DNA of 64,000 nucleotides from an uncultured Chloroflexia bacterium. Its GTDB lineage: Bacteria; Chloroflexota; Chloroflexia; QHBQ01; JAICKM01. Shown piece after piece: positions 1-64,000 of this stretch; positions within the stretch are counted from its first letter, which is position 1, and each line of letters opens with the position of its first letter. The notes beneath the pieces were generated by a model. It was not told the DNA's origin, ran no database searches, and saw only the letters and a list, made by a program, of their open reading frames with translations. Made by a program: the position numbers and the translations under genes. Location: contig CAWARZ010000002.1 of the NCBI GenBank assembly GCA_963784695.1, positions 1,115,513-1,179,512 on the forward strand, in the 5' to 3' direction.

Positions 1-565
1 TGACGCAGGGCGTGCCGAGCGCACGGCCGAACGCGGCACCGATCTCGCGGCAGGCGACGCAGTGCGCGACCCAGAAGTCGCGGACGCCGGGGTCGTAGCT
101 GGCGAGCGTGAAGCCGGACTCGGCGCGTGGGTGTGAGAAGAGCGTCGGGTTGAAGTCGAGGCCGTGCCCGTGGGCCTGGGCCCACGCCATCCAGCCCGCG
201 AAATGCTGGGGCTGCAAGCCGTCGCGCTCGACGCGCACCCCGCCGGTCTCGGCGTAGATCGCGTGGAGGCTCAGGCGGTGCGTGCCCGGGATCAGGGCAT
301 AGACGCGGTCGAGGTCGGCGCGGAGCTCATCGGCGGTGCGCGCCTTGCCGGGGTAGTTGCCGGTCGCGGCGAGGCCGCCGCCCAGCGCCGCGTCGGGCGA
401 CTCGAAGCCGCCGACGTCGTCGCCCTGCCAGCAGTGCAGGCTCAGCGCGATGCCCCCGAGCGCAGCCAGCGCCGCGCCGGTGTCGACGCCGAACCCGGCG
501 TAGCGCTCGCGCGCGAGGGCGTAGGCCGCCTCAATCTGCGGGTCCGTCGCGGGCGTGTCGTGCAT
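1..565 (-). CDS. rhaA: L-rhamnose isomerase, N-terminal ~188 codons (gene runs off the left edge)
   Basis: Hand translation of the minus strand from ATG (complement of 563-565): MHDTPATDPQIEAAYALARERYAGFGVDTGAALAALGGIALSLHCWQGDDVGGFESPDAALGGGLAATGNYPGKARTADELRADLDRV... The HCWQGDD and TGNYPGKAR blocks are RhaA hallmarks. Not in the ORF track because it is edge-truncated. Confidence 0.85.
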   Translation of the reverse strand, partial: MHDTPATDPQIEAAYALARERYAGFGVDTGAALAALGGIALSLHCWQGDDVGGFESPDAALGGGLAATGNYPGKARTADELRADLDRVYALIPGTHRLSLHAIYAETGGVRVERDGLQPQHFAGWMAWAQAHGHGLDFNPTLFSHPRAESGFTLASYDPGVRDFWVAHCVACREIGAAFGRALGTPCV

Positions 566-582
566 CGCTGCTCCTCCCGCCG

Positions 583-906
583 TCAGTCCAGATGGAAAAT
601 CTCGCGCAGTTCGAGGAACATCGTATCGGGCCGGGCGTTGTCGGGCGACTCGAAGAACAGCGCCATCGACTCCTGCCAGCGCGTGTTGATCGCCGTCGCC
701 GCCATGCGCGCCTGGGCGGCCTGCAGGCTGTCCGGCGTCTCGAAGTAGCCGAACAGCAGTCCGTCGTCGCGCAGGAAGATGGAATAGTTGTGCCAGCCCG
801 CCTCCCGCAGCGCGGCCAGCATCTCCGGCCAGACGTGCTCGTGCCGGCGGGTGTACTCTGCCAGCCGCTCCGGCTTGACCCTCAGCACGAATCCCACGCG
901 TTTCAC
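583..906 (-). CDS. rhaM: L-rhamnose mutarotase
   Basis: C-terminal 107 codons of track ORF 583..1065. VGFVLRVKPERLAEYTRRHEHVWPEMLAALREAGWHNYSIFLRDDGLLFGYFE matches the RhaM family. GTG at 906 was chosen because the upstream ORF part is non-homologous. Lies 17 nt upstream of the rhaA start, same strand. Confidence 0.85.
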   Translation of the reverse strand: MKRVGFVLRVKPERLAEYTRRHEHVWPEMLAALREAGWHNYSIFLRDDGLLFGYFETPDSLQAAQARMAATAINTRWQESMALFFESPDNARPDTMFLELREIFHLD

Positions 907-1120
907 GGGCGATCCCCTCGGCTGCTTGCCATGGTGGCGGTGGGGGCCCACCGCCAAGTGGATCTGCAATAACGAAGGTGCTTCGAAATCTATACCTTTC
1001 GTTATGGGTATCATAGCACCGTCCGGAGGCCGTGTCAATCCGGCCGGAGCGGAGGGTGCCACCAAGAATCGGGGTAGGGAATTGAAGCCCGCAGGCGCTG
1101 ATGGAAGCGCTGCTGGTCCC

Positions 1121-1280
1121 TCCCCTTGTCATGTTGAACGCAGTGAAACATCTCCGCGCCGGGCGGCTTGCCCTGGGCAGCGGCCCGGCTCCCGGGATGC
1201 TGGTCGGCGCGGCGGCGCCTGCCTCAGGGCAGCATCCCGGAGTCGGAGATCCCTCACTGCGTTCGGGATGACAAGGGAGG
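1121..1280. repeat. MITE-like foldback element, copy A (about 35-nt terminal inverted repeats around a ~90-nt core)
   Basis: 1121-1156 (ctccccttgtcatgttgaacgcagtgaaacatctcc) is the imperfect reverse complement of 1246-1280 (ggagatccctcactgcgttcgggatgacaagggag). The core carries ccgcgccgggcggcttgccctgggc, which is also in the copy at 22364-22520. Confidence 0.75.
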
Positions 1281-1401
1281 TCGGTGCCGGGCGGAAACGC
1301 CTGCCCGAGGCAGCATTGCGGTGTCTCACTGCGGATGCAGGGAGTGGCCGGGCGTCAGCGCGGATCAGCCGCGCGGTGCAGGAACGCCTGGCTCGGGCCG
1401 A

Positions 1402-1448
1402 CATCCCGGAGTCGGAGATCCCTCACTGCGTTCGGGATGACAAGGGAG
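1402..1448 (+). repeat. Additional arm of the same repeat family (47-nt perfect direct repeat of 1234-1280)
   Basis: catcccggagtcggagatccctcactgcgttcgggatgacaagggag occurs identically at 1234-1280 and 1402-1448. A degenerate arm (tctcactgcggatgcagggag) lies between them at about 1324-1344. Confidence 0.8.
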
Positions 1449-1537
1449 CGGCCGGGCGACGGGGGCCACCTCCGGACTTGCGGCATGCGGGGAGCCGGCG
1501 CGCTCCGCTAAACGGCCTCGCCGAGGGCGCCCCGGCG

Positions 1538-2398
1538 TTAGCCGCCGCCGTTCACCTGCACAGCCTGGATGCCGCCGCTGTAGGTGACGGGGGTGCCGGC
1601 GGCGGTGGAACGGAGGTCCATCTGGCCGCTGAGGGAGCCGGGGGTGCCCAGGTCGAACTCCAGCGTGCCGCCCTCGATGGGGCGCGGGGCTTTGGCCGTG
1701 CTATTCGGGCCGGTCGACCAGCCGCCGGGGATGCCGTGCGCGGGGTCGCCGGTGATCGTGAGGTACTTGGTCGTCGGATCGTAGCGCACGCCGACGGCGT
1801 AGACGGCCGATTGGTCGAAGCCCGCGGGCAGCAGCGCGGCACTGGTCGCCAGGACGAGCGCGCCGACGGTGCTGCCGGGGCTGAGGTCGGCGTGCTCGTG
1901 GCCGGCGCGCACGCCGACGGTGATCTCAAGCTCGGCCGAATGGTCGCTGCCCGGCAGGGCAGCCCGCAGCACCAGCGTGCCCGGCGCCTGGTAGACGCGA
2001 TAGCCCTCCTGGCGGGCCGTCAGGATGATCCGGTAGGTGCCCAACGCGGCGGCGGGCACGGGCGGGGGCGGCGGGCGGGGAGTCGGCGTGGCGGTCGGCG
2101 CCACGCGCGCAGTGGCCGTGGCGGCGGCGGCGCCGGCCAGCGCGGTCAGGGTGGCGTGCACGGCCAGCACGGCCGGGTCGGGCGTGGGGGTGCCGGGCAC
2201 GGGCGTGACGGTGGGCGTCGCCGTCGGCGGCAGGGGCGTGGCCGGGGGCGCGGGCACGGTGGCGGTCGGGGGCACGGCGGTGGGCAGCGGCGGCGCTGCC
2301 GGCGGGACGGTCGGTGGCGCGGGCGTGCCGCAGGCGACCAGGGCCAGCATGAGTAACACGACGAGCGGACGAGCGCCTCGGCGACGAGCGGTGGGCAT
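1538..2398 (-). CDS. Secreted lipoprotein with Pro/Thr/Ala-rich linker, unknown function
   Basis: Track ORF 1538..2548 trimmed to the internal ATG at 2398. MPTARRRGARPLVVLLMLALVACGTPAPP is a signal peptide plus lipobox (LVAC). It is followed by a ~100-aa PT-rich linker and a beta-rich C-terminal domain. Confidence 0.7.
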   Translation of the reverse strand: MPTARRRGARPLVVLLMLALVACGTPAPPTVPPAAPPLPTAVPPTATVPAPPATPLPPTATPTVTPVPGTPTPDPAVLAVHATLTALAGAAAATATARVAPTATPTPRPPPPPVPAAALGTYRIILTARQEGYRVYQAPGTLVLRAALPGSDHSAELEITVGVRAGHEHADLSPGSTVGALVLATSAALLPAGFDQSAVYAVGVRYDPTTKYLTITGDPAHGIPGGWSTGPNSTAKAPRPIEGGTLEFDLGTPGSLSGQMDLRSTAAGTPVTYSGGIQAVQVNGGG

Positions 2399-2490
2399 AG
2401 GGGGTAGCGCGACGCAGCGCCACGGATCGAGAATGCGGCCGGGCCCGGAGGCCGCGACCGCATTCCCGGCGGGGTCGCGCGGGCGGCGGG

Positions 2491-3105
2491 CTAGCCGGCG
2501 ACCTGCTGGTAGCGCTTCTCCACCTCGGGCCAGTTCACCACGTTCCACCAGGCGCCGATGTAGTCGGGCCGCTTATTCTGGTACTTCAGATAGTAAGCGT
2601 GCTCCCAGACGTCGAGGCCCATGATCGGCTGCTTGCCGTCCATGATCGGCGAGTCCTGGTTGGGCGTCGAGGTGATGCTGAGGTTGCCGTTTGGATCGGC
2701 GACGAGCCAGGCCCAGCCTGACCCGAAGCGGCCCGCGGCGGCGGCGCTGAACTTCTGCTTGAAGTCGTCGAAGCTGCCGAAGGCCTTGTCGATGGCCTGG
2801 CCGAGCGCGCCGCCCGGCTGGCCGCCACCGTTCGGGCTCATGATGAGCCAGAACATGCTGTGGTTGGCGTGGCCGCCGCCGTTGTTGCGCACCGTCGTGC
2901 GAATATCCTCGGGCACCTGGTCCAGATGGGCAATCAGCTGCTCAACCGGCATGGCGGCCAGCTCAGGGTGCCCCTCAACGGCCTTGTTGAGGTTGTTCAC
3001 GTAGCCGGCATGATGGCGATCGTGGTGGATCTCCATGGTGCGCACGTCGATGTGCGGCTCGAGCGCGTCGAACGAATACGGAAGAGGAGGAAGTTCATAA
3101 GCCAT
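2491..3105 (-). CDS. sodA: Fe/Mn superoxide dismutase
   Basis: Last 204 codons of track ORF 2491..3744, from ATG at 3105. [32 protein letters not shown]...[19 protein letters not shown] carries the canonical Fe/Mn-SOD metal-ligand motifs. Confidence 0.95.
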
Positions 3106-3293
3106 AGTCTTGCACCATCCTTTGTACACTGCGAGCCCCGCCATGGGCGGGCCGGGCGTGATGAATGAGAGGAACGGTGCGGCGACGGAAGGCCGCGGCG
3201 CCACTGGCCGCGTGCCACCGGCGCACGCTGCCGGACGGTCCCGCAGGACCGTCAGCGTTACCGCTGCAAGAATCAGGCCCTCGGGCGCGGCGC

Positions 3294-3842
3294 CTACTCG
3301 ACGTCGGCCCAGTAGCGCCCCTGCAAGCCCTGGCGGAGGGCTTTCTTCGCGGCGCGGGTGTGGTCGCGCATGTGCGTGCCCATGACGCGGTAGATGGCCT
3401 CGACCGTCGTCATGCCCAAGGCCGGATGCCAGGCCGGCGTGGCCAGCTGCGCGGGCGTCATCGTCTTCAGCGTGCGCAGGGTGGCGGCGCGGGCCTCGGT
3501 GAGCTCGACCCGCAGGGCCGAGGGCGGCTGCTCGGCGCGCTTCTCGACCTGGCGGCGGTTCCAGAAGTCGAGGTCGAAGGGCCGGCCGTCCTTGCCCGTG
3601 GGCACCAGCGAATCGGCGGGGCGGCCGGACTCGGCGGCGTCGAGCGCCTGCGCGATGAGCCGCGGCATGCTGACTTCCGCGCCCGCAAGGTGAGCCAGCA
3701 TCTGGCGCACGGTCCAGCCCTCTTCGCCCGTGACGAGGTCCCAACCCGGCTCGTTGTCAGCCCCCGGCAGCACGGCCATCAGGTTGGAGAGGGCGGCGTC
3801 GAGGCCCGCCCGCAGCTTGCTTGTCTTATCGATCGTGTCCAT
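3294..3842 (-). CDS. DinB-family (DinB_2/MDMPI_N-like) protein
   Basis: Track ORF 3294..3977 trimmed to ATG 3842 ([10 protein letters not shown]...). [14 protein letters not shown] near the N-terminus and [13 protein letters not shown] near the C-terminus fit the DinB-like His pattern. Overlaps the upstream gene by 17 nt. Confidence 0.6.
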
Positions 3843-4617
3843 GCGACTCCGTTCCGCCGGCCGCCGAGGCAACCAGGCCGGCCTGCGGCGCGGCCGGGCC
3901 GAACCGCAGGAGATTGGCCGCCCCGTGGCAGGGCGACAGCGTGGCGACGATGACCTGCTTGCCGGTGGCGCCGCCATCCTGCGCCAGGGCCAGCAGCCGG
4001 TCCCGCGTCTCGCGGTAGAAGCCGACCGGGATGGTCTCGATCCCGGTGGTGCGATAGGTGGTGCGGAAGATGGCCGGAGCCAGGTAGCGGTCCGGCCGGG
4101 CGGCGCTGAAGTCGCGCACGGTCTCTTCGAGATCCCAGGTGCGCGGCGCCATGATGGCCGGGCACTGGCGGGGCGCGCGGCAGTTGGGCGGGCAGACCCA
4201 GCCCGCCGCGCTGAAGAAGCGCTCGCCGCTCGCGCTCAGGTGCTCGTAGGGCAAGCCGCCGAAGGACTCGTCGAAGGGCACCGGGGTGACGGTGCCCGCG
4301 GGCAGGCGCGCGGTCAGGCTCCAGAGCAGCCACTCGGCGGCGAGATGGGGGGCGATGGGCGCGGGCACCACCTCGTCGGTGGCCGGGCGCCGGTCGAGCG
4401 CGTCTTGCAGGAAGGCCAACCAATCGGCCTGCACGATCGACAGGTGCGGGTTGGGCGCGGACTCCTGCTCCCGGCGCACGCGGCAGGCCGGGTTGTGGTC
4501 GACGACCAGGATGGCGTCATCGGCGCCGATGCGGCCGCGGGCGCGGCCCTTCTCCAGCTGCCGCACATGATGGCTGCCGTAGCAGCCGCCGCCGATGACG
4601 AGGTAGGTGATCGCCAC
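3826..4617 (-). CDS. Hypothetical protein with N-terminal Rossmann-type GxGxxG and a CPPNCx5CP cysteine motif
   Basis: Last 263 codons of track ORF 3826..5145, starting at GTG 4617, 9 nt after the TPR gene stop. VAITYLVIGGGCYGSHH... and WVCPPNCRAPRQCPAIMAPRTWD. High GC3. No family recognised. Confidence 0.55.
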   Translation of the reverse strand: MAITYLVIGGGCYGSHHVRQLEKGRARGRIGADDAILVVDHNPACRVRREQESAPNPHLSIVQADWLAFLQDALDRRPATDEVVPAPIAPHLAAEWLLWSLTARLPAGTVTPVPFDESFGGLPYEHLSASGERFFSAAGWVCPPNCRAPRQCPAIMAPRTWDLEETVRDFSAARPDRYLAPAIFRTTYRTTGIETIPVGFYRETRDRLLALAQDGGATGKQVIVATLSPCHGAANLLRFGPAAPQAGLVASAAGGTESHGHDR

Positions 4618-4625
4618 GGCCGCGC

Positions 4626-5186
4626 CTACTGCCCCGTCGGCGTCGCGGCGGTGAGGAGGTTCTGCGCCTCCTGCGCCAGGGCCGTATCGGGCGCCAGGGC
4701 GATGACCTTCTGCCACTCGACGCGCGCCCCCGCGTCGTCGGGCGGCGTGTCGCGGCTGAGGGCGAGGCCGAGCAACAGATGGATGTCGGCGCGGTCGGGC
4801 GCCAGATCGGCGGCCTGGCGCAGCGTGGACTCCGCGTCGGCGAACTGCAGCGAGTAGAGCTGGGCCGCGGCCTCGTGCACGAGCACGTCGACGTTGTGCG
4901 GGTCGATCACGAGGGCGCGCTGGTAAAGGCTGATGGCCTCGGTCCAGTTTTGCTGATCGTAGTCGAGGCCCGCCAGCTGCACCAGCGCGTCGAGATTGTT
5001 CGGGTCGGTCGCGAGGGTCTGGCGCAGCGCGGCGGCCTGATCGCCGGGCGCGGGCGTCGGCTGCGGACTGGGCGTGAGCGAGGGCAACGGCGGGGTCGTC
5101 ACGTTGATGCGGAACGTGATGCCGACGAAAAGAAGCAGTCCCCACGCCATCAACAGAATGGTAATGCGCTTGCCCGTGTAGCTCAT
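4626..5186 (-). CDS. Membrane-anchored TPR-repeat protein
   Basis: Track ORF 4626..5345 trimmed to ATG 5186. MSYTGKRITILLMAWGLLLFVGITF is an N-terminal TM helix, followed by TPR-like repeats (WTEAISLYQRALVIDPHNVDVL...). Confidence 0.7.
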   Translation of the reverse strand: MSYTGKRITILLMAWGLLLFVGITFRINVTTPPLPSLTPSPQPTPAPGDQAAALRQTLATDPNNLDALVQLAGLDYDQQNWTEAISLYQRALVIDPHNVDVLVHEAAAQLYSLQFADAESTLRQAADLAPDRADIHLLLGLALSRDTPPDDAGARVEWQKVIALAPDTALAQEAQNLLTAATPTGQ

Positions 5187-5288
5187 GGATCTATTATCCC
5201 TGAAAGGGCGCGGCGGAGCAAGGCGCCGCGCGCAGGCCTCAGAGCGCCCCGGGGCGTGACCGGGCGGCTCCGATACGCGAATTACCGG

Positions 5289-5317
5289 TTGACAAAGGAC
5301 GGTATTGGGTTTATACT
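5289..5317 (+). promoter_or_regulatory. Near-consensus sigma70-type promoter upstream of the HU gene
   Basis: TTGACA (5289-5294), then a 17-nt spacer, then TATACT (5312-5317), about 94 nt upstream of ATG 5411. Confidence 0.55.
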
Positions 5318-5410
5318 GAATGTAGCCGGATATTACCAGTTGCACCCCTGCGCACTTCCTCGAACCGGCCCTGTCTGGGGTAGGCTTACAGATGGAAAGC
5401 GAGGAACCTC

Positions 5411-5782
5411 ATGAAAAAGAGCGCGCTGCTACGGAAGGTCAGTGCGGACACCGGCGTTCCGTACTCGACCGTCAAGAAGGTCATGGATTCGGCATTGGAG
5501 CATATCGCGGACTCACTCGGCAGCGGTGAGCGCGTCGTGCTCAGCGGGTTCGGTACCTTCGCCCTGCGGCCCTATCGAGCCCGGCAGTGGGTGAACCCGC
5601 AGACCGGCCGGCAGATCGACATCCCGGCCGCGCTGCGCCCCGGCTTCATCACCAGCGCGGCGCTCAAGCGGCGCCTGGCCGACAACGAGGCGGGCGGGGA
5701 TGGCGAACCGGCCAACGGCAGCCGGCCGCGGCGCGGGCGAAGCCGCGCGGGACAAGCGATCGCGGGGTCGGCCAGCGAGTAG
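5411..5782 (+). CDS. HU/IHF-family DNA-binding protein with basic C-terminal tail
   Basis: MKKSALLRKVSADTGVPYSTVKKVMDSALEHIADSLGSGERVVLSGFGTFALRPYRARQWVNPQTGRQIDIPA matches the HU/IHF fold, including the beta-arm RNPQTG-like motif. Confidence 0.9.
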   Translation: MKKSALLRKVSADTGVPYSTVKKVMDSALEHIADSLGSGERVVLSGFGTFALRPYRARQWVNPQTGRQIDIPAALRPGFITSAALKRRLADNEAGGDGEPANGSRPRRGRSRAGQAIAGSASE

Positions 5783-5820
5783 GCCAGCCGGGAGGGATGC
5801 CCGGCGCCGACCCGGGATCC

Positions 5821-6402
5821 ATGAACTACTGCATGCGCTGTGGGTCGCCGCTGATCCACGAGCCGGGCCACGCGCCGGGGGACGCGTGCTGGCTCTGCAC
5901 GGGTCCTTCTTGTGGCCAGGTCTACTATCGCAATGCTAAACCGTGTGCCGGCGTGCTCATCGAGCAGGCCGGCTCCGTTTTGTTGGTACGGCGCAACATC
6001 GCGCCGTTTGCGGGCGCCTGGGACATCCCGGGCGGCTACCTGCACGAGTGGGAGCACCCGGCCGACGGCGCCCGGCGCGAGGTGCGCGAAGAGACCGGCC
6101 TCGACGTCGCGCTCACCCGCCTGCTCGGCATCTTCCTCGACCGCTACGGCTCGGGGGATTCCAATACCCTCAACGTCTACTACCGCGGCCGGCCCGTGGG
6201 CGGCCGGCTGGCGCCCGCCGACGACGCGGCCGAGGCGTGCTGGTTCCCCGCGGACGCGCTACCCGTGACCGTCGCCTTCCCTGGCCATATCCCCGAGGTG
6301 CTACGCACCTGGCGCGCGGCCCTCGCCGCCGATCCCACACCCGACCCGGCCGCCGATCCCGCGCTCGCCGTACACGCCAACCCGGAGCTCGGCCCGCGCT
6401 AA
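5821..6402 (+). CDS. NUDIX hydrolase with N-terminal zinc-ribbon
   Basis: Track ORF 5587..6402 trimmed to ATG 5821. MNYCMRCGSPL...CWLCTGPSCG is a zinc ribbon. The Nudix box is GGYLHEWEHPADGARREVREETGL. Confidence 0.85.
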   Translation: MNYCMRCGSPLIHEPGHAPGDACWLCTGPSCGQVYYRNAKPCAGVLIEQAGSVLLVRRNIAPFAGAWDIPGGYLHEWEHPADGARREVREETGLDVALTRLLGIFLDRYGSGDSNTLNVYYRGRPVGGRLAPADDAAEACWFPADALPVTVAFPGHIPEVLRTWRAALAADPTPDPAADPALAVHANPELGPR

Positions 6403-6462
6403 GCCGCGGCGCGCGGCGATGTGGCGCGGGCGCGGACCGGGATCAGGATCGGCGGGGTGGGC

Positions 6463-7023
6463 TTAGAACGCGGGTTTCGCGGGGGGCGGAATGCTGCTGG
6501 GCGCGGGCGGACGGGCGGACGCGGTCGAGGGGAGGCGCCAGGCGCCGGGCTGGGCCGCACGGGCGGCCGCGATGGCGGCGCGGGTCGTCGGGGCGACACA
6601 CCCGGCCGCGCACTGGATCGCGGACACGAGCGGGCCCATCGGCGTGCCTTTCGGCAAGAACATGCTGGCGCCCGCCGCGCGGGCGCGCGCCCGGCTGGCC
6701 GCGTCGCTGTGGATGCTCAACGCGACCACGGCGCCGCAGAGGCGCCGTTCGGTGAGCTCTTGCGTGGCCTCATAGCCGTCGCAGCAGGGCATCTCCAGGT
6801 CGACGAGGACGACGTCGGGGCGCAGATGCGCCGCGAGCTTGACGGCCTCGGCGCCGTCGGCAGCTTCGGCGACGATTTCGAGCGAGGGATCGAGACTGAG
6901 GACAGTGCGCAGGCTCTCGCGCATACAGGGGACGTCGTCGGCAATCAGAACGCGGATCTTAGGGGGCACAGTAATCGAGGAATCCGTCGTAACATCGGTA
7001 ACATCACGATCGCGTGTCTTCAT
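6463..7023 (-). CDS. Single-domain CheY-like response regulator with Ala/Pro-rich tail
   Basis: RVLIADDVPCMRESLRTVL...PDVVLVDLEMPCCDG is a receiver domain with the phospho-acceptor Asp context. No output domain is present. Confidence 0.8.
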   Translation of the reverse strand: MKTRDRDVTDVTTDSSITVPPKIRVLIADDVPCMRESLRTVLSLDPSLEIVAEAADGAEAVKLAAHLRPDVVLVDLEMPCCDGYEATQELTERRLCGAVVALSIHSDAASRARARAAGASMFLPKGTPMGPLVSAIQCAAGCVAPTTRAAIAAARAAQPGAWRLPSTASARPPAPSSIPPPAKPAF

Positions 7024-7367
7024 AGGTAACCCATCTCATTTCCAGAGCCCGCCGGCATAAATGAAACCGACCCGACCGGTAGGCCTGGATCGGCATCCAC
7101 CGGACGGCGCGGGCCTATCCCTAGTCCCAAAGGTCGCTCAGACCATACAACGGCCAAATCCGAAACCGCGACGCCCGCGCCGCGGCCCCTGGACTTGTGA
7201 TAATTGTAGCAAGCGGACCGCCACTTGTGATGTGGCCCGCGTTGTATCTACTATAGCGGAATTTGTACGACGCTTAATCGGTCTTACGACGTATATTCAC
7301 GGGCGACATCCCACCGTGGGGGACCGCCGACCGGGGCGCACCGGCCGCGCCGCGCGCCCCGGGCCGC

Positions 7368-8054
<687 letters not shown>

Positions 8055-8106
8055 CAGGGCATCCTCCTATTTTCTCGGCGCCACCTATCCGCGCGGCGCG
8101 GCAGCC

Positions 8107-9463
8107 TCACGACTGCGCCATGAGCCGGTCCACGATAGCCAGCTCGGTGCGCAGAGCGAAGCGCAAGTTCTCCAACGAGATGCGCTCGTCATGATTATGC
8201 ATCAGATCGCCCGCCGTCGGCACGCCGGGCTCGGCCCGCACCGGCGAGAAGCCGTAGACCTTGACGCCGCGCGGCGTCAGGTCCCGCGCGTCGGTGCCGC
8301 CACTCGACAGAACGGGAGCGATGCTGCTCGCGGGCATGGCCTCCGCCATCACATCGCGGATGATGTCGAACAGCGGGGTCTCGAAGCCCAACTCTTGCCC
8401 GGGCTTGTAATTGGTGAGCTCCACCGTGGCCGCGTCGCCGACCGCGCCCTGTACTTCGGCCATCATCTCGGCCTCGGAGACGCCGGGCACCGGCCGGCCG
8501 TCGACCTCGGCCACCGCTTGCGAGGGGATGACGTTGATCCGCGTGCCCGCGGGGTGCAGGATCGTCGGGCTGGCCGTATTGTGCGTCACCGCATAGAGGA
8601 AGCGGCGCATCGACTCGTCGACCGGCAGGGCGTTTAAGCGCGTCGAGGTGGCGGTCCGGGTCGAACAGCGGGGCGGGGTCGAAACCCCGTGCCTCGGGCG
8701 GCCCGGCCAGCGCCGTCAGGAAGGCGCGCATCGTGCCGGTCAGGTGGAGCGGCAGGCGCGCGCGGCCCAGGCGGTCGAGCGCGCGGCCCAGCTTGACGAT
8801 GCAGTTGTCGTCATGCGGCAGCGAGGCGTGACCGGGGCGGCCGTTGGCCACCAGGCGAAAGCGGAAGGCGCCCTTCTCGCCGGTCTGCACGCCGAACACG
8901 GAGCGGCCACCGGCCACGATCTCCTCGCCCGCGCCCTCGCTGAGGGCGTACTCGGCGTCGACCCAGGCGAAGTGGTTCGCGGCCACCCAGCCCATGCCGT
9001 GGGTCGAGCCCGCCTCCTCGTCGGCGGTGAAGGCAAGCAGCAGGTCGCGCGGCAGGGTACGGCCCGCGCGCTTGAGCGCGCGCGCCACGGTCAGGTGCAC
9101 GGCGACCAGGTTCTTCATGTCGACCGCGCCGCGGCCCCACAGGAACCCATCGGCGATCTCGCCGCCAAAGGGCGGATGCTGCCAGTGCACCGCCTCGGCG
9201 GGCACCACGTCGGTGTGCCCCATGAGCAACAGCGGGCGCGCCTGGCCGCTACCGGCCCAACGCGCCACCAGGTTGGCGCGGCCCGGCACGGCCTCCAACA
9301 GCTGCGACTCGATGCCGACCTCGGCCAGTTGGTCGCGCAGGTAGGTGGCGACCAGGGTCTCGTTCCCGGGCGGGTTCACGGTCTCCAGGCGGATCAGCGC
9401 CTGCAAATGGCGGACGACCTCGGCCTCGGCGGCCGCGACGTCGATCCCCGATGCGACAGTCAC
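8107..9463 (-). CDS. M20-family metallopeptidase (ArgE/DapE/CPG2-like), frameshifted as sequenced
   Basis: The N-terminal ~275 aa are in track ORF 8195..9463 (LLMGHTDVVP, AFTADEEAGS, GRPGHAS). The C-terminal part is in ORF 8107..8610 (NTASPTILHPAGTRINVIPS...SSGGTDAR). The frames switch near 8630-8645 (HLDAL / LNALPVDESMRRF). The span is 1357 nt = 3n+1. Confidence 0.85.
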
Positions 9464-9484
9464 GTTCAGGACTCTCCTCTCCGG

Positions 9485-11132
9485 CTACTCGTAGGGCACC
9501 TCGACGGCGACGCGGGTGCCCGGCCCCTCCGGGCGCGGCCCGATGGTGAAGCGGCCGCCCAGCTGTTCGGCACGCTCGCGCATGCTGGTCAGCCCGAGGG
9601 TGCTGGTGTTGCGGCCGCGGCTGCCGTCGGGCAGGCCCTGGCCGTTGTCGTCGACGGTCAGGCGCACGTGGCCGTCGCTCGCGCTCAGCGTCACCCACGC
9701 CTGTGTGGCTCCGGCGTGCTTCGCCACGTTGGTCAGCGCCTCCTGCGTGATACGGTAGAGCGCTTTCTCGAGCGGGAACGACCAGCGCTGCTGGCCGTCC
9801 GCGCGTAGCTCGACCTCGATGCTGTTGCGCTCGCGGAAGAGGGCGACATGCTTGCGCAGCACGGGCACCAGCCCCTCCTCCTCCAGGTTCGCCGGACGCA
9901 GCTCGAAGATCAGCGTGCGCATCTCCTTGAGCGCCGTGTGCGACGTCTCCTGGAGGCGGCCGATCTGCACCTGCGCGGCCTCGGGGTTGCTGTCGAACAA
10001 GGCGGCGGCGGCCTCGGCATTCAGCACCATGCTGAAGAGCATCTGCGAGATCGAGTTCGTGTAGCTCGCGCGCCAGGCGGTTGCGCTCTTCGAGCACGGC
10101 GAGCTCGCGCGAGCGGTCGTAAAGCCGCGCGTTATCGAGCGCGATCGCCGCCTGATTGGCGAAGGCCATGACGGTCTGGCCATCCTCGGCGTCGTAGGCG
10201 CCGGGCCGCACGCAGTCGAGCGTGAGCGCGCCGATGACCTGCTCGCGCACGCGCAGCGGCACGCCGATCCAGGCGCGGGTCAGGTGGCCGCGCTGGTGGT
10301 CGAACGCCGGCTCGCTCACCACGTCCGTCAGCACGATCGGACTCGCCTCGGTCAGCAGCTGCCGGGTGAGCGGGTTGCTGCTCGGGTCGAAGCGCGCGCC
10401 GAGCACGGCGCCCGGGTCGGCGAAGCCGCGGCAGGCGATGATGCGCAGCACGCCCTGGATGCGCCACATGATCGTGGCCGTATCGTACGGCACGACCTCG
10501 GCGAGCTGCTCCAGGATGCGGTCCATGACGCGGTTGAGCTCCAGGGTCGAGGTGATCAACGCGGTGCTGCGGTTGAGCGCGCTGATCTCGCGCACGCGGC
10601 GCTCCAGCAGCTGCGACTGCCGGGCCAGCTGGGCGTTCTGTGCCTGCAGTTGCTCCTGGCTGTGCGTCAGCAAGTCGACCTGCTCGGCCAGGCGGCGGTT
10701 GAGCTGCAGCGAATAGAGCTTGCTGACCTGAATGATGATCCAGTGGAGCACGGTGTCGAGCTCGGCGAGCAGGCGCAGGGCGTTGTCGGCCTCCCACTGC
10801 GCCTCGCGCCAGATGATCGGCAGCACGGCCTCTTTGAGCAAGAGGTTACCCTGGATCACCTCGGAGATGTCGAAGCCCTGGCGCACGCGCGTCTCGCAGG
10901 AGCCGGTCAGGTGCTCCTCGAGCTCGCGGCGCGATCCGCGGCGGAAGAGGGCCGTCATGGCGACCAGCTCGTCGCGCAGGCAGCTCTGCAGCTCGATGAC
11001 GGGCAGGCCGGCGAAGCGCGAGTGGGGCAGGGCTGACAGCAGGCGCACCCACGCCGCCACGACCTCTTCGCGGTAGCCTTCGAGCAGCGCCGCCAGTTCG
11101 GCGGTCGCGCCGGCCTTCGGATCGGTTACCAT
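9485..11132 (-). CDS. GAF-domain sensor histidine kinase (HisKA_3/NarX-type), frameshifted as sequenced
   Basis: Starts at ATG 11132 (MVTDPKAGATAEL...). Coiled coil plus GAF in track ORF 9249..11405, up to ...EERNRLARELH. The continuation (SISQMLFS...HATPase, GLTSMRERAEQLGG) is in ORF 9485..10183. Frame switch near 10053-10062. The span is 1648 nt = 3n+1. Confidence 0.85.
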
Positions 11133-11200
11133 CTCCCCTGGTCCCCCCGACTCCAGGCGCGGGGCCGCGGCCGCGATGCTGCCGGATGAGCGAACACCGG

Positions 11201-11989
11201 CTACAGGTAGTGCCCCATACCGCCCGAGACGTCGATCGAGGCGCCGGTGATGTAGCTGGCTCGTGCGGAACTCAGGAACGCCACGACCGCGGCGACCTCC
11301 TCGGCGCGCCCAAAGCGTCCCAGCAGCGTATAACGGCGGGCCATGGAGCCATAGAACGCTTCGGGCGAGAGGTCGGGCGCGTTCTTCTGATGGATCGCCT
11401 CCCACTGCGGCGTCTCGACGAAGCCGATGTTCACGCTGTTGACCAGGATGGCCGGCGCAAGCTCGGCCGCGAGCGCCTTGCTGAAGGCGATGCAGGCCGC
11501 GCGGTTGGTGCTGGTGGCGAAGAACGCCGGATCCGGGTCCTTGCCGAAGACCGCGTTGATGTTGACGATGCGGCCGCCGTCGCCGGCCCGCAGCAGCGGG
11601 ATGGCCGCGCGGCAGCAGCGGATCATGCTGAAGAGCTTAACCTGCAGGTCGATGGCCCAATCGGCGTCGGACAGGTCGCCGAAGCGGCCGGCGGTGGGCC
11701 GCCCGGCGTTGTTGACCAGGATGTCGAGCCGCCCGAAGTGCTGGCCGACACGCTGGAAGAGGTTGACCACGTCGCTCGGGTTGGTGACGTCGGCGGGCAC
11801 GGCGAGCACCCGGTTGGCCGCTTGCGTCTCGCTGGCGATCTCCGCCGCGGCCTCTTGCAGCGCGGCGGCGTTGCGCGCGCAGACGGCCACGTTGGCCCCC
11901 TCATGCACGAGCTCGAGGGCAACGGCCCGGCCGATGCCCTTCGAGGCGCCCGTAACCAGCGCGACCTTGTTGCGCAGTCCGAGGTCCAT
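11201..11989 (-). CDS. Short-chain dehydrogenase/reductase (SDR)
   Basis: VALVTGASKGIGRAVA (TGxxxGxG) and the NNAG motif. 262 aa, typical classical SDR length. Confidence 0.9.
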   Translation of the reverse strand: MDLGLRNKVALVTGASKGIGRAVALELVHEGANVAVCARNAAALQEAAAEIASETQAANRVLAVPADVTNPSDVVNLFQRVGQHFGRLDILVNNAGRPTAGRFGDLSDADWAIDLQVKLFSMIRCCRAAIPLLRAGDGGRIVNINAVFGKDPDPAFFATSTNRAACIAFSKALAAELAPAILVNSVNIGFVETPQWEAIHQKNAPDLSPEAFYGSMARRYTLLGRFGRAEEVAAVVAFLSSARASYITGASIDVSGGMGHYL

Positions 11990-12049
11990 GTGTCTCCTTG
12001 CGCCGCGTGTCCGCAGCGTCGGGGGCCGGCGCGGGGCGCCGGCCCGCGC

Positions 12050-13489
12050 TCAGCCGCCGCCGGCCGGCGTGGCATCCTTGCCGGGGATGCCCGGCTCGGT
12101 CATGTTGCGTGGGTCGAGGATGCGGTCGAGCTCCTCGGCCGGTAGCAGGCCCTGCTCCAGCACGATCTGGCGGATCGGCTTACCCGTCTTCAGCGCCTCC
12201 TTGACGACCGTCGCGGCGTTCGCGTAACCGATGTAGGGATTCAGCGCCGTCGCCAGGCCCATCGAGTGCTCGACCATGTAGTGGGCGCGCTCCTCGTTTG
12301 CCGTGATGCCCTCCACGTTGAACTCGGTGACCACGCGCAGCGCGTTCTTGAGCAGATCCACGCTGAACAGCGTGCTGAAGGCCATCTGCGGCATCATCAC
12401 GTTCAGCTCCAGCTGCCCCTCGGACACGGCCAGGGCCACGGCGGTGTCGTTGCCGACGACCTGGTTGCAGACCATGGTCAGCATCTCGAACATGACCGGG
12501 TTGACCTTGCCGGGCATGATGCTGGACCCGGGCTGCACGGCGGGCAGGGTGATCTCCATGATGCCCGTCTGCGGCCCGCTGCTCATGAAGCGCATGTCGT
12601 GGCTGATGCGGATCAACTCCAGCGCCAGGTTGCGCAGCGCGCTCGAGATCTCGGCCATGGCGTACTGCGACTGCGTCATCTCGACCAGGTGCTCGGCCGC
12701 ATGCAGCGGCAGCCTGGTCAGGGCGGCGAGGTTCTGCACCATCGCCTGCTGGTAGCGCGGGTCGCTGTTCAGGCCGGTGCCCGCCGCGGTCGCGCCGATG
12801 TTGAGCTCGAGCAGGGCCTCGGCGGCGCGGCGGATCTTGTCGCGCATCTTGAAGAGGACGCGGCTGTAAGCCGTGAACTCCTGCCCGAGGCGGATCGGCA
12901 CCGCATCCTGCATATGCGTGCGGCCCGACTTCACGATGTGGTCGAACTCGCGGCCCTTGGCGGCGTAGGCCTCGGCCATCATCGTCAGCGAGGGATATAG
13001 CTGCTCGAGGTCCCAGAGTACGGCGATACGCATGGAGGTCGGGAAGACGTCGTTGGTCGACTGCGCCATGTTGACATGGTCGTTCGGGTGCACGGGCTTG
13101 TAGGCGCCGCGCGGCTGCCCCAGGATCTCGTTGGCCCGGTTCGCCAGCACCTCGTTGGTGTTCATGTTATGCGAGGTGCCCGCGCCCGCCTGGAAGGGAT
13201 CGACGCGGAAGTCACCGCGGTGGGCGCCACTCAGCACCTCGTCGGCGGCCGCGATGATCGCCTGGGCGCGCTCGTCGTCTAGCTGGCCGAGTTGGCGGTT
13301 AGTCAGCGCGGCGGCCTTCTTGACCGCGACGATGGCCTCGATCATGAGGGGGTGGGGCGCCCAGCCGGTAATGGGAAAATTGTGGATCGCGCGCACGGTC
13401 TGGGCGCCGTAGAGCGCGTCGGCGGGGACTTCAACCTCGCCAAGCGAGTCCCGTTCCACGCGCGTCGTCGGGGTGGACGTGTCGCTCAT
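12050..13489 (-). CDS. aspA: Aspartate ammonia-lyase (fumarase/aspartase superfamily)
   Basis: GSSIMPGKVNPVMFEM signature, QAGAGTSHNMNTNEVLANRA and TNDVFPT. The NPV context after the GSSxMPxKxN loop favours aspartase over FumC. Confidence 0.85.
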   Translation of the reverse strand: MSDTSTPTTRVERDSLGEVEVPADALYGAQTVRAIHNFPITGWAPHPLMIEAIVAVKKAAALTNRQLGQLDDERAQAIIAAADEVLSGAHRGDFRVDPFQAGAGTSHNMNTNEVLANRANEILGQPRGAYKPVHPNDHVNMAQSTNDVFPTSMRIAVLWDLEQLYPSLTMMAEAYAAKGREFDHIVKSGRTHMQDAVPIRLGQEFTAYSRVLFKMRDKIRRAAEALLELNIGATAAGTGLNSDPRYQQAMVQNLAALTRLPLHAAEHLVEMTQSQYAMAEISSALRNLALELIRISHDMRFMSSGPQTGIMEITLPAVQPGSSIMPGKVNPVMFEMLTMVCNQVVGNDTAVALAVSEGQLELNVMMPQMAFSTLFSVDLLKNALRVVTEFNVEGITANEERAHYMVEHSMGLATALNPYIGYANAATVVKEALKTGKPIRQIVLEQGLLPAEELDRILDPRNMTEPGIPGKDATPAGGG

Positions 13490-14230
13490 GCTATTCGCTT
13501 GCTCCTTGGTGCGGGGCGCGGACCGCGCCCGGCGGTTCCTGCGGCGTCGCTTCCTCCGCGCACGCGCGAAGGAACGGCCCGACCGGCTCGGCCGGGCCCT
13601 GCTGCCATTCTATCACCCGCCCCGGATGAGCGTCAAGGACGGCGGACGGGGGTATCGCGCGGCGGGGTTGCCCGGCAGTCCCGGCTGCGGGCAACAACCA
13701 CGAAGCCCGCCTACGCGGAGTGGGACGCGGGCGGGGTGGGCGCCGGGGAGCGCGGCGGTGGGGGAAACGAGCCGACGCGAATAAGCGAATGCGCCTATGG
13801 CGCGCGCGAATAGCGAATGTAGTGGGGGAGCGGGGTCGGGATGGAGCGCGCGGGCGGCGGGGCGAGCCCCTCACCCCTGGCCCTCTCCCGATAGTCAGGC
13901 GAGGGGCGCAGGTTCGGCCTGCCCTCGCCGCCGACCGTGGGCGGACGGGTGCGTCGCCGGCGCGGCGTGGAGCGGCGTGGCCTGGCGCGGATCGGGGGCC
14001 GCGAGATGTTCATCCGGCACAATTATGCGGCGGTCGCCGCCTGACGAAGCGCCATACGACAGCGGATCAGGGCGACCCCGCGACCGGGGGCCATGCATAC
14101 AGGATCGACGCCGGCCATGTCCTGACCGCCGCCCATCCGGACTCCCAATATCGGTCTTTCGACGGATCTCAAGGTTCACCCGCTGTGTTACACTGGCAAT
14201 GCGCCTTGAGAGGCGGACTCTGTAGAAAGG

Positions 14231-14515
14231 ATGGCGGACGCAATGCTAAAGACTCACACCACTATGCTCGCGCTCAGCGGCAGCCCGTGGCTTCGCATGC
14301 CCACCGGTTCGCCGCGCCTTAGCGCGCTCGCCTGCCCGCACACGGCCACGCCATCCTTCGTTTCCCCGAAGCACCATGTCGTCGCGCCCGCTGCCACGCA
14401 GGGGACCGATCGGCGCGCGCGCATGGCGATGTTTGTCGATTTCGAAGCCGGCCGGATCGCGCTGCCCATCGGACAGGGATATGGCCGTAGTGCGCCCATC
14501 GCTCGGAGGTGTTGA
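14231..14515 (+). CDS. Candidate small protein (94 aa) or untranslated transcript ending at the 14555 terminator
   Basis: The ORF has moderately high GC3 and aaagg directly before the ATG. Its stop is 40 nt before a strong intrinsic terminator on the same strand. No homology recognised. Confidence 0.3.
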   Translation: MADAMLKTHTTMLALSGSPWLRMPTGSPRLSALACPHTATPSFVSPKHHVVAPAATQGTDRRARMAMFVDFEAGRIALPIGQGYGRSAPIARRC

Positions 14516-14554
14516 GGTTGTCCTCCACCTGACCAGAGCTCTGCTAGACAGAGT

Positions 14555-14596
14555 GAGCCGTGGGCCAAGCGAAATCGCCGCCCACGGCTCTTTTTA
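14555..14596 (+). terminator. Rho-independent terminator
   Basis: gagccgtgggc (14555-14565) pairs with gcccacggctc (14580-14590). An inner gcg-aaat-cgc extension adds to the stem, followed by ttttta (14591-14596). The reverse strand lacks a U-tract, so it acts on plus-strand transcripts only. Confidence 0.75.
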
Positions 14597-14658
14597 TGTC
14601 TCCGGACATGCCGGATGTGGGGCGGCCAGGGGAATAGGACAAGGGAGACCACTAACCG

Positions 14659-14976
14659 ATGAGCACCTCGCAGATCAGCCCGGCCACGCACGCTGGGCCG
14701 CGAATGGAGCGGACCACCCGGGATCGGGCGAGCACGGGTGGCGACGAGCGCATGGTATGGCGCCCTGAGGAGGCAGTTGCGATGGAACGGGCAGTAAAGC
14801 GATCCCGCATCATAGGCTTCGATGTCTGGAACTTCAGCATCGAGATCCGGCATCAGGTGCGGGCGGCGGCACAGCAGGGCGAGCGCCTGGAGGCGGCCGC
14901 GCAGCGGGCGGCCCTCCGCCGGGAGGTGGACCGAGATCGGGCCGCTGCTCGGGAGCGATTCCTGCTGGGTCGCTAA
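14659..14976 (+). CDS. Hypothetical protein (105 aa)
   Basis: aagggaga about 10 nt before ATG 14659. Strongly GC3-biased codons. The C-terminal part is Arg/Ala-rich and helical. No family recognised. Confidence 0.5.
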   Translation: MSTSQISPATHAGPRMERTTRDRASTGGDERMVWRPEEAVAMERAVKRSRIIGFDVWNFSIEIRHQVRAAAQQGERLEAAAQRAALRREVDRDRAAARERFLLGR

Positions 14977-15073
14977 TCACCAACCGCACATCCCGGCAAG
15001 GGCGGCACGGGCCGCCCTTGCCCCCGGGGCCCGGGCCGGCACCTGCCGGCCGCGGGCCGAAAGGATACCAGCT

Positions 15074-16069
15074 ATGACCAACACCACCCGCACCCGCTAC
15101 CGCGAACAGGTCCATCTCGCGAGTGGCGACTTCGTCTTTCGTGGCGCCGACCTCGACGCCGATGTCCCCCGCCTCGTCACCCTGGTCAATGCGGTCGCCG
15201 CCGCCGACGGCACCGAGGATGCGCAGACCGAGGACGAGCTCCGCGCCGATCTGACATCGCCCAGCTTCGATCCGGGCCGGGACGAGATCCTGGTCGAGCA
15301 CCCGGACGATCCGACAATCGTGATCGCCGAGGCGTTCGCCTGGCGCGTGGCGGGTGGGAACCCGCGGGCCTACGTGGGCGGCCGCGTGCTGCCCGCCTGG
15401 CGCCGCCGCGGCCTGGGCACCGCGCTGCTGGCGCGCGCGTTGGCGCGCGCCCGCGAGCAGCAGGCCGCCTATGTCGACAGCGGCGCCGAAACCCGGCAGG
15501 CTGCCGGCCACGCCTTCCTGCAGCAGCACGGCTTCCAACCGGTCCAGACCTGGGTTGAGATGCGCTTCCCGCCCGACGCGGCCGTGCCCGCGCCTGTCTG
15601 GCCGGACGGCTACACGCTGCGTACCTACGATGCCGTGCAGGACCCCGCGGTGCTGACCGAGGCACTCAACCGGGGCTTCATCGGCCACTGGGAGAACCGC
15701 GAGCGTACCGACGAGGAGACGCTGCATCGCCTGGAGGGTCCCAGCGTGCGGCCCGAGGGCATCTTCCTGGCCTTCGGCCCGGTGGGTGACGTGGCGGGAG
15801 TCTGCTGGACCGATATCAGCGCGGCACGCAACGAGCGCCGCGGCGAATCGATCGGCTACATCAACAGCCTGGCGGTCGTGCCCGAGCACCGGCGCTACGG
15901 GCTGGGGCGGGCCCTGCTGCTCACCGGCATGCAGTGGCTGCGGGCGCAGGGCCAGCGGGCCGTCGAGCTCGACGCCGTCGGCGACAATGAGATGGCGCTG
16001 CCGCTCTACGAGGCCGTCGGCTACGGAGTGCGCAAGCAAGGCACCGACTATCGCCAGGAGCTAACTTGA
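15074..16069 (+). CDS. Tandem-domain GNAT N-acetyltransferase (MshD-like architecture), paralog 1
   Basis: Track ORF 14822..16069 trimmed to ATG 15074 (MTNTTRTRYREQ...). Two GNAT domains: VLPAWRRRGLGTALL and LAVVPEHRRYGLGRALLLTGMQWL. The inter-domain motif is ALNRGFIGHW. Confidence 0.85.
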   Translation: MTNTTRTRYREQVHLASGDFVFRGADLDADVPRLVTLVNAVAAADGTEDAQTEDELRADLTSPSFDPGRDEILVEHPDDPTIVIAEAFAWRVAGGNPRAYVGGRVLPAWRRRGLGTALLARALARAREQQAAYVDSGAETRQAAGHAFLQQHGFQPVQTWVEMRFPPDAAVPAPVWPDGYTLRTYDAVQDPAVLTEALNRGFIGHWENRERTDEETLHRLEGPSVRPEGIFLAFGPVGDVAGVCWTDISAARNERRGESIGYINSLAVVPEHRRYGLGRALLLTGMQWLRAQGQRAVELDAVGDNEMALPLYEAVGYGVRKQGTDYRQELT

Positions 16070-16151
16070 GCAAGGGCCGGGGTCCGTGGGGCCCCGGCCC
16101 TTCGTTGTGTCTGGGCCGCACCCGTGCCCTGAAGAGGAGTAAGACAAGAAC

Positions 16152-17168
16152 ATGGCGCAGATAACCGAAGCCCCGACCGGCCGGCCCGGCGCGGACGCGC
16201 CCTTCGCGTTTCGCCCGCTCGATCTGGCCGGCGACGTGCCGCGGCTGACCCGGCTGCACAACGAGATCGAGGCGGTGGAGCACCTGGGCGAGACGGTCAC
16301 CGAGACGGAGATGCGCGGCCGGCTGACCTGGCCGGGCACCGACCCGGCCCGTGACCGCCGCGTGCTCGCCGACCCGGCCGATCCCGACCGCCTCATCGCG
16401 GCCGCGAACGTGAACAAGGGCGGCGACACCGCGCATTTCTGGCTGAATATCCTCGTCCACCCCGACCGGCAGCGCCACGGTATCGGCGGCGCGCTGCTGG
16501 CCTGGGGGCTGGGCCGCGCCCGGGAGCAGGGCGCAGCTTACGTCACCAGCGGGGCGCACAGCCGCCAGCCCGGCCGCCACGCTTTCCTGCGCAAACACGG
16601 CTTCGTGCCCGGTGCGATCTGGATCTTCATGCGCGCCCCGGCCGAGACCGTCTTGCCTGAGCCGCAAGTGCCACCGGGTTTCCGCATCGTGCCCTACGCG
16701 ACGATCGACGACGTGGACGTGCTGGCCACCGCGCTCAACCGGGGCTTCATCGGCCACTACCATCACCGCGACCTGACCCGCGCCGAGTTCGAGCACTGGC
16801 TGCAGAAACCGGGGCTGCGCCGCGACGGCATTTTCATCGCCCTCGGCCCGGACGGCGCGCCCGCCGGGATCTGCTGGACCGACACGAGCCCGGAACTGAG
16901 CGCGCGGCGCGGCACGCCCACGGGCTACATCGACGACCTGGGGGTCGTGCCCGAGCACCGGCGCCGCGGCCTCGGCCGCGCGCTGCTGCTCACCGGCATG
17001 CACTGGCTGCGGGGGCAGGGCCTGCCGACGATCGAGCTCGACGCCTGGGGCCATAATGACCTGGCCGTGCCGCTCTACGAGGCCACGGGCTTCGCGGTCA
17101 CGGAGCAGGGCACGGAATACCGCTACGACTTCCCGGAATCGACCGGGGCCGTGATCGCACAGGAGTAA
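16152..17168 (+). CDS. Tandem-domain GNAT N-acetyltransferase, paralog 2
   Basis: Same architecture: VHPDRQRHGIGGALL, ALNRGFIGHY, LGVVPEHRRRGLGRALLLTGMHWL. Confidence 0.85.
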   Translation: MAQITEAPTGRPGADAPFAFRPLDLAGDVPRLTRLHNEIEAVEHLGETVTETEMRGRLTWPGTDPARDRRVLADPADPDRLIAAANVNKGGDTAHFWLNILVHPDRQRHGIGGALLAWGLGRAREQGAAYVTSGAHSRQPGRHAFLRKHGFVPGAIWIFMRAPAETVLPEPQVPPGFRIVPYATIDDVDVLATALNRGFIGHYHHRDLTRAEFEHWLQKPGLRRDGIFIALGPDGAPAGICWTDTSPELSARRGTPTGYIDDLGVVPEHRRRGLGRALLLTGMHWLRGQGLPTIELDAWGHNDLAVPLYEATGFAVTEQGTEYRYDFPESTGAVIAQE

Positions 17169-17173
17169 GCTGC

Positions 17174-17860
17174 ATGTCCCAACCGGAGGCCGCCGAACCC
17201 GCCGCTCCCGCGGCCATCACCTTGCAGGCCGACGATGTCGCCGCGCTGGAGCAGGCGCTCGCGTGGAGCAAGGCGCTGGCGGCTCCCACACGCCTGGCGC
17301 TGCTGGGCGCGCTGGCCGCGCGGCCCGGCGAGGCCGTGGCGCTCGCCGACCTGGCCGCTCGCGCGGGGTCCGGCGCGGCGCGGCTCGACCGCGAGATCGC
17401 CATCCTGGCCGAGGCCGGGCTGGTCGAGGTGGTTGAGTGGACGGCGCCGGGGCCGGGGCAGGAGCCGCGGCCCGCCCGCGTCGCCTTCAATCGCGCCTAC
17501 CTGCAGGCCGCCCCCGGCGTCATCGCGGCGCTGCACCGCGCCGTCGCCCAGGCGCGACCGGAACCGGCGGCCCCCGCGCCCGACGAGCGCACGCGCGTCC
17601 TCGAGCGCTTGTTCCAGGGCGGCCGCCTGCTTAGCTGGCCCGCCCAGTACAAGCGCCAGTTCTGGGTGACCGAGGCGGTGGCCCGCGCCTTCGAGCCCGG
17701 GCGGGCCTACAGCGAACGCGAGGTCGACGCGATCCTGAAAGACGTCTACGCCGTCGACCATTGCACCCTGCGCCGCTTTCTGGTCGACCTGCACTTCCTG
17801 GAGCGCGACCATAACATCTATTGGAAAGCTGCGGAGCAGCCACAAGGAGCTACCCCATGA
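17174..17860 (+). CDS. ArsR-like wHTH plus DUF2087-domain transcriptional regulator
   Basis: N-terminal LAAPTRLALLGALAARPGEAVALADLAARAG (ArsR-type HTH). The C-terminal part, LSWPAQYKRQFWVTEAVARAFEPGRAYSEREVDAILKDVYAVDHCTLRRFLVDLHFLERD, fits the DUF2087 pattern. Confidence 0.75.
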   Translation: MSQPEAAEPAAPAAITLQADDVAALEQALAWSKALAAPTRLALLGALAARPGEAVALADLAARAGSGAARLDREIAILAEAGLVEVVEWTAPGPGQEPRPARVAFNRAYLQAAPGVIAALHRAVAQARPEPAAPAPDERTRVLERLFQGGRLLSWPAQYKRQFWVTEAVARAFEPGRAYSEREVDAILKDVYAVDHCTLRRFLVDLHFLERDHNIYWKAAEQPQGATP

Positions 17861-18865
17861 CCAAACTTGCCGGATCCGGCCGGAGCGCCGGTGCGACTGA
17901 GAATACGTTCGTGAGCCGTCCCTTCGCCTGGGACGCGGACCTGGCCGCGTCCGTGCGCCTACGCAACGAAACCGACACCGTCGACCAGACCGACACGGCG
18001 ACCACGGAAGCCGAACAGCGCGTGCGCCTGACCGCGCCCGACCATGACCCGGCGCGCGACCGCTGGGTCGTCGAGGAGCCGGGCCATCCCGACCGCCTGA
18101 TCGCCGAGGGCGTGGCCTGGAAGGGCACGCACGCGCCCGATGCCTGGCTGGGCCTCACGGTGCACCCCGCCTGGCGCCGCCGTGGGCTCGCCAGCATGCT
18201 GCTGCCCCGCCTGATCGCCCGCGCCCGCGAGCAGGGCGCCGAATACGTCACCTCGGGCACGAACGAGCGCGTGCCCGCCGGCCCGGCCTTCTTGCAGGCG
18301 CACGGCTTCCGGCCCACGACCACCTGGTACGACATGCAGACGCCGCGCCACCTCGACGTGGCCGCGCCGCAGGTGCCGCGGGGCTATCAGAATCCGGCCT
18401 TACAGCGAGGTGCAGGACCTCGACGCGCTGCTGGTCGCGCTCAACCGCGGCTTCATCGGCCACTGGGGGCATCACGACGAGACCCCCGAAGACATCGAGC
18501 ACTGGCTGAAGGCGCCCGATACCCAGCCCGACGGCATCTTCCTGGCCTTCGGCCCGGCGGGCGACGTAGCCGGCCTCTCCTGGAACGAGATCAACCCGGC
18601 GCGCAGCGCCCGCCGCGGCGGCGTGCCGACCGGCTACGTCGACAGCCTGGCGGTCGTGCCCGAGCACCGGCGCCACGGCCTGGGCCGCGCACTGCTGCTG
18701 ACCGGCATGCGCTGGATGCGCGACAACGGCATGGAGATGTACGAGCTCGGCGCCTGGGGCGAGAACGAGATGGCCTTGCCGCTCTACTTCGGCGTCGGCT
18801 ACGACGTGGCGCAGCGCGGCCAGGAATTCCGCTGGGACTTCCCGGCCCCGCCCGCCGGCAGCTAA
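17857..18865 (+). CDS. Tandem-domain GNAT N-acetyltransferase, paralog 3, frameshifted as sequenced
   Basis: ATG 17857 overlaps the upstream stop (ATGA) and has AAGGAG at 17845-17850. The first GNAT domain is in track ORF 17821..18885, up to ...VPRGY. The continuation (RIRPYSEVQDLDALLVALNRGFIGHW...) is in ORF 18410..18865. Switch near 18388. The span is 1009 nt = 3n+1. Confidence 0.8.
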
Positions 18866-18940
18866 GCCCCGGCCCACGACAATGAACGACCCCGGGGCGC
18901 CGTGCAGGCGCCCCGGGGTCGGTTCCGTTTACGCGGCCGG

Positions 18941-19905
18941 TTACTTGCCCCAGCCCGCCAGGTCGGGGTCGTTCTTGCGCCAGTAGCGCAGATAGCCGTC
19001 GACACTCATCTCGTAGTTGCCCGCCAGCTCATAGCGCTGCACGGCGTCCTCGTCGGCCTGAATCCGCAGGGCGGGGGTCGCGGCGGTCTCCAGCGTGTGG
19101 ATGATCTCGTCGCGGTCGTGGCCGGCGCGCATCTCCGTGCGGATGATCTCGCCCAGATCTGCAGCCGGGTGCGGAGCTCATGGAGATGGCGCGGCGCGTC
19201 GGCGAAGGGGCCGAAATGCGTCAGCAGGATGGTGCCGGGCAGCGGGTTGAGCGCCATGATGCGGTCGATCGACTCGTTCCAGAGGCCCAGGTCGAGGTCG
19301 GGCGGTGGGGTCGGCGGGCGCACGTAGTTGAAGCCCTGCAGGCGCACGCCCGCCACGTCGCCCGTGAAGAGCCGGCCCTCGCCGCTCGGGTCGTGGTAGG
19401 CCACGTGGTGCGAGGCGTGGCCGGGCGTATAGAGTGCCGTGAGCGTGCGCCCACCTGCCTCAATCTGGTCGCCGTCGTGCAGGACGACGAGCCGATCGGC
19501 GGGCACCGGCAGGAAGGAGCCCCAAAGGCGGTCCATGTCGTCGCCATAGATGCGCTCCGCGCTGGCGAGCAGCTTGGACGGGTCGATCATGTGCGGCGCG
19601 CCGGCCTCGTGGACATAGACGGTCGCGTTCGGGAACTTGCCCACGAGCTCACCGGCGGCGCCCGCGTGGTCGAGGTGGATGTGTGTGAGCAGCAGCTTGG
19701 CGATCCGCGCGGGGTCGCAGCCCGCGGCCTCGACGCCGGAGATCAGCGCGGGCACCGTCGAACCGGGGCCCGTCTCGATCAGGGCGAGGTCGCCGTCGGG
19801 CCCGGCGAGCAGATACGACGCGATGACGCCGGGCGTGCCCTGGAACATCAGGTCGAGCAGATACAGTCCTTCGTCCAGCTGGACGGGCGGGGTGACAGCA
19901 GGCAT
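18941..19905 (-). CDS. MBL-fold metallo-hydrolase, frameshifted as sequenced
   Basis: ATG 19905 (MPAVTPPVQLDEG...). THIHLDHAG motif and GHASHH. The C-terminal helical part continues in track ORF 18941..19132. Switch near 19150-19155 (..RLQIWA / EIIRTEMRAGHDRDEII). The span is 965 nt = 3n+2. Confidence 0.8.
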
Positions 19906-20187
19906 AGGATCCCCTCTGGGAACGGGGCGAGGCGCGGCGCGCCCTGCCCGGATGAGCGATGTCTGGGCGCGGTGCGACCGGCGGCCGGCGAGCGCCCGGT
20001 CCATTATAGCACACCGCGGCTGCCCGCCCGGCGGCGCGTTGAATTAGAACACCTGTTGCAACCGCACCACCACAATGGTACAATAGTCGTAACACCAATC
20101 CTTCGCCGCGGCGCCGTGTGCCGCGATCCGCCCCGCCGCCGTCTCCCGCCGTGCGGGCCGGGCGGGATCAGCAGACGAGGTAGGAGC

Positions 20188-22125
20188 GTGCTGGTAGAGC
20201 TGTCCATCACCAATTTCGCGATCATCGACCACCTGACGCTGCGCTTCGGGCCGGGCTTCAACGCCCTGACCGGGGAGACCGGCGCCGGCAAGTCGATCAT
20301 CATCGACGCGATGTCGGCCATGCTGGGCGCGCGCGTCGGCGCCGAGTTCGTGCGCCACGGCTTCCCCACCGCCCGCGTCGAGGGCCTCTTCGACACCACG
20401 CGCCTCGACGCCGAGACCCGAGCCGCTCTGGGCCGGCGCCTGCAGGAGGCCGGCCTCCTCGACAACTCGGCCGACCCGACCGCCGCGCCCGGCGACGACG
20501 GCAGCCTGGTGCTGAGCCGCGAGATCCACGCGGGCGGCCGGACGGTCGCGCGCATCAACGGCACGCTCGTCAACCTGCCGACACTGCAAGATGTCGGGCA
20601 GCTGTTGATCGACATCCACGGCCAGACCGAGCACCAGTCGCTGCTGCGCGTTGCCACCCACGTCGAGCTGCTGGATCAGCATGCCGGGGCCGGGGCGCTG
20701 CGCGCCCGCCTGGCCGAGCTGGTTATCCGCCTGCGTCAGGTGCGCAAGGAGCTGAACGCGCTGCAGCGGGATGAGCGCGAGCTCGCGCGCCGCGCCGCGC
20801 TGCTGGAGTTCCAGGTCGAGGAGATCGAGCGCGCCGAGCTGAGCCCCGGCGAGGACGACGAACTGGCGCACGAGCGCACCCGCCTGTTCAACGCCGAGCG
20901 CCTGGGCAGCCTGGCCGACTCGATTTACCGCCTGCTGATCGCGGGCGGCGAGGAGGCCGGGGAGGATGCCTACGTCGCCCGCCCCGCGACGCGCGGCCGC
21001 GCGGTTGCGCCGGTGGGCGGCCCGGCGGTACGCGATACACTGGGCGAGGCGAGCCAGCTGCTGAGCGATCTGATCGCGCTCGACCCCGACCTGAGCGCGC
21101 AGGAGGCAGTGCTGCAGACGCTGCTCGACGGCGTGGAGGAGCTCGGCCGCGCGGTGCGCCATTACCGGGAGCGCGTCGAGCACGACCCGGAGCGGCTGTT
21201 GCAGGTCGAGGAGCGGATTAGCCTGATCCACGAGCTCAAGCGCAAGTACGGCCAGACGATCGCGGAGATCCTGGAGTTCGGCCGGCAGGCCGCCGCGGAG
21301 CTCGACACCCTGACGCACAGCGAGGAGCGCATCGCCGAGCTACAGGACGAAGAGGCGGGCTTGCTGGCCGAGGCCGGGCGGCTGGCCGCCGAGCTGTCGG
21401 CACTGCGCCACGACGCGGGCGCGCGGCTGGCGCGCGCCGTCGAGGAGTCGATGCGCGAGCTGCTGATGGGCAGCATCCGCTTCGCGACCAACCTGGCGCG
21501 CGTGGCCGACCCGAGCGGGTTGCCCGCGCCCGGCCCCGATGGCGCCGGTCCGTGGGCCTTCGACACGCGGGGCGTCGACCGGGTCGAGTTCCTGATCTCG
21601 CCGAACCCCGGCGAGCCGCTCAAGGCGCTGTCGCGCATCGCCTCGGGCGGCGAGACGTCGCGCCTGATGCTGGCCATGAAGTCGATCCTGTCGGCGGCCG
21701 ACCACACGCCGACGCTGATCTTCGACGAGATCGACACGGGCGTCGGCGGGCGCAGCGGGCAGGTCGTCGGCGAGAAACTCTGGTCGCTGACCGACAACCA
21801 CCAGGTGATCTGCATCACCCACCTGCCGCAGATCGCCGCGTTCGCCGACACGCACTTCCGCATTACCAAGCAGGTACAGCACGAGCGCACGAGCACGCAG
21901 GTTGACCGGCTGGCCGAGGGTGAGCGCGCGCTGGAGATCGCGGCGATGCTCGGCGGCACGCCGGTGACCGAGCGCAGCCTGGCGAACGCGCACGAGATCC
22001 TGGGACACATCGCCCAGGTGAAGGCGCTGCGCCAGGGCGCGACGGCCAGTGACCTGCTGCCCAACTCCGCGCCCGCCTCGGCGCCGCCCGCGCCTGCCCG
22101 CCGCAAAGCCGGGGTCGCCCGCTAA
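20188..22125 (+). CDS. recN: DNA repair protein RecN
   Basis: Track ORF 19180..22125 trimmed to GTG 20188 (aggtaggag RBS). VLVELSITNFAIIDHLTLRFGPGFNALTGETGAGKSIIIDA is the Walker A region. Long coiled coil, then the C-terminal signature region GGETSRLMLAMK and LIFDEIDTGVGG. Confidence 0.93.
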   Translation: MLVELSITNFAIIDHLTLRFGPGFNALTGETGAGKSIIIDAMSAMLGARVGAEFVRHGFPTARVEGLFDTTRLDAETRAALGRRLQEAGLLDNSADPTAAPGDDGSLVLSREIHAGGRTVARINGTLVNLPTLQDVGQLLIDIHGQTEHQSLLRVATHVELLDQHAGAGALRARLAELVIRLRQVRKELNALQRDERELARRAALLEFQVEEIERAELSPGEDDELAHERTRLFNAERLGSLADSIYRLLIAGGEEAGEDAYVARPATRGRAVAPVGGPAVRDTLGEASQLLSDLIALDPDLSAQEAVLQTLLDGVEELGRAVRHYRERVEHDPERLLQVEERISLIHELKRKYGQTIAEILEFGRQAAAELDTLTHSEERIAELQDEEAGLLAEAGRLAAELSALRHDAGARLARAVEESMRELLMGSIRFATNLARVADPSGLPAPGPDGAGPWAFDTRGVDRVEFLISPNPGEPLKALSRIASGGETSRLMLAMKSILSAADHTPTLIFDEIDTGVGGRSGQVVGEKLWSLTDNHQVICITHLPQIAAFADTHFRITKQVQHERTSTQVDRLAEGERALEIAAMLGGTPVTERSLANAHEILGHIAQVKALRQGATASDLLPNSAPASAPPAPARRKAGVAR

Positions 22126-22363
22126 ACCCCCCGGCCGCGCTGCGGCCCGCGCCCGCACATCCCGGTACTGATCAGGCGGAAAATACAGTCCGTCGGAACT
22201 CCTACGCTAGGCGCGACGGAATGAACTGCAATCGGGGCAGCACGGTCACGGCCGCTGGCGTGCCCCGCAGCGCCGCCGCGACCTGCGCGGCATCGGGCGG
22301 CGCGATGCCCGCACGTGGGGTGCAGCGCCGCCCTATTGGCGCGTACTGAAGTGCTGCCTGCCG

Positions 22364-22520
22364 CTCCTTTGTCATCCCGAACGCAGTGAGGGATCTGCCG
22401 CGCCGGGCGGCTTGCCCTGGGCGGCGCCCCAGCCGCCGGACTGCCGCCCGGCGCGGAGACGCTCGCTCCAGGCACCATCCCGACGCGGCGATCCTGCACA
22501 TGCGTTCGGGATGATAAGAG
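22364..22520. repeat. MITE-like foldback element, copy B
   Basis: ctcctttgtcatcccgaacgcagtgagggatc (22364-22395) is inverted relative to gatcctgcacatgcgttcgggatgataagag (22490-22520). The core shares gccgcgccgggcggcttgccctgggc with copy A. Confidence 0.75.
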
Positions 22521-22857
22521 CGAAGCGCGGGGACTTGGGGTGGCCCGACGGGCTGGGCTGCCCTCTGGCGACACCGTCCGGGACGGTCGCCAACCGTATC
22601 GATCGCGGCTCATACCGGGCCGCAATCTCCTCGCACACGCGCCTCACCGACTGATCCGTTCTGCCGCTGGCGTGCAGCGCGATTGTCACCCAACTTTCAC
22701 GCGGATACACCCCACTGCCAAGGCCTCATTGCTATGCTATGAGAGGCGTGGACCGGCGCCTCGTGCCCTGTGCGCGGGAGCCCGACCCAGCGGAGATCCG
22801 CCCTACGGCGGCCCGCGCGCCACCGGCAGCGTAAGGAACTTGCGCGGAGGATTCTTT

Positions 22858-24072
<1,215 letters not shown>

Positions 24073-24075
24073 GCC

Positions 24076-24540
24076 ATGGATACGCTGGAGTATGTGCTGG
24101 CCGATCAGCCCTTCCTGAAGGGCATCCCGCTCGACAAGCTCGCGGAGATCGCCGAATGCGCGCACCCCGTGACGTTTAGCGCCGGAGACTACCTGTTCCG
24201 CGAGGGCGATCCCGCGAACCACTTCTACATCGTGACGCGCGGGCGCGTGTCCGTCGAGATGCATGTGCCGGGCAAGGGCGCCCAGGTGATCCAGACCGTC
24301 GACGACAACGAAGTGGCCGGCTGGTCGTGGCTCTTCCCGCCCTTCCGCTGGCACTTTGACGGCCGCGCCGTCACAGCCACCCGGGCGATCGACTTCAACG
24401 CCCTCTGCCTGCGCGGCAAGTGCGACGAGGACCATGACCTGGGCTACGAGCTGATGTGGCGCTTCGCCCAGACGATGATGACCCGGCTGCAAGCCACCCG
24501 GATGCAGCTCATCGAGGCCTATGCGGACGGGCACCGCTGA
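24076..24540 (+). CDS. Stand-alone cyclic-nucleotide-binding (cNMP) domain protein
   Basis: [48 protein letters not shown] is a CAP/PKA-type cNMP-binding beta-barrel. 154 aa, no HTH. Sits 3 nt after hyhB and 30 nt before hyhS. Confidence 0.8.
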
Positions 24541-24570
24541 CGGCAGCACGAGGTCTGACGAGGTTCACTT

Positions 24571-25352
24571 ATGACAACTACCCGGGCAACCGCCCGTAAA
24601 CCGAAGCTGGCCGTCTGGAAGTTCTCGTCGTGCGACGGATGCCAGCTCAGCCTGCTTGACTGCGAGGATGAGCTGCTGGCCGTGGCCGGCGCCATCGAGA
24701 TCGCCAACTTCCCCGAGGCCTCTCGCGCCGTGGTGCGGGGCCCCTACGACGTGTCGCTGGTCGAGGGATCCGTCACCAACGAACACGACGCGGCGCGCAT
24801 CCGCGAAGTGCGCAAAGCCTCGAAGTTCCTGATCAGCATCGGCGCCTGCGCCACCGCGGGCGGCATCCAGGCGCTGCGCAACTTCGCCGACGTGAACGAC
24901 TTCATCTCCTACGTCTACGCCACGCCGGCCTACATTCACACCCTGGCCGAGTTCGACGCCGATCTCGGCGCACGTGCCGGTCGACTTCGAGCTGCACGGC
25001 TGCCCGATCAACAAGTATCAGCTGCTGGAGGTGATTAGCGCCTACCTGCAGGGCCGCAAGCCGAACATTCCGCCGCACAGCGTCTGCATGGAGTGCAAGC
25101 TGGCGGGCACCACGTGCATCATGGTCGCGCAGGGCACGCCCTGTCTCGGCCCCGTGACGCACGCGGGCTGCGGCGCGCTCTGCCCGAGCTACGCGCGCGG
25201 CTGCTTCGGCTGTTATGGACCGAAGGAGACCGCGAACGCCGCCGCGCTGGGCGACCGCTGGGTGGCCCTTGGCGTCGCGCCGGCCGCGGTCGGCCGGGCC
25301 TTCCGCACGTTCAACGCCACCGCCGAGCCGTTCCGGAAGGAGAGTGCGCGTT

Positions 25353-25360
<8 letters not shown>
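24571..25360 (+). CDS. hyhS: [NiFe]-hydrogenase small subunit (group 3 delta type), frameshifted as sequenced
   Basis: [16 protein letters not shown]...[12 protein letters not shown] in track ORF 24571..25038. The continuation, [22 protein letters not shown]...CMECKL...[15 protein letters not shown], is in ORF 24974..25360. Switch near 24955-24962. The span is 790 nt = 3n+1. Confidence 0.85.
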
Positions 25361-26647
<1,287 letters not shown>

Positions 26648-26657
26648 GGCCGAGCAC

Positions 26658-27203
26658 ATGAATGGACTGAGGGAAGCGCCCTCCGGGGCCGCGCCGGCCG
26701 GTGCGGCCCCCGCGCCCAGCGGACGCGTCGTGGTGATCGGGGTCGGCAACGAGTTCCGCTCCGACGACGGCGTCGGGCTGGTGATCGCGCGCCGGATCCG
26801 CGAGCGGGTGCCGGCCACGGTCGCGGTCGTCGAGGCCAGCGGCGAAGGCGCCGCGCTACTCGACGCCTGGCAGGGCGCCACCCTCGCCATCCTGTGCGAC
26901 GCCGCCCACTCCGGCGCCGACCCGGGGACGGTCCTGCGCATGGACGCGCTGGCGATGCCGATCCCGTTCGGCTGTTTCCATTATTCCACACACGCCTTCA
27001 GCGTGGCCGAGGCGATCGAGCTCGGCCGGGTGCTCGGCACCCTGCCCGCCCGGCTGCTCGTCTACGGCATCGAAGGCACCGGCTTTGCCCCCGGCATCGG
27101 CCTCTCCGCCCCGGTCGCCCGGGCCGCGGACGCGGTCGTCGCCGCCGTGCTGGCCGATCTGGACGCCGCAACGCCGCGGCCCGAGGAGAGCACCGATGCA
27201 TGA
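26658..27203 (+). CDS. Hydrogenase maturation endopeptidase (HybD/HoxW/HycI family)
   Basis: VVVIGVGNEFRSDDGVGLVIA is the family GxGNxxxxDDGxG motif. Located directly after the large subunit. Confidence 0.85.
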   Translation: MNGLREAPSGAAPAGAAPAPSGRVVVIGVGNEFRSDDGVGLVIARRIRERVPATVAVVEASGEGAALLDAWQGATLAILCDAAHSGADPGTVLRMDALAMPIPFGCFHYSTHAFSVAEAIELGRVLGTLPARLLVYGIEGTGFAPGIGLSAPVARAADAVVAAVLADLDAATPRPEESTDA

Positions 27204-27528
27204 ATCCGGCCTGATTACCGATCTGGTCGCCAAGATCGAGCGGCTGGCGCACGCTCAGCACTTCCACCACGTCACGCGCGTCAGCGTGACGGTGGGCGCG
27301 CTGGCGGGCATCTCGCCCGATCACCTGCGCGACCACTTTGCCTACGCCACGCGCGGCACCGTCGCGGAGCACGCCCTGCTCGACGTGGTGCTGCTGCCCG
27401 ACACGGGCGATCCGCGTGCCCAGGGTGTCTGGCTCGAGAGCGTGCAGGTCGAGGAGCCCGACGAGGAGGAGGCGCCGACCCCGCTGCCGGCCTTCCGCAG
27501 CGCGGTGGACACGGCGCATGTCCACTGA
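27196..27528 (+). CDS. hypA: HypA-like nickel metallochaperone lacking the zinc-ribbon domain
   Basis: ATG 27196 overlaps the protease stop. MHESGLITDLVAKIERLAHAQHFHHVTRVSVTVGALAGISPDHLRDHF has the MHE Ni-binding N-terminus and the HypA fold. The 110-aa product has no cysteine at all, so there is no CxxC...CxxC. Confidence 0.7.
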   Translation: MHESGLITDLVAKIERLAHAQHFHHVTRVSVTVGALAGISPDHLRDHFAYATRGTVAEHALLDVVLLPDTGDPRAQGVWLESVQVEEPDEEEAPTPLPAFRSAVDTAHVH

Positions 27529-28072
27529 TCGCCTCGTGGCGGGCGTGCCGCGCATCCGCACGCTGCCGGCCGCGACGATGGCGGTGGTGCACACGGACGG
27601 CGACCCGAACGTGGTCGGGCCGCCCACCATGTCCGCACTCTATGGCGCGGCCTACGCGCTGAAGTTCGCGCAGAAGAAGGCCGGGCAGGACTTCCCGGTC
27701 GGCGCCCTGCGCGCCCGCTGGCCCGACGCCCACGTGGCCGGCCGCGCGGGCTGGCACGGCATCTGGGGTCTGCCGATCCCCGACGGCACGACCGCGCTGG
27801 TGCAGAAGGCGCCGGACGTGCCGGTGACGATCGAGACCTGGGCTTACGGTACGGTCGCCGAGGTGCTCTATCGCGGCGCCTACGCCGACGAGAGTCCGAC
27901 CATCGCCGCGCTGCACGCCTTCATCGCCGCGCAGGGCTACGCCCTGGCCGGACCGCATGAGGAAGAGTACCTGACGCGGCCAGGCGCCAAGGTGCAGAAG
28001 ACGATCATCCGCTACGTCGTGACGCCCGCGCCGGTCGCCGCGGCGGCGCCACCCACACCGGCCGCCGTCTAG
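27518..28072 (+). CDS. GyrI-like small-molecule-binding domain protein
   Basis: Track ORF 27338..28072 trimmed to ATG 27518, which overlaps the hypA stop. ...YGTVAEVLYRGAYADESPTIAALHAFIAAQGYALAGPHEEEYLTRPG... fits the GyrI-like/AraC-effector-binding pattern. Confidence 0.6.
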   Translation: MSTDRLVAGVPRIRTLPAATMAVVHTDGDPNVVGPPTMSALYGAAYALKFAQKKAGQDFPVGALRARWPDAHVAGRAGWHGIWGLPIPDGTTALVQKAPDVPVTIETWAYGTVAEVLYRGAYADESPTIAALHAFIAAQGYALAGPHEEEYLTRPGAKVQKTIIRYVVTPAPVAAAAPPTPAAV

Positions 28073-28094
28073 CCCCGCCGGGGGCATCGCCGAG

Positions 28095-29312
28095 TCATGC
28101 TGCGCCTGCCGGGGGCCCGGCGGCGCATCGTGTTACCCGGCGGCCGGCAGGGCGCCAAGGCGGGCCTGCCAGGACGGCGTGGCGAAGGCGAGCCGGCCCG
28201 CGGCAAATCGTGGCCTGGAGCCGCAGGGCCGCGTCGAAGATGAGCAGGTCCGCGTCGTAGCCCGGCCGGAGCATCCCCTTGCGCGCCGAGACGCCCGCCG
28301 CGCGCGCCGGATTACGCGTCAGCATGCCCACCGCCTCCGGCAGCGTGACGTCCCCGAAGGCGCGCACGTTGCGCAGCGCCTGGTCCATCGTCAGCACGCT
28401 GCCGGTGATCGTGCCGTCGGCCAGCCGCGCCACCCCGTCCGCCACGTGCGCGGTCTGCCCGCCGAAGGTGAACTCGGCGCCCGGCAGGCCGGCGGCGGCC
28501 AGCGCGTCGGTGACGACGACGATGCGCTCCGGCCCGAGCATGTGGATCAGCGCGCGGGCCGCGGCGGGCAGGACATGCATGCCGTCGGCGATGAGCTCAC
28601 CCTGCACCTGATCCGCCTCGACGATCGCGCCGAGCGGGCCGGGGGCGCGATGTAGCAGCGGGCGCATGGCGTTGAAGCAGTGCGTCGCGTGGGTGATGCC
28701 GTGCGGAATCGCCGCCTGCGCCTGCGCGTAGTCGGCATCCGTGTGCCCGATGCTGACGGTGACGCCCGCCGCCACCAGGCGGTCGATCATCGCCGCGGCG
28801 CCGGGGAGCTCGGGCGCGACCGTGATCAGCTTCAGGTAGCCGCGGCAAAGCGCGAGGATCTGCTCGGTTTCGGCCGGGTCGGGCAGGCGCAGCCACGCGG
28901 GATCGTGGGCGCCGCGGCGCGCGGGGTTGATGTAAGGGCCTTCCAGATGGATGCCGACAATCTCGGCACCCACTGTCCCGGCTTCCGCGGCGGCGACGGC
29001 GGTGCGGATCTGGGCAACCGGTGGGCCGTCCGCGACGCCGACCACCCCGGCCAGGAACGCCGTGGTGCCGGTGGTCGCTGCCCAGCGCGCGTAGCCCTGG
29101 ATTTCGGCGACATCGGTGGCGTGCAGGGTAAAGCCGCCGCCGCCGTGCGTGTGGACGTCGACGAACCCGGGGGTGACGATGGCGCCGCCGAGGTCGACGG
29201 CCGGGCCGGGCGCCGTGCCCTCCGCGGCGAGGCGCGCGTCCTCGATCGTGAGCCGGCCGGGCCGCTCGCCGGATGCATCGACCAGCGTTGCGTTCTGTAG
29301 CGTGACTTTCAT
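28095..29312 (-). CDS. nagA: N-acetylglucosamine-6-phosphate deacetylase (possible C-terminal frameshift)
   Basis: Track ORF 28095..29417 trimmed to ATG 29312 (ggaggagaag RBS). GFVDVHTHGGGG, GIHLEGPYI, SIGHTDA and HCFNAM motifs. After ..LQATICRG an alternative frame (RLAFATPSWQARLGALPAAG, stop at 28133) has much better GC3. Confidence 0.85.
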   Translation of the reverse strand: MKVTLQNATLVDASGERPGRLTIEDARLAAEGTAPGPAVDLGGAIVTPGFVDVHTHGGGGFTLHATDVAEIQGYARWAATTGTTAFLAGVVGVADGPPVAQIRTAVAAAEAGTVGAEIVGIHLEGPYINPARRGAHDPAWLRLPDPAETEQILALCRGYLKLITVAPELPGAAAMIDRLVAAGVTVSIGHTDADYAQAQAAIPHGITHATHCFNAMRPLLHRAPGPLGAIVEADQVQGELIADGMHVLPAAARALIHMLGPERIVVVTDALAAAGLPGAEFTFGGQTAHVADGVARLADGTITGSVLTMDQALRNVRAFGDVTLPEAVGMLTRNPARAAGVSARKGMLRPGYDADLLIFDAALRLQATICRGPARLRHAVLAGPPWRPAGRRVTRCAAGPPAGAA

Positions 29313-29559
29313 CGGGGGCAGGCTTCTCCTCCGTGCTGGGACGGCGTTTATCGCGCGTCCCCAGTATACGCCGCCCGGCCGGGCTGTGCACGCGCCGGGG
29401 CACCAGCCGTCGCGCATCCCCGCCGCAAATCCCGGCTTGTCACCGCCCGTTTACCGTTTGTCGCCCCACCTCTCACCTCCGTCCCACATAATAAACATGT
29501 CGGTCGCTCCGCCGCGGGAGACGGTCCGGTGTGTACAGTCAGGACGGAGAGGAACGACG

Positions 29560-31905
29560 ATGCCGGCATTCGCGAAGGTGACCACCCCGCTGCCCGAGAT
29601 CGAGATCCAGCGCCTGCGGATCCTGATCCGCGGCGCCGTGCAGGGCGTCGGCTTCCGGCCGTTTGTCTATCGGCTCGCGACCGATGCCGGCCTGGCCGGC
29701 TGGGTCAACAATTCGCCGCAGGGCGTCTGCATCGAGGTGGAGGGGCCGGCGCAGCGCCTGGAGACCTTCCTGACCGCGCTCGAGCGCGAGAAGCCGCCCC
29801 GTGCCTCCATCCAGAGCCTGGAGCCGCTGGTGCTCGACCCGGTGGGCTACCGCGGCTTCGCGATCCGGCCGAGCGAGGAGGGCGGCGGGCGCAGCGCGCT
29901 GATCCTGCCCGACATCGCCACCTGCCCGGACTGCCTGCGCGAGATGTTCGACCCGCACGACCGCCGCTATCGCTACCCCTTTATCAACTGCACCAACTGC
30001 GGCCCGCGCTTCAGCATCGTCGAGGGGCTGCCTTACGACCGGCCGAACACGACGATGCGCGACTTCGTGATGTGCCCAGCGTGCCGGGCCGAGTACGAGG
30101 ATCCGCGCAACCGGCGCTTCCACGCCCAGCCGATCGCCTGCCCCGCCTGCGGCCCCCATCTGGAGGCCTGGAGGCCGGACGGCACCGTGCTGGCGACGCA
30201 GGAGGCCGCGCTGCAGGAGGCGCTCGCGGCGATCGGGCGCGGCGAGATCGTCGCCGTCAAGGGCCTGGGCGGCTTCCACCTGCTGGTCGACGCGCGCGAC
30301 GACGCGGCCGTGCAGCGCCTGCGGCGGCGCAAGCACCGCGAGGAGAAGCCGTTCGCGCTGATGTTCCCGCGGCTGGCCGCCGTGTCGCACGAATGCCTTG
30401 TCGCGCCGCTGGAAGCGCGCCTGCTGACGGCGGCCGAGGCGCCGATCGTGCTGCTGCGCCGCGCGCCCGGGCCGAGCGAGATCGCGCCGAGCGTCGCGCC
30501 CGGCAACCCCTACCTGGGCGCCATGCTGCCCTACACGCCGCTGCACCACCTGCTGCTCGCCAAGCTGGGCCATGCCGTCGTGGCCACGAGCGGCAACGTG
30601 TCGGACGAGCCGATCTGCATCGACGAGCGTGAGGCGCTGGACCGCCTGGGCGGCATCGCCGACCTCTTCCTGGTCCACGACCGGCCCATCGCCCGCCACG
30701 TCGACGACTCGGTCGTCTGCGTGGTGCTCGACCGCGAGATGCTGCTACGCCGGGCGCGCGGCTATGCGCCGCTGCCGATCCACCTGCCCGCCGCGCTGCC
30801 GCCACTGCTGGCCGTCGGCGGCCACCTGAAGAACAGCGTGGCGCTCGCCGTCGGCCAGGATGTCTTCATCAGCCAGCACATCGGCGACCTGGAGACCCTG
30901 CCGGCCACCCGCGCGTTCGAGCGTGTCATCGCCGACTTCAAGCGCCTCTATGCCGTGGTGCCGAGCGGCGTCGTCTGCGATGCCCATCCCGACTATGCCT
31001 CGACGGCCTATGCCGAGCGCACGGGCCTGCCGCTCATCCGCGTGCAGCACCACCTCGCCCACGTCATGGCCTGTCTGGCCGAGAACGAGGTCGCGCCGCC
31101 CGCGCTGGGCGTCTCCTGGGACGGCACCGGCTACGGCCTCGACGGCACGATCTGGGGCGGCGAGTTCTTCACGATCGACGGGCCCATCGCACGGCGCGCG
31201 GCGCACCTGCGCCCCTGGGCGCTGCCCGGCGGCGACCAGGCCGTCAAGGAGCCGCGGCGCACGGCGCTCAGCCTGCTCTACGAGCAGTACGGCACGGCAG
31301 GGTTCGCCCAGGGCGACCTGGCGCCGGTGCGCGCGTGCAGCCCCCAGGAGATGGGCATCTTGCAGACCATGCTGGAGCGCGGCATCAACAGCCCGCGCAC
31401 GAGCAGCATGGGCCGGCTGTTCGACGCCGTGGCCGCGCTGCTGGGCCTGCAGCAGGAGGTGCGCTTCGAGGGTCAGGCGGCGATGGCGCTGGAGTGGGCC
31501 ATGCCCGCCCTGCCGCCCTCCGACGCCTACCCGCTCGACGTCCGCCCCGCGCACGCGCCGGGCGATCCGCTGATTCTCGACTGGGGCCCGCTGCTCGACG
31601 CGCTGCTGCGCGACATCCGCCGGCATGTGGCGCCGGGCCTCTGCGCCGCGCGTTTCCACAACGCCCTGGTCGAGGCCATCGTCACGGTGGCGCAACGGCT
31701 GGGCTACGAGCAGGTCGCCCTGAGCGGCGGCTGCTTCCAGAATCGCTATCTGCTCACACGGGCGGTGCTGCGGCTGCGCGAGGCCGGCTTCCGCCCCTAC
31801 CGCCACCAGCGCGTGCCCCCAAACGACGGGGGCCTGGCCCTCGGCCAGCTGGTTGCGGCCGTGCAAATCAAGGAGGTACAGGATGTGTCTGGCCGTTCCC
31901 GGTAA
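29560..31905 (+). CDS. hypF: [NiFe]-hydrogenase maturation carbamoyltransferase HypF
   Basis: Track ORF 29116..31905 trimmed to ATG 29560. Acylphosphatase domain (RILIRGAVQGVGFRPFVYRLA), two zinc fingers (CPDCLREMFDPHDRRYRYPFINCTNCGPRFS and CPACRAEYEDPRNRRFHAQPIACPACGP), a YrdC domain and a Kae1-like domain. Confidence 0.95.
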   Translation: MPAFAKVTTPLPEIEIQRLRILIRGAVQGVGFRPFVYRLATDAGLAGWVNNSPQGVCIEVEGPAQRLETFLTALEREKPPRASIQSLEPLVLDPVGYRGFAIRPSEEGGGRSALILPDIATCPDCLREMFDPHDRRYRYPFINCTNCGPRFSIVEGLPYDRPNTTMRDFVMCPACRAEYEDPRNRRFHAQPIACPACGPHLEAWRPDGTVLATQEAALQEALAAIGRGEIVAVKGLGGFHLLVDARDDAAVQRLRRRKHREEKPFALMFPRLAAVSHECLVAPLEARLLTAAEAPIVLLRRAPGPSEIAPSVAPGNPYLGAMLPYTPLHHLLLAKLGHAVVATSGNVSDEPICIDEREALDRLGGIADLFLVHDRPIARHVDDSVVCVVLDREMLLRRARGYAPLPIHLPAALPPLLAVGGHLKNSVALAVGQDVFISQHIGDLETLPATRAFERVIADFKRLYAVVPSGVVCDAHPDYASTAYAERTGLPLIRVQHHLAHVMACLAENEVAPPALGVSWDGTGYGLDGTIWGGEFFTIDGPIARRAAHLRPWALPGGDQAVKEPRRTALSLLYEQYGTAGFAQGDLAPVRACSPQEMGILQTMLERGINSPRTSSMGRLFDAVAALLGLQQEVRFEGQAAMALEWAMPALPPSDAYPLDVRPAHAPGDPLILDWGPLLDALLRDIRRHVAPGLCAARFHNALVEAIVTVAQRLGYEQVALSGGCFQNRYLLTRAVLRLREAGFRPYRHQRVPPNDGGLALGQLVAAVQIKEVQDVSGRSR

Positions 31906-32137
31906 GATTCTGGAGATCCCGGATTCGGAGCCCCTGCAGCGCATGGGCCGCGTCAGCTTCGGCGGCATCGTCAAGGATGTGTGCCTGGCCTATGTGCCGG
32001 AGGCGGGCGTCGGCGACTACGTGATCGTGCACGTCGGCTTCGCCATCAGCACGCTCGACGAGGCCGAGGCGCGGCAGGTGTTCGAATACCTGGACGCCAT
32101 CGGCGACCTGACCGAGCTCACGGAGGCCCCCGCGTGA
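31883..32137 (+). CDS. hypC: Hydrogenase assembly chaperone HypC/HupF
   Basis: [13 protein letters not shown]-terminus (essential Cys2). AAGGAGG at 31870-31876. Overlaps the hypF end. Confidence 0.92.
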
Positions 32138-33255
32138 AGTACGTCGAGGAGTACCGCGACCCCGAGGCCGCGCACGGCTACGCGGCGGCGATCGCGCGCA
32201 TCACCACGCGGCCCTGGACGATCATGGAGGTCTGCGGCGGGCAGACGCACGCGATCATGCGCTACGGCGTGGACGAATTGCTGCCGCCGGAGATCACGCT
32301 GGTGCATGGCCCCGGCTGCCCTGTCTGCGTGACGCCGCTGGAGCAGATCGACAAGGCCATCGCCATCGCGTCGCGCCCCGAGGTCATCTTCTGCTCCTTC
32401 GGGGATATGTTGCGCGTGCCGGGCAGCGATCGCGACCTGCTGCGCGTGAAGGCCGCGGGCGGCGACGTGCGCATCGTCTACTCGCCGCTCGACGCGGTCA
32501 AGCTCGCGGCGGCCCACCCCGACCGCCAGGTCGTCTTCTTCGCCGTCGGCTTCGAGACGACGGCGCCCGCCAACGCCATGGCCGTCTACCAGGCGCGGGC
32601 GCAAGGCCTGACGAACTTCTCGGTGCTCGTGTCGCACGTGCTCGTGCCACCGGCCATGCGCGCCATCCTGAGCGGGGCCAACAACCGCGTGCAGGGCTTC
32701 CTGGCCGCGGGTCACGTCTGCACAATCATGGGCTACACCGAGTACGAGCCGCTGGCCGCGCAGTACCACGTGCCGATCGTGGTCACGGGCATGGAGCCGA
32801 TCGACATCTTGCAGGGCGTCTACATGTGCGTGCAACAGCTCGAGTCCGGTCGCGCCGAGGTCGAGAACCAGTACGCCCGTGCGGTGCGCCGCGAGGGCAA
32901 CGCGCCCGCGCAGGGGCTGATCCGCCAGGTGTTCGAAGTCGTGCCGCGCAAGTGGCGGGGCATCGGCGAGATCCCGCAGAGTGGCCTGGGGCTGCGCCCG
33001 GCCTACGCGGCGTTCGACGCCGAGACGCGCTTCGCCGTACAGGCGTACACCGCGGCCGAGTCGCCGGAGTGCATCAGTGGCCTGGTGTTGCAGGGCGTGC
33101 GGACACCGATCGAATGCCCGGCCTTCGGCACGCGCTGCACGCCCGAGCAGCCGCTCGGCGCGCCGATGGTCTCGGCCGAAGGCGCCTGCGCGGCCTACTA
33201 TCGCTACCGCCGCCTGGCGGCGGCCGCGCCGGCCGGCGCCAAACGAGGGGAGTAA
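32134..33255 (+). CDS. hypD: Hydrogenase formation protein HypD
   Basis: The GTG 32134 start forms a GTGA overlap with the hypC stop. [11 protein letters not shown]..., [17 protein letters not shown] and FETTAP motifs. Confidence 0.93.
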
Positions 33256-33260
33256 GGGCC

Positions 33261-34328
33261 ATGACAGACGTCGTCGATAGCCCGGCCGCGTGGACGCAGA
33301 GTTGCCCCACGCCGATCGCGCGGTACCCGCAGGTGCTCATGGCCCACGGTGGCGGCGGCCGGCTAACCCAGCAACTCATCGACCAGATCTTCGTGCCCGC
33401 CTTCGCCAACCCGGCACTGGAGCAGCGCCACGACGGCGCCGCACTGGCCCTCGGGGACGCGCGTCTGGCCTTCAGCACCGACTCGTACGTGGTGCGCCCG
33501 CTCTTCTTCCCCGGCGGCGATATCGGCAAGCTGGCCGTCACCGGCACGGTGAACGACCTGGCGATGTGCGGCGCGCGCCCGCTCTGGCTGAGCGCGGGCT
33601 TCATCCTCGAAGAGGGTCTGCCAATGGAGACGCTGCAACGCATCGTGCGCTCGATGCAGGCCACGGCGGCGGCGGCAGGTGTGCAACTGGTCACCGGCGA
33701 CACGAAGGTGGTCGACCGCGGCCGGGGCGACGGCATCTTCATCAATACGGCCGGCATCGGCGCGATCGAGCACCCGGACCCGATCCGGCCGGCCGCGGTG
33801 CAGCCCGGCGACGTGATCATCCTGAGCGGCGACATCGGCCGGCACGGCGTGGCCGTGATGGCGGAGCGCGAGGGCCTGGCCTTCGAGACGACGATCGAGT
33901 CGGACTGCGCGCTGTTGGCGGCGCCCGTGCTGGCGCTGCTCGACGCGGGCATCCCCGTCCACTGCCTGCGCGACTTGACGCGCGGCGGCCTGGCCAGCGC
34001 CCTGATCGAGATCGCCGAGGCGGCCGCCCAGCCGCTTCGGCTGGACGAGCGCGCCATCCCGGTGGCCGAGCAGGTGCAGGCGGCCTGCGAACTCCTGGGG
34101 CTCGACCCGCTCTACGTGGCGAACGAGGGCCGCTTCGTGGCCTTCGTGCCCGCAGCCGTCGCGGACCGGGCGCTGGCCGTGCTGGCGGGGCACTCGGTGA
34201 GCGCGGGCGCCACGCTGATCGGCGCCGTGGCCGGCGACGCGCCCGGGCGCGTGGCGCTGCGCACACGGATTGGGGTGAGCCACGTGGTGGAGCGGCTGAG
34301 CGGCGAGCAACTGCCGCGGATCTGCTGA
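33261..34328 (+). CDS. hypE: Hydrogenase expression/formation protein HypE
   Basis: Track ORF 32826..34328 trimmed to ATG 33261. PurM-like fold, and the protein ends in the canonical ...EQLPRIC. Confidence 0.93.
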
Positions 34329-34605
34329 GGCGGGGGCGAGCCGAACGAACCGGAGCGCGTGCGCCCGGGCGTGTGCCTCACCCCTGATGGACGCGTGTCC
34401 CTCGAGCGCAGGGAGCCGATCGGGCGGGATTTGTGGCTGCCCGTAGGCGGCATCGCGCCTCACCTGCCGCAATTACCGATCTTCGCTGTCATAAACGATC
34501 AGACGATTTCGGCCGGCCTTGGGACCGGATCGCGCCGCACCATCGCAGGGCAGAGCCTGCTCGCAGCGACGGCTGCGCACCGCGGGCCTTCTTATCCGAT
34601 CCTAT

Positions 34606-34634
34606 TTGATATGCAACCCCGTTTCCGGTACAAT
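34606..34634 (+). promoter_or_regulatory. Near-consensus sigma70-type promoter upstream of the O-antigen-ligase/TPR gene
   Basis: TTGATA (34606-34611), then a 17-nt spacer, then TACAAT (34629-34634), in a lower-GC intergenic region about 125 nt before the TTG start at 34761. Confidence 0.5.
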
Positions 34635-34760
34635 GAAACTTGCGGCGAAGCACGCTCCGTACTGGAATTGAACGCGGCTAGCATCGCTATTTGGAAGTTC
34701 ACGCCCCTCCCCCGGGTTCCCCTCGCACGCGGGCCTCGGACTTAGCAAAGGAGCTCGTAG

Positions 34761-37700
34761 TTGCAGAGCAAGCTCGAGTTTATCTGCGACCGTATCATCG
34801 AAGCCGGCTGGCTGGCAGCCATTGTTTTCACGCCGCTCTATTTCAACGTCTACAGCAGCCGGGTTTTTGAGCCGGACAAGATCAGCCTGTTGCGAAATAT
34901 CGTGCTGATGATGACGATCGCCTGGTTGATCAAGCTGGTGGAAGGCTATCTGCGCCGGCCCGCGAGCAACCGGCACGCCGCCGACGTGGCGGCCGAGGCG
35001 GCGCCCGCCTGGCTGCCATCCCTGCTGCGCATCCCGATGATGCTGCCCATCCTCGTCTACGCAGCGGTCTATTTGCTGTCCACCCTGACGTCGATCGTGC
35101 CGCTGACGTCCATTTTCGGCTCCTACCAGCGCTTGCAGGGCACCATCACCCAGTACACTTATATTACGCTCGCGCTGCTGATCCTGGCGAACATGCGCTC
35201 GCGCGTGCAATTGGAGCGCCTGATCACCTTCGGCATCGTGACCAGCGTCCCCGTGGCCGCCTACGGCATCGTGCAGGCGCTGGGCCTGGACCCGCTGCCC
35301 TGGGCGGGCGACGTGCAGACGCGCGTCGCGTCCAGCATGGGCAACGCGATCTTCGTGGCCGCCTGGCTGATCATGGCCGTGCCGCTCACGCTGCAGCGCT
35401 GGATCGCCGCCGTGGCTGATCGCCACACGGTGGGCACCGAGGCGCCGCCCGCACCGCCCGAGCCGCGCAGCGATCCCTGGCCGCTGGCCATCATCGGCAG
35501 CGCGGCCGTCTTCTTCCTGGTGATCGTGCAGTATCTCGGCATCACTACCGGCAACGACCTGCCCGTGGCGTCCGGCGTGCCGCAGCTGACGCCCAACTAC
35601 AACACGTTCGGCGACGTGTTCCTCTGGATCCTGGTCATCGCGGTCGGGGCGCTGTTCGTCTGGCTGGTGAACAACGTCGCCGACCAGGCGCTGCGCAACG
35701 CCGGGCGCGGGGGCGCGGCGGCCGAACCGGGCCCGCCCGCCTGGCTCAGCATCGCCAACCCGGTAATCCAGCTGGCCGTGCTCGGCCTGGGCATCTACAT
35801 CGTCGGCAAGGTGCGCGTGCCCGACTTCTCGCTCTGGATCGTCCTGCCCGCCGCCATTTTCATCTTCTACGCGCTGTCTTTCCTGTACACCATGGCGGGC
35901 AACACGAGCGTGCTCTCGAACCGGCTGCAGCTGTACGGGCTGCCCGCGCTGATGGTCATGCAGATCCTCGTCATCTTCCTGACGCAGAGCCGCGGTCCCG
36001 AGCTCGGCCTGCTGCTGGGCCTGGTGATCTTCGCGTTCGCCTTCCTGCTGCGCCGTGGGCTCTACCGCGCCTTCGCGGTCAGCCTCGGCGTCGTGCTGCT
36101 GGGCGGCGCCTTCCTGCTCGTCTTCAACCTGCCCGATTCGCCCATCGCCTCGTGGCGCAGCCTGCCCTACATCGGCCGCCTCGGCCTCATCAGCCAGACG
36201 GACGAGGGCACGGGCAAGGTCCGCGTGCTCATCTGGGGCGGCGCCCTGAAGATGATCACATCCGACCCCGTGCGCATGTTCATCGGCTGGGGCCCGGAGG
36301 CGATGTACGTCGGCTACAACAAGTTCTACCCGCCCGACCTGGGGCACTGGGAGCTACGCAACGCCACGCCCGACCGCAGCCACGACGTCTTCTTCGACCA
36401 GGCGGTCACCATGGGCCTGATCGGCCTGGTGGCCTATCTCTTCCTGTTCGGGTCCTTCCTCTGGTTCGCGGTCCGTGCGCTGCGTAAGGCGCCGGAACTG
36501 CACGACCAACTCATTCTGATCGGCTTCCTGTCGATGGGCCTGGCCCACCTGGGCGAGCTCGTCACCGGCATCCAGATCGCCGCCACCTACACCTACTTCT
36601 ACATGGGCGTCGGCGGGGTCGTCGTGCTGGGCTACGTGCTGAACGACTATCTGCGCAAGCCGGCGGAGGAAACCGCGCCCGAGGAGGTGCGCATGAGCGC
36701 CCCGCCCGAGCCCGCCCTGCCGGCACCCGTGCTGGCGAACGCGACGTCGGCGGCGGGCGCGGCCGCGACGGCAGCACCGCGCCGGAGCGCCGCTCCGGCG
36801 GCTGCCGCCCGCGGCGGGCGCGGCCCGGCCACGACGGTGGCCTCGCGCGGCAGCGGCCCAAGCAGCCGGCGCACCAGCGGGGGCAACGGCAGCAGCGGCC
36901 GCCATCTGAGCCCGGCCGGGCGCACCAGTGGCGGCGTGCGCGCCGGGCGTGGCGGCCTTGTTCTCGGCAGCTATGCCACCAACCGGCCGGCCATGTTCTG
37001 GGTCTATGGTGCGCTGGGCCTGGCCGCCCTCGTGCTGATCCTCGGACTGAACGTCAACCTGGTCAAGGCCGACATGTTCTACAAGCAGGGCCTCAGCTAC
37101 GACAATAACCAGCAGTGGCCCGGCTCGATCGGCCCCTACGAGAAGGCGATCGCCATCTCGCCGAACGAGGACTTCTACTATCTGTTCCTGGGCCGCGCCT
37201 ACATGGAGTGGGCCAAGGTGCAGAACAGCAACCCGAACACGTTCCAGGGCAGCCCGCCGGCCGCGACGCTGCTGGCGGACGCCGAGAACGCGCTGAACCG
37301 CGCCAAGGCGCTCAACCCGCTGAACACCGACCATTACGCCAACCTGGGGCGCCTCTACGTCTACTGGGGTGACTCGCTGGGCGGCGACCAGCAGTACTAC
37401 GCGAAGGCCGTCCAGATGTACGAGCACGCGCACGAGCTCAGCCCGGGCAACGCCGGCCTCTGGAACGAGCTGGCCCTGGCCTACGCCAAGGCGGGGCGCA
37501 TGGCCGACTTCGAGACGGCCATCCGCGGCTCGCAGCAGATGGATAGCCTCTACGCGCAGACGCCGTTCATCGCGGGCGAGGTCGAGCGCAGCCAGGCCGA
37601 GGTCTATGCCTCGGAGGAGAAGAACCCGCCCGCGGGCGTCGTCTCGGCCACCTTGGTGCTGTCGGCGACGCAAGAAGCCCAGGCCGCGGCCAAGGACTAC

Positions 37701-38231
37701 GGCGACTCGATCAAGCTGGACTCGACGCTGATCCGCGACTCAGACTTCGAGAACCGCGTGCAGTTCCTGCAGCAGTACAACGCCCTGCAGCCGCTGGCCG
37801 TCGCCTACCAGGACGTGATCAGCAAGGCCCTCGCCGCCAAGGCGCAGAACCCGGCGGCGTCCGATGAACCCGCGCAGGTGCGTGCCTCGCTCGGTTATGT
37901 CGAGTGGAAGATGGGCAACACGGCCGACGCGATCACGCAGTTCGAGCGGGCGGTCGCGCTGCAGTGCAACGACTTCTACAACCTGCAGAACCTGGGCCTG
38001 CTCTACCAGCAAACGGGCGACAAGGAGCGCGAGCTGAACATGTACGAGGCGGCGCTGGCCGTCGCCGACTGCAACAGCTCGGCCAGTTACACGCTCACCT
38101 GCAAGCCGTTGCAGCAGAGCACCGCCGCCGGCACCTGCGCGCCGCTGACGGGGCAAAGCACGCTCACGCAGACCATCACCGATCTGCGCTCGACGGTGCA
38201 GCAGCTGAAACAACAGCTCGGGCGCCAATAA
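34761..38231 (+). CDS. Polytopic O-antigen-ligase/polymerase-like (Wzy_C) membrane protein fused to C-terminal TPR repeats
   Basis: 1156-aa ORF with AAGGAG 8 nt before the TTG start. About 12 or more hydrophobic segments in the first ~620 aa, a low-complexity Ala/Gly/Arg/Ser linker, one more TM segment, then TPR-like repeats (AISPNEDFYYLFLGRAYMEW..., AKAVQMYEHAHELSPGNAGLWNELALAY...). Confidence 0.8.
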   Translation: MQSKLEFICDRIIEAGWLAAIVFTPLYFNVYSSRVFEPDKISLLRNIVLMMTIAWLIKLVEGYLRRPASNRHAADVAAEAAPAWLPSLLRIPMMLPILVYAAVYLLSTLTSIVPLTSIFGSYQRLQGTITQYTYITLALLILANMRSRVQLERLITFGIVTSVPVAAYGIVQALGLDPLPWAGDVQTRVASSMGNAIFVAAWLIMAVPLTLQRWIAAVADRHTVGTEAPPAPPEPRSDPWPLAIIGSAAVFFLVIVQYLGITTGNDLPVASGVPQLTPNYNTFGDVFLWILVIAVGALFVWLVNNVADQALRNAGRGGAAAEPGPPAWLSIANPVIQLAVLGLGIYIVGKVRVPDFSLWIVLPAAIFIFYALSFLYTMAGNTSVLSNRLQLYGLPALMVMQILVIFLTQSRGPELGLLLGLVIFAFAFLLRRGLYRAFAVSLGVVLLGGAFLLVFNLPDSPIASWRSLPYIGRLGLISQTDEGTGKVRVLIWGGALKMITSDPVRMFIGWGPEAMYVGYNKFYPPDLGHWELRNATPDRSHDVFFDQAVTMGLIGLVAYLFLFGSFLWFAVRALRKAPELHDQLILIGFLSMGLAHLGELVTGIQIAATYTYFYMGVGGVVVLGYVLNDYLRKPAEETAPEEVRMSAPPEPALPAPVLANATSAAGAAATAAPRRSAAPAAAARGGRGPATTVASRGSGPSSRRTSGGNGSSGRHLSPAGRTSGGVRAGRGGLVLGSYATNRPAMFWVYGALGLAALVLILGLNVNLVKADMFYKQGLSYDNNQQWPGSIGPYEKAIAISPNEDFYYLFLGRAYMEWAKVQNSNPNTFQGSPPAATLLADAENALNRAKALNPLNTDHYANLGRLYVYWGDSLGGDQQYYAKAVQMYEHAHELSPGNAGLWNELALAYAKAGRMADFETAIRGSQQMDSLYAQTPFIAGEVERSQAEVYASEEKNPPAGVVSATLVLSATQEAQAAAKDYGDSIKLDSTLIRDSDFENRVQFLQQYNALQPLAVAYQDVISKALAAKAQNPAASDEPAQVRASLGYVEWKMGNTADAITQFERAVALQCNDFYNLQNLGLLYQQTGDKERELNMYEAALAVADCNSSASYTLTCKPLQQSTAAGTCAPLTGQSTLTQTITDLRSTVQQLKQQLGRQ

Positions 38232-38243
38232 GGACGGGAAGCG

Positions 38244-39350
38244 ATGTTCGTCCAGGACCTGGTCATCCTGGTCGCGGCGCTGGCGGTCGTGCTGCTCGCC
38301 ACGCCGCTGGTGCGGCGCGCGGCCGCCCGGCTGGATCTCATCGACCAGCCGAGCGCGCGCAAAGTGCATCGCGACCCCGTGCCCCTGCTCGGCGGCGTAG
38401 CGATCTGGCTGGGCTTCGTCGTACCCACCCTGTTGCTCGTCGTGCTCAACTCCGCCCCGTTCGTCAAGCAGTTCGGCAGTGTCATCGCGGGCGCCACGCT
38501 GGCCTCGCTGGTGGGCTTCTGGGACGATCGCTGGGGCATGAAGCCGGTCGTCAAGCTGCTGGGCCAGGTGATCGCGGCGGCGCTGATGATCGCCTTCGGC
38601 ACCAGCGTGCAGTTCCTGCATAACGACCTGCTCGACGTCGCGCTCACGCTATTCTGGGTCATCGGCATCACGAACGCGCTTAATCTGATGGACAACATGG
38701 ACGGCCTGGCGGGCGGCGTGGCGGCGTTCGCGTCCTTCTTCTTCTTCTTGCTCGCCGCCTTCAGCGGGCAGAATCTGGTGGCCCCGTTGGCGCTCGCGCT
38801 GACCGGCGCGTGTGCCGGCTTCCTGTACTACAACTTCAAGCCCGGGCACATCTTCATGGGCGACACGGGCAGCCTCTTCCTGGGCTTCATGCTGGCGGCG
38901 GTCGGCATCAAGCTGCGCTTCCCCGTGCTACACGACCCGCTGACCGGTATTGCCGTCGACCACCAGAGCGTCACCTGGATGATCCCGCTGCTCGTGCTGG
39001 GGCTGCCCATCTTCGACACCACGCTGGTCAGCCTATCGCGCCTGCGCCGCGGGCTGCCGATCACACGCGGCGGCCGCGACCACACCTCGCACCGCCTGGT
39101 CGCGCTCGGCGCAAGCCGCCACGAGGCGGTCTTGATCCTCTACCTGGCCGGCTGCTTGCTCGGCGTGGCGGCCATCGCGGTGATGAACTTGCCCGTCTGG
39201 GAAGCACAGATCATGGGGCTGCTCGTGCTCGCGGCCGCAGTGGTGGCCTTCTGGCGGCTGGAGCAGGTGCCGCTGATCGACACGAACCCCGTGGTGGCCG
39301 AGACGACGGGCGGGCCACGCGTGCGTCGCCGGCCGCAAAAATCGGCCTGA
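38244..39350 (+). CDS. Glycosyltransferase family 4, polyprenyl-phosphate HexNAc-1-phosphate transferase (WecA/MraY-like)
   Basis: DQPSARKVHRDPVPLLGG, WDDRWGMKP, NALNLMDNMDGLAGG and IFMGDTGSLFLG are the conserved MraY/WecA motifs. Confidence 0.9.
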   Translation: MFVQDLVILVAALAVVLLATPLVRRAAARLDLIDQPSARKVHRDPVPLLGGVAIWLGFVVPTLLLVVLNSAPFVKQFGSVIAGATLASLVGFWDDRWGMKPVVKLLGQVIAAALMIAFGTSVQFLHNDLLDVALTLFWVIGITNALNLMDNMDGLAGGVAAFASFFFFLLAAFSGQNLVAPLALALTGACAGFLYYNFKPGHIFMGDTGSLFLGFMLAAVGIKLRFPVLHDPLTGIAVDHQSVTWMIPLLVLGLPIFDTTLVSLSRLRRGLPITRGGRDHTSHRLVALGASRHEAVLILYLAGCLLGVAAIAVMNLPVWEAQIMGLLVLAAAVVAFWRLEQVPLIDTNPVVAETTGGPRVRRRPQKSA

Positions 39351-39379
39351 AGTCGGCTGGACGCAGGACCTTCGTCTGC

Positions 39380-39408
39380 TTGCAATTGCACAGGTGCTAT
39401 GTTATAAT
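39380..39408 (+). promoter_or_regulatory. Consensus-like promoter for tRNA-Ser
   Basis: TTGCAA (39380-39385), then a 17-nt spacer, then TATAAT (39403-39408), 19 nt before the tRNA 5' end. Confidence 0.6.
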
Positions 39409-39427
39409 AGCCCCGTCCACGTAATCT

Positions 39428-39522
39428 GGGGAGATGCCAGAGTGGTCGAATGGGGCCGCCTGCTAAGCGGTTAAGCGGGCTTTAAACCTGCTTCTAGGGT
39501 TCGAATCCCTATCTCCCCGCCA
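39428..39522 (+). tRNA. tRNA-Ser (anticodon GCU), CCA encoded
   Basis: Acceptor GGGGAGA/TCTCCCC, anticodon stem-loop GCCGC-CTGCTAA-GCGGT, long variable arm, T-arm TAGGG-TTCGAAT-CCCTA, discriminator G plus CCA. 95 nt. Confidence 0.9.
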
Positions 39523-39944
39523 ACCTCTGTTCCAGTGACCTGTTTTCCCAACACGGGACTGTCTTGCCGCCTACCTCGATCCAGGGTCCCACACCGGCGC
39601 AGTCAGCAGGTTCTCTATGCAGGGTTCGCGGACGCCGCTCGGGCCGCCGGCGGCACCGGGCCGCGGCAAGCCAAGCAGGCAGGCCGTCTTGGCATACATC
39701 TTGCGCAGTGCACGAGCGCGTGCTCCCTGGCGAGCACCCGACTCCTGGATTTTCTTCCATGCCTGTGCTTGGACCTGGCGTCACCCTTCGTCTCCCGTGT
39801 GCAGCGGTGCACGCGCCGACACGAGCGACCCGCGTCTAGTCCACACAGCTGGCTATTGTGAGCACCGTAGCCTGAACCCTAAGACTCGTGACATTTCCCA
39901 TAGGCAACCGGACCGCGCCGAATCACAAAGGAGTGAGGACGCAG

Positions 39945-40949
39945 ATGGCTGAGCAGATCACCCGGAATCTGGGGATGGAGCTGGTGCGCGCCACCGAAGC
40001 GGCGGCGCTCCAGGCGGCGCGCTGGATGGGCCGCGGCGACAAGAATGCCGCCGATCAGGCGGCCGTGAACGGGATGCGCGGCGCGCTGGGCATCGTCGAC
40101 ATGCACGGCGTCGTCGTCATCGGCGAAGGCGAGAAAGACGAAGCGCCGATGCTCTACATCGGCGAGGAATTGGGCAACGGCCAGGCCCCCGACGTCGACA
40201 TCGCGGTCGACCCGATTGACGGCACCCGGTTGACGGCGCTCGGCCTCCCGGGCGCGATTGCGGTGGTCGCCGCCGCCCCGCGCGGCACGCTCTACAGCGC
40301 GCCGCCCGGCATCTTCTACATGGAGAAGATCGCGGTCGGGCCCGACTCGGCCGGCGCGATCGATATTACCCGCCCGGTGCGCGACAACATCATGAGCGTG
40401 GCGCGCCGCAAAGGGTGCGATGTGAGTGACATTACAGTGGTAATCCTGGACCGGCCGCGGCACGAGCGTTTCGTGCAAGAGATCCGCGATGCCGGGGCCC
40501 GGATCAAGCTGATCGGCGACGGCGACGTGGCCGCGGCCATTGCGGCCGCGACACCCAACAGCCCCGTCGACATGTTGATCGGCATCGGGGGCGCGCCCGA
40601 GGCCGTGATTGCCGCCGTGGCGATCAAGTGCACCGGCGGCGAGATGCAGTGCCGGGTGCACCCGCGCAACGAGCAGGAGCGCTGGCAGGTCGAGGGCCGC
40701 GGGGTGGACGTCAGTCGCGTCCTCACGCTGGACGACCTGGTGGCCTCGGACGACGTATACTTTGCAGCCACCGGCATTACGGACGGCGACCTTCTGGCCG
40801 GCGTCCATTTCTACAGCCATGGCGCCACCACGCATTCCATCATCATGCGCGGCAAGACCGGCACGATTCGCCGGATGGAAGCCCAGCACCGAGTGAACAA
40901 GCTCGCTCTTGTCTCTAGCCTGGCTGCGATGGAGCCGGCCGAGATCTGA
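39945..40949 (+). CDS. glpX: Class II fructose-1,6-bisphosphatase
   Basis: Track ORF 39888..40949 trimmed to ATG 39945 (aaaggag RBS). ATEAAALQAARWMGRGDKNAADQAAV, GEGEKDEAPML, DPIDGT and GIGGAPEAV match GlpX. Confidence 0.92.
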   Translation: MAEQITRNLGMELVRATEAAALQAARWMGRGDKNAADQAAVNGMRGALGIVDMHGVVVIGEGEKDEAPMLYIGEELGNGQAPDVDIAVDPIDGTRLTALGLPGAIAVVAAAPRGTLYSAPPGIFYMEKIAVGPDSAGAIDITRPVRDNIMSVARRKGCDVSDITVVILDRPRHERFVQEIRDAGARIKLIGDGDVAAAIAAATPNSPVDMLIGIGGAPEAVIAAVAIKCTGGEMQCRVHPRNEQERWQVEGRGVDVSRVLTLDDLVASDDVYFAATGITDGDLLAGVHFYSHGATTHSIIMRGKTGTIRRMEAQHRVNKLALVSSLAAMEPAEI

Positions 40950-40975
40950 CCCTTCGCTTACTAAAGAGGAATCCT

Positions 40976-42232
40976 ATGAACCTGGCCGAATTGGAAAGCA
41001 AAACAATCGACGAATTACAGGACCTGGCCAAAGAGCTGGATATCTCCGGCTACAGCCGGTTGAAGAAGCAGGAGCTCGCCTTCCGCATCCTGCAAGCCCA
41101 GACCGAACAGCAGGGCAACATCTTTGCCGCGGGCGTGCTCGAGATTATGGACGAGGGCTTCGGCTTCTTGCGGCAGGACGGCCGCTACCTGCCGGGCCAC
41201 GACGACATCTACGTCAGCCAGTCGCAGATCCGCCGCTTCGGCCTGCGCACCGGCGACCGCGTGAGCGGTCAGGTGCGCCCGCCCAAAGAGAACGAGAAGT
41301 ACTACAGCATGCTGCGGGTCGAGGCCGTCAACGGGGTCGACCCCGAGGTCGCGCGGCGGCGCCCGCACTTCGACGTGCTGACGCCAATCTTCCCGAAGCG
41401 GCTGCTCAACCTGGAGACGATCCCGCAGGCGCTCGAAACCCGCCTGCTCAACCTGGTCGCCCCCATCGGCCGCGGCCAGCGGGGCCTGATCGTCTCGCCG
41501 CCAAAGGCGGGCAAGACGATGCTGCTGAAAGCGATCGCCAACGGCATCTCGACCAACTACGGCGACGACGTCCACCTGATGGTCGCGCTCATCGGCGAGC
41601 GGCCCGAGGAAGTCACCGACATGAAGCGCTCGGTCCGCGGCGAGGTCATCTCCTCGACGTTCGACGAGCCGGTCGAGGACCACACCAAGGTCGCCGAGAT
41701 GACGCTGGAGCGGGCCAAGCGCCTGGTGGAGACCGGCCGCGACGTGGTGATCCTGCTGGACAGCATCACCCGCCTGGCCCGCGCCTACAACCTGCAGGTG
41801 CCGCCGAGCGGCCGCACGCTCTCCGGCGGTATGGACCCCGTCGCCCTCTACCCGCCCAAGCGCTTCTTCGGCGCCGCGCGGAACCTGGAGGAAGGCGGCT
41901 CCCTGACGATCATCGCCACCTGCCTGGTCGATACCGGTAGCCGCATGGACGACGTGATCTACGAGGAGTTCAAGGGCACCGGCAACATGGAGCTGCATCT
42001 CGACCGGAAGCTCGCGGAGCGGCGTATCTTCCCGTCGATCGACGTGCAGCGCTCGGGCACGCGCCGCGAGGAGCTGCTGCTGGACCCGCAGACCCTCAAG
42101 CAAGTCTGGACGATGCGCCGCATGGTCTCCGTGCTCGGCGGCACCGAAGGCATCGAGCTGCTGCTCGCCCGCCTGGCCAAGACGCAGGACAACGCGGAGT
42201 TCCTGACCACGCTGACCAAGGACGTCGTCTAG
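40976..42232 (+). CDS. rho: Transcription termination factor Rho
   Basis: N-terminal RNA-binding domain ([14 protein letters not shown]), Walker [16 protein letters not shown], and RecA-like core. 418 aa. Confidence 0.97.
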
Positions 42233-42294
42233 GGGTTGGACCCGGAGGCCGGCCGTCCAGCCGCGCCCTCCGGTGCCCGCCCGGGATCTTCCCC

Positions 42295-43281
42295 ATGCCA
42301 CTGAACCTACACGTCGCGCAGATCACCGATCTGCACCTTTCACCACGCCCGCTGTCCAACGGCATCGTGCTGCAGGACGACACCGAAGCCCTGCTGACCG
42401 GCGCCGTGACGGCGTTGAGCGCGCGGCCCGATCTCGACGCCGTGCTCGTTACCGGGGACCTGATCGACAACGGCACCGCCGACGAGCTCGACGCGGCGAT
42501 CACCGCGCTGAACCGGCTGCCCGTGCCCTGGTACGCCATCCCGGGCAACCACGACGTCGCCTTCCCGCTCGGGTCGGGCAAGCTCGACCGGCAGGGCTTC
42601 TATGCCCGCCTGCAGGCAGGCGTGCCCGACGGCGCGACTATCTACGCCGGGGCGCCCGAGCGCGGCAGCTGGACGACCCTGCTCAAGGCGGGTGTGCGCC
42701 TCGTCGGCCTCGACTCGAACGTGCCGGGCGACTGGTTCGGCCGGGTCGACGGCGAGCAACTCGCCTGGCTGGAGGCCACGCTGGATGCCGCCGCCGAGCC
42801 GCTCGTCGTGCTGCTCGTCCACCACCCGCTCCACGCCGTCTTCGGCGGCTGGCAGGAGCCCACGTTCCACAACCAGGCCTGGCACAAGTTCTTCTGCTAC
42901 AACGGCTTCGAGGTGCTGTCCATCCTCGACCGCCATCCCCGCGTGCAGCTTGTGCTGACCGGGCACGTGCACCTGAGCCAGGTGGCGCGGCAGGGCGTGC
43001 GGCTGCATATGAGCACCGCGGCCCTGAGCAGCTACCCCCTGGCCTACCGCGTGATCCACGGCGCGGGCGAGGACGGCCGCTGGACCTGCGCCTGGCACAC
43101 GGCGAGCCCCGCCACGCCGGAGCAGCGCGCCGAGGCCCTCGCCTTGCTGGAAGCCAGTGGTCTGGCGCACAGCTACGATCCGGCCCACCCCGAGCACTTC
43201 GCCTACGTCTCGGAGGGGCTGGGGCGCGATCAAGAAGGCAGCGACGAGCTTCCCCTGCATGATCCCGACGCCACAACCTGA
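42295..43281 (+). CDS. Calcineurin-like metallophosphoesterase (CpdA-like)
   Basis: ITDLHL, VTGDLIDNG, IPGNHD and TGHVH motifs. Confidence 0.85.
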   Translation: MPLNLHVAQITDLHLSPRPLSNGIVLQDDTEALLTGAVTALSARPDLDAVLVTGDLIDNGTADELDAAITALNRLPVPWYAIPGNHDVAFPLGSGKLDRQGFYARLQAGVPDGATIYAGAPERGSWTTLLKAGVRLVGLDSNVPGDWFGRVDGEQLAWLEATLDAAAEPLVVLLVHHPLHAVFGGWQEPTFHNQAWHKFFCYNGFEVLSILDRHPRVQLVLTGHVHLSQVARQGVRLHMSTAALSSYPLAYRVIHGAGEDGRWTCAWHTASPATPEQRAEALALLEASGLAHSYDPAHPEHFAYVSEGLGRDQEGSDELPLHDPDATT

Positions 43282-44260
43282 GCCGGCCGCCGCCCCGCCC
43301 CCGGTGCAGATCCGGCCGATGGATCTCGCCGACATCCCGGCCATCGTCAGCCTCGTGAACAGCGCCGACGCGGTCGATTGCGCCGACGAGGGCACCAGCG
43401 AGGCAGAGCTCCGTGCCTGGGTCGCGGGCTCGGCGGGCGCACCGAACCACTTCGTCGCCACGGCGCCCGACGGCCGCATCGTCGGCTACAGCGACGTGCA
43501 CCACCGCCCCGGCGACGACGGCGGCTGGGGCTGGATCGTGGTGCTGCCTGCCTGGCGGCGCCAGGGTCTTGGCGCGCGCCTCGGGGCGCAGGTGGAAGCG
43601 CGCGCCCGGGAACTGGGCCTGCTCTGGCTCGACTTCGCCGTCGACGCGCGGCTCGCCGCGGCCCGCGCCTGGCTCGACACGCTCGGGCTGGAGCCGCTGC
43701 GCACCTACCTGCGGCTGAGCCTCGACACCGGGCGGCCGCTGCTCGCCCCGCACTGGCCGCCGGGCTTCGGCGTGCGCACGTTTCGCGCGGGCGGCGACGA
43801 GGCCGCGGTGCATCGCATCCTGCACGCCCACTTCGCCGACCACCACAACGTCAACGAGATCCCGATGGAACAGCTGGAGCAGAACCTGCAGCAGCCATGG
43901 TTCGATCCGCGCGGGCTCTTCCTGGCCGAGAGCCCCAGCGGCGAGGTGGTCGGGCTCTGCTGGTGCGCGATCAACCCGGACGAGAACGCGCGGCGCTGGG
44001 CGGCGATCGGCTGGATCAATGACCTCGGCGTGGCGCGCGCCTACCGCCGCCAGGGCCTCGGCCGCGCCCTGCTGCTGACCGGCATCGCCTGGCTGCGCGC
44101 CGAGGGCATGGCCTCGGTCGAGCTCTGGGTCGACGGCGGCAACCGCGAGGCCCGCGCTCTCTACGATGCGCTGGGGTTCACCGTCGCCAAGACGCTGACC
44201 GACTACCGGCACTACCTGTACACACCCCGCCGGCCCGCCCCGGCCCCGCCGCCCGCCTAG
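43259..44260 (+). CDS. Tandem-domain GNAT N-acetyltransferase, paralog 4 (start uncertain: 43259 or 43319)
   Basis: Track ORF 43157..44260. VLPAWRRQGLGARL and LGVARAYRRQGLGRALLLTGIAWL. Same two-domain layout as the 15-19 kb array. ATG 43259 overlaps the preceding gene by 23 nt. Confidence 0.8.
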   Translation: MIPTPQPEPAAAPPPVQIRPMDLADIPAIVSLVNSADAVDCADEGTSEAELRAWVAGSAGAPNHFVATAPDGRIVGYSDVHHRPGDDGGWGWIVVLPAWRRQGLGARLGAQVEARARELGLLWLDFAVDARLAAARAWLDTLGLEPLRTYLRLSLDTGRPLLAPHWPPGFGVRTFRAGGDEAAVHRILHAHFADHHNVNEIPMEQLEQNLQQPWFDPRGLFLAESPSGEVVGLCWCAINPDENARRWAAIGWINDLGVARAYRRQGLGRALLLTGIAWLRAEGMASVELWVDGGNREARALYDALGFTVAKTLTDYRHYLYTPRRPAPAPPPA

Positions 44261-44273
44261 AGGAGGTCCGCCC

Positions 44274-45431
44274 GTGTCCACGCCGACCATCGCGCTGTTC
44301 TACGACGACGACTACGCCCAGGAGATGGACGCGCGCCTCGTCGCGGCGGGCCCCGACGGCGTCGTGCTTGACCGCACGGTCTTCTACCCCCGCGGCGGCA
44401 ACCAGGACAGCGACCAGGGCACCCTGCGCGCGGCGGACGGCCCGCCGCTGCAGGTCGCCGAGGTGCTCAAGGACAACTCCGGCGTGATTGCGCACCGCAC
44501 CGAGCCGGAGGCCCCCGCGACCTGGGCCGTTGGCACGCCCGTGCACGGTCGCCTCGACTGGCCGCGCCGCATCACCTTGATGCGCCTGCACACCGCCCAA
44601 CATCTTGTCAGCCGCTGGTTCCTCGACCACGGCGCCAACGCCACCGGGCGCGTCGACATCACCGCCGCCGGCTGCGTGATTGAGCTCGCCCGCCCGGTGA
44701 CCGTCGCCGAGGCGCTGGATTGCCAGGAGGGGCTGAATGCGCTGATCGCCGCGGGGCGCGCCGTCCGGCGTATCGACACGGACGGCTACCTGGAGATCGA
44801 GGTCGCGGGCTACGATCGCCAGGCCTGCGGCGGCACACACGTGCACGACGTGGCGGAGATCGGGCGGGTCGCGTTCACGCGCGTGAAAGGCAACCGGCTG
44901 GAGTTGCAGGCCGGCCCGGCCGCCCTGGCTGCGGAGCGGACGCTGGCCGAGGCGGGGCTGGGGCTGCAGGGCGCGCTGGAGACAGACCTGGCCGGCTTCG
45001 CGGCACGCGTCGAGCGGCTGCTGGCCGATACGCGCGCCCAGCGCGCCGAGCTCACGGCGCTGCGCGCGGAGGTCGCGACCGCGCGCGTGGAGCGCGCCCT
45101 GGCGGCGGCGCGCCCGGTGGCCGGGCCGGGCGGCGGGCCGGTCCAGGTCGTGGCCGTCGAGCTCGAAATGATCGAGTCGCGCCTGCTGCCCCGGCTGCTC
45201 AAGCCCGTGCAGGCCCCGGATCGCGCCTTCTTCTGCCTGTGCGCCGGCCGCAACCTGGCCATCCTGAGCGGCAGCCCGGCGCTGCCGGCCGGCGCGCTCG
45301 TCGCCGCGCTCAAAGCCCGCTACGACCTCAGCGGCGGGGGCAGCCCGGCCTACGCACAGTGCGGCCCGCTGCCCGCCGACGTGCCCCTGGCCGCTGCGCT
45401 TGACGTCGCCCTCGGCGCCGCCGGGCCGTGA
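44274..45431 (+). CDS. AlaX-like alanyl-tRNA editing protein (Thr/Ala-RS second additional domain plus C-terminal extension)
   Basis: HTAQHLVS and CGGTHV zinc-binding motifs of the tRNA_SAD editing domain. 385 aa. GTG start. Confidence 0.75.
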   Translation: MSTPTIALFYDDDYAQEMDARLVAAGPDGVVLDRTVFYPRGGNQDSDQGTLRAADGPPLQVAEVLKDNSGVIAHRTEPEAPATWAVGTPVHGRLDWPRRITLMRLHTAQHLVSRWFLDHGANATGRVDITAAGCVIELARPVTVAEALDCQEGLNALIAAGRAVRRIDTDGYLEIEVAGYDRQACGGTHVHDVAEIGRVAFTRVKGNRLELQAGPAALAAERTLAEAGLGLQGALETDLAGFAARVERLLADTRAQRAELTALRAEVATARVERALAAARPVAGPGGGPVQVVAVELEMIESRLLPRLLKPVQAPDRAFFCLCAGRNLAILSGSPALPAGALVAALKARYDLSGGGSPAYAQCGPLPADVPLAAALDVALGAAGP

Positions 45432-45648
45432 CCCGCGGCGCCGGGTCTTCACAATTCTGACACCACCCGCCACTCTTCTCTCAACATCGCCTTGCTAGAA
45501 TACTGTGGGGCCAAAGAGCCCCGACGACATCCGGGTGCCGTGCCGCCGGGCGGTGCGCGCAGCGCATCGGCCGGCGACGGGCCACGCCCGGCGACGGATC
45601 CCGCTGGGTTCCGCCGGTGACACGTCTGGTATTAGGAGGGAATGTCGG

Positions 45649-46485
45649 ATGAGCCTGCTGATGGACGCGCCCATGGCCGTGCAGCAATACGAAGTGTTGC
45701 ACGCCCGCAAGGAAACGCTGGATACCCGCACGATCACGCTTGCGGGGCCGGACGGCGCCGCCTTTGCCTTTGCTCCCGGCCAGTTCAACATGCTTTACGC
45801 CTTCGGGATCGGCGAAGTGCCTATCTCGATCAGTGGGGATCCGGGCCGGCCGGAGACAATCGTCCACACGATCCGGGCGGTGGGTGCGGTCTCGAGCGCG
45901 CTGTGCAACCTGCGTCCTGGCGACACGCTCGGCGTGCGCGGCCCCTACGGCACCGCCTGGCCGGTCGAGGCCGCGGTGGGCAACGATCTGCTGCTGGCCG
46001 CGGGCGGCATCGGTATGGCGCCGCTGCGGCCGGCGCTGTACCACGCCCTGAGCCACCGCGAAGCCTACGGCAATCTGGTGCTGCTCTACGGCGCCCGCAC
46101 GCAGGCCGAGCTGCTCTTCAAGCGCGAGATCGAGGAGTGGCATGGGCGCTTCGACCTGCAGGCCGAGGTGACGGTGGATAATGCCGTCGGCGGCTGGCCC
46201 GGCCACGTGGGGAACGTGACCACCCTGGTCCCGCGCGCCGACTTCGACCCCGCCCACACGATCGCCTTCGTCTGCGGGCCCGAGATCATGATGCGCTTCG
46301 CGGTGCTCTCGCTGCAGAAGCGCGGGCTGGCCGACGACCGGATCTACATCTCGATGGAGCGCGACATGAAGTGCGGCATCGGCCTCTGCGGCCACTGCCA
46401 GCTAGGCCCGCACTTCATCTGCAAAGACGGCGCCGTTTACCGCTACGATCAGATCAAGGACTGGTTCGTCAAGCGCGAGGTGTAG
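45649..46485 (+). CDS. hyhG: FAD/NAD(P)-binding oxidoreductase with C-terminal [2Fe-2S] motif (AsrB/PyrK-like), the presumed group-3b hydrogenase gamma (diaphorase) subunit
   Basis: Track ORF 45505..46485 trimmed to ATG 45649 (AGGAGGG 8 nt upstream). FNMLYAFGIGEVPISISG, LLLAAGGIGMAPLRP, and MKCGIGLCGHCQLGPHFICKDG (Cx4CxxC cluster). Confidence 0.75.
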   Translation: MSLLMDAPMAVQQYEVLHARKETLDTRTITLAGPDGAAFAFAPGQFNMLYAFGIGEVPISISGDPGRPETIVHTIRAVGAVSSALCNLRPGDTLGVRGPYGTAWPVEAAVGNDLLLAAGGIGMAPLRPALYHALSHREAYGNLVLLYGARTQAELLFKREIEEWHGRFDLQAEVTVDNAVGGWPGHVGNVTTLVPRADFDPAHTIAFVCGPEIMMRFAVLSLQKRGLADDRIYISMERDMKCGIGLCGHCQLGPHFICKDGAVYRYDQIKDWFVKREV

Positions 46486-46538
46486 GCTAGCAGGGGGCCT
46501 GGAACTGCGGGTTCCGGGCCCGCGTCGCCTCGCGGGGC

Positions 46539-48008
46539 TCAGGATGCCGCGCGCAGGGGATTGGGGCGGTGCGCCTCCCGGTCCGCGGTGAGTAGCGAGA
46601 CCTTCTCCGTGCGCGGCAGGCGCACACGGAAGGTCGTGCCCTGCCCCACCTCGCTCTCGACCGAGACGATGCCCTGGTGGCCGGTCGTGATGCGCTGCAC
46701 AATCGACAAGCCGAGGCCGGCGCCGCCGATGCGCCGCGAGCGCGCTCTGTCCACGCGGAAGAACCGGTCGAAGATGTGGGGAAGATCCTCGGGCGGGATG
46801 CCGATGCCCGTGTCGCGCACCTCGAGCACGGCCCACTCCGGCTCGCCCCGCAGGCTGAGCACGATCGTGCCCCCGGCGGGCGTGTACTTGATCGCGTTGT
46901 CCACCAGGTTGAGCAGCAGCTGTTGCAGTTGATCCCGGTCCCCCGTGATCGTGATCGCGTCCTCGTCGCCTAGCTGGATCGTGTGCCGGCTGGTCAGCGA
47001 GCGGGCCTGCTGGTAGACGGTCAGCAGCAGGCTGTCGAGCTCGACCGGGCGCCGATCGCGCTCCGTCTTTCCGCTCTCCACGTCCTCGATCTGCGCCAGG
47101 AAGAGCAGATTGTCCACCATGCGGCTCATACGCGCCGCCTCTTCCTCGATCAGCCTCTCGATGGCCACGCGCTCGGCCGGATCGTGCGTCCGCCGCAGGA
47201 TCTCCAGGTTGCCGCGGATCACCGTCAGCGGGCTGCGGAGCTCGTGCGAGGAATCGGCTACAAACTGGCGCTGCGTCTCAAACGACGCGGAGATACGGTC
47301 GAGCATGTTGTTGAAGGTGCGCACCAGCCGATCCATCTCGTCGTCGCCCGCGCCCGCGCCCTCGGGGATGCGCGCGCTGATGCGGTTCGAGAGCTCGATG
47401 CTGCGCGCCGTGCTGGTCACGCGGGCGACGGCGGCGAGCGTGCGCGTGGCGGCCACCCAGACGCCGAGGCCGACGAGCGCCGAGGTGAGCAGCGTCGCGA
47501 CGACCAGGACGACGCGCATCAGCGTGAGCGCGTTATCGGTCGCCGTCAGCGGGGTGCCGACCTCCAGCACGTCGGTCAGGTTGGGGTCGCTGCTGGGTAG
47601 CGGCTGGTAGCGGATGTGCATCGCGGTGTGCGCGGAGTTCGCGCCGTCCACGATGCCGACGCCCCCGCCCAGCGCGACTTGCACCTGCGCCAGGTCGATG
47701 GGCAACAGCGGCCGGCCGAGCGGGTCCGAGCTGTAGCGCAAGTTACCGTGCGAGTCCAGGATCTGCACGTCGACCCGCACCGTCTGGTTATGCGTGCTCT
47801 CGGCAATGCGCAGGTTGGGGTCGGTGAAGAACGGCTGACCCATGCCCGCAACCGTGTCCAGAACCTCGTTCGCGCGATCCTCCAGTGCCGCGTCCAGCTG
47901 TTGCTCGAAGGCGTTGGCGACGAAGTTGTAGGACACCCAGCCGACCAGGGTCAGCGTCGCGAACATCAGCAAGCTGGACAGGAGCGTCAGGCGGAGCTTG
48001 AGCGACAT
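46539..48008 (-). CDS. Sensor histidine kinase (TM-HAMP-HisKA-HATPase)
   Basis: N-terminal TM, a second TM plus HAMP, H-box FVADSSHELRSPLTVIRGNL, and G-box GGAGLGLSIVQ. Confidence 0.9.
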   Translation of the reverse strand: MSLKLRLTLLSSLLMFATLTLVGWVSYNFVANAFEQQLDAALEDRANEVLDTVAGMGQPFFTDPNLRIAESTHNQTVRVDVQILDSHGNLRYSSDPLGRPLLPIDLAQVQVALGGGVGIVDGANSAHTAMHIRYQPLPSSDPNLTDVLEVGTPLTATDNALTLMRVVLVVATLLTSALVGLGVWVAATRTLAAVARVTSTARSIELSNRISARIPEGAGAGDDEMDRLVRTFNNMLDRISASFETQRQFVADSSHELRSPLTVIRGNLEILRRTHDPAERVAIERLIEEEAARMSRMVDNLLFLAQIEDVESGKTERDRRPVELDSLLLTVYQQARSLTSRHTIQLGDEDAITITGDRDQLQQLLLNLVDNAIKYTPAGGTIVLSLRGEPEWAVLEVRDTGIGIPPEDLPHIFDRFFRVDRARSRRIGGAGLGLSIVQRITTGHQGIVSVESEVGQGTTFRVRLPRTEKVSLLTADREAHRPNPLRAAS

Positions 48009-48012
48009 CGCG

Positions 48013-48705
48013 CTAGCTCTTCTCCCCGTCCGGCTCGCGCAGCATGTAGCCGACCCCGCGCACGGTCTGGATCAGAGTGCCCGCGTCGACCTTTTCCAGC
48101 TTCTGGCGCAGATAGCGGATATAGACTTCGAGGATGTTGCTCTCGCCCGCGTAGTCGTAGCCCCAGATGCGGTCGTAGAACTGCCCGCGCGTGACGACCT
48201 GGCGGGGATGGCGCGCCATGAGCTCGATCACGTCGAACTCCTTGCCCGCCACGTCGAGGAGGTGCCCGTCATAGGAGACCTCGCGGGCCGCGGGCGCCAC
48301 GGTGAGGCGGCCGACACGCAACACGGCGGGGCTGGCGGCCGCCGCCTGGCTGCGGCGCAGCAGGGCGCGCACGCGCGCCAGGAGCTCGTCGAAGCTGAAC
48401 GGCTTGACCAGATAATCGTCGGCGCCGCTGTCGAGGCCCGCGACCTTGTCGGGCACGCCGCCGCGCGCGGTGAGCAGCAGGATGGGCACGTCGCCCCCGG
48501 CCCGCAGCCGCCGGCAGACCTCCAGGCCGTCGAGCCCGGGCAACATCAGGTCGAGCACGACCAGGTCGGGCGGGTGATCGCGGGCCGACGTCAGGGCGGC
48601 CGGCCCGTCCTCCGCGGTCTCCACGGTATAGCCTTCGTAGGCCAGGCCGCGGTGCAGGAGGTCGAGGATCCGTGGATCGTCGTCCACAGCCAGAATATGC
48701 ATCAT
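48013..48705 (-). CDS. OmpR/PhoB-family response regulator
   Basis: Receiver ([15 protein letters not shown]...[13 protein letters not shown]) plus a winged-helix output ([27 protein letters not shown]...[10 protein letters not shown]). Lies 4 nt upstream of the kinase. Confidence 0.93.
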
Positions 48706-48876
48706 GTTTGATTATAGCATAACCTACCTTCGAGCCGCCGCCTGAATCCGGATCCGCTGGGGACTTGCGGAGAAAAGATACGCCGCGGCACGCTCCTCGT
48801 TATAAGAGTGTGGCCCGGAACCCGGTCCCGGGCGCACGGTATCCTCCATGCTCAAGCGGGAAGGTGGAATGCACCC

Positions 48877-49506
48877 ATGCCATACCCGGCCCATCTGCGG
48901 ATCGACGAATACAGTGCCATCCGGCAAAACGGCTGCATTCCGCTCGCCTGGCTGGCCGTGCTGCGCGACGCGCAGCCCCTCGACCTGGCGACCGCGCCCG
49001 GCACGTTCTGGGGCTGGCAGAGCACGCCGTGGGAGGCCACCGACAGCATCGACCGCACGATCAACGTGCTCCAGAAAGACGAGTACCTCTGGAGCTACTT
49101 CAATATCCTGAGCTTGCTGCTCGACGAGATCCAGCAGGTGCCGACCGAGGAGACGATCGCGGTCGACGTGTCCGCGTTCGCCGCCGTCGACGCGGTGCGC
49201 GCCCAGGCAGCCCGCGCGGCCAGCGACGACTTCCGCGCGATGCTGCGCCTGCTGCACCGCGGCGAACGCGACGCCGCGCTCACGGCGCTGCGCCAACTGT
49301 CGGCCGGGCTCAACCTCGACGCGGGTCTGCCCTTCACCGGCAGCCTGGACGCCGACATCGCCGCCATGGGCGGCCCGCAGGCCGCGCTCCAGGAGCTCAC
49401 CTGGTCGTTGATCGGCGAGGTGTACGAGGGCCCGACCGAACGGGTCGAGTGGTTCACCGCCGAGCACTATCGGGCCAATTTCTGGCACTGGTTAGGGGAG
49501 ACGTGA
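48877..49506 (+). CDS. Hypothetical protein, 4 nt upstream of the acylase gene
   Basis: Track ORF 48808..49506 trimmed to ATG 48877 (aaggtgg RBS). Good GC3. No family recognised. Confidence 0.5.
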   Translation: MPYPAHLRIDEYSAIRQNGCIPLAWLAVLRDAQPLDLATAPGTFWGWQSTPWEATDSIDRTINVLQKDEYLWSYFNILSLLLDEIQQVPTEETIAVDVSAFAAVDAVRAQAARAASDDFRAMLRLLHRGERDAALTALRQLSAGLNLDAGLPFTGSLDADIAAMGGPQAALQELTWSLIGEVYEGPTERVEWFTAEHYRANFWHWLGET

Positions 49507-49510
49507 CGCC

Positions 49511-52156
49511 ATGGCCGCCGATGCACAACCACTACCCGAAGCGCTGGACCCCGAACGCCCGGACCGCCACGGCGCCGGGCGCCTGGCGACCGCGCTAGCC
49601 TACAGCCTGCCGGCAGCTGTGCTGGCCGCCGCCGGGGCGGGCCTCTATCGCCGCCTGCACCGCTCCGTGCCGCCGATCCAGGGCACGCTGCCCTGCCCGG
49701 TCACGGCGCCCGTCCGGGTGGTCCGCGACCACTGGGGCATCCCGCACGTCTACGCCGAGAGCGCGGACGATCTCTTCACCGCCCAGGGCTACGTGCAGGC
49801 GCAGGACCGGCTCTGGCAGATGGATTTCCAGCGCCGCGTGGGCGCCGGCCGCCTCTCGGAGGTCATCGGCCCGCTCACCCTGGCGAACGACCTGCTGCTC
49901 CGGCGGCTGAGCCTGCAGCAAGCCGCGGCCGACGAGGCCGCCGCCCTGGGCGAGGAAGCCGCCGCCGCCGTCGCGGCGTATTGCCGCGGCGTGAACGCCT
50001 ATATCGCCTGGGCGCAGGCGAACCACGCCCTGCCGGCCGAGTTCGCCGTCCTGGCCTATGAGCCCGAGCCCTGGACGCCGACCGACGCGCTCGTCTGGAC
50101 CAAGGTGATGGCCTGGGCGCTGGGCGGCAACTGGGAGAGCGAGCTTGTGCGCGCCCGGCTGGTCAACCACCTGGGCGCGGCGCGCGCCGCGGCGCTGGAG
50201 CCGGCCTATCCGCCCGGGCAGCCGCTCACCGCGGAGCCGGGCGCCGCCTTCTCGGGCCTCGACCCGCTCTACGCGCAGCTCCTGAGCGAGTACGAGCAGC
50301 TGTTCAGTGTCACCGGCATGGCCGAGATGATGCAGAGCGCCGTGCCCGCCAGCAACAACTGGGTGGTCAGCGCGGATCGCTCGGCGACGGGCCACGCGCT
50401 ACTCGCCAACGATCCGCATCTTCCGCTGTTCATGCCCTCGATCTGGCACCTGATCCACCTGCACGGCGGCGGCTACGACGTGACGGGCGTCGGCTTCCCT
50501 GGCACGCCGGGCATCACGATCGGCCACAACCCCTACATCGCCTGGGGCATCACGAACGCCATGGTCGACGCGCAGGACCTCTACATCGAAAAGCTGCACC
50601 CCGAGGACCCGACGCTGGTGCTCCACGAGGGCCGCTGGGAGCAGGCCACCGTACGCACGGAAGAGATCCGCGTGCGCGGCCGGCCCCGCCCGGTGATGGA
50701 GCCGGTGCTGGTAACCCGCCACGGGCCGGTGATCAACGGCGCGTGGCACCCGGGCCGCCCCGAGCGCTGGCTGCACGCCGGAGAGCGGCTGCTCAACCTG
50801 CCGCAGCTGCGGCTGCTGCGGCGCGACCCCGAGCCCATGGGGGACGGCGGCACACTCGCGCTCGCGCTGCGTTGGACGGCCCACACGCCGGGCACCAGCC
50901 TGCAAGCGGTGCTCGACCTGAACCGCGCGCGGGACTGGGCGGGCTTCCGCCGCGCCATGCGCGGGTGGGAGGCGCCGGCCATCAACACCGTCTACGCCGA
51001 CGTGAACGGCAACATCGGCTCGCATCTGATCGGCAAGGTGCCGATCCGCCGCAAGAGCCAGGGCGTGCTGCCCGTGCCCGGCTGGACGGACGAATGCGAA
51101 TGGGAGGGCTTCATCCCCTTCGCCGAGCTACCGCACAGCTACAATCCCACGTCGGGCTATCTGGCCAGCGCCAACAACCGCATCGCCGGGCCGGCCTACC
51201 CCTACTTTCTGGGGCGCGAATGGTCGACCGGCTATCGGGCGCGGCGTATCGCCGACCTGCTGGAGAGCAAAGCGCGTCTCAGCCTCGACGACTTCGCCGC
51301 CATGCAGCGCGACGTCTACACGATCCCCGGGCACGCGCTCAGCCACCTGATCGTCGCGCGACTGGCCGGGCGGCCCGTGCCGCCCGGGCGGCGCGGCCGC
51401 ATGCGCCGCGAGGCCCTCGCCCTGCTCGCCGCCTGGGACGGCCAGATGACCCTGCAGAGTGCTGCCGCGTCGATCGCCGAGCTCGCGATGCACTTCCTGA
51501 CGCGGCGCGTCTACGGCCTGGCGTTCCAGGACGAGCGCCTGCTCGACCAGTACCTGGGCGGGCCGACCGAGACGGTCACCAACAGCACGAGCTACATCGC
51601 CCGCGCGGTGCCGCGCATGCTGCGGGCGCTGCGCGAGAACGACGTGGCCTGGCTGCGCAGCCTGGCGGTGGATCCCGCCGCCGTGGAGGGGCTAACCTGG
51701 GAGGATGTGCTGGCGGCGAGCCTCGACGATGCGGTCGCGCTCCTGCGCCGCCGGCTCGGGCCGCGCCTCGGCCGCTGGCAGTGGGGCCGTCTGCACCGGC
51801 TGACCGTGGCCCACCCCCTCGGCGCCCTGGGCCCGCTCGCGCGGATTTTCAACCCGCCCAGCGTGCGCGTGCCCGGCGACCGCGACACGATCTGCATGAG
51901 CTCGGAGCTCCCGAACAGTCCGCTGGCCGCCAGCGGCAACAGCGTCTCCTATCGCCAGTTGTTCGATTGCGGCGCCTGGGACACCGGGCGGGTGATCCTG
52001 GCGGGCGGCGAAGCCGGGCAGCCCGCCTCACCGCACTACGCCGACATGCTGCGTCTCTGGGCCGACGGTCGCTACGCCCCGCTGGCCTTCTCGCCCGCAG
52101 CGGTCGCGGCCAACACCGCCGCCGAGCTCACCCTGGTGCCGTCGGGCGGGGGCTAA
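49511..52156 (+). CDS. Penicillin-acylase-family Ntn hydrolase (penicillin amidase / AHL-acylase-like)
   Basis: RDHWGIPHVYA, QAQDRLWQMD, the SNNWVVS nucleophile-Ser junction and ANDPHL. 881 aa. Confidence 0.88.
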   Translation: MAADAQPLPEALDPERPDRHGAGRLATALAYSLPAAVLAAAGAGLYRRLHRSVPPIQGTLPCPVTAPVRVVRDHWGIPHVYAESADDLFTAQGYVQAQDRLWQMDFQRRVGAGRLSEVIGPLTLANDLLLRRLSLQQAAADEAAALGEEAAAAVAAYCRGVNAYIAWAQANHALPAEFAVLAYEPEPWTPTDALVWTKVMAWALGGNWESELVRARLVNHLGAARAAALEPAYPPGQPLTAEPGAAFSGLDPLYAQLLSEYEQLFSVTGMAEMMQSAVPASNNWVVSADRSATGHALLANDPHLPLFMPSIWHLIHLHGGGYDVTGVGFPGTPGITIGHNPYIAWGITNAMVDAQDLYIEKLHPEDPTLVLHEGRWEQATVRTEEIRVRGRPRPVMEPVLVTRHGPVINGAWHPGRPERWLHAGERLLNLPQLRLLRRDPEPMGDGGTLALALRWTAHTPGTSLQAVLDLNRARDWAGFRRAMRGWEAPAINTVYADVNGNIGSHLIGKVPIRRKSQGVLPVPGWTDECEWEGFIPFAELPHSYNPTSGYLASANNRIAGPAYPYFLGREWSTGYRARRIADLLESKARLSLDDFAAMQRDVYTIPGHALSHLIVARLAGRPVPPGRRGRMRREALALLAAWDGQMTLQSAAASIAELAMHFLTRRVYGLAFQDERLLDQYLGGPTETVTNSTSYIARAVPRMLRALRENDVAWLRSLAVDPAAVEGLTWEDVLAASLDDAVALLRRRLGPRLGRWQWGRLHRLTVAHPLGALGPLARIFNPPSVRVPGDRDTICMSSELPNSPLAASGNSVSYRQLFDCGAWDTGRVILAGGEAGQPASPHYADMLRLWADGRYAPLAFSPAAVAANTAAELTLVPSGGG

Positions 52157-53445
52157 GCCGCGTCGCGGACGCCGGGGCGGGCGAACACCAGGGCGACGTT
52201 CAGGCCGCCGAAGCCGAACGAGTTGCTGAGCACGTAGCGCGCGCGCCGCTCCAGGCCGGGCGCCGCGATGAACGGCAGGTCGCACTCCGGGTCGGGCGTA
52301 TCCACGTTGACGGCGGGCGGCAGCCAGCCGTGCTCGATGCAGAGCGCGCAGATAGCCGCCTCGATCGCGCCGCTGGCCCCCAGCGCGTGGCCGTGCATCC
52401 CCTTCGTGCCGCTGACCGGGATGGCGGGCAACGCGTCGCCGAAGACCGCCTGGATCGCGACCGCCTCGGCCCGGTCGCCGAGGGGCGTGCCCGAGCCGTG
52501 CGCGTTGATGTACTCGACGGCCGCCGGGGCGATGCCCGCGTCGTCCAGCGCCTCACGCATGACCCGGGCGGCCTCGGCGCCGCCGGGCAGGGGCGCCGTC
52601 ATGTGGTAGGCGTCCGTGGTCGTGGCGAAGCCGCAGATCTCGGCGTAGATGCGCGCGCCGCGCGCCAGGGCGTGGGCACGGTCCTCCAGCACCAGTACGG
52701 CCGCGCCCTCGCCCATGACGAAGCCGTTGCGCGTCCGGTCGAAGGGCCGGCTCGCGGTCTCCGGCGTGTCGTTGTAGGTCGAGAGGGCGCCGATAATGGC
52801 GAATGAGCCGAAGGTGAGGGGCGCCAGGGGCACCTCGACGCCGCCCGCCAGCATCAGCGGGGCGAGGCCGCGGCGGATCAGGTCGTAGGCCTGGCCGATC
52901 GCCAGCGCGCCCGAGGCGCAGGAGTTGGCGTTTGTCATATTGGGGCCGTGCAGGTCGAGCACCATGGCCACGTTGGCCGAGGCCGCGGCGCCGAACACGC
53001 TGAGCGCCAGGATGGGGCTCGCCGCGCGGATGCCCTGTGCGACGAAGCCGCTGTGCTGCTCCTCGGCGAAGGCCAGCCCGCCGAGCGCGCTGCCCAGGTA
53101 GACGCCCGCCCGCGCGCGCAGGGGCGCGTCGATCTCCAGCGCCGCGTCGGCCACCGCCTGCAGCGCGCCGGCCACCGCCATCTGCGAGTAGCGGTCCAGT
53201 CGCCGCAGCGTGCGTGCGTCGATGTGCGCGGCCGGGTCGAAATCGTCGACCTGGGCGGCCACCTGGGAGCGAAACGGCGCGGGGTCGAAGCGCGAGATGC
53301 GGCGCACGGCCGAGCGGGCGCGGCGCACGCCGCACCACAGCCCCTCGGCGCCGCTGCCGATGGGCGTGATAGCGCCGATGCCGGTGATCACGACGCGCCG
53401 CTCCGGCGGGGCGCCGGCCGGGGACCAGGGCTCGGGTGCCGGCAT
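52153..53445 (-). CDS. Beta-ketoacyl synthase (KAS II/FabF-like)
   Basis: VVITGIGAITPIG, active-site NSCASGALAIG, and His motifs NAHGSGTPLGD and GMHGHALGASG. Its stop overlaps the acylase stop (CTAA, convergent). Confidence 0.88.
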   Translation of the reverse strand: MPAPEPWSPAGAPPERRVVITGIGAITPIGSGAEGLWCGVRRARSAVRRISRFDPAPFRSQVAAQVDDFDPAAHIDARTLRRLDRYSQMAVAGALQAVADAALEIDAPLRARAGVYLGSALGGLAFAEEQHSGFVAQGIRAASPILALSVFGAAASANVAMVLDLHGPNMTNANSCASGALAIGQAYDLIRRGLAPLMLAGGVEVPLAPLTFGSFAIIGALSTYNDTPETASRPFDRTRNGFVMGEGAAVLVLEDRAHALARGARIYAEICGFATTTDAYHMTAPLPGGAEAARVMREALDDAGIAPAAVEYINAHGSGTPLGDRAEAVAIQAVFGDALPAIPVSGTKGMHGHALGASGAIEAAICALCIEHGWLPPAVNVDTPDPECDLPFIAAPGLERRARYVLSNSFGFGGLNVALVFARPGVRDAA

Positions 53446-53447
53446 AG

Positions 53448-53966
53448 CTAGGTCCTTTCTCGGGCGCGCATGCCCGCCTCGGCCGTGGCCTTGACACAGC
53501 CCAGCGTACGCCCCGCGATGCCGCCGACGAAGAACTCGCCGACGATGCGCGCGACCAGCCAGTCGGGCACCAGCGGCCAGGGCGGATCGAAGGCGTGGCG
53601 GATCTCGACATGCACCCCCGCCGGGTCGGGCGTCAACAGCCAGGCCACGTCCATGCCGCGAGTCACACCCCGGATGTGACGAAAGCGGATGCGCAAGGGG
53701 GACTCATCGGGGAAGAGCTCCTGGGTCGTCGTCCAGGTGACCGGGATGACGTCGCGCCGGGCGCCCATGACGGCGATCTTGAAGCCGCGCGCGGGCCCGC
53801 GACGCAGCACGCGCACGTAGCGGTAATGAGGCAGGAAGAGCGGCCACTGCTCGATCTCGGCCGCCAGCTTGAAAACCACCGCGGGATCGGCCCGGATGTG
53901 AATTGCGTTCGCCTGGTAGATGGCTCCCCTCCTCGCGTCGGCCCCCGGACACCGGTTATCCAGCAA
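53448..53966 (-). CDS. SRPBCC (START/polyketide-cyclase/dehydrase-like) protein, start uncertain
   Basis: C-terminal part of track ORF 53448..54413. IHIRADPAVVFKLAAEIEQWPLFLPHYRYVRVL...VTWTTTQELFPDESPLRIRFRHIRGVTRGMDVAWLL. Its stop is 2 nt before the KS start. The in-frame TTG at 53966 is the nearest conventional start, but GAGGAGGGGA sits right before an ATC at 53921. Confidence 0.6.
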   Translation of the reverse strand: MLDNRCPGADARRGAIYQANAIHIRADPAVVFKLAAEIEQWPLFLPHYRYVRVLRRGPARGFKIAVMGARRDVIPVTWTTTQELFPDESPLRIRFRHIRGVTRGMDVAWLLTPDPAGVHVEIRHAFDPPWPLVPDWLVARIVGEFFVGGIAGRTLGCVKATAEAGMRARERT

Positions 53967-54153
53967 ACGGCGGCGGCCGCGCGGTGGATGCGCCCGTCGC
54001 CCTGTGCCTGATTCAACGGGCGCTCTCGTCGTTTGGTACGAGTCGTGCCTTGACAAGCGCCGCGGGCATGCGCGACAATGGGAGTCGCCCGGACGTCGGT
54101 GCCCGGGCAGATCGCGGCGATCCGCGCCGGCCGCCGCGCCCGGAGGTGCAGTG

Positions 54154-55143
54154 ATGACGACGACAGTGGAACGCGCGGCCGCGGCCGTGGCCGCCTGGCC
54201 CCGCAACCCCGGCATGCCCCTCGACCTCGGGCCGGTGCGCGCCGCCCACGTCAACCGCAGCGCCGTCGAGCGCCGCGCCGCGACGCTGGGCACCCGGCGC
54301 ACGGTCAAGAAGGAGTGGCAGGCGGCCTGGCTGCTGCGCGCCATAAGCTGCATCGACCTGACCGCGCTGGCGGGCGACGATACGCCCGGCAGCGTGCGCC
54401 GCCTCTGCGCCAAGGCGCGCCGCCCCGTGCGCCAGGAGATCCTCGACGCCCTCGGCGCCGCCGATCTCGGCCTGACGGTGGCCGCGGTCTGCGTCTACCA
54501 CAACCTCGTACCCACGGCCGTCGAGGCGCTGGCCGGGTCCGGCATCCCGGTCGCCGCCGTCTCCACGGGCTTCCCCGCCGGGCAGACGCCCCTGCCGCTC
54601 AAGATCGAGGAGATCAAGCAGTCGGTGGCGGCGGGCGCGACCGAGATCGACATCGTGATCTCGCGTGCCCACGTGCTGACGGGCCACTGGGCGGCGCTCT
54701 ACGACGAGGTGGCCGCGTTCCGCGCGGCCTGCGGCCCTGCCCACATGAAGACGATCCTGGGCACGGGCGAGCTCAGCACGTTGCGCCAGGTGGCGCAAGC
54801 GAGCATCGTCTGCATGCAGGCGGGCGCCGATTTCATCAAGACCTCGACGGGCAAGGAGCCGGTAAACGCCACGCTGCCCGTCGGCCTGGTCATGGTGCGC
54901 GCAATCCGCGAGTATTACGAGCAGACAGGCGTGCGGGTCGGATTCAAGCCGGCGGGCGGCATCCGCACCGCGAAGGACGCACTCAACTGGCTGATCCTGA
55001 TGAAGGAGGAGCTGCCGGCCGAATGGCTGCGCCCGGCCCTCTTCCGCCTGGGCGCCAGCAGCTTGCTGGCCGACATCGAGCGCCAGTTGTCACATCACGT
55101 GACCGGCCACTATGCCGCCGCGCACCACAATCCGCTGGCGTAG
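54154..55143 (+). CDS. deoC: Deoxyribose-phosphate aldolase (long form)
   Basis: Track ORF 53920..55143 trimmed to ATG 54154. CIDLTAL, VCVYHN, STGFPAGQ, EIDIVI, FIKTSTGK (Schiff-base Lys) and GFKPAGGIR. Confidence 0.88.
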   Translation: MTTTVERAAAAVAAWPRNPGMPLDLGPVRAAHVNRSAVERRAATLGTRRTVKKEWQAAWLLRAISCIDLTALAGDDTPGSVRRLCAKARRPVRQEILDALGAADLGLTVAAVCVYHNLVPTAVEALAGSGIPVAAVSTGFPAGQTPLPLKIEEIKQSVAAGATEIDIVISRAHVLTGHWAALYDEVAAFRAACGPAHMKTILGTGELSTLRQVAQASIVCMQAGADFIKTSTGKEPVNATLPVGLVMVRAIREYYEQTGVRVGFKPAGGIRTAKDALNWLILMKEELPAEWLRPALFRLGASSLLADIERQLSHHVTGHYAAAHHNPLA

Positions 55144-55173
55144 GCGGAGCGAGTAAGGAGAGCGAGCCACAGC

Positions 55174-55392
55174 ATGGCAGACGACCCCACGGATGAATGG
55201 GCCGAGGAGCTCCTGGGAATCGAGGAGCTGTTGGGCGAGGCGTATGGCCGCATGCAGGCGCTGCAGGCCGAGATGAAGGCGGCCGGCCGCAAGAAAGACT
55301 GGCAGGCGCTCAGCGAGCCCATGGAGCGGCTGGCGCGCTACGGCCGCCTGTTCGGCGAGATGCGCGCCGACTGGGACCAGGGCGCCGAGTAA
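55174..55392 (+). CDS. Small helical hypothetical protein (72 aa)
   Basis: taaggag RBS region. GC3-rich, acidic, coiled-coil-like. Wedged between deoC and the aldehyde dehydrogenase. Confidence 0.45.
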   Translation: MADDPTDEWAEELLGIEELLGEAYGRMQALQAEMKAAGRKKDWQALSEPMERLARYGRLFGEMRADWDQGAE

Positions 55393-55411
55393 CCCCCGAA
55401 GGAGGCACGCC

Positions 55412-57856
55412 ATGACGGCGGTCGCCGAGATCTTTGAGACGATGGAGTACGGCCCCGCGCCCGAGTCGCGCGACCCGGCCCGTGCCTGGCTCGACGCCCA
55501 TGGTGGCGAGTTCCCGCTGTTCATCGACGGCGCATGGGTCGCCCCGCGGAGCGGGCAGTACCTGGAGACGCGCAGCCCGGCAACCAACGCCCCGCTCGCC
55601 CGCGTGGCCGCCGCCGGCCCGGCCGACGTCGACGCGGCCGTGGCCGCCGCGCGTGCGGCCTTCCCGGCCTGGAGCGGCCTGCCCGGCCACGCCCGCGCGC
55701 GCTACCTGTACGCCCTGGCCCGCCACATCCAGAAGCATTCCCGCCTGCTCGCCGTGCTCGAAGCGCTCGACAACGGCAAGTCGATCCGCGAGACGCGCGA
55801 CATCGACGTGCCGCTCGTCGCCCGCCACTTCTACTATCACGCCGGCTGGGCCCAGCTTATGGCCCGCGCGCTCCCGGACTACCGCCCGCTCGGCGTGGTC
55901 GGCCAGATCATCCCCTGGAACTTCCCGCTGCTCATGCTGGCCTGGAAGATCGCACCCGCCCTGGCGATGGGCAACGCCGTCGTGCTCAAGCCCGCGCGCT
56001 ACACGCCGCTGAGCGCCCTGGCCTTCGCCGAGATCCTGCAGGAGATCGGCCTGCCACCCGGCGTCGTCAACATCGTCACCGGCGAGGCGGCGCAGGCGGG
56101 TGAGGCCCTGGTCGCCCACCCCGACGTCGACAAAATCGCCTTCACCGGATCGACCGAGGTCGGTCGCGCCCTGCGCCGCGCTACGGCGGGCACCGGCAAG
56201 CGCCTCTCGCTCGAGCTCGGCGGCAAGTCGCCCTTCGTCGTCTTCGACGACGCGGATCTCGACAGCGCGGTCGAAGGCGTAGTCGACGCGATCTGGTTTA
56301 ACCAGGGGCAGGTCTGCTGCGCGGGGTCGCGCCTGCTGGTGCAAGAGGATATTGCCGAGGCGATGTACGCGCGCCTGCGGGCGCGCATGGAGAAGCTGCG
56401 CGTCGGCGACTCGCTCGACAAGGCGATCGACATCGGCGCCATCGTCGGCCCCGTGCAATTGCAGACGATTACGCAACTGGTCGAGCGGGGCGTGGCGGAA
56501 GGCGCGACGCTCTGGCAACCCTCCTGGGCCTGCCCGACAGACGGCTGCTACTTCCCGCCGAGCCTCTTCACCGGCGTGGCACCCGCGGCCGAGATCGCCC
56601 AGGTCGAGATCTTCGGCCCGGTGCTCGTCGCGCTGACGTTCCGCACGCCCGCCGAAGCGGTCGCCCTGGCGAACAACACGCGCTACGGCCTGGCCGCCAG
56701 CGTCTGGAGCGAAAACATCAACCTGGCGCTCGACGTGGCCCGGCAGATCAAGGCGGGCAGCGTCTGGGTCAACAGCACGAACCTGTTCGACGCGGCCTCC
56801 GGCTTCGGGGGCTATCGCGAGAGCGGCTTCGGCCGTGAGGGCGGCAAAGAGGGGCTGTACGAATACGTGCGCCCGGCCTGGGAGGCCGCGCCGGAGTCGG
56901 GCCCGCCGGAGGCGACGCCGGCCGCGGCACACGCCAATGGCCGGGGCAAGGCGGGGGCGGCCAAGGAACGCGCTGCGGCGACCACGTCGGTGCGCGCTCC
57001 CGGCTTGCCCGCCGTCGACCGCACGCCGAAGCTCTACATCGGGGGCAAGCAGGCCCGGCCCGACTCGGGCTACAGCCGCACGGTCTACGGCCCCGACGGC
57101 CAGGCCATCGGCGAGGTGGGCGACGGCAATCGCAAGGACATCCGCAACGCCGTCGAGGCCGCGCACAAGGCGGCCGGCTGGGCGAATGCCACCGGCCACA
57201 ACCGCGCGCAGATCCTCTACTACATCGCGGAGAACCTGGACGCGCGCGCCGCCGAGTTCGCCGCGCGGCTCGTGGCCCAGACGGGGCAGGACGCGACCGC
57301 GGCCGACGCCGAGGTCGCGGCATCCGTCGATCGCCTCTTCACCTACGCCGCCTGGGCCGACAAGTACGACGGCCAGGTGCACCACACGCCGCTGCGCAAC
57401 GTGACGATCGCCATGCCGGAGCCGATCGGCGTAATCGGCGTCGCGTGCCCCGACACGTGGCCGCTGCTGGCCTTCGTCTCGCTCGTGGCTCCGGCGGTCG
57501 CGATGGGCAACACGGTCGTTGCCATCCCGTCCGCCGCCCACCCGCTGAGCGCGACCGACTTTTACCAGGTGCTCGACACGTCCGACCTGCCCGGCGGCGT
57601 GCTCAACATCGTCACCGGCGCGCGCGACCCGCTGGCCCGGGTGCTGGCCGAGCACGACGACGTCGACGCGGTCTGGTACTTCGGCGACGCGGATGGCAGC
57701 CGCATGGTCGAACTCGCCAGCGCCGGCAACATGAAGCGCACCTGGGTCTCGTACGGCCGGGCCCGCGCCTGGGCCGACGCGGTCCAGGGCGCGGGCGAGG
57801 AGTTCCTGCGCGAGGCCACGCAGGTCAAGAACATCTGGGTGCCCTACGGGGCGTAG
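55412..57856 (+). CDS. Aldehyde dehydrogenase fused to a second, truncated ALDH-like domain
   Basis: Domain 1 is complete (FPLLMLAWKIAPALAMGN, LELGGKSP, QGQVCCAGSR catalytic Cys, GGYRESGFGREGG). After a Pro/Ala linker, a second ALDH N-terminal half follows (LYIGGKQARPDSG..., AVAMGNTVV, NIVTG). It lacks the ELGGK and Cys motifs. Confidence 0.85.
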   Translation: MTAVAEIFETMEYGPAPESRDPARAWLDAHGGEFPLFIDGAWVAPRSGQYLETRSPATNAPLARVAAAGPADVDAAVAAARAAFPAWSGLPGHARARYLYALARHIQKHSRLLAVLEALDNGKSIRETRDIDVPLVARHFYYHAGWAQLMARALPDYRPLGVVGQIIPWNFPLLMLAWKIAPALAMGNAVVLKPARYTPLSALAFAEILQEIGLPPGVVNIVTGEAAQAGEALVAHPDVDKIAFTGSTEVGRALRRATAGTGKRLSLELGGKSPFVVFDDADLDSAVEGVVDAIWFNQGQVCCAGSRLLVQEDIAEAMYARLRARMEKLRVGDSLDKAIDIGAIVGPVQLQTITQLVERGVAEGATLWQPSWACPTDGCYFPPSLFTGVAPAAEIAQVEIFGPVLVALTFRTPAEAVALANNTRYGLAASVWSENINLALDVARQIKAGSVWVNSTNLFDAASGFGGYRESGFGREGGKEGLYEYVRPAWEAAPESGPPEATPAAAHANGRGKAGAAKERAAATTSVRAPGLPAVDRTPKLYIGGKQARPDSGYSRTVYGPDGQAIGEVGDGNRKDIRNAVEAAHKAAGWANATGHNRAQILYYIAENLDARAAEFAARLVAQTGQDATAADAEVAASVDRLFTYAAWADKYDGQVHHTPLRNVTIAMPEPIGVIGVACPDTWPLLAFVSLVAPAVAMGNTVVAIPSAAHPLSATDFYQVLDTSDLPGGVLNIVTGARDPLARVLAEHDDVDAVWYFGDADGSRMVELASAGNMKRTWVSYGRARAWADAVQGAGEEFLREATQVKNIWVPYGA

Positions 57857-57942
57857 ACACGGTCGATGCGCGCGAAACGCCGAACGGCTCCCCGTCTGGG
57901 GAGCCGTTCGTTGGTGTGCAGGGCTTGCCGCCCGGCGCGGGT

Positions 57943-59115
57943 CTAGCCGATCGCGGCCGGGGAGGCGGGCGGGTTCGCGGTCGGCGTATTGCTGACGACT
58001 TTCACCTCGGCCGCCTGGCTGCCGACCTCGCTCGGCGTCGGGATGCGGCTGAACGGCGCGAAGTGGCAGGCTACCCAGTGCTCCGTAGGCCCACTGCCGC
58101 CGACGTTGCGCCACTCGGGAATCTGCTGCTTGCAGATGTCCTGGGCGAGCCAGCAGCGCGTGTGGAAGCGGCAGCCGCTCGGCGGGTTCAGCGGGCTGGG
58201 CACATCGCCCTTGAGCACGATGCGCTGGCGCTTGCTCCGCGGGTCGGGCATCGGGATGGCCGAGAGCAGCGCCTGGGTGTAGGGGTGTTGGGGGCTCTCG
58301 AAGAGCGCATCGCGGCTGGCCAGCTCGGCCATCTTGCCGAGATACATCACGCCGACGCGGTCGGAGACGTGCTCGACCACGCTCAAGTTGTGGGCAATGA
58401 ACAGGTAGGTCAGCCCGAAGTCGCGCTGCAGGTCCTTCAGGATGTTGAGCACCTGCGACTGGATCGACACGTCGAGCGCCGAGACGGGCTCGTCGCAGAC
58501 GATGAACTTGGGCTGCAGGGCGAGCGCGCGCGCGATGCCGATGCGCTGGCGCTGGCCGCCGGAGAACTCGTGCGGGTAGCGTCGCGCGTGCTCCGGATGC
58601 AGGCCGACGCGCCCGAGCACATCGCGCACCCGCTCATCGCGCTCCTCCTTGTTCATGCCGTGGATACGCAGGCCCTCCCCGACGCTCTCGCCGATCGGCA
58701 CGCGCGGATCCAGCGACGAGTAGGGATCCTGGAAGATGATCTGGATGTCGCGCCGCGCGCGCTTCAGCTGGGTGCTGTTCAGACCGAAGACATCTTGCCC
58801 TTCGAACACCACGTGGCCGCCGGTCGGCGCGAGCAGGCGGAGGATCGTGCGCCCGACCGTCGTCTTGCCGCAGCCCGATTCGCCCACGAGGCCCAGCGTC
58901 TCGCCCGGGCGGACGTAGAAGCTCACGTCGTCCACGGCCTTGACCTGGCCGACGACGCGTTGCAGGAGGCCGCCGCGCACCGGGAAGTACTTCTTCAGGT
59001 TCTGCACCTCGAGAAGTGGCCGGCCATTACCGGGAGCACCTGCGGGCGGCGCCGGGGCCGGGGCGGCGCTGCCCGGAGCTCCTACGGCCGTCGTCGAGGG
59101 ATCTTTGGTCGTCAT
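57943..59115 (-). CDS. Oligopeptide/dipeptide ABC transporter ATP-binding protein (OppF/DppF-like)
   Basis: Walker [10 protein letters not shown], signature [15 protein letters not shown], Walker [13 protein letters not shown], and the C-terminal oligopeptide-ABC Cys motif (GCRFHTRC). Confidence 0.9.
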
Positions 59116-59195
59116 ACCTACGCTAGCTCCTTCAGGTCAAACAGACAACAGCGCTCCAAACGGAGCCAGTCCCGCCCGGATGGGTCCGGAAGGGC

Positions 59196-60221
59196 CTACT
59201 GCGTGGCCGCCGGCCCCTGGGCGTCGGCGGCTTCGTCGCTATACAGCCAACAGCGCGAAGTGCGCGACTCCGGCAGGGCAAACAGGGGCGGCTCCTCGCG
59301 ACGGCAAATGTCCATCACGTGGGGGCAGCGATTGGCGAAGCGGCAGCCCGGCGGCAGGTTCCGCAGGCTCGGCACGGAGCCGGGAATGACGTCGAGGCGG
59401 TCCTTGATCTGGCCCAGCACGGGGATCGAGGCGAGCAGGCCCTGGGTGTAAGGGTGCTTCGGATTGTCGTAGAGGGCGTTGACTTCGGCCTCCTCGACGA
59501 TCTTGCCCGCGTACATGACCGAGATATGGTCGGCCATTTCGGCGACGACCCCCAGGTCGTGCGTGATCAGGATAATCGCGGTGTTGAAATTGGCCTTCAG
59601 GTCCTTCATCAGCTCGAGGATCTGGGCCTGAATGGTTACGTCGAGGGCGGTCGTGGGCTCGTCGGCAATGAGGAGCTCGGGCTCGCAGGCCAGCGCCATG
59701 GCGATCATGACGCGCTGGCACATACCGCCCGACATCTCGTGGGGATAGCTCTGTGCGCGGCGCTTGGCCGCGGGGATGCCCACGATGCTCAACAGCTCGA
59801 CCGAGCGCTTGAGGGCCTGGTCGCGGCTCATGCCGCGGTGCAGCATCAATACTTCGCTGATCTGGTCCCCCACGCGGAAGACCGGATTCAGACAGCTGCC
59901 GGGCTGCTGAAAGATCATGGAGATGCGGTCGCCCCGGATCTTGCACATCTCGTCTTCGCTGAGGGTGATCAGGTCCTTGCCGCCGAACCAGATGCGGCCG
60001 TTGAGGATGCGGCCCGGCTGGCCGATCAGGCGCATAATCGAGAGCGAGGTGACGCTCTTGCCGCAGCCCGATTCGCCCACCAGCCCCATCGTCTCGCCGC
60101 GGCGCAGGCTGAAGCTGACGCCGTCCACGGCGCGGACGACACCGTCCTCGGTGAAGAAGTGAGTTTGGAGGTCTTCGACGCGCAGAATCTCGTTAGGGTC
60201 ACCACCGGGAACCGCCCCCAT
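59196..60221 (-). CDS. Oligopeptide/dipeptide ABC transporter ATP-binding protein (OppD/DppD-like)
   Basis: Track ORF 59196..60401 (TTG) trimmed to the internal ATG (codon 61). [35 protein letters not shown] and GCRFANRCP. The true start (60221 or 60401) is unresolved. Confidence 0.88.
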
Positions 60222-60767
60222 GGTCTGCGTGGCCTGCGTACGCGGGGTCTGGCCGTTCGTGCCGGGGCGGGTGCTGACGGGGGCAGCTTGCGTGTCCAGA
60301 GTTGATCTCCTTTCAGGGCGCGCGGGGTCTGTGCGGCATCGGCGCCGAACAGACGACCTTCCCAAGCCCCCTGTGGGGCACGTGCACGGTGCTAGGCGCA
60401 ATAGGGCATAGTGACGCGCCGGGCTGGGAAGTCAGTTGGCTACAAGTGTAGCAGAAAGGGTCTGTGTTGTCAAATCGTTATACCACGTAGCAGGGCAAGG
60501 TGGTTCAACCATCCGGCCGCGGCCAGGCCGGCCGCATAGCCGCGGGCGTGGGCGGGCACTGGGCCGGGCCGGCGGCGGGATCGCCGTTACATGCCGGTCC
60601 TCCGGGGCCGCCGTGGCACGGCGAACGGCGTCGGTGTTTTGTCAGAGGGCGTGTGTTATCATGTGGCCTGGGGACTTGGCGCGGCGAAGCCCGCCGAGTG
60701 GCGTGTGCCGGGATATGAACGGGCCGGGGCGGGGCAGCCGGCCCTATCGCACAGGTGACGGACCTTT

Positions 60768-61871
60768 ATGCTCGACACACCGGGTGATTGGCCCAAGGTC
60801 GGCTCGTCTCCTTGGGACCGCCTTCCGCTTCGCGGCCTCGCCTGCTGGCGGCTGCGCGGCGAGTGCGCGCCCGCATGGCGGCTCGCCATTCTCTTGCCGG
60901 CCATTCTATGCCTTAGCGCTTGTGCGACCACGTCCGCAGCCACGGGCGCCACAACTCTGGCCCAACAGAACGGGGAGGTATGGGGACTGGCCTTCACCCC
61001 GGACGGTCGAACGCTGGCAACTTGCAGCGCCGAGCCGCTCGGCAAGGATAACGCGGTCCGCCTCTGGGATACGGCCAAGCCGGGGCATCCCCCGCTCGTG
61101 GAGTGGCGATTGCCGGCGGGATGCCGGGCGGTCGCGATCTCACCGGATGGGTTTCGCGTTGCCGCAGGATCCGAGGATGGGATTGTACGGCTCTGGGATA
61201 CCCGCCATCCCGAGCAGGCACCGGCGACCCTGTCAGGCCATACCTCCTGGATCAATGCGGTTACCTTTAGCCCCGACGGGCACCTGCTCGTTTCCGGTAG
61301 TGACGACAACACGGTTCGAGTCTGGGACCTTCAGAACATCACAGGTCCTCCCAGGGTGCTCTCTGACTCCCCGAGTTCGATCTTCTCCCTTGCTTTTGGC
61401 GCGGACAGTCATACGCTAGCAGCAGGGAACCGTTATCACACGATCTATCTTTGGAATCTCACGGCCGCCGCCACGGTCACCCGCGTTCTCACCGTCACCA
61501 GTGGGGTGGTCCAGGGCTTGGCCTATAGCTCCGCGGGCAACCGGCTCGCCTCAGTCGAGCACAGCCAGATCCGAATCTGGAATCTGGGAGACCCTGGGGC
61601 CGGTTCGGCTTTACGCGTGGATCCCCGCTGGATGCTCACGACCGGCACCTTCAGCCCGGACGGACAGCTTTTCGCGGCGGCTGGGGTGGACAAAGTGGTC
61701 CGCATATGGAACCTGGCGCGCCCCTCTGACCCGCCCTGGACACTGGTGGGGCATCGCGGCCCCGTTGGTGCCTTGGCGTTCAGCCCAGATGGCCAGGTGC
61801 TTGCATCCGGCAGCTACGATGGAACGGTCCGGCTATGGCCAGCGCCAAAACCCGCTCCCCCCGCACCATAG
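60768..61871 (+). CDS. WD40 beta-propeller lipoprotein
   Basis: The lipobox LLPAILCLSAC is followed by about seven WD40 repeats (VWGLAFTPDGRTLATCS, VRLWD, INAVTFSPDGHLLVSGSDDNTVRVWD, VGALAFSPDGQVLASGSYDGTVRLW). Confidence 0.88.
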   Translation: MLDTPGDWPKVGSSPWDRLPLRGLACWRLRGECAPAWRLAILLPAILCLSACATTSAATGATTLAQQNGEVWGLAFTPDGRTLATCSAEPLGKDNAVRLWDTAKPGHPPLVEWRLPAGCRAVAISPDGFRVAAGSEDGIVRLWDTRHPEQAPATLSGHTSWINAVTFSPDGHLLVSGSDDNTVRVWDLQNITGPPRVLSDSPSSIFSLAFGADSHTLAAGNRYHTIYLWNLTAAATVTRVLTVTSGVVQGLAYSSAGNRLASVEHSQIRIWNLGDPGAGSALRVDPRWMLTTGTFSPDGQLFAAAGVDKVVRIWNLARPSDPPWTLVGHRGPVGALAFSPDGQVLASGSYDGTVRLWPAPKPAPPAP

Positions 61872-61907
61872 GTGGGGGAGCGAGCGGGAATCGGCAGGAG
61901 GTTGAAA

Positions 61908-63084
61908 GTGCGCGGATCGCCCGAACCGGCGACACGCGAGGCCGCGCTGGAGAAGGATGCGGCGGCCAGCGAAACCAACCACTTCCTGTACAGCTTCGGC
62001 GGCAGCGTGGTGGCGGAGCGGGCGACGACGAGCAGCACGAACTGGCTGGTGTACCTGCACGCCGACCATTTGGGCAGCGTGAGCCTGGTCACGAACACGA
62101 GCGCCCAGCAAGTGAGCGTGCAAGACTTCACGCCGTGGGGCAGCGTGCGGGGCAGCACCGTGCCGGCGAGCACGACCACGCTGAACTACACGGGGCAGCG
62201 GCTGGACGACACGGGGCTCTTGTACTACAATGCGCGTTACTACGACCCGGCGCTCGGGCGCTTCATCAGCCCCGACAGCATCGTGCCTGGCGCCAGCATC
62301 CGGGGTAGGCGGCGCGGCGGACACACTCGGGCAAGATCCGCAGCAGGCGTTGCGCCCGCTCACGGTGGATTTCCACGAAGGCGGCTTCCTCACGAGCATT
62401 GCTCAAGAGGACGCGTTCACGCAGCAGCACGGGTTCTGGTTCGAGCTGAGCAACGCTGATCGCGGCAAGGCGAAGAGCGCCTGGGGACCGGATGACCCGC
62501 AAGCACTCAACCGGTACGCCTACGCACTTGACAACCCGCTGCAGTACACGGATCCCACGGGGCACTACTTCCGGATCATCAAAGCCGTGATGCCGATAAT
62601 GGTGGACTTCTTCGCCAAGGCTGTTCAACAACTGAAAGACTCCTCATCTAGCGTGGACATCCTTGGGGTGCTAGCGAGTGCCGCCAGCGCTGCGCTCCTG
62701 ACCATAGAGAATCCTTTCCTACTCGTGCTGGCATCAGCCGCGGTCGGGTCGATAATCTTAGCCTTCCAGCACGCCGCAGTTAGCAGCGTCAATCAAGCCA
62801 TCGATATACTTCAGCATCTGCATGACTACCTCGACGCTGCGGACATGGCCGGATCGGTTCGCTGGGTGGATCTCTACTTCACGGACGTACGTGTGATGCG
62901 AGGTTGCCCGACGATCGAGACAGGCTATGGGTCCGAGTGTGCGGGCGGCCGAGATCCCACCGACGAAGTGACCCAAGCCACGTTATGGGTCCGTTACGAC
63001 AACGGGCAAGCGCGGGGGTTCACTGTGGACGGGTCCTTTTACAACATCTTCAAGGACTGGTGGGGCGGACCGCCGGCCGAGTAA
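61908..63084 (+). CDS. Orphan RHS C-terminal tip (RHS-associated core ending DPTGH) plus ~170-aa unrecognised C-terminal toxin-like domain, frameshifted as sequenced
   Basis: GGAGG (61897-61901) sits 6 nt before GTG 61908. WLVYLHADHLGSV...YTGQRLDDTGLLYYNARYYDPALGRFISPDSIVPG is in track ORF 61872..62459. The continuation, LRPLTVDFHEGGF...PQALNRYAYALDNPLQYTDPTGH plus the variable domain, is in ORF 62230..63084. Switch near 62296-62300. The span is 1177 nt = 3n+1. Confidence 0.8.
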
Positions 63085-63218
63085 GCGCGCACAGCGAGTT
63101 CGCCTTCCTCCCACGGGAGGCACCTGAAGTCGGCAGCAGTGGCCAGACCGAACGCCCGGAGTTCGATCCCCGGATGTCCGGTCTGGCCCAGGATCATCGA
63201 TGTCACTGGGGGTACGAG

Positions 63219-63767
63219 ATGCGCAAGTTTGTCGAATTGGCCGTGCCGCTCTCTGTTATTCTTGTGCTGGTTTCCGCTTGCGCCACGACCGCCGTCCAAC
63301 AGACCCCAGAGCCGGCCCACGTCCCGACTGATTGGCCAGATGCATTGGCCATCGCCGTGCGCGCGGTCAAGCAGATCAAAGCTTACCCAGTGCTAATGTG
63401 GGTGGAAGCGGACCCGGTCGGGGACAACTGGGTCGCCGATGCTCAACATGCGCCTCCGCTGAACACGAGGTTTGCCTTCGCTGATGGCACAGATCCCGAG
63501 CCCGGCACACTCGATATGTCGCTGGTCAGCTTCATCAACCCTCCGATAACCAGCACTATTACTGTGGAGCGTGACTACGGCAAAGAGATCGATCCAGACG
63601 TCAGTTCTACCGAGCATCGCCTACAGATGCGCGATGACTTCATGAGGGATGAAGCTCGGTCCTCAAGATGTTTTTCGCGTGACAAGCCAAGAAGGCCTGG
63701 CATACCTCGGCAGTACACGCACTTCGACCTCGTTGGCTATCATCTCCCTATCTGTAAGCGAGTTTGA
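63219..63767 (+). CDS. Lipoprotein, candidate immunity protein for the RHS-tip toxin
   Basis: Track ORF 62904..63767 trimmed to ATG 63219. MRKFVELAVPLSVILVLVSACATT is a signal peptide plus lipobox. Lower GC than the rest of the window. The last ~40 codons overlap ORF 63649..63963 and look out of frame. Confidence 0.55.
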   Translation: MRKFVELAVPLSVILVLVSACATTAVQQTPEPAHVPTDWPDALAIAVRAVKQIKAYPVLMWVEADPVGDNWVADAQHAPPLNTRFAFADGTDPEPGTLDMSLVSFINPPITSTITVERDYGKEIDPDVSSTEHRLQMRDDFMRDEARSSRCFSRDKPRRPGIPRQYTHFDLVGYHLPICKRV

Positions 63768-63963
63768 TCTCGGTCAGTTCTTCACGCCCGAGAAACGCAA
63801 GACAGCGCCGGAAATCGTGTGGGCCATCAGGTATCGGAAGGAACACCAGGATTTGCGTTTTCTCATTGATCCCTACACTGGAGAGGCCCTGTATCGAGTT
63901 ATAGAAGGGTCCGGCAACAGCCCATCCTGGCCGGCCGCAGCAACGCGCTCTCCTACCCGCTAA
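63649..63963 (+). CDS. Hypothetical protein, or the frameshifted second domain of the 63219 lipoprotein
   Basis: MKLGPQDVFRVTSQEGLAYLGS...WAIRYRKEHQDLRFLIDPYTGEALYRVIEG is a PepSY-like pattern resembling the first half of the preceding ORF. The joint span 63219..63963 is 745 nt = 3n+1. Confidence 0.45.
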   Translation: MKLGPQDVFRVTSQEGLAYLGSTRTSTSLAIISLSVSEFDLGQFFTPEKRKTAPEIVWAIRYRKEHQDLRFLIDPYTGEALYRVIEGSGNSPSWPAAATRSPTR

Positions 63964-64000
63964 TCCGTGGGAGGCAGGCGGCCGGGCCCCAGCCCCGCGT

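Follow-up and report, generated by a model that had tools for sequence, protein, structure and literature searches.

The window that we analyzed is a 64,000-nucleotide stretch of DNA from an uncultured Chloroflexia bacterium, and the genes considered here lie on its forward strand. The first of them encodes a WD40 beta-propeller lipoprotein (60768..61871; Pfam WD40, E 1e-57) with an LSAC lipobox in its signal peptide. Its stop codon abuts a frame-0 open reading frame (61872..62459) that carries a 5'-truncated fragment of an RHS core, matching positions 2-51 of TIGR03696 with an E-value of 1e-14. The rest of the core (62294..62565; TIGR03696 positions 55-76) is read in frame +1 and ends in NRYAYALDNPLQYTDPTGH, and directly after it comes a variable C-terminal domain (CT; 62566..63084) of 172 amino acids and a stop codon. 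A spacer of 134 bp separates the CT from a lipoprotein ORF on the same strand (63219..63767; MRKFVELAVPLSVILVLVSAC...), a putative immunity gene, which overlaps a stretch (63649..63963; ...RFLIDPYTGEALYRV) that is either its continuation in frame +1 or a separate ORF.

Similarity to RHS proteins begins near position 61986 (NHFLYSFGG...DHLGS...RYYDPALGRFISPDSIVPGA) and runs in frame 0, with a GC3 of 0.94, as in the native genes, up to an extra base at position 62293 (± 2) inside the conserved core; past this base frame 0 is out of register, and it reaches a stop codon at 62459. The core resumes in frame +1, where it contains an insert specific to its clade (GVGGAADTLG..LRPLTVDFHE..GFWFELS..WGP) and is conserved across 868 homologues; its named relatives are Kallotenue and Herpetosiphonaceae. 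When the DNA is aligned with that of the closest relative (L005; 89% identity), a single gap is observed, GGCGCCAGC versus GGCG-CGGC, and a GC3 phase switch at about 62280 lies close to the extra base. Homologues that span the junction do so in one continuous frame. Programmed frameshifting at this site was considered and rejected because the shift is absent from all of the homologues compared. Housekeeping ORFs of 860-1157 codons are intact, indicating that the assembly is not riddled with indels. The ATG at 62230 is fortuitous and falls within AAT-GCG of the RHS core frame, and no convincing ribosome-binding site was found. A scan for promoters and terminators was uninformative, and the 'promoter' that it reported at 62203-62231 falls within coding sequence of the conserved core. 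This bears on annotation as well: the 284-aa product deposited at this locus is an artefact of the frameshift and the chance ATG inside the truncated rhs fragment.

The original prediction had taken an RHS system for granted, and on this point it needs correcting. Using a 2025-aa RHS protein of the same clade as a tblastn query against the whole window, we found RHS matches only at 61986-62291 and 62347-62655, and regular-expression scans of the window revealed no YD repeats elsewhere. The YD-repeat shell of more than 1000 residues that would precede the core is absent from the window, as is an N-terminal delivery or secretion domain; the 38 codons ahead of the RHS similarity have neither RHS nor secretion features, and no full-length rhs gene lies within the 62 kb upstream of the fragment. 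What survives of the core is its last ~190 codons (61986-62565), in which TIGR03696 (Rhs_assc_core) is present but split over two reading frames, with the CT out of frame with the first of these, and the DPxG[LH] motif takes the form DPTGH. The one-base insertion near 62293 breaks the truncated RHS gene, and the locus therefore has the character of a displaced 'orphan' cassette. Thus, we conclude that the region is very probably an orphan, 5'-truncated and frameshifted rhs cassette of a Chloroflexota-type RHS clade.

Orphan rhs-CT/immunity cassettes that are activated by recombination have been described in Salmonella and E. coli (Poole et al. 2011, PMC3150448; Koskiniemi et al. 2014, PMC3967940). 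Like these cassettes, the region combines a core-only rhs fragment truncated at its 5' end with a variable CT and, downstream, a small gene whose composition is foreign, and through the shared core sequence it could recombine with a full-length rhs gene. Unlike them, it has no full-length rhs gene upstream in the window, its fragment is additionally frameshifted within the core, and it belongs to a Chloroflexota-type clade whose core domain contains a long insert.

The translation of 62566-63084 reproduces exactly the 172 residues quoted in the original prediction, which had described a domain of about 170 residues following DPTGH and had assigned it to the polymorphic payload position of an RHS protein. 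That assignment is borne out by the DNA itself: the similarity to the closest relative stops exactly after the DPTGH codons. The reading frame of the CT looks genuine, being free of stop codons throughout its 172 codons, for which the base composition gives P about 0.002, and having a coding-like GC content of 0.61/0.44/0.70 at the three codon positions. GC3 drops from 0.94 in the core to 0.80 in the insert, 0.70 in the CT and 0.67 in the downstream lipoprotein gene, and is 0.93 in housekeeping genes; the CT and the lipoprotein gene are of foreign composition.

The CT is a sequence singleton. A word-indexed search of 5.8 billion proteins returned only the CT itself, and an exhaustive phmmer search of 1.84 billion representatives returned the CT and two tandem-repeat proteins (P0002 and P0003), which we rejected as spurious homologues arising from tandem-repeat junk. 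No relatives were found in a scan of GTDB genomes. As the original prediction had stated from the motifs alone, the CT matches no known toxin family: comparisons with Pfam, NCBIfam, PADLOC and PHROGs gave no family match, those with PDB sequences gave E-values of 0.3 or worse, and the C-terminal sub-domain searched against Pfam likewise had no match. A Foldseek search with the predicted structure of the CT produced nothing with an E-value of 0.001 or better in PDB or BFVD. Neither in sequence nor in fold does the CT resemble the described pore-forming or depolarising families with which we compared it (Tse5-CT, the colicin pore domain and glycine-zipper toxins).

The gene downstream of the CT encodes a lipoprotein and not a membrane-embedded immunity protein. 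Frame analysis suggests that the final ~40 residues of the 63219..63767 product are out of frame, with the break at about 63645, and the 63649..63963 stretch has a weak PepSY-like end (Pfam PF03413, E 0.1-0.12), although this match involves the last beta hairpin alone and scores 13 bits versus a cut-off of 24. The 63219..63963 region is probably one frameshifted lipoprotein gene and possibly two overlapping genes. No relatives of the lipoprotein were detected in scans of genome and metagenome contigs. The spacer ahead of it contains a 48-nt palindrome (63141..63188; no strand assigned) with 24-nt arms that are 79% complementary and not separated by a gap; the palindrome has no Rfam match, and a search of 60300-64000 gave only a chance microRNA match.

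These observations raise the question of whether the locus is a relic in decay that now has no function, in which 5' truncation and frameshifts have struck both the toxin and the immunity gene and the lack of relatives is in part a product of drift. Such a view draws on the two +1 frame breaks within 1.4 kb of DNA in a genome whose long housekeeping genes are intact, on the missing shell, delivery domain and convincing ribosome-binding site together with the fortuitous nature of the ATG at 62230, on the singleton status of both the CT and the lipoprotein, and on the similarly degraded RHS stubs that are found in the closest relative. It is difficult to reconcile with a CT frame that has stayed open over 172 codons with a coding-like pattern of GC content, and with the finding that AlphaFold2 folds the CT from its single sequence with a pTM of 0.67. 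Furthermore, because the frameshift falls in conserved core DNA ahead of the CT, the intact CT could still be rescued by recombination, as in orphan cassettes (PMC3967940). We therefore consider complete decay to be quite unlikely, although function may already have been lost, since frameshifts seem to affect the cassette and the lipoprotein gene alike.

The original prediction had also pointed to two adjacent apolar stretches that could form a helical hairpin, and both are readily seen in hydropathy measures. The hairpin extends from I32 to F67 (62659..62766, forward strand; ILGVLASAASAALLTI - ENP - FLLVLASAAVGSIILAF) and is defined by hydropathy, hydrophobic moment and predicted helices. Its two helices, residues 32-47 and 51-67, consist of 16 and 17 consecutive uncharged residues, with no charged residue between D31 and E48 nor between E48 and H69. 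The Kyte-Doolittle profile (19-mer) peaks at 1.82 (residues 29-47) and at 2.02 (residues 49-68). On the Eisenberg scale the helices average 0.64-0.68 in hydrophobicity and have low moments (0.13-0.27), such that by these measures they are hydrophobic and long enough to enter a bilayer. The flanking helices are amphipathic, with moments of 0.41 (residues 6-25) and 0.36 (residues 75-94).

AlphaFold2, run on the single sequence, produced a best model with a pLDDT of 72 and a pTM of 0.67, the other four models having pLDDT values of 49-62. The predicted elements are E2-5, H6-25, H32-44, H50-69, H75-94, E100-111, E134-144, E149-155 and H156-165. The last four of these, three strands and one helix, make up a small beta/alpha sub-domain (62863..63060, forward strand), in agreement with the mixed alpha/beta domain that had been expected after the hairpin. 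The CT has only two cysteines, C114 and C126, and the loop that they bound is of low confidence, with a pLDDT below 50 at residues 113-128.

In this model both apolar helices sit inside a four-helix arrangement beside the beta sheet, as would be the case if the CT were a soluble four-helix bundle, toxic or otherwise, in which they form a buried core and have no role at a membrane. Consistent with that picture, Ala/Ser-rich helices of this kind also score against designed soluble coiled-coil bundles, as was seen with the profile of the recurrent CT family described below. Judging from the hydrophobic moments, however, two amphipathic helices cannot fully cover uncharged, low-moment helices of 16-17 residues, no soluble fold match was found, and the putative immunity protein is exported. 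Taken together, these points make a purely soluble protein very unlikely.

Hydrophobic helices at this position are common in the clade. Among RHS proteins whose CTs are at least 100 aa long, such helices follow the DPxGH motif in 34 of the 69 CTs. In two of these, TM-like helices precede RNase domains (P0036, Cytotoxic/colicin E3, E 4e-12; P0063, Ntox28, E 5e-25), and the stop codon of the second is overlapped by the next ORF, which encodes a soluble protein of 192 aa. Thus, while the predicted hairpin is present, the step from hairpin to membrane toxin does not follow from it alone, because helices in this clade also precede RNase domains with a soluble immunity gene. The location of the immunity protein tracks the compartment in which the toxin acts: the RNase CT is paired with a soluble immunity protein, and a zincin-like CT at another locus (L006) is paired with a lipoprotein.

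Given this diversity, the hairpin might serve as an entry or anchor module, with the toxic activity, enzymatic or binding, residing in the beta/alpha domain of about 75 residues (residues 96-172) that it would carry across the target membrane or hold at its surface. The helices ahead of the cytoplasm-acting RNase domains, the soluble ORF next to one of them, the occurrence of such helices in half of the CTs whatever the payload and the separate C-terminal sub-domain of the CT in the window all fit this idea, and a lipoprotein as immunity protein would suit an extracytoplasmic enzyme, as with the zincin-like CT. On the other hand, the C-terminal part has no family or fold match and no histidine, and an enzyme of about 75 residues would be small. 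A lipoprotein outside the cytoplasm would offer no protection against a domain acting in the cytoplasm. Finally, the helix of the RNase CTs adjoins DPxGH directly, and these CTs lack the order of strand, amphipathic helix and hairpin that is found in the window. On balance, we regard an entry module with a separate activity as unlikely, though it is the main rival to the leading account given below.

A second group of CTs in the clade offers a closer parallel in layout. This recurrent family, which we define provisionally, comprises P0072, P0087, P0061, P0113, P0107, P0033 and P0123, the protein encoded at 11592-12677 of a locus with four orphan cassettes in tandem (L001), and the main 2025-aa RHS protein of L006, which is followed by orphan cassettes. 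Its members share a strand with the motif 'HxVYLSxxEA', an amphipathic helix, an Ala/Gly hairpin, a second amphipathic helix, an 'NGxxGV' motif and a Cys-containing beta part, and the family is absent from Pfam and PDB. A profile search to enlarge it gave only 3 proteins, because the word filter was swamped by apolar words. In 5 of the 5 contexts that we sampled, one of them on a full-length RHS protein, a polytopic membrane protein of 64-105 aa is encoded immediately downstream. The predicted elements of the P0072 CT are E2-5, H7-32, H37-47, H53-64, H67-88, E95-102, E106-113, E119-123 and H130-142, so that the predicted order E-H-H-H-H-E-E-E-H, with the elements at similar positions, is common to the window CT and the recurrent family. 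The two are also alike in size (160-190 aa), in the position of the hairpin at about residues 30-70 and in having cysteines in the beta part. They differ in that the family motifs are absent from the window CT, which has only two of the four conserved cysteines, and in that the downstream gene encodes a lipoprotein in the window and a small polytopic membrane protein in the family.

Homology in sequence between the window CT and the recurrent family found no support in two comparisons. An hmmsearch with the family HMM gave 4.1 bits, a score that was equalled or exceeded by 177 of 1000 block shuffles, and hhalign gave a probability of 2.4% (P 0.019). Most family members fall in the upper half when CTs are ranked by the correlation of their hydropathy profile with that of the window CT, but this is weak support because the upper half is not exclusive to the family. 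When the family profile was searched against PDB sequences, only designed coiled coils were matched, and Tse5 was not.

With these results in hand, we consider it probable that the CT is a toxin payload, and we tentatively favor, at slightly less than an even chance, its acting on or at the membrane from the outside. Our leading account of the region as a whole, which we hold just as tentatively, is that of a silenced cassette for a membrane-inserting toxin acting from outside the cytoplasmic membrane. A membrane role is supported indirectly, by the order of elements shared with a family whose neighbors are polytopic membrane proteins and by the extracytoplasmic location of the putative immunity protein; as a counterpoint, immunity lipoproteins are more typical of extracytoplasmic enzymes. 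In its soluble form, the CT would keep the uncharged hairpin shielded by the two amphipathic helices and the small beta sheet. Once an RHS shell had released the CT at a target cell, the hairpin would enter the cytoplasmic membrane from its outer side and depolarise or permeabilise it. The producer would be guarded by the lipoprotein (63219-63963), which, anchored in the membrane outside the cytoplasm, would intercept the toxin. Only recombination with a full-length rhs gene could activate the cassette, and the crossover would have to fall within the ~270 bp of core that separate the frameshift from the codons for DPTGH.

In pore-forming colicin domains, about 200 aa fold into a bundle of ten helices, and a hydrophobic helical hairpin is sheathed by amphipathic helices. 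The window CT has the same 'inside-out' design, with an uncharged hairpin placed between amphipathic helices, but it has four helices and a beta sheet and gives no Pfam or Foldseek match to these domains. Another counterpart is Tse5-CT of Pseudomonas aeruginosa, a pore former borne by an Rhs protein, whose immunity protein Tsi5 has two TM segments (PMC9637101, PMC10684867) and which is reported to insert into monolayers with a critical pressure above 30 mN/m (PMC10684867). Both payloads follow an Rhs autoproteolysis motif and are helix-rich and hydrophobic, with no predicted enzymatic motif. However, they share no similarity in sequence or fold, the window CT has an added beta/alpha sub-domain, Tse5 is a complete T6SS effector, and Tsi5 is an integral membrane protein whereas the neighbor of the window CT is a lipoprotein. 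In a monoderm, a depolarising toxin is exemplified by EsxX of S. aureus, which is found with ExiCD (PMC12744356). The likeness that we propose lies in the C-terminus of a polymorphic toxin, hydrophobic helices rich in small residues, action on the membrane from outside and protection at the membrane. EsxX differs as an LXG/T7SS substrate that carries a glycine-zipper motif and whose immunity proteins are polytopic in the membrane, and homology to it was judged by family scans only, which were negative.

A broader and unlikely possibility, which we offer as speculation, is that the window CT and the recurrent family are divergent members of one undescribed superfamily of small helical-hairpin membrane toxins. 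Its members would begin with a strand, continue with an uncharged hairpin set between two amphipathic helices and end in a disulfide-braced beta sheet, and they would be delivered by surface RHS proteins of monoderm Chloroflexota. In the branch represented by the window CT, an extracytoplasmic lipoprotein would have taken over immunity from a polytopic membrane protein. The hairpin after the RHS cleavage site would be the general membrane-entry device of the clade, used with or without an enzymatic payload.

If the CT does work as a membrane toxin, its sequence-unique and very small (~170 aa) hairpin design would join the few Rhs-borne membrane toxins that have been studied, such as Tse5-CT. 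To our knowledge, contact-dependent antagonism in Chloroflexota has been little explored experimentally. The comparison across the clade carries more weight than this one locus: hydrophobic helices open about half of the payloads, the position of some of them ahead of RNases hints at a built-in membrane-entry module, and an undescribed family of hairpin CTs is paired with tiny multi-pass immunity proteins.

The GC3 of the WD40 lipoprotein gene directly upstream is 0.715 versus 0.93 for housekeeping genes, and the closest relative has WD40 lipoproteins lying between its RHS fragments. The gene may have provided cargo or immunity in a preceding cassette that has been lost.

The variable C-terminal domain (CT) that follows the DPTGH motif occupies window positions 62566-63084 on the plus strand, and its translation is identical to the sequence of about 170 residues quoted in the original prediction. 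Immediately upstream lies NRYAYALDNPLQYTDPTGH; it aligns with the last part of TIGR03696, the RHS repeat-associated core model (positions 55-76). Given that the CT frame runs without a stop for 172 codons (P about 0.002 at the same composition) and has a codon-position GC of 0.61/0.44/0.70, it looks truly coding. The two adjacent apolar stretches proposed originally are present by hydropathy and low helical moment. On the Kyte-Doolittle scale the 19-mers peak at 1.82 (residues 29-47) and 2.02 (residues 49-68), the uncharged runs comprise 16 and 17 consecutive residues connected by an E-N-P turn, and the apolar helices average 0.64-0.68 in Eisenberg hydrophobicity and have a low helical moment; the helices flanking this hairpin are amphipathic by hydrophobic moment. 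A single-sequence AlphaFold2 model (pLDDT 72, pTM 0.67) predicts a short strand, helices at residues 6-25, 32-44, 50-69 and 75-94, three strands and a last helix, with the only two cysteines bordering a disordered loop. We regard it as very unlikely that the CT is a soluble bundle with these apolar helices buried as its core.

Searches of Pfam, NCBIfam, PADLOC, PHROGs and PDB sequences with the CT, and Foldseek searches of PDB and BFVD with its model, returned no match: neither a known toxin motif, whose absence had been stated originally, nor a non-toxin domain, which had been named as counter-evidence. A word-indexed search of 5.8 billion proteins matched only the deposited 284-aa ORF of this locus, which lies on a 2.6-Mb contig and clusters with no other protein. 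The only two extra phmmer matches from an exhaustive search of 1.84 billion representatives were tandem-repeat junk proteins and were rejected.

The RHS core fragment preceding the CT (RHS similarity at about 61986-62565) is broken, and its ORF opens one codon past the end of a WD40 lipoprotein gene. TIGR03696 is divided between ORF 61872-62459 (frame 0, positions 2-51) and ORF 62230-63084 (frame +1, positions 55-76), the GC3 phase switches at about 62280, and DNA alignment with the closest relative (locus L005, 89% identity) places one surplus base near 62293 of the window. The likeness of the two DNAs stops right after the DPTGH codons. The protein homologues that we fetched cross the junction in a single uninterrupted frame. 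Since housekeeping ORFs of 860-1157 codons are unbroken, the frameshift is probably real and not a symptom of poor assembly. Compared with the whole window, one full-length RHS protein of the same clade finds similarity only at 61986-62655, indicating that the window holds neither a YD-repeat shell nor a delivery domain; with its core also split over two frames, the gene does not bear out the RHS system first envisaged. The ATG at 62230, where the deposited ORF starts, comes from AAT-GCG of the core frame and has no obvious ribosome-binding site. The record itself (P0001, window 62230-63084, NCBI/ENA) starts at this fortuitous ATG, a product of the out-of-frame reading of the RHS core, and its first ~22 residues are core translated out of frame. 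The region is very likely a silenced orphan rhs-CT cassette; that it is a functionless relic is unlikely. Between RYYDPxLGRF and NRYxY, the clade's core (61986-62565 and homologues) has a conserved insert, about 60-70 aa long (GAASGxGGxAATLG...LRPLTVDFHEPGF...GFWFQLS...WGPxNPQAL), that falls outside generic RHS core models.

With its frame repaired, the core fragment finds 868 homologues, and none of the best 120 exceeds 345 aa; those with names (Kallotenue papyrolyticum, Herpetosiphonaceae) point to Chloroflexota. Their contexts follow the classic pattern in which a main gene is accompanied by orphans. Locus L006 encodes a 2025-aa RHS protein, a 90-aa membrane protein and more short RHS-core/CT cassettes, each with a small gene after it, and L001 contains a row of four such cassettes. 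Both have the orphan rhs-CT/immunity arrangement known in enterobacteria, in which an orphan can become active by recombining with the main gene (PMC3150448, PMC3967940). We infer that the ~270 bp of core DNA from the frameshift to the CT could still be usable as a crossover site.

A TM-like 19-mer lies within the first ~90 residues of 34 of the 69 related CTs that are 100 aa or longer, and the helix-bearing CTs are of two kinds. In the first, the helix stands right after DPxGH, ahead of a known RNase domain: Cytotoxic/colicin E3 (P0036, E 4e-12), Ntox28 (P0063, E 5e-25, its stop codon overlapped by a soluble, immunity-like 192-aa ORF) or, by a weak match, colicin E5 (P0016). This order, a TM-like helix before cytoplasm-acting RNase domains, was noted in these three and at L007 5995-7478. 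In such CTs the toxicity cannot lie in the helix, which might be a membrane-entry element built into the clade's RHS payloads. These CTs favor the possible, if doubtful, alternative that the window hairpin is an entry or anchor module for another, C-terminal activity. The membrane-active RHS payload first proposed thus stands in part: the CT is likely a toxin payload and the hairpin is real, but the cassette is broken and the hairpin is not decisive, given that helices also precede RNases.

The second kind is a recurrent family of 160-190-aa CTs consisting of an 'HxVYLSxxEA' strand, an amphipathic helix, an Ala/Gly hairpin, a second amphipathic helix, 'NGxxGV' and a beta part in which four cysteines are conserved. 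The family has no Pfam entry and no PDB-sequence or Foldseek match, and is apparently undescribed. In all five contexts examined (L006 3378-9787, the only one with a full-length RHS protein, of 2025 aa; L001 11592-13158; L002 904-2199; L003 1766-3246; L004 1021-2530), the gene that follows codes for a protein of 64-105 aa that spans the membrane two or three times, a pattern that matches Tse5-CT/Tsi5 and EsxX/ExiCD (PMC9637101, PMC12744356). Family and neighbors are a candidate pore-forming toxin/immunity family. The AlphaFold2 model of one member (pLDDT 68, pTM 0.69) has the same element order and approximate positions as that of the window CT. The hhalign probability between the two is 2.4%, and the family HMM score of 4.1 bits was equaled by 177 of 1000 block shuffles. 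Neither test shows a relationship in sequence, and the likeness is one of architecture only. The window CT belongs to the polymorphic RHS payloads, a kind already known, and the locus is of moderate interest because many payloads go unrecognized and the present copy is broken; the clade-wide patterns, helix before RNase and hairpin family with membrane neighbors, deserve more attention.

An ORF at 63219, 134 bp after the CT, encodes a signal peptide and a lipobox (LVSAC). After ~142 codons the plausible lipoprotein reading moves to frame +1 (63649-63963), reflecting a second frameshift or else a pair of overlapping genes, and this end contains a weak PepSY-like hairpin (E 0.1). Genome and metagenome scans revealed no relatives of the lipoprotein. 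Its GC3 of 0.60-0.67 is like that of the CT (0.70) and unlike that of the host (0.93), so the two were probably acquired together. Within the clade, an RNase CT is accompanied by a soluble immunity protein, the hairpin family by polytopic membrane proteins and a zincin-like CT in L006 by a lipoprotein; immunity location thus follows toxin compartment. The last is an orphan cassette (L006 12591-14261) whose CT has a HELGH motif and precedes a 137-aa lipoprotein (lipobox ITSC), presumably an extracytoplasmic enzyme with lipoprotein immunity. By this pattern, an exported lipoprotein as neighbor speaks for action of the window CT outside the cytoplasm, but does not tell a membrane-inserting toxin from an extracytoplasmic enzyme anchored in the membrane. 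The mechanism with the best support, still a little short of probable, is that the sheathed hairpin would insert into the cytoplasmic membrane from outside and depolarize or permeabilize it, and that the lipoprotein would counter the toxin.

A 48-nt palindrome (63141-63188) lies in the stretch that separates the CT from the lipoprotein gene, and a 16-nt inverted repeat (94% complementary; 63101-63116 and 63965-63980) lies on both sides of the lipoprotein ORFs, its first copy forming part of a small hairpin (CCTCCCACGGGAGG) directly after the CT stop codon. Neither palindrome nor repeats matched Rfam, and the repeats may have arisen by chance. Beta-propeller (lipo)proteins alternate with RHS fragments in the window (60768-61871, the WD40 gene, foreign by its GC3 of 0.715), L005 (1577-2641, 2929-3046, 3132-4217) and L007 (2327-3715, a Kelch-like propeller after a 2569-aa RHS protein). 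In L005 an RHS stub is followed by a WD40 lipoprotein, then by an RHS remnant with 88% identity to window 61986-62103 and by another WD40 lipoprotein; the propellers may serve the clade's RHS cassettes as immunity or cargo genes.
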